A stretch of 17,523 nt of DNA, taken from assembly GCA_039589315.1 (NCBI GenBank), contig JBDHHQ010000113.1:1-17523 (forward strand). The letters are read 5' to 3'. Source of the DNA: Gemmatimonadota bacterium. Lineage in GTDB: Bacteria; Gemmatimonadota; Gemmatimonadetes; Longimicrobiales; Gaopeijiaceae. The stretch's first letter is position 1. Every line of letters starts with the position of its first letter. The translations under genes and the position numbers were made by a program. Under the pieces are notes generated by a model. That model saw only the letters and a program-made list of their open reading frames with translations. It did not search any database and was not told the origin of the DNA. This document shows positions 1 through 17,523 of the stretch, one piece after another.

Positions 1-1
1 T

Positions 2-109
2 GACATCACCAGCACCCGGCGGATCGACGCGGTCTATCTGAGGGGGCTCGCGGTGGACCGAAACGAGCTGGGCGCGAGGTTACGAGACGAGGCGGAGCAG
101 GCGCGGTAG
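2..109 (+). CDS. C-terminal end of a probable amidohydrolase-family protein (partial, runs in from the left edge)
   Basis: Frame 2 reads DITSTRRIDAVYLRGLAVDRNELGARLRDEAEQAR* with TAG at 107-109. This resembles the 'NPLEDIxNTRxIxAVxxRG' C-terminal strand of metal-dependent amidohydrolases. Confidence 0.65.
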   Translation, partial: DITSTRRIDAVYLRGLAVDRNELGARLRDEAEQAR

Positions 110-172
110 GTGAGGCCGGAACGCGAGGGGGGGACTCGAGGGCGCTTCCGTCGATGCCGGCAGCGGCTCCCG

Positions 173-1216
173 CTACCCCACCCTGAGCGGCGGCCCGTCG
201 CGGAGCGCTCGATCGAACGCCTCGAGCTCGCGTTGGGCGGCGACGACGGGCGAGTCCCCGCTGTCGAACACCGTTCTACCTCCAGCCATGCGGGCCAGCT
301 GCAATCGAGCCCGCTGCACATGGCTGGCGAGGAATTGCCGCTTGACGTTGCGGAAGCCAAAGAAGCGGTCGCCGTCCAACTCGGTGATGGGCGCATCGAA
401 CTCCTCGGCGAGTTGCCTGAGAGCCCGTTCAACTCCTGATCGACTGACCTTCCGCTTGCCGGCCCGACGCTGCAGGACCTGCACGGTGCGCTCGAGCGAG
501 ACGACACCCTTGCCCTTCAATGCTGTCTCGAAGACGTAGCCGAGCGCGTAGCGTCGCAGGGTGTCGGCATCCCTGAACCGGTAGCGCCCCGTGCGCCGGA
601 GTGCTCGGAGAATGCCGCGCCCGAATACGAAAACACCGACCACCGACGACGCGATGACGAGTCCGAGCGAGGCCGCCCCCACCTCTACACCCACCCACGG
701 GAGCGCGAGCAGGGGTGACGCCGACGCCAAGAGCCCGATGCCGCTCCCGATCAGCTCCAGGCCGGCTCGAAGCGGACGTTTCTTCGAACGGCGCATCGGA
801 TCTTCGCATCTGACCCACGCTGGACGCGGCTCGCGCACAGCGAAATCGCCGTGAACGCTGACCATGAGCTCGGGGAAGGCATAGACGACGTGCCCGTCCC
901 AGGAGGGGTGTGCCTCGCCTCCGTACAGCTCGACGAGGCGCTCCATCTCCTCTCGGGCCTCACACAGCGGTAGCCCGGTGTGCTCGATGAGCTCGGCCAT
1001 GCTGAGGACGCCCCCGCGGGCGCGGATCAGGCGCAGGGTCTTGCGGTCGAATCCGACGCTGCTGGTGCCCGATGGGAGACGGGACCTCCGGCGTAGAAGA
1101 GCCGGCGTATGGCGCCGTGGGCCTTCATCCGGAAGCGGCTGATGCTGTCGTTCGTCGAGCCGGTAGACGAGCACACCGGTTTCCGACACGGCCACCTGGG
1201 CGTGCTCGTCCGCCAT
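173..1216 (-). CDS. Hypothetical membrane protein with two winged-helix-like repeats flanking a TM hairpin
   Basis: The tracked ORF 173..1339 overlaps the upstream gene's stop, so the ATG at 1216 (MADEHAQ) is the more plausible start. Two hydrophobic segments (LIGSGIGLLASASPLLALPW, ASLGLVIASSVVGVFVF) lie between similar 'GV(L/V)S...L...(Y/F)...DG...F' blocks. Confidence 0.7.
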   Translation of the reverse strand: MADEHAQVAVSETGVLVYRLDERQHQPLPDEGPRRHTPALLRRRSRLPSGTSSVGFDRKTLRLIRARGGVLSMAELIEHTGLPLCEAREEMERLVELYGGEAHPSWDGHVVYAFPELMVSVHGDFAVREPRPAWVRCEDPMRRSKKRPLRAGLELIGSGIGLLASASPLLALPWVGVEVGAASLGLVIASSVVGVFVFGRGILRALRRTGRYRFRDADTLRRYALGYVFETALKGKGVVSLERTVQVLQRRAGKRKVSRSGVERALRQLAEEFDAPITELDGDRFFGFRNVKRQFLASHVQRARLQLARMAGGRTVFDSGDSPVVAAQRELEAFDRALRDGPPLRVG

Positions 1217-1328
1217 CAGGGGATACCACGACCATAAGCCCGAGACAGGCTGTTTATCCAGGCTCTTGAACGGCTCCGGGCACTCGCCGCCACTCTTGGG
1301 GCGCGCGCGGGCCCCCGTCCGCGCCCGC

Positions 1329-2840
1329 TCAACGCGCACGCTTCCCTGCGAACCCGTCCAGGGAGCTGGGCGCCTGGAGCATGGCCTCGACCTCGTCAGG
1401 CTCGACGGGGATCGACCGACTCACCCACTCGAATCCATCCTCGGTCACGATCACGTCGTCCTCGAATGCGACGCGAGGGCCGTCCGGCGGCGCCACGCCT
1501 TGCTCGATCGACAGCGCCATCCCGGGCTCGAGGGGGACCAGGTAGTCGCCCTCGTCGTGAACCTCCATGCCGATGAAGTGGCCGATCCCATACGTCCAGT
1601 ACTCGTCGAAGCCTCCGGCGTCAGCCAGCATCTGCTCGGCCAGGCGGTGGAGCTCCCACCAGGTCACGCCCGGTCGCACGTTTTCGATCACGGTCTTCTG
1701 GACGTCGAGCGCGACCTGGTAGAGCCTGCGCTGCTCCTCGTCGAAGGTGCCGTCGGCGGGCATGTTGCGCTGGATATCGGCGCTGAAGTGGTTGAACGCC
1801 GCGCCGGTGTCCGTATGCACCATGTCCGCCGCCTGAATCAGGTCCTGCCCGGAACGAGCCTGGTACTGGATGAAGCCTTCGGGAATGCTCTCCCGCGGTG
1901 GAGGCCCGTCGGGTGGGTATCGTCGCACCGAAGTCGGGAATCCCAGATACGCCCCGCGGTACCGGTACACGAAGTCCATGATCTCCATGACCTCGAGCTC
2001 CGTCATGCCGGGGCGGACGGCACGGAACGCTTCGACGATCCCCTCACCGGTGATCGCCACGGCCCTCCTGAGACTCGCGAGTGCGTACCCGTCCTGCAGC
2101 ATCCTCACCCGGTCGAGCACGTCGGCCGCATCGCGGAGCTCCATCTCAGGGCTGAAGCGACCGAAGCGGTCGAATGTCTCGAGCCGCTCCGGCTCGGGCA
2201 TGCCCAATCGAAAGAAACGCGGGTAGTTCAGGTATAGGACCTTGTCGTGCTCACCCCATGCCCGCGAAAGCGCCGCGGGCAACGGCCAGCGCCGAATCTG
2301 CGTGATGCGCCAGTCTCTGTAGTCGGTCATAGCAACCGACAGGTCCACTTCGAGCTGGGCGAAGGGACGGACGTCCTCGATGCCCGTAGCCTGGCGCGCC
2401 AGCGTGAGGTCCGGCTCCGACGTGTAGAGGACCTCGTAGTCGTGAGGCTGTCCCTCCGCATCTTGGCCGGGCAGCAGCAGCAGTGCGGACTCCACGCTCT
2501 GCAGACCATCGATGCCCGTCAGGTAGATGAAGTCGTGGTTGTCCGAGTGAGGCACCTGGAACTCCAGTCGGCGCGGCTGCACCCACTCCACGCTGAAGAC
2601 GAGCATGGCTCCGCCCGGCATGGCCTGCATGACTCGCTGGCGGCGCTTGTGGAAGACGTCGCGCAGGACCTCCGCGTCCGGGTCGTCCAGGTCGATCCGC
2701 TGTGAGAGAGCGTTCTCCGCGGTGAAGTCGTAGTCGAACGGCCGGAGCTCGGTCGCGGTCTGAGCCCTCGAGGGGCACGGCCAGGCACACGACAGCAGGG
2801 CGAAGGCAGCGAACCTGGGCCAATGGCACGAGCGCATCAT
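1329..2840 (-). CDS. Secreted M24B (Xaa-Pro aminopeptidase-like) metallopeptidase
   Basis: Pita-bread metal ligands are present in HTDTG..SADIQR, GHFIGMEVHD, SIEQG and FEDD. An N-terminal AMP_N-like segment reads DFIYLTG. ATG at 2840 has GAGG upstream and begins a signal-peptide-like N-terminus. Confidence 0.88.
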   Translation of the reverse strand: MMRSCHWPRFAAFALLSCAWPCPSRAQTATELRPFDYDFTAENALSQRIDLDDPDAEVLRDVFHKRRQRVMQAMPGGAMLVFSVEWVQPRRLEFQVPHSDNHDFIYLTGIDGLQSVESALLLLPGQDAEGQPHDYEVLYTSEPDLTLARQATGIEDVRPFAQLEVDLSVAMTDYRDWRITQIRRWPLPAALSRAWGEHDKVLYLNYPRFFRLGMPEPERLETFDRFGRFSPEMELRDAADVLDRVRMLQDGYALASLRRAVAITGEGIVEAFRAVRPGMTELEVMEIMDFVYRYRGAYLGFPTSVRRYPPDGPPPRESIPEGFIQYQARSGQDLIQAADMVHTDTGAAFNHFSADIQRNMPADGTFDEEQRRLYQVALDVQKTVIENVRPGVTWWELHRLAEQMLADAGGFDEYWTYGIGHFIGMEVHDEGDYLVPLEPGMALSIEQGVAPPDGPRVAFEDDVIVTEDGFEWVSRSIPVEPDEVEAMLQAPSSLDGFAGKRAR

Positions 2841-2878
2841 TGTGGAGACCTCAGTGAATGGGAGATTGGGGCACCGGC

Positions 2879-4584
2879 TCAATACCTCCAGCTGACCGTG
2901 TCAGCTCCCGAGGGCGCTGCCCTGCGGATCCGCTCCATGATCTGGGGTACGTACATCTGGTTGTAGCGGAGCCTCGAAAGGGCATTGGGGCGCTCATGAT
3001 CGCCGTTCCAGCAATGTCCGGCCCGGGGCTCGTAGTCCACCAGGCCACCGTAGTACGGGTCGGTCGTGCTCTCCAGGAACTCCTCCATCAGGTATACGGC
3101 GTTGTTGAGGTAGGAGTTGTCCATCTCGCCCACATATATGTGGATCTTGCCCTCCAACCGGGGACCGAGCTCGGCCCAGTCCCGCTCCAGGATGTAGCGA
3201 AGGTCGAAGTTCTCCCGCCAGTACTCGGCTACCTCCCGGTCGATGGCGCCCGTCTGCCGGTGCCACAGGTGCCTGGGATAGCCGTCGTCTCCCACCGGAC
3301 CGAAGAGGGTGGGCCAGATATCCCGCTGACCTCCGGACCGGCCCTTCGTGCCGAGTACGTGCTCCTTTCGCTGCACCTGCCGCAACGTCACCGTAACCTG
3401 ACCCAGCGTTGTCCGACTGCGCGGGCGCTCGATGCGCTTCCAGTCGCCGCTCAGCCAATATGCGTTGTCGTCTTCATAGATATTGACGAGAGCATATGCC
3501 CTGAAGTCGATGGGATCGGGGCAGGCTGCGAAGGCTCCATTATATTCGTCGGGATAGAATACCTGAACGGCCAGCGCCTCCCATCCGCCCGTGGAGCCGC
3601 CATAGAGAAATCTCGACCATCCCTCCCCGAGGCCTCGGAACTGTCCTTCGATATATGGAATGAGCTCATATGTGATGGCGTCACCGTACGGACCCATATT
3701 TGCTGAATTGACGGCATACGAATCGTCGAAATATGGCGTAGGGTGCTGTATCTCGATGATCAGCATCCGGGGGAAGTCCGGCCCCGTCCACTCCTGGTAG
3801 AACTCATAGGCGTGTTCCTGCTGGATGCGGTTGTAGCAGTCCAGGTCGAAGCGGGCGCTGTACTCGCACTCCAGGTCTGGATTGGGCGGCGTCTCGCGAA
3901 AGCCTCCGAAGTCGGCAGGGAAGTGGCCGTGGAAGACGGCCAGTGGATAGCGGGCTTCGGGGTGCTCGTCGAACCCCTGCGGGAGCAGGACGTGGGCGCC
4001 CAGGTAGGTCGGTCTGCCCCAGAACTCGCTGAGGAGCTCGCTCTGGATGCGCACGTGCTTGATGTACCGGGTGTCATCGGGTGGCCTGATGGGCGGGATC
4101 TCTCGATCCAGGGAGATCTCCACGGTAGCGTCGGCGCTCGCATCGAGCTGCATCCAAACCGGCTCGGAGTAGAGGTTACCCGGCTTCCGGCTCCACTGCT
4201 GTCCCTCGCCTTTGTCGGGAGGGAGCTTCAGAACGCGGCCGTCGAAGAGGTGGAACGTCTCGTACCGGTTGAGGAGCGCCTGCACCCGGTACCGGCCGGC
4301 CGGCAGCTCGGTGAGCGACCGAAGCGGGTAGCCGTCAGCCGAGGCGTCGATGGCCGCGCTCTCACCGGGCCCCAGACCGTCCACATCCACTCCGAACACG
4401 AGCTGGGTCTCGGGCCCGTTACCGATCTGGAAGCGAGGCTCAGCACGGTCGTTGGTGGAGATCAGGAGCAGCAGGCGGCCGTCCAGGGGCTCGGCGCTGC
4501 GCTCGTCCGGAAAGGAGACCGCGAAGCGAAGGCCTCCCGACGATGCTTCGTCCATACCGACCATGCCGACGAGGCGCGGCGCAT
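2879..4584 (-). CDS. Alpha/beta-hydrolase-fold (putative esterase) protein; 5' end apparently frameshifted
   Basis: Nucleophile elbow YGGSTGGW, plus HVLLPQGF..RYPL, YVGEMDNSYL and GHCW. The open frame starts at ATG 4564, but the RBS-backed ATG (GGGAG upstream) is at 4584, 20 nt away and out of frame. Confidence 0.75.
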
Positions 4585-4648
4585 GAGTTCACTCCCTGGG
4601 TGGGAAGAGGGTCGTTCGAACGTCGGGTCCCGCCTCACCGCCTGTCAA

Positions 4649-6324
4649 TCACCCGGAACCGCCACCGACCGCCGCCCCCGCCAGCGCCTCAAATACGATG
4701 GCAGTCGCCTCTTCCTGGATCTGCTTCAGGTGCCCGCGTCCGCGGAAGCTCTCCGCGTAGATCTTGTAGATGTCCTCGGTGCCCGAGGGCCGGGCCGCGA
4801 ACCACCCGTTCTTCCGTTCTTCGTGACCACCTTGAGCCCTCCGATAAGAGCGCCGTTGCCCGAGGCACGCGTCAGCTTGGCCACGATCGTCTCCCCGGCG
4901 AGCTCGTCGGCCTTGACCAGGTCGGGTGACAGGTTCTCGAGCGCGGCCTTCTCGGTGGCGGTGGCCGGCGCCTCCATCCGTTCGTAGACGGGACTGCCGA
5001 AACGCCCCTCCAGCTCCCGGTAGCGCTCGGCTGGGTCCTTCCCGGTCACCGCGGTGATCTCAGCCGCCAACAGGTCCAGGATGATGCCGTCCTTGTCGGT
5101 CGTCCACACGGTGCCGTCCATCCGTGCGAACGACGCGCCGGCGCTCTCTTCCCCGGCGAACGCGTAGCTGCCGTCAACGAGGCCGTCGACGAACCACTTG
5201 AAGCCCACGGGCACCTCCGCCAGCGCGCGCCCGAGCGCGGCGGCCACCCGATCGATCATCGAGCTGGATACGAGTGTCTTTCCGACTGCGACGTCCGGCC
5301 TCCACCCCGGCCGATGCGTGAACAGATAGTCGATCGCCACCGCCAGGTAGTGGTTGGGATTCAGGAGGCCCGCGTGTGCAGTCACGATGCCGTGCCGGTC
5401 GAAGTCCGGATCGTTGCCGAAGGCGATGTCGAACCGGTCCTTCAGGTCGATGAGCCCGGCCATTGCGTACGGCGAAGAGCAATCCATGCGGACCTTGCCG
5501 TCCCAATCGAGTCGCATGAACGAGAAGGTGGGGTCGACCCTACGGTTCACGACCTCGATGTCGAGACCGTACGTCTCGGCGATCGGCTCCCAGAACCCGA
5601 TCCCCGCGCCGCCCATGGGATCGGCACCGATGCGGAGCCCGGCGGAAGCGATGGCCTTCATGTCCACCACGTTGGCCAGGTCGGCGACGTACGGCCTGAC
5701 GTAGTCGTGCTCCAGCACGTTGCCGGACGACAGGGACTTGCGAAGGCTCCAGCGTCGGACGCCGTCCAGCCCACAGTCGAGCAATTCGTTTGCTCGCCTC
5801 TGGATCACCGCAGTCGTCGCCGAGTCCGCTGGACCGCCGCTCGTGGGGTTGTATTTGAAGCCACCGTCACCCGGAGGATTGTGGGACGGCGTGATCACCA
5901 CGCCGTCGGCTCGGTCGGTCGCTGTCGTCCGGTTGTGCGCGAGGATGGCATGGGAGATGACCGGCGTCGGCGTGTACCCCCGTCCGGACTGGATCAAGAC
6001 GTTCACACCGTTCGCCGCCAGCACCTCCAGTGCCGTGGTCATCGCCGCTTCCGAGAGGGCGTGGGTGTCCATGCCCAGGTAGAGCGGTCCAGCGATCCCT
6101 TTGTCGCGGCGGTCCTCGGCGATGGCCTGGGAGATGGCCAGGATGTGGTCTTCGTTGAATGACCCCTTCTCCGACGTGCCCCGGTGGCCCGAGGTGCCGA
6201 AGGACACTCGTTGCCCCGGGTCTTCAGGGTTCGGGGATTCGCTGTAGTACGCGGAGACCAGCCGGGGGATGTTCGTCAGCTCCTCCGGGGGAACGGGTTT
6301 CCCGGCTAGCTCGTGTATGGGCAT
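4649..6324 (-). pseudogene. pgm: Phosphoglucomutase (alpha-D-glucose-1,6-bisphosphate-dependent), frameshifted near the 3' end by an 8-bp duplication
   Basis: Motifs [16 protein letters not shown] (phosphoserine), DPDFDR (metal loop) and GEESAG. After LKVVTKNG the frame shifts; the conserved [20 protein letters not shown] continues in another frame to TGA at 4649-4651. Removing one copy of the repeat gives a 555-aa ORF. Confidence 0.92.
4806..4822. repeat. 8-bp tandem duplication (CCGTTCTT x2; AAGAACGG x2 on the coding strand)
   Basis: The + strand reads ccgttcttccgttcttc, exactly at the pgm frameshift. Confidence 0.95.
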
Positions 6325-6419
6325 GGGATTACGGGGCCAGGGTCAGGGGCGGGAGAAGCATCGACGGGCAAAGGCAGCGATGTCGGTGGCGGGTGAGGGT
6401 CGCGGGGTCTCCACTGCGT

Positions 6420-7535
6420 TCAGCTGACTCTGCGCGTCGTCACCGTCTGGAACACCCTCCAGAAGTTCCCACCCATGATCTTGCCAACGACCGCGTCGGA
6501 GTGACCGCGCCCAAACAGCTCCATGGCGACGGCTCTGAACTCGGCGTCGGTCCCGAACCCCTCTGAGTAGCTCCCCATGCCACGGAGATCGCTACCGATC
6601 CCCACGTGATCGGGGCCCGCTACCTCGATGACGTGCTCGATGTAGTCGACCATCTGGCTCACCGTCTCGGCGTCCGACCCGTTGGGCCAGATGCCCACGA
6701 CGCCTCCGTGCACCGCAAAGGCCCGAAGCTCCTCGTCGGTGAGCGCTCGATCCCGGTCGGGCTTGAACGCCTTGAGCCCGCCGTGGCTGAAGACGACCGG
6801 ATGCTGACTGACTTCCAGCACGTCCATGATCGTTTCGGTGTTCGCGTGTGCCAGATCGATGACGATGCCCAAGCGATTCGCCTCGCGCACGATCTCCCGA
6901 CCCGCCTCGGTCAGACCGCCCGGGGAGTAGGGATACGTCTGAATGTGTCCGAGCTCGTTCGCCCGGAAGTGCACGAGCTGCAGCAGTCCCAGACCCATGC
7001 GGTGGAGCTCCCGGAGATTCTCGACGTCGCCCTCCAGGCCGTCGCCACCCTCGAGCGCCGGAAGCAGCGCAACCCTGCCGGCCGCTCGGGCCGCCATGAC
7101 CGCGTCCGCGTCCCTGGCAAGGACGGCGTCCCCCGCCTCGACGGTGGCGAGGATCCGCTCCATGCGATCCAGCGTCAGCGCGAACGGCTCGCCGGGCTCC
7201 GGCCTGTACTGCCCGCGCGGGATCTCGGTCCCGTCCCGCTCGACATAGCCACCGGAGTAGGCCGCGTCCGTGCTGATATTCACGACCACCAGGTCCATGT
7301 GCGACCGACGGTACCGCTGCAGCTCCTCCAGCTCGATCCGCTCGACGTCGGAGCGGTGGAAGCGGCTTGCGTGTCCGTGCATGTCGCCGAACACGACGGT
7401 CTCGTGGATGCGGGCAATCCGCTCGTCGATGTCGGGAGGGATAATGGCCGAGCCATCTTGACCACTCAGGTCGGGTGCGGCGCCAGCCCAGACGGCCAGG
7501 GCCATGGCCAGCGTCCAGGGCATAGGTCTCTTCAT
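6420..7535 (-). CDS. Secreted membrane dipeptidase (peptidase M19, amidohydrolase fold)
   Basis: Motifs DMHGH, ALEGG, LVHFRANELG, IDLAH, FSHGG, HVGIGSD and KIMGGNFWRV. GGAGGA RBS lies upstream of the ATG, and the N-terminus looks like a signal peptide. Confidence 0.9.
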   Translation of the reverse strand: MKRPMPWTLAMALAVWAGAAPDLSGQDGSAIIPPDIDERIARIHETVVFGDMHGHASRFHRSDVERIELEELQRYRRSHMDLVVVNISTDAAYSGGYVERDGTEIPRGQYRPEPGEPFALTLDRMERILATVEAGDAVLARDADAVMAARAAGRVALLPALEGGDGLEGDVENLRELHRMGLGLLQLVHFRANELGHIQTYPYSPGGLTEAGREIVREANRLGIVIDLAHANTETIMDVLEVSQHPVVFSHGGLKAFKPDRDRALTDEELRAFAVHGGVVGIWPNGSDAETVSQMVDYIEHVIEVAGPDHVGIGSDLRGMGSYSEGFGTDAEFRAVAMELFGRGHSDAVVGKIMGGNFWRVFQTVTTRRVS

Positions 7536-7831
7536 TCGGGTCCTCCAGATCCGGTCTTCACCAGTCGAAAGGCCTGGACACCACGAGATAGCTCACCAGC
7601 ACCTGCCCAATGGCATGCTCGTGCAGACGCGGAAGTACTGGGAGAAACGACTCAAGGGCGATCCGGGGTGAGGAGAGGGACGGGGGCAAGATGACCTCCG
7701 GGTCACCGCCGGATCAAGGTTGGCGGAGGATGTCCAGGGCCGAGCTGGTCGGCAACAGGCCGGGAAGCGATCCGCTACCGGCCGACTACACGATCGACCG
7801 GTACCACCGGACGTGTAGGACGGCGCACGCC

Positions 7832-7865
7832 CGCAACTGTGCTGCGCTGTCGCAACGTCAGCGAC
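7832..7865. promoter_or_regulatory. Candidate upstream activator sites for a sigma-54 enhancer-binding protein
   Basis: Two adjacent dyads, CGCA-N7-TGCG (7832-7846) and GTCGC-N7-GCGAC (7849-7865), both contain CGCAAC. They sit about 90-120 bp upstream of the -24 element. Confidence 0.35.
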
Positions 7866-7954
7866 TTGGGGTACCCCTTGTCTTGCCGTTGGGATCTCCC
7901 GGCGTGCCTTCCGCTTACGCGTCGCGGCCCAATCGCTCACAGCACAGAAACCTC

Positions 7955-7970
7955 TGGCATCCATATTGCT
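7955..7970 (+). promoter_or_regulatory. Sigma-54 (RpoN) -24/-12 promoter for the Flp pilin
   Basis: TGGCAT-CCATA-TTGCT matches TGGCAY-N5-TTGCW with exact GG-N10-GC spacing, about 90 bp before the pilin ATG. Confidence 0.8.
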
Positions 7971-8062
7971 CCCGACCGTATCATGCGTATCGAGGGTCCT
8001 TCCCGGGCGAGACCCCCCCGCACCGCTCGCCTCCGTATCTCCAGCAGTCGCCGAGGGCCGAC

Positions 8063-8272
8063 ATGCTCGAGCTGTTGAGGCGCCTCCAGTCCGATGCGGC
8101 AGGTCAGGGGCTCGTCGAGTATGTCCTCATCATCGCGTTGGTCGCGGTCGCCCTGATCGCGATGCTCATCGTGTTTCGGGACGCGGTGGCCAAGGTCTTC
8201 GGCATGGTCTCGGACACGCTGAACGAGACGCCCATCTGCGGTCAGAAGGGTCAGTCCCACAAGTGCTTCTAG
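8063..8272 (+). CDS. flp: Flp/Fap family pilin (Tad-type), 69 aa
   Basis: MLELLRRLQSDAAG|QGLVEYVLIIALVAVALIAMLIVF has a short leader, the G-x4-E-Y Flp motif and a hydrophobic helix. A GAGGG RBS precedes ATG 8063. It is the 3' part of tracked ORF 7610..8272. Confidence 0.9.
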   Translation: MLELLRRLQSDAAGQGLVEYVLIIALVAVALIAMLIVFRDAVAKVFGMVSDTLNETPICGQKGQSHKCF

Positions 8273-8313
8273 GATCGCGGGCAAGACCTGCGGACGGCTA
8301 GTCCGGAAAGCGA

Positions 8314-11034
8314 TCAGCTCCCCACCCGCGCCTTCAGCTCCTCGAACCAGTTCTCCACCACGATGAGCTGATTCGGGTCGCCCGTCTCCCCGAACACCCG
8401 GGCCATCAGGAACTGCTCGTCGTCCGGTGATACATCGTACTGGGTGGTGCGGTCGCCCAGGATGTACTGGGCATCGATCCTGAACAGTGCTCGTCGCTCC
8501 CCGACCCGGAAGCCCGGCTCCGTCTCGATCTGGGCGGCCACCATCTCGCGGTCGCCGTTCACGTAGAAGAGCTCCCGCCCGCTGTGGGCGAACAGGGGCG
8601 ACAGTCCCCCACCGGTGGAGATCTGCCACTTCCCCGACCCGACATCGGGAAAGGGACGCACGAAAACCTCGTCGCTTCCGGTCTCGTTGGACTGGTAGGC
8701 CAGCCATCGTCCGTCGGGAGAAAGGTCGATGGCGCTCTCGTCGAACTCCGCGCCGAGAAGCGGGACAGGAACGCTATCGCGCCCGGGCCTGACCGCCAGG
8801 ACATCCCGTCCGCCCGATACGCCTCCCTGTCCGCCGGTCCTGAGCAGCAGCCATTCCTCGTCGGGGCTCCAGAACGCCTCCGCGAGTGTGCGCTCGAAAT
8901 CGACCACGAGTTGGGCCTCGCCGGTGCCGTCCGCGCGCTTCACCCACACGTCGAGGTTTCCACCCCGGTTGGAAAGGAAGGTCACGGACTGCCCGTCGGC
9001 CGTCCATTGGGGCATCCGGTCGTGACCCTCGTCGAAGGTGAGGCGGGAAAGGGGGCCCTGCGGTAGCTCCTTGACCCAGATATCGTGACCGGCTTCGGTA
9101 AGCGATCGGAGCACGATCCGGCTACCGTCGGGCGAGAGAGCCCAGCCTCGGTTGGCGTCTCCGGGGTTGATCGTCCAGTCGGGATCCACGGGCGTCGCCC
9201 CGCCCTGGCGCGTAACCCAGACGAGCTCCACATCCGTATTGGATGCGGCGCTCCCCGTGGTGTACATCAACGTCCCCGTGTTGGACACCGCCAGGTCGGC
9301 CACGCCCGCAGGGGTCACACGAACGCCTTGGACCATGGCGACAGGGTCGCCCGTCACCGCCAGCTCGTTCTGGTCGAAGGTTGCCGCCATCAGCGTGCCA
9401 TCCGCAGTCACGTAGACCAGGTGGCCGGAAGGCGAGTAGGTGCCGTAGACGCCCCGGACGAGCACGCGATGCTCCCCGCTGGCGAGATCCAGGACTGCGA
9501 TGTCGCGAGCCGCCAGGTCCCCTCCTCTGGCGATCGAAAACAGCACTCCCTTGCCGTTGGGCAGGGCAGTGGTCCACTTGTGCGCGAGCTCGTTGGCAGT
9601 GGTGTCAGGCACCGTCACGATCTCGAGAGCACCGCCCGTGGCGGGGACCCGCATGATGCCTTCGTTGGCCGGGTCGCCGCCTGTACCGTCCGCGTAGATG
9701 TAGCCGTCGACCCCCCAGGATGCGCCGGCATAGCCGATGCCCGAGTCGGCCACGGCGAGCGGTGGACCCCCGCTCAACGACACCACCCATATGGTCGTCG
9801 GGCCAGCGGTGTAGTACGCGACCCGTTCGCCATCGGGCGAGAAGAACGGCGACCCCACAGTGGGGCCCTGGGTGCCTGGGATGGCCGTGGCGGTCAGCTG
9901 GGACCGGTCCCGCAGCCAGAGCTGGTCGGCGCCTCCCGGAACCGGGCCCGTATAGACGAAGCGCTCGGAGTTGGGCGAGAGTGCGAGCCGTGGGCGAATT
10001 CTGGGCGCGAGCGTCACATCGGTCAGCCCGAGGCTATAACGTAGTACGGGAGCGGGCGGGTCGGGTCGCAGCGACACGACTCCCAGCGTGGCCACTGCCA
10101 CCGCCGCCACACTCCACCCGATCAAGGCGTTTCGCTTCCACGGGCTGCCTCCAGCAACGTTCGCCGCCCCAACCGCTTCTCCGTGCCGGAACGAAGGCTC
10201 GGCCAACGCCTTCGCAAACTCGCCGGTCGTCTTGAACCGGTCCGCCGGCAGCTTCTCGAGAGCCTTCCGGATCGCGGCGTCCACGTTGGCCGGGATCGAG
10301 CTCCGGATGGCCGTCGCCGAGACGGGCGCTCCCGCGATGATCTTCCCCAGGACCGCCTGTGCGGTAGCCCCGGGATACGGCGGCTCGCCCACCAGCATCT
10401 CGTACAGCACGCATCCCAGCGAGTAGGTGTCGGCCGCTGCCCCGATCACCTGGTCTCCCGTCGCTTGCTCAGGGCTCATGTAGAACGGCGTGCCGACGCT
10501 CAAGCCCGTCTCCGTCAGCCGCGCCCCTCCCGCCCCGCCCACCGCCAGCGCGATGCCGAAGTCGGCGATGAGCGGCCGCCCCTCGTGCATCAGCACGTTG
10601 GCCGGCTTGATGTCCCTGTGGATCACCCCCGCGCGATGCGCGTAGTCCAGCGCCTCGGCCATGTCCGTGGCGATGCGGAGCCCTTCGTCCACGGGAAGCT
10701 GCCGCTCCCGGTCCAGCCGTTGCCGCAGCGTCTCGCCGTCGACGTATGGCATCACATAGAAGAGGAAGCCGTCTGCCTCCCCGGAGTCGTGGAGCGGCAG
10801 GATGTGAGGATGCTGCAGGTTGGCCGTCGTCTCGATCTCGGTCAGGAACCTGTCGGCCCCTACCACGGCAGCCAGCTCGGGCTTCAACACCTTCACCGCG
10901 ACCTTACGCTTGTGCTTGAGGTCGTCGGCCAGGTACACGGTGGCCATGCCACCTTGTCCCAACTCACGGATCAGGTCGTAGCGGCCTTCCAAAGCCGCCT
11001 TCAGGCGCTCAGGGACTGCGGGGAGGTCGGTCAT
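8314..11034 (-). CDS. Hanks-type Ser/Thr protein kinase with a TM helix and C-terminal TolB-like/PD40 beta-propellers
   Basis: Kinase motifs LGQGGMATVY, VAVK, HRDIKPAN, DFG and YMSPEQ. TM segment ALIGWSVAAVAVATLGVV is followed by repeated (L/F/W)SPDG blades and the C-terminal VVENWFEELK. Confidence 0.95.
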   Translation of the reverse strand: MTDLPAVPERLKAALEGRYDLIRELGQGGMATVYLADDLKHKRKVAVKVLKPELAAVVGADRFLTEIETTANLQHPHILPLHDSGEADGFLFYVMPYVDGETLRQRLDRERQLPVDEGLRIATDMAEALDYAHRAGVIHRDIKPANVLMHEGRPLIADFGIALAVGGAGGARLTETGLSVGTPFYMSPEQATGDQVIGAAADTYSLGCVLYEMLVGEPPYPGATAQAVLGKIIAGAPVSATAIRSSIPANVDAAIRKALEKLPADRFKTTGEFAKALAEPSFRHGEAVGAANVAGGSPWKRNALIGWSVAAVAVATLGVVSLRPDPPAPVLRYSLGLTDVTLAPRIRPRLALSPNSERFVYTGPVPGGADQLWLRDRSQLTATAIPGTQGPTVGSPFFSPDGERVAYYTAGPTTIWVVSLSGGPPLAVADSGIGYAGASWGVDGYIYADGTGGDPANEGIMRVPATGGALEIVTVPDTTANELAHKWTTALPNGKGVLFSIARGGDLAARDIAVLDLASGEHRVLVRGVYGTYSPSGHLVYVTADGTLMAATFDQNELAVTGDPVAMVQGVRVTPAGVADLAVSNTGTLMYTTGSAASNTDVELVWVTRQGGATPVDPDWTINPGDANRGWALSPDGSRIVLRSLTEAGHDIWVKELPQGPLSRLTFDEGHDRMPQWTADGQSVTFLSNRGGNLDVWVKRADGTGEAQLVVDFERTLAEAFWSPDEEWLLLRTGGQGGVSGGRDVLAVRPGRDSVPVPLLGAEFDESAIDLSPDGRWLAYQSNETGSDEVFVRPFPDVGSGKWQISTGGGLSPLFAHSGRELFYVNGDREMVAAQIETEPGFRVGERRALFRIDAQYILGDRTTQYDVSPDDEQFLMARVFGETGDPNQLIVVENWFEELKARVGS

Positions 11035-11284
11035 TCGTTCGCCCGGCGAGAGTGGCGGCTATGCGGCCAAGCGGTCCGGCGGTCGCAGACCAACATGACG
11101 ATCGGTTGACGGGAAGGGCAAGAAAGCCGCGGTAGAGGCTTTGCACCTCCGTCCGTCCCTTCGAACCGACTGGTGTCCGAATAGGATCCTCGACCTACTT
11201 TCGGTCGCGTGTGCGCCGTTCGACCACGTACGCGCAATAGGCCGGCTCCGGGCGGTCCAGAAGCCGGATTGAAGGGGGGTGAGA

Positions 11285-12805
11285 ATGAAGCAACGGATCG
11301 TTTTCCAGAGATGCCTCCGTGTCCTGCTCGGCTGGGCGTCCATGGTCGGTTGGGTCGGGACGGGTGCCGCGGCGAGTCAGACCCCAACCGCGGCCGCTCC
11401 CGATCATGCGGCTGTCGACCTCGTCCGTCAGGCTTCGGGCCCCGGCCTCGACGCTACGGCGGTAGCCCGCATCGACAGCGTCTTTCGAGATCTGGACCGG
11501 ACGGCGACACCAGGCTGCGCAGCCGGTGTGACCCTCGACGCAGCCCTGGTGTTCGCCGACGGCTATGGCAGCGCGAACCTCGACCACCAGATCCCCATCA
11601 CGCCCCAGACGGTCTTCTACACGGGATCTGTCTCGAAGCGGTTCACGGCCGCGGCCATCGCGCTGGCGGCGTGGAACGGGCACCTGTCCCTGGACGACGA
11701 CGTCAGACGCTGGATACCGGAGCTGCCGGACTACGGAAAGACGATCACCGTTCGTCACCTGGTGCATCACACGAGTGGGATCCGTGACTATCTGACCCTT
11801 CAAGCCATCGCCGGCACACCGCCAGGGGCGTCGGACGACGAGATCATCGAGCTGCTGGCTAGACAAAAGGCGCTCAACTTCCCGCCTGGCGCCCGGTATC
11901 TGTACAGCAACAGCGGCTACTTCCTCATGTCAGAGATCGTGGGGCGTGCTACGGGCTCGAGCCTACGCGAGTTTGCCCACCTTCACTTCTTCGCACCCCT
12001 GGGTTTGCTCGACACCCATTTTCACGACGACCCCAACCATGTGGTCCAATGGCGGGCCACGGGCTACGCACCGACGGACGAGAAGGTCGATGCGGACGGC
12101 CCGGCGCGGAACGCCCACCGCATGGAGCACTGGTGGCGCTTTGCCCAAGTAGGATCCGGGGGGCTCTACTCGAACGTGGTGGACCTGGCCCGGTGGGAAG
12201 CCGCATTCGAAGCCGGCGACGTGGGTCCGCCTGGTTTCGCCGCATCACTTCTGGAACGGGGCGTGCTCGCCAACGGCGAGACCCTCGACTACGCGTTCGG
12301 CCTGAGGATCAGCCGGTTCCGGGGACTGCCCGCCGTCGCCCACGGTGGATCTCTGGCCGGCTTCCGCGCCCAGATGCTGAGCTTTCCCGACGAGTCCACG
12401 TCCATCATCGTGCTGTGCAACGTGACAGACGCCGATCCACGTGGCCGCGCCGAGCGGGTGGCGGAGATCGTTATGGGCGATCGGCTGGAGTCGCCGGCGG
12501 CAGCCACCGCCCCACCCGATGAGCCCGGCGGCGGCGAGCCACCCACCCTGACCGCACAGGAGCTCGCGGAGTTTGTGGGGACGTATCGGTCGGACGAGCT
12601 GGACACTGACCACCGAATCCGCGTCGAAGAAGGTGCCCCCGTACTCCACGGTAGAGGAGCCCTAACACCCTCCGCGCCGGATGTCTTCACAGTCGGCGGA
12701 GGCATGACCCTCCGATTCGAGCGAGATGGAAGCGGACGGATCACCCACTACGTGCTGGATGCAGGCCGAGCCAACGGGCTGATCTTCCGGCGCGAAGCGC
12801 CGTGA
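11285..12805 (+). CDS. Secreted beta-lactamase-family (AmpC/CubicO-like) serine hydrolase
   Basis: SxxK (GSVSK), LVHHTSG, YxN (YSNSGY), GGLYS and HGG motifs, plus a C-terminal small beta domain (FVGTYRSDEL). ATG 11285 follows a G-rich RBS and starts a signal peptide. Confidence 0.92.
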   Translation: MKQRIVFQRCLRVLLGWASMVGWVGTGAAASQTPTAAAPDHAAVDLVRQASGPGLDATAVARIDSVFRDLDRTATPGCAAGVTLDAALVFADGYGSANLDHQIPITPQTVFYTGSVSKRFTAAAIALAAWNGHLSLDDDVRRWIPELPDYGKTITVRHLVHHTSGIRDYLTLQAIAGTPPGASDDEIIELLARQKALNFPPGARYLYSNSGYFLMSEIVGRATGSSLREFAHLHFFAPLGLLDTHFHDDPNHVVQWRATGYAPTDEKVDADGPARNAHRMEHWWRFAQVGSGGLYSNVVDLARWEAAFEAGDVGPPGFAASLLERGVLANGETLDYAFGLRISRFRGLPAVAHGGSLAGFRAQMLSFPDESTSIIVLCNVTDADPRGRAERVAEIVMGDRLESPAAATAPPDEPGGGEPPTLTAQELAEFVGTYRSDELDTDHRIRVEEGAPVLHGRGALTPSAPDVFTVGGGMTLRFERDGSGRITHYVLDAGRANGLIFRREAP

Positions 12806-12860
12806 GGCCCTGCGGCTGCGAAGCCGCCCATCCTACCGTGGTGGAGTCCACCCGCGAGCT

Positions 12861-12887
12861 AGAGTGGTGCTGCAAAAGCACCACTCT
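12861..12887. repeat. Perfect 11-bp inverted repeat between convergent genes (possible terminator/REP-like hairpin or IS-end scar)
   Basis: AGAGTGGTGCT-gcaaa-AGCACCACTCT, with no flanking U-tract. Confidence 0.7.
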
Positions 12888-12928
12888 GCGGCCCGCGACG
12901 TGGCCCTTTTCGCGTCAGATCGCCACCT

Positions 12929-13813
12929 CTATCCCCTCGCCACCGCCCGCGCCTTTGCAATCACGTCCGGCCACAGGTCAGCGAGCCAGGTCCCCGCCGT
13001 GTAGCCGTCGAGCTCTCCCACCAGCCGCCGCGCCTGATCGGGGGAGAAGTAGTTCTCCCAGTCTCCCACCTGACCCTTGCGGACGAAGGGCGGCATGTCG
13101 TCGGGGCGCTGGCTCGACCAACGGTGCTGGTCCCTTCTCATCCTGGCGAAGCTGCTGTGCTCCAGAACCTCGTCGACTACGGCCGGATCGGCGACGGCTT
13201 CGCTGAACTGCCCACCGAGAAAACGGCCGACGTCCAACACGACCGATCGCGGCTCGGACCGCATGGCCTCGAAGGTGGTGAACAGGACGTTGTCCTCTTC
13301 TGCCCGCTCTCCCCACGAGACGAGGTGGTCGAAATAGCTGCCCCAATCCACTCGACCCGCGATGAAGCACTCGAAGAACTCGTCGAACGTCCCGTCGGCG
13401 AAGTCGTAGTGCTTCACGAAGCCCCGGGTGTGATGGAAGAACGAAACGGCACAGTCGAGGGGATTCCTGGCCACGTAGACGTAGCGGGCGCCGGCATGGA
13501 GCGGCGTCATCGCGAAAGGCAAGTGGGTCTTGATGAGCCTGGGCTCGTCCATGCACTCGACGAACTCGCCGCCCACTTCCTCGAGGTGTGGGAACTTCTC
13601 GGTCAGCCGTTCGTCTCCTGACAGAGGGCGGCCGCCATGAGCGAGTAGCCAGACGATGTGCTGCATCCAGGTCGTGCCGCACTTCGGGTAGGTCGCCACG
13701 AAGACGTCTCCCGGACGAGCCTCAGAGCTCAACGCGGATACGAAGGCCTCGACGGGGAACCCCATAGGCATGAGGAACCCGTCGTGGGAGGTGTAGCGAG
13801 GAGACCGTGTCAT
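12929..13813 (-). CDS. PAPS-dependent sulfotransferase (Sulfotransfer_1, cytosolic SULT-like)
   Basis: 5'-PSB TYPKCGTTW, catalytic KTHLP, 3'-PB ARNPLDCAVS and C-terminal RKGQVGDW. The start is most likely ATG 13813 (MTRSPRY), giving 294 aa. Confidence 0.93.
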   Translation of the reverse strand: MTRSPRYTSHDGFLMPMGFPVEAFVSALSSEARPGDVFVATYPKCGTTWMQHIVWLLAHGGRPLSGDERLTEKFPHLEEVGGEFVECMDEPRLIKTHLPFAMTPLHAGARYVYVARNPLDCAVSFFHHTRGFVKHYDFADGTFDEFFECFIAGRVDWGSYFDHLVSWGERAEEDNVLFTTFEAMRSEPRSVVLDVGRFLGGQFSEAVADPAVVDEVLEHSSFARMRRDQHRWSSQRPDDMPPFVRKGQVGDWENYFSPDQARRLVGELDGYTAGTWLADLWPDVIAKARAVARG

Positions 13814-14064
13814 TTCGAAGGCGTTCCGTTCGCGAAGTTCGGACCTGGTGCGACCCGACCCGCCAGCATGCACCCGCCGAACCCAAGGGCCGGTGCGGCT
13901 CGAGGGCTCCGTTGAGGATCCAGGGACCTCGGGTACCCTTCCCCACAACCATCCGCGTGGATTGCCCGATTGGAAAGCGGCCGGGCGGCCCGCGACGTTG
14001 ATTTGTTCGACGGGATTGTCTCCACCGAGCCCGATGTAACTCGAGACCGGCAGGAGGTCGACCG

Positions 14065-15096
14065 GTGTCCCTCGCAAGCGCCGAGCGGGAGTTGATCGCC
14101 CTCGGCATCTCTGTCGCCGCAGGGTGCAAGCCCTGCACCAGCCATCATCTTCGGGCGGCCCGCGAAGCCGGCGTCACCGACGAGGAGATGATGGAGGCGG
14201 TGGCGGTTGCTGTCTCCGTGAGGACTCACGCCACGGAGGTCATGGAGCGGTTCTTCCTTGCCCGACTCGGTCCGCGATGGCGGTCCAAGCAAGGTCGCCC
14301 TCCCCGATTGGATCCGCCTGGTCGGGTTGGCGTGCTCGTGTCTCTGGGCGTAGCCCACGCGGTCAATTGCACTTCGAGCGTACGTCGTCATAGAGGCACG
14401 GCGGTAGCAGCGGGCATCCCACATGCGGACATCGACACGGTGCTGAAGCTGGCGCGACACATCAAGGGGAGGGGGGCCTACCACGTCGAGAAATACGCAC
14501 CACCGACCACCGACGAGCGAGTCTTTCTGTTCCTCGACCTCACCGACTCCACCGGGATCGCCGAGCGACTCGGACATGAAGACTACAGCCGGCTCATCCG
14601 CGCCTGCTATCACGATCTGACCGACCTCGTCATCCGATATCGAGCAGAAATCTACCAGTACGTCGGAGATGAGGTGGTGCTCAGCTGGAGCCTGGCCGAC
14701 GGCCTTGCCGACGCGAACTGCGCTCGGATTCTCTTCGTCTTTCGCGACAAGCTCGCAGCTCGTCGCGAGAAGTATGAAGCCAGCTTCGGCATCCAGCCGT
14801 CCTTCCGGGGGGGTGCCGACCTGGGCCCGGTCACAAGGGCAGACGTGGGCGGCGTGAGCCCCGAGATCGCATACCACGGTGACGTGCTCAACACCGCGTC
14901 TCGCATCCTAGGGCTCGCGAAGGCCCACCAGGAGCCACTCCTGATCTCCGGGCGGGTGCGGGACGCCCTGCCGACGGTCCCGGACCTGCTCACGCGGTTC
15001 GTCGCAGACGTCGTCCCGCGAGGCAAGAGCGAGCAGCTCCGAGTGTATGGCGTCGATCCGATTACGTCCGAATCGCTCACAGCAGAGCCTGCATAG
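14065..15096 (+). CDS. Fusion of a CMD/AhpD-like domain (two repeats) and a class III adenylate/guanylate-cyclase-family domain
   Basis: AGGAGG RBS before GTG. The N-terminus has ERELIALGISVAAGCKPCTSHHLRAAREAGVTDEE and a second repeat LVSLGVAHAVNCTSSVRRH..AAG. The C-terminus has FLFLDLTDST, YQYVGDE and GDVLNTASRI. Confidence 0.88.
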   Translation: MSLASAERELIALGISVAAGCKPCTSHHLRAAREAGVTDEEMMEAVAVAVSVRTHATEVMERFFLARLGPRWRSKQGRPPRLDPPGRVGVLVSLGVAHAVNCTSSVRRHRGTAVAAGIPHADIDTVLKLARHIKGRGAYHVEKYAPPTTDERVFLFLDLTDSTGIAERLGHEDYSRLIRACYHDLTDLVIRYRAEIYQYVGDEVVLSWSLADGLADANCARILFVFRDKLAARREKYEASFGIQPSFRGGADLGPVTRADVGGVSPEIAYHGDVLNTASRILGLAKAHQEPLLISGRVRDALPTVPDLLTRFVADVVPRGKSEQLRVYGVDPITSESLTAEPA

Positions 15097-15119
15097 TGCA
15101 GAACAACCTGGAGGAATCC

Positions 15120-15275
15120 ATGGCTGGCATGAGCTCGGCGATGGAGAAACATCACCGGCTGATTATCTCGAGTCTGGTCGCCGTGATCGTCTTCTTCATG
15201 ATCGCGTGCACGTTCCACGATGTCATCCCGATCTGCCACTACCTCTTCGGTTGCGACCACGGGATGCACGTCTAG
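15120..15275 (+). CDS. Small (51 aa) single-TM or lipoprotein-like peptide with a Cys/His-rich C-terminus
   Basis: GGAGGA RBS directly upstream of ATG 15120, TAG at 15273-15275. Translation: MAGMSSAMEKHHRLIISSLVAVIVFFMIACTFHDVIPICHYLFGCDHGMHV. Third codon positions are GC-rich, and it fills the gap between two same-strand genes. It is below the ORF-track length cutoff. Confidence 0.8.
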   Translation: MAGMSSAMEKHHRLIISSLVAVIVFFMIACTFHDVIPICHYLFGCDHGMHV

Positions 15276-15363
15276 CACGCGCACATGGGCCGATGCGCCA
15301 CGCCTGGGTCGTCAGCCAGAGCCACGCAGAAGCCCGAATGAAACGGAATGTGAGGCCGCTGTA

Positions 15364-16233
15364 ATGAACACGAATCTGCTCGATCTCACCGATGGCCGGC
15401 GGCTCTGCTGGGCTGAGTATGGCGACGGCAATGGAACTCCCCTCTTCCTGTTTCACGGAAACCCTGGCTCCCGACTGTGCTGGGGTGCCTGGCCAGGTTT
15501 GCAGTCTCTTCGTGGGGCGCGACTCATCGCCCCGGATCGGCCGGGTTATGGGCGAACCGACTTCACGCCGTCCGCTCTGGAGTCCTGGCCATCGGACATA
15601 GTCGAGTTGGCCGATCATCTCGGCATCGAGAAGTTCGCGGTCTTCGGGCCATCCGGGGGAGCGCCCTATGCCCTGGCCTGTGCGTGGAAGATCCCGGACC
15701 GCCTGACGGCCGTAGGCGTGTTCGGCGCCGTAGGTCCCAATGCGCCAGAGGCGATCGTAGGGGTGCACCGTTCGCTCAAGCTGCTCTGGCGGATCGCGAG
15801 ACCGCTCCAGCCGATCGTTCGCCTGCAAATGCTCTTGATGGCCCGAGTCGCCCAGAGAGACCCCGCTCGGCTGGCGCGCAACATGCGGGACCTCGAGTTG
15901 CGGGAGGAGGACCGGGCCATCTTCGACCGACCGGAGATTGTCGGGATGTTCGCCCAGGATTTTCCCGAGGCCTATCGCCAGAACGGCATCGGGTCAGCCT
16001 ACGATGCAACGATTCCGGCGAATTGGCCCATCCCGCTCGAGGACGTGCACATGAAGGTCCGACTCTGGCACGCCGAGCGGGATCCGCTGGTTGGGAACAT
16101 GACCCTCTACCTCGCCGAGCACTTACCGAATGCAGAGCTGCAACGCCTCCCCGGCGAGGGTCACCTCTGGATCCTCGATCACCTGGCGGAAGTGCTCGAT
16201 AGCCTGCTCGAGCATGAGCTGAGGCCGGGGTAG
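15364..16233 (+). CDS. Alpha/beta fold hydrolase (Abhydrolase_1)
   Basis: DGRRLCWAEYGD, FHGNPGSR, APDRPGYG, nucleophile GPSGG, WHAERD and GEGHL. ATG 15364 has GAGG upstream. Confidence 0.92.
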   Translation: MNTNLLDLTDGRRLCWAEYGDGNGTPLFLFHGNPGSRLCWGAWPGLQSLRGARLIAPDRPGYGRTDFTPSALESWPSDIVELADHLGIEKFAVFGPSGGAPYALACAWKIPDRLTAVGVFGAVGPNAPEAIVGVHRSLKLLWRIARPLQPIVRLQMLLMARVAQRDPARLARNMRDLELREEDRAIFDRPEIVGMFAQDFPEAYRQNGIGSAYDATIPANWPIPLEDVHMKVRLWHAERDPLVGNMTLYLAEHLPNAELQRLPGEGHLWILDHLAEVLDSLLEHELRPG

Positions 16234-16262
16234 GGGCTGCTGTGGCAAACGGGCTGTGACGG

Positions 16263-17339
16263 TCAGCGTGGGAGAGGTGCGCCGAGCTCCGGCAGCTCGA
16301 ACCGGGTGCGGCCGGCCACGTCCTTCATTATGGCCCGCTTGTCCACCCCGGAGAGCCGATGCCGGCCCGCCAGAGGGTCGTAGTCGCATCGCTCGATCCG
16401 CTCGATCACACGCTCGTACATCGTCACGATGAGCTCCAGCACGAAGGCACAGTCGGCCTCGATCTGGCCATGAAAGGGCGCCATCGAGCTCCTGCCGCGA
16501 CCGAGGTAGTTGCGCGCTCGGCGCAGCAGATCGGCGACGAGGCTTCGGACCGACTCGCTGGCCTCACCCTTGGCCAGATCCGCGAAGAGCCCCGCTTCCG
16601 TCACCCCGTGCGCTTCCATGTCCTCACGGCTGAAGTAGAGCAGCCCCCTCCTACCCGTGCGTAGGTCAACGCCTAGGTCCCGGACGATGTGTCCCAGATA
16701 GGCGAAGGTCCCGAGTTGGCGGCCGCACTGTGCGAGGTCGAAGTCGTCGGATAGCGAAAACGCTCCGGTCGACGGGCTTCGTCGGCTGGCCAAGAGGATC
16801 AAGTAGATCGCCGTCGGAGAGACGCTCGCCCCCTCCGTGTACTCCAGGAAGTCGCGCCAAGCGTCGAACCGGTCGTGATCGAGGTCCCAGTGCATTGAGC
16901 CGAAGAAGCTCTCCCACAGGGGGCGCGGAACGGAGAAGAGGGCCAGGGAGCTGGCCAGGGACTCCAGTAGGGCCGGGGCGTCTGGATGGCCACAGCGCTG
17001 CACGACGACGGGCGACTGAGACCGCCCTTGGTAGCAGCCGAGCACCGCTTCCTCCCAGGCAGCCACGGCGTCGTGCTCCCGCCTGCGGTCGCTTTCAGTC
17101 AGCATCGCACGATCGGGGAGATCGTCGATGCGATCGTCCACCACCCGCATCAGGGCGTAGAACGCGCAGAACGCCTTGTATCGCTCGGTATCGCGGAAGA
17201 AGCAGCTCGTCAGATAGAGGTTGTTGTTGTCTCGAGACGCAATGGCTTCTGCCGCGGCGTAGGGCTCAGCTAGTGGCGTGCGTGTTCTCCGGTCGCGAAG
17301 GACCTGGAGCCCGTTCTGCACGTTCGATGGGTCAATCAT
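16263..17339 (-). CDS. Squalene/phytoene synthase family protein (HpnC/HpnD/CrtB-like)
   Basis: FYALMRVVDDRIDD (DDxxD), SMHWDL, FLEYTEGAS, LGTFAYLGHIVRDLGVD and LLYFSREDM. Confidence 0.85.
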   Translation of the reverse strand: MIDPSNVQNGLQVLRDRRTRTPLAEPYAAAEAIASRDNNNLYLTSCFFRDTERYKAFCAFYALMRVVDDRIDDLPDRAMLTESDRRREHDAVAAWEEAVLGCYQGRSQSPVVVQRCGHPDAPALLESLASSLALFSVPRPLWESFFGSMHWDLDHDRFDAWRDFLEYTEGASVSPTAIYLILLASRRSPSTGAFSLSDDFDLAQCGRQLGTFAYLGHIVRDLGVDLRTGRRGLLYFSREDMEAHGVTEAGLFADLAKGEASESVRSLVADLLRRARNYLGRGRSSMAPFHGQIEADCAFVLELIVTMYERVIERIERCDYDPLAGRHRLSGVDKRAIMKDVAGRTRFELPELGAPLPR

Positions 17340-17418
17340 GTCTGCGCCCGGCGAGAAGGCGACGACGAAGCCAACGAGCTAGGTCGGCCAACGGGGCAAG
17401 ATGACGCAAGGACCCCGC

Positions 17419-17448
17419 TTGCCGCTACTCGCCGCCCCTGCTCATACT
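17419..17448 (+). promoter_or_regulatory. Candidate sigma-70-type promoter for a leaderless transcript
   Basis: TTGCCG-N18-CATACT, followed after 5 nt by ATG 17454, with no SD sequence. Confidence 0.4.
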
Positions 17449-17453
17449 CGGAT

Positions 17454-17523
17454 ATGCGCTGCATCCTGCGGCTCCCGCGCCGCGCCAGCGGCCTGCTCCT
17501 CGTCGCGGCACTGTCCTGGAGCG
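17454..17523 (+). CDS. N-terminus of a probably secreted protein (partial, runs off the right edge)
   Basis: MRCILRLPRRASGLLLVAALSWS has a basic n-region followed by a hydrophobic h-region. Confidence 0.5.
   Translation, partial: MRCILRLPRRASGLLLVAALSWS

Follow-up and report, generated by a model that had tools for sequence, protein, structure and literature searches.

The gene at positions 14065..15096 (+ strand) of the window, the 17,523-nucleotide stretch of Gemmatimonadota DNA analysed here, encodes a 343-aa protein in which a tandem CMD (AhpD-like) module is fused to a class III nucleotide cyclase. This fusion protein is real and conserved in bacteria. The module is probably an undescribed sensor of thiol stress, and the cyclase belongs to a large subfamily, the Gln/Ala YQYVGDE cyclases, that is apparently uncharacterised. 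We consider it fairly probable that the cyclase is under cysteine-based gating of whatever chemistry. Our best explanation, redox gating of the cyclase through the module cysteines, is tentative and falls somewhat short of an even chance.

The open reading frame runs unbroken from a GTG at 14065 to a TAG at 15096, with an AGGAGG ribosome-binding site (14052..14057, + strand) 7 nt 5' of the GTG; the corresponding start codon is ATG in the copy of a same-genus genome. Pfam places CMD at residues 3-52 with 66.3 bits (cut-off 23) and Guanylate_cyc at residues 150-302 with 19.1 bits, under the cut-off of 21.9, which two fused relatives exceed (36.1 and 34.4 bits). Of the domain pair put forward in a sequence-only reading of this DNA (PF02627 plus PF00211), CMD exceeds its Pfam cut-off in the window protein and the cyclase domain does so in those two relatives. 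That reading had also described one uninterrupted frame with two CMD-like repeats joined to a cyclase and no transmembrane segment. Here the frame, the Pfam CMD match, a gapless alignment of the repeats and a structural match to CyaB all agree with it, and a Kyte-Doolittle scan found no hydrophobic stretch at the membrane threshold in any of the 13 fused proteins, as against at least one in 105 of 107 non-fused relatives. In the AlphaFold2 model of the whole protein (mean pLDDT 82), six helices (residues 5-137) lead through a low-confidence joint (137-144) into a cyclase fold.

Homologues that span the junction, on which the sequence-only reading had made the fusion depend, exist in number. 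A search of 8,000 candidates gave 1,173 matches, and among the best 120 of these 1,173, from which our figures are taken, 13 covered 96-100% of the query. These are the window protein and 12 clusters with 53-84% identity, which come from JGI, ENA, Logan and NCBI. A sediment-metagenome contig of 221 nt covers 14387-14607 across the junction with 13 differences (two runs identical in content, counted as one data set), the G+C content is flat across the junction, and the same-genus genome carries a syntenic copy. Between the two copies (dS ~0.6), dN/dS is 0.17 in repeat 1, 0.10 in repeat 2, 0.10 in the cyclase, 0.98 on the few sites of the 17-residue linker, and 0.14 overall. These ratios point to purifying selection on both the CMD module and the cyclase. 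That the fusion is an assembly chimera or an accidental one-off is practically ruled out by the independent full-length homologues. The points in favour of that idea are the rarity of the gene, which is present in 2 of 251 same-family genomes, and the outcome of contig scans with the fusion alignment: these were dominated by a word common to cyclases, and all 158 loci found (80 + 78) were non-fused, none covering the CMD part.

The fusion appears to have arisen once. In a quick tree of the CMD module (106 rows, with 70 of 176 stand-alone rows drawn randomly; SH-aLRT support only), the 13 cyclase fusions formed one branch with a support of 98. A quick cyclase tree (68 rows, including 42 of 107 non-fused proteins and 13 loci; SH-aLRT support only) likewise places them on a single branch with a support of 83, which lies within the membrane-anchored relatives, and the inner groups of the fusion clade agree between the two trees. 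As congruent single clades are found in both, the simplest account is a single fusion, after which the two domains were inherited together. Two to five membrane helices are predicted in 102 of the 107 non-fused YQYVGDE relatives, and the source genome encodes several membrane-type paralogues of this kind. One of these paralogues (L161, G000:C156) has an in-frame stop within its catalytic domain. In the cyclase tree one paralogue groups with a Longimicrobiales locus, which points to a Gemmatimonadota host.

CMD repeat 1 (residues 3-68; 14071..14268, + strand), supported by Pfam and by its invariant residues, holds E9 (14089), C21-K-P-C24 (14125-14136), H27-H28 (14143-14148), R53 and M60. A flexible linker of low pLDDT (residues 69-85; 14269..14319, + strand) separates it from the degenerate repeat 2 (residues 86-143; 14320..14493, + strand), in which N101 is conserved in 13/13 cyclase fusions, the second Cys is replaced, and an output helix (120-143) forms the end. 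The two repeats align without gaps at 21% identity (E 0.001), with C21 opposite C102, C24 opposite S105 and H28 opposite H109. C102 is present in 53 of 55 stand-alone proteins and 15 of 15 kinase fusions, but in only 8 of the 13 cyclase fusions. Modelled alone, the module reached a pLDDT of 92, and its best structural match among 48,161 chains was Mycobacterium tuberculosis AhpD (1gu9; Z 17.5, rmsd 3.0 over 139 residues), the next match having a Z of 12.9. Among the NCBIfam models, the AhpD core domain exceeds its cut-off (TIGR00778, 43.4 bits, cut-off 27.8), and the full-length AhpD model TIGR00777 gives 18 bits against a cut-off of 191.95.

The available part of PMC3141380 gives the AhpD relay as Glu118, Cys130, Cys133 and His137 with the spacing E-x11-C-x2-C-x3-H, and E9, C21, C24 and H28 fit this spacing. 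The redox motif had been read from the sequence as CxxC-x2-H; by the spacing in that part of the source it has to be corrected, the relay histidine being H28 and not H27. All four relay residues are conserved in 13/13 cyclase fusions and 15/15 kinase fusions, and the CxxC, whose loss in fused homologues the sequence-only reading had held to count against its proposal, is kept in all of these fusions. One position differs from AhpD: His132, which lies inside the CxxC and is Tyr in PA0269, corresponds to Pro23 here, and Pro stands at this position in 12/13 cyclase fusions, 15/15 kinase fusions and 55/55 stand-alone proteins.

The parent family of the module consists of stand-alone two-repeat proteins of 150-170 aa (59 matches; 86 representatives at E < 1e-30), which far outnumber the fusions. 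A profile search of proteins of 344-2,000 residues gave 23 matches, comprising 15 histidine-kinase, 4 cyclase and 4 ECF sigma factor fusions; Pfam confirmed 6/15 of the kinases and 4/4 of the sigma factors. Among 24 longer proteins in the 150 matches listed, Pfam added two kinase fusions (one partial), which makes 17 histidine-kinase clusters in all, as well as one SpoIIE/PP2C phosphatase fusion, one GNAT fusion whose partner is ArsN2 (138.6 bits, cut-off 125) and one kinase-CMD fragment, with the module only in the other 19. In the kinase fusions the module is N-terminal, and its last helix continues into a leucine-rich segment that resembles a coiled coil and into an intact H-box, with CKPC in 15/15; in the phosphatase fusion it also occupies the N-terminal input position. 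The ECF sigma fusions carry the module C-terminally, are more distant and lack E9 and H28. Kinase (94), cyclase (98) and sigma (99) fusions form separate branches of the CMD tree, with the PP2C and ArsN2 fusions apart from them. That signalling enzymes have repeatedly acquired the module at their input position is our main argument that it would be a sensor; three of the five partner types are represented by few sequences. The module was rare elsewhere, with 1/301 and 0/151 genomes in samples of two other phyla, 0/5 in single genomes searched and none in plasmids.

Beside 25 stand-alone loci the neighbours were mixed, with one acr3 and with FeoAB in three related loci, and no recurring peroxiredoxin or thioredoxin gene or redox operon was found among the called ORFs scanned there (55/64 and 62/76). 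Many of the soluble tandem-CMD histidine kinases (P0188-P0202, P0213, P0284) have a short Cys-containing tail (RCDRL-like). The sigma factor fusions (P0203-P0206) are SigZ-like and combine their C-terminal tandem-CMD extension with Cys-rich tails, one of them having a DGC domain too. Stand-alone modules of one order, at L191, L193-L196 and L208-L223, end C-terminally in a conserved Cys-Cys pair, at the place where the fusions have the output helix.

The cyclase domain (14506..15060, + strand) contains D158, D202, Q198, A269, R248, N276, R280 and K321. Its AlphaFold model matches CyaB with Z 22.3 (rmsd 2.8, 187 residues aligned), and it is nearer to CyaB, bPAC, Cya2 and CyaC (Z 21-22) than to pyrimidine cyclases (Z 16-18.5). 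Foldseek matched it to OaPAC (E 5.5e-12), OaPAC and bPAC were the best PDB sequence matches (E 5e-12), and an Atlas search with the fusion protein returned generic cyclase clusters. Canonical guanylyl cyclases select guanine by a Glu plus a Cys. The base-selecting positions here are Q198 (13/13 fusions and 107/107 non-fused relatives) and A269 (13/13 and 106/107), which align with the Lys and Thr of OaPAC. The adenine-selecting Lys and Asp/Thr are thus replaced and the guanine-selecting Glu is lacking, so that on the residue criteria of the available part of PMC4886424 the cyclase is canonical neither as an adenylyl nor as a guanylyl cyclase. The sequence-only reading had overlooked these base-selecting residues. 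The two metal-binding aspartates that this part of the source gives as a class III feature, D158 and D202, are present in 13/13 fusions. The transition-state residues are found in the window protein and in nearly all fusions (R280 13/13; N276 12/13, His in one), and K321 is replaced by Gln in 6/13. The window's sub-clade (4/13 fusions) has drifted further, with S265-P266 as against K265 in 107/107 non-fused relatives; the proteins P0005 and P0013 keep K265-R266. The source genome has at least 17 other class III cyclase domain matches against 5 cNMP-binding domain matches, and by virtue of the latter a read-out for a cyclic nucleotide exists.

A model of the dimer, which the sequence-only reading had suggested building, was made from two copies of residues 1-335. 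It scored 0.80 against 0.00 for the best control, with a partner pLDDT of 81-82 and at least half of the contacts common to the runs; the mark for this score is reached by 20 of 30 solved pairs and 1 of 23 single chains. The interface predicted with confidence lies wholly between the two modules and has two-fold symmetry (54-54', 57-57'); it includes residues 17-22, 53-64, 100-103 and 134-147. Judging from pairs such as 21-101', 22-60' and 25-60', C21 would face M60 and the N101-C102 turn of the other chain, and the helix leading to the cyclase would lie in the same interface. No confident cyclase-cyclase contact was predicted, nor any contact beyond residue 147. Interface residues are slightly more conserved than other helix residues, a difference that is not significant (0.69 vs 0.63, p 0.09). 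AhpD has been solved as a trimer, and the pass of the dimer model may come from likeness to solved CMD oligomers. The junction (residues 135-147; 14467..14505, + strand), with G135, G137, Y139 and H140 invariant in the fusions, falls inside the predicted interface and within the span of the metagenome contig. Gly is invariant at residue 137, itself an interface residue, only in the cyclase fusions; Ala stands there in 49/55 stand-alone modules and 15/15 kinase fusions. The recurrence of the module on other signalling outputs and the predicted position of C21 at the dimer interface together lend support to the sensor idea.

The gene context of the cyclase fusions is known from the source genome (G000) and the same-genus genome (G001). 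The neighbours are a divergent sulfotransferase gene (12929..13813, - strand; Pfam), which is syntenic in G001, a 51-aa peptide gene (15120..15275, + strand) and an alpha/beta hydrolase gene (15364..16233, + strand) whose start is syntenic in G001; Pfam found no cNMP-binding effector gene among them. Upstream of the fusion gene, a non-coding block (13936..14015) is identical at 74/80 nt in G001, while synonymous sites diverged (dS ~0.6). The block is single-copy in the genome and probably serves the divergent gene pair as promoter or operator. It had no Rfam family over threshold and was not unusually structured (fold z 0.14), and a search of the plus strand gave no sigma-70 promoter.

The 51-aa product is a Cys/His-rich, putative membrane peptide with one hydrophobic stretch and, in six sequences, invariant C30, H33, C39, H40, C45, H47 and H50. 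Its gene begins 23 nt past the fusion stop with its own GGAGG, and it also lies 3' of the fusion in G001. No Pfam family, no viral relative and no Atlas match above 0.80 was found for it. In three more genomes, two of them from a single genus, a stand-alone module has such a peptide gene within 1.5 kb. Across 145 genomes of one order, the module occurs in 22 and the peptide in 20; they share 11 genomes (Fisher p 6e-6, a value that kinship makes too strong), and in 8 of these the two genes are not adjacent. The peptide as a partner of the module is a lead only. The peptide family as a whole (window 15120-15275; L223, L224, L226, L229-L250) comprises unannotated, putative membrane peptides of ~50 aa with three invariant Cys and several His, and has varied neighbours (a multiheme cytochrome in four loci; arsM and an ECF sigma gene in L241). 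Elsewhere in the window, an 8-nt tandem duplication at 4807-4822 shifts the frame of a phosphoglucomutase gene (4726-6324, - strand), the normal C-terminal domain of which goes on in another frame; this is a broken gene or an assembly slip. The window further contains an ordinary Ser/Thr kinase with PD40 repeats (8314-11034, - strand), an ordinary Flp-type pilin at the end of an ORF (7610-8272, + strand) and a 388-aa ORF in which no Pfam family was found (173-1339, - strand).

We propose that the fusion protein would be a cytosolic one-component signalling enzyme. Its ancestor would have replaced the membrane anchor of a YQYVGDE class III cyclase by a stand-alone tandem-CMD protein once, as the trees and the conservation support. 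The module would form the predicted two-fold dimer, its interface containing C21 and the last helix, which continues directly into the cyclase. At C21/C24, oxidation or thiol-disulfide exchange aided by the E9/H28 relay may then shift the module interface, which would open or close the head-to-tail cyclase dimer. The product would be a cyclic nucleotide made from a purine NTP, probably with a relaxed choice between ATP and GTP, as suggested by Gln/Ala in place of the Lys and Asp/Thr pair. A C21-C102' bridge cannot be a general feature of this mechanism, as C102 is missing in 5/13 cyclase fusions. That the catalytic residues D158, D202 and R280 (13/13) and N276 (12/13) are kept beside the relay residues (13/13) is consistent with a gated cyclase. 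Against redox gating, on the residues and domain scores, stand the Pro at the His132 relay position, the Guanylate_cyc score below the Pfam cut-off and S265-P266 in the window's sub-clade. The neighbours of the 25 stand-alone loci, among which no redox operon recurs, and the small difference in conservation at the predicted interface count against it too.

The same architecture could instead respond to a thiophilic metalloid or soft metal (As(III), methylarsenite, Cu(I) or Hg(II)) bound at C21/C24 and the partner's C102'/M60' or H27/H28. We regard this as unlikely, and a redox signal is more likely than As(III) or a metal. The arsenic hints for the module are real but scattered. They include the ArsN2 fusion, one stand-alone gene directly 5' of acr3 (427 bits), NCBIfam similarities that are closest, far under the cut-offs, to ArsM-AhpD and related selenoprotein models, the peptide of the downstream type that follows arsM and an ECF sigma gene in L241, and ArsM encoded, unlinked, in both G000 and G001. 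H27, which is kept in 13/13 cyclase fusions and is mostly Tyr elsewhere, and the presence of C21, N101-C102 and M60 at the predicted interface would also fit such a site. However, acr3 stands beside only 1/25 stand-alone loci and was not found in the source genome (95% complete), Pfam found no ars, mer or cop gene in the window, C102 is absent from 5/13 fusions, and the Glu/His relay, which belongs to thiol chemistry, is conserved in full. Alternatively, the module might be a constitutive dimerisation scaffold that took the place of the membrane anchor and has a separate peroxidase or disulfide-reductase activity, the cyclase being ungated by the cysteines. The wholly module-module character of the confident predicted interface agrees with this, and as the far commoner stand-alone modules conserve the same residues, conservation of the relay needs no signalling role; conservation of the CxxC is equally expected if the module retains a peroxidase job of its own. 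We nevertheless find a mere scaffold doubtful, since separate branches joined the module to four different signalling outputs, as happens with sensor domains, and the fusion-specific junction residues G137 and Y139 are invariant. A weaker point against it is that the classical AhpD partner, the peroxiredoxin C-terminal family PF10417, was not found in the source genome (95% complete) with one query.

Two further readings concern the product and the signal. The Gln/Ala cyclases might make neither cAMP nor cGMP, but another cyclic nucleotide, or might only bind NTP, which we think improbable. The invariant Q198 and nearly invariant A269, the Gln at K321 in 6/13 fusions and the lack of a paper characterising the subfamily in the literature searched would suit such a departure. 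So would the neighbours of 155 non-fused cyclase loci, judged from their sequences: none is conserved, the largest neighbour cluster comprises 12 loci, and no cNMP-binding gene recurs among the top clusters. The metal and transition-state residues are intact, though, and the fold is nearer to purine than to pyrimidine cyclases. Gln at the base-selecting site is moreover reportedly tolerated in Rv0386, which accepts both ATP and GTP, a point for which the literature searched gave no confirmation. There is a slim chance that the signal for the module is a partner protein or a small molecule, for example with the adjoining Cys/His-rich membrane peptide as a redox relay. The peptide gene follows the fusion in both genomes, lies at most 1.5 kb from stand-alone modules in three others and shares 11 of 145 genomes with the module, and a structural match to Sestrin2 (Z 6.2) recalls the leucine-binding, AhpD-like Sestrin domain described in the available part of PMC11429811. 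Set against this are the separation of the two genes in 8/11 shared genomes, nine peptide-bearing genomes that lack the module, the non-independence of related genomes and the Z of 6.2 itself, which helical proteins can reach by chance.

Besides redox gating of this one enzyme, we entertain a wider idea, held as a possibility that does not reach even chances. The tandem AhpD-fold module could be a general bacterial sensor of thiol oxidants or As(III), recruited independently onto cyclases, histidine kinases, PP2C phosphatases and ECF sigma factors, and joined here to a Gln/Ala cyclase that may make a non-standard cyclic nucleotide. If this is right, bacterial signalling would gain a new family of input domains, in which the fold of an antioxidant enzyme serves as a cysteine switch for four or more outputs, and thiol state would be tied directly to cyclic-nucleotide synthesis. 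As a soluble protein of 343 aa, the fusion can be purified and could show what the widespread, nearly all membrane-bound YQYVGDE cyclases make. A thiol- or arsenite-gated cyclase, if true, would be a compact biosensor part. The fusion is rare and comes from uncultured bacteria, and modular sensor-cyclase fusions are familiar. The sequence-only reading knew of no characterised protein with this architecture, and a full-text literature search, with subscription papers and supplements outside its scope, found no paper on a CMD/AhpD-cyclase or CMD/AhpD-kinase fusion or on an AhpD-fold kinase sensor. A domain-architecture table elsewhere may list a CMD-cyclase fusion.

Compared with AhpD (1gu9; PA0269; CMD family PF02627), the entire module superposes on one protomer (Z 17.5) and has the Glu, the two Cys and the distal His in relay spacing. 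It differs in carrying the CxxC in its first repeat rather than, as in M. tuberculosis AhpD, the last, and in its Pro at the His132 position, its predicted two-fold dimer and its fusion to signalling outputs, with no AhpC-type partner found in the source genome by the single PF10417 query. Soluble class III cyclases with N-terminal sensors (bPAC and OaPAC with BLUF, CyaC, Rv1264) have the same order of dimeric sensor, helix and catalytic domain, the dimer being a prediction here; unlike them, the fusion has an AhpD-fold thiol module as input and Gln/Ala rather than Lys/Thr, and identity is < 20%. The membrane-anchored YQYVGDE cyclases, many from Bacteroidota and with paralogues in the source genome, are by the cyclase tree the direct ancestors of the catalytic domain (~38-56% identity, same Gln/Ala signature), but have two to five predicted membrane helices (102/107) where the fusion has none. 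Pycsar pyrimidine cyclases (PycC) share the class III fold and non-canonical base-selecting residues (7r65, Z 18.5), with a structural score lower than that of purine cyclases. In Pycsar (PycC-PycTM/TIR) a cNMP-binding effector gene is adjacent to the cyclase, whereas none adjoins the fusion gene. CMD/AhpD genes are reportedly tied to signal transduction through ECF41 sigma factors, and the CMD genes beside these factors are their targets; there they are neighbours, whereas here the module forms part of the signalling protein. The Sestrins are a case in which the AhpD fold was turned into a signalling sensor, according to the available part of PMC11429811, but they are eukaryotic, bind leucine and GATOR2, have no cyclase and match the module with a Z of only 6.2. 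A sensor joined to a cyclase is a familiar kind of protein; this one stands out by a module that is probably a new family of input domains, and by giving a soluble way into a cyclase subfamily that has apparently not been characterised.
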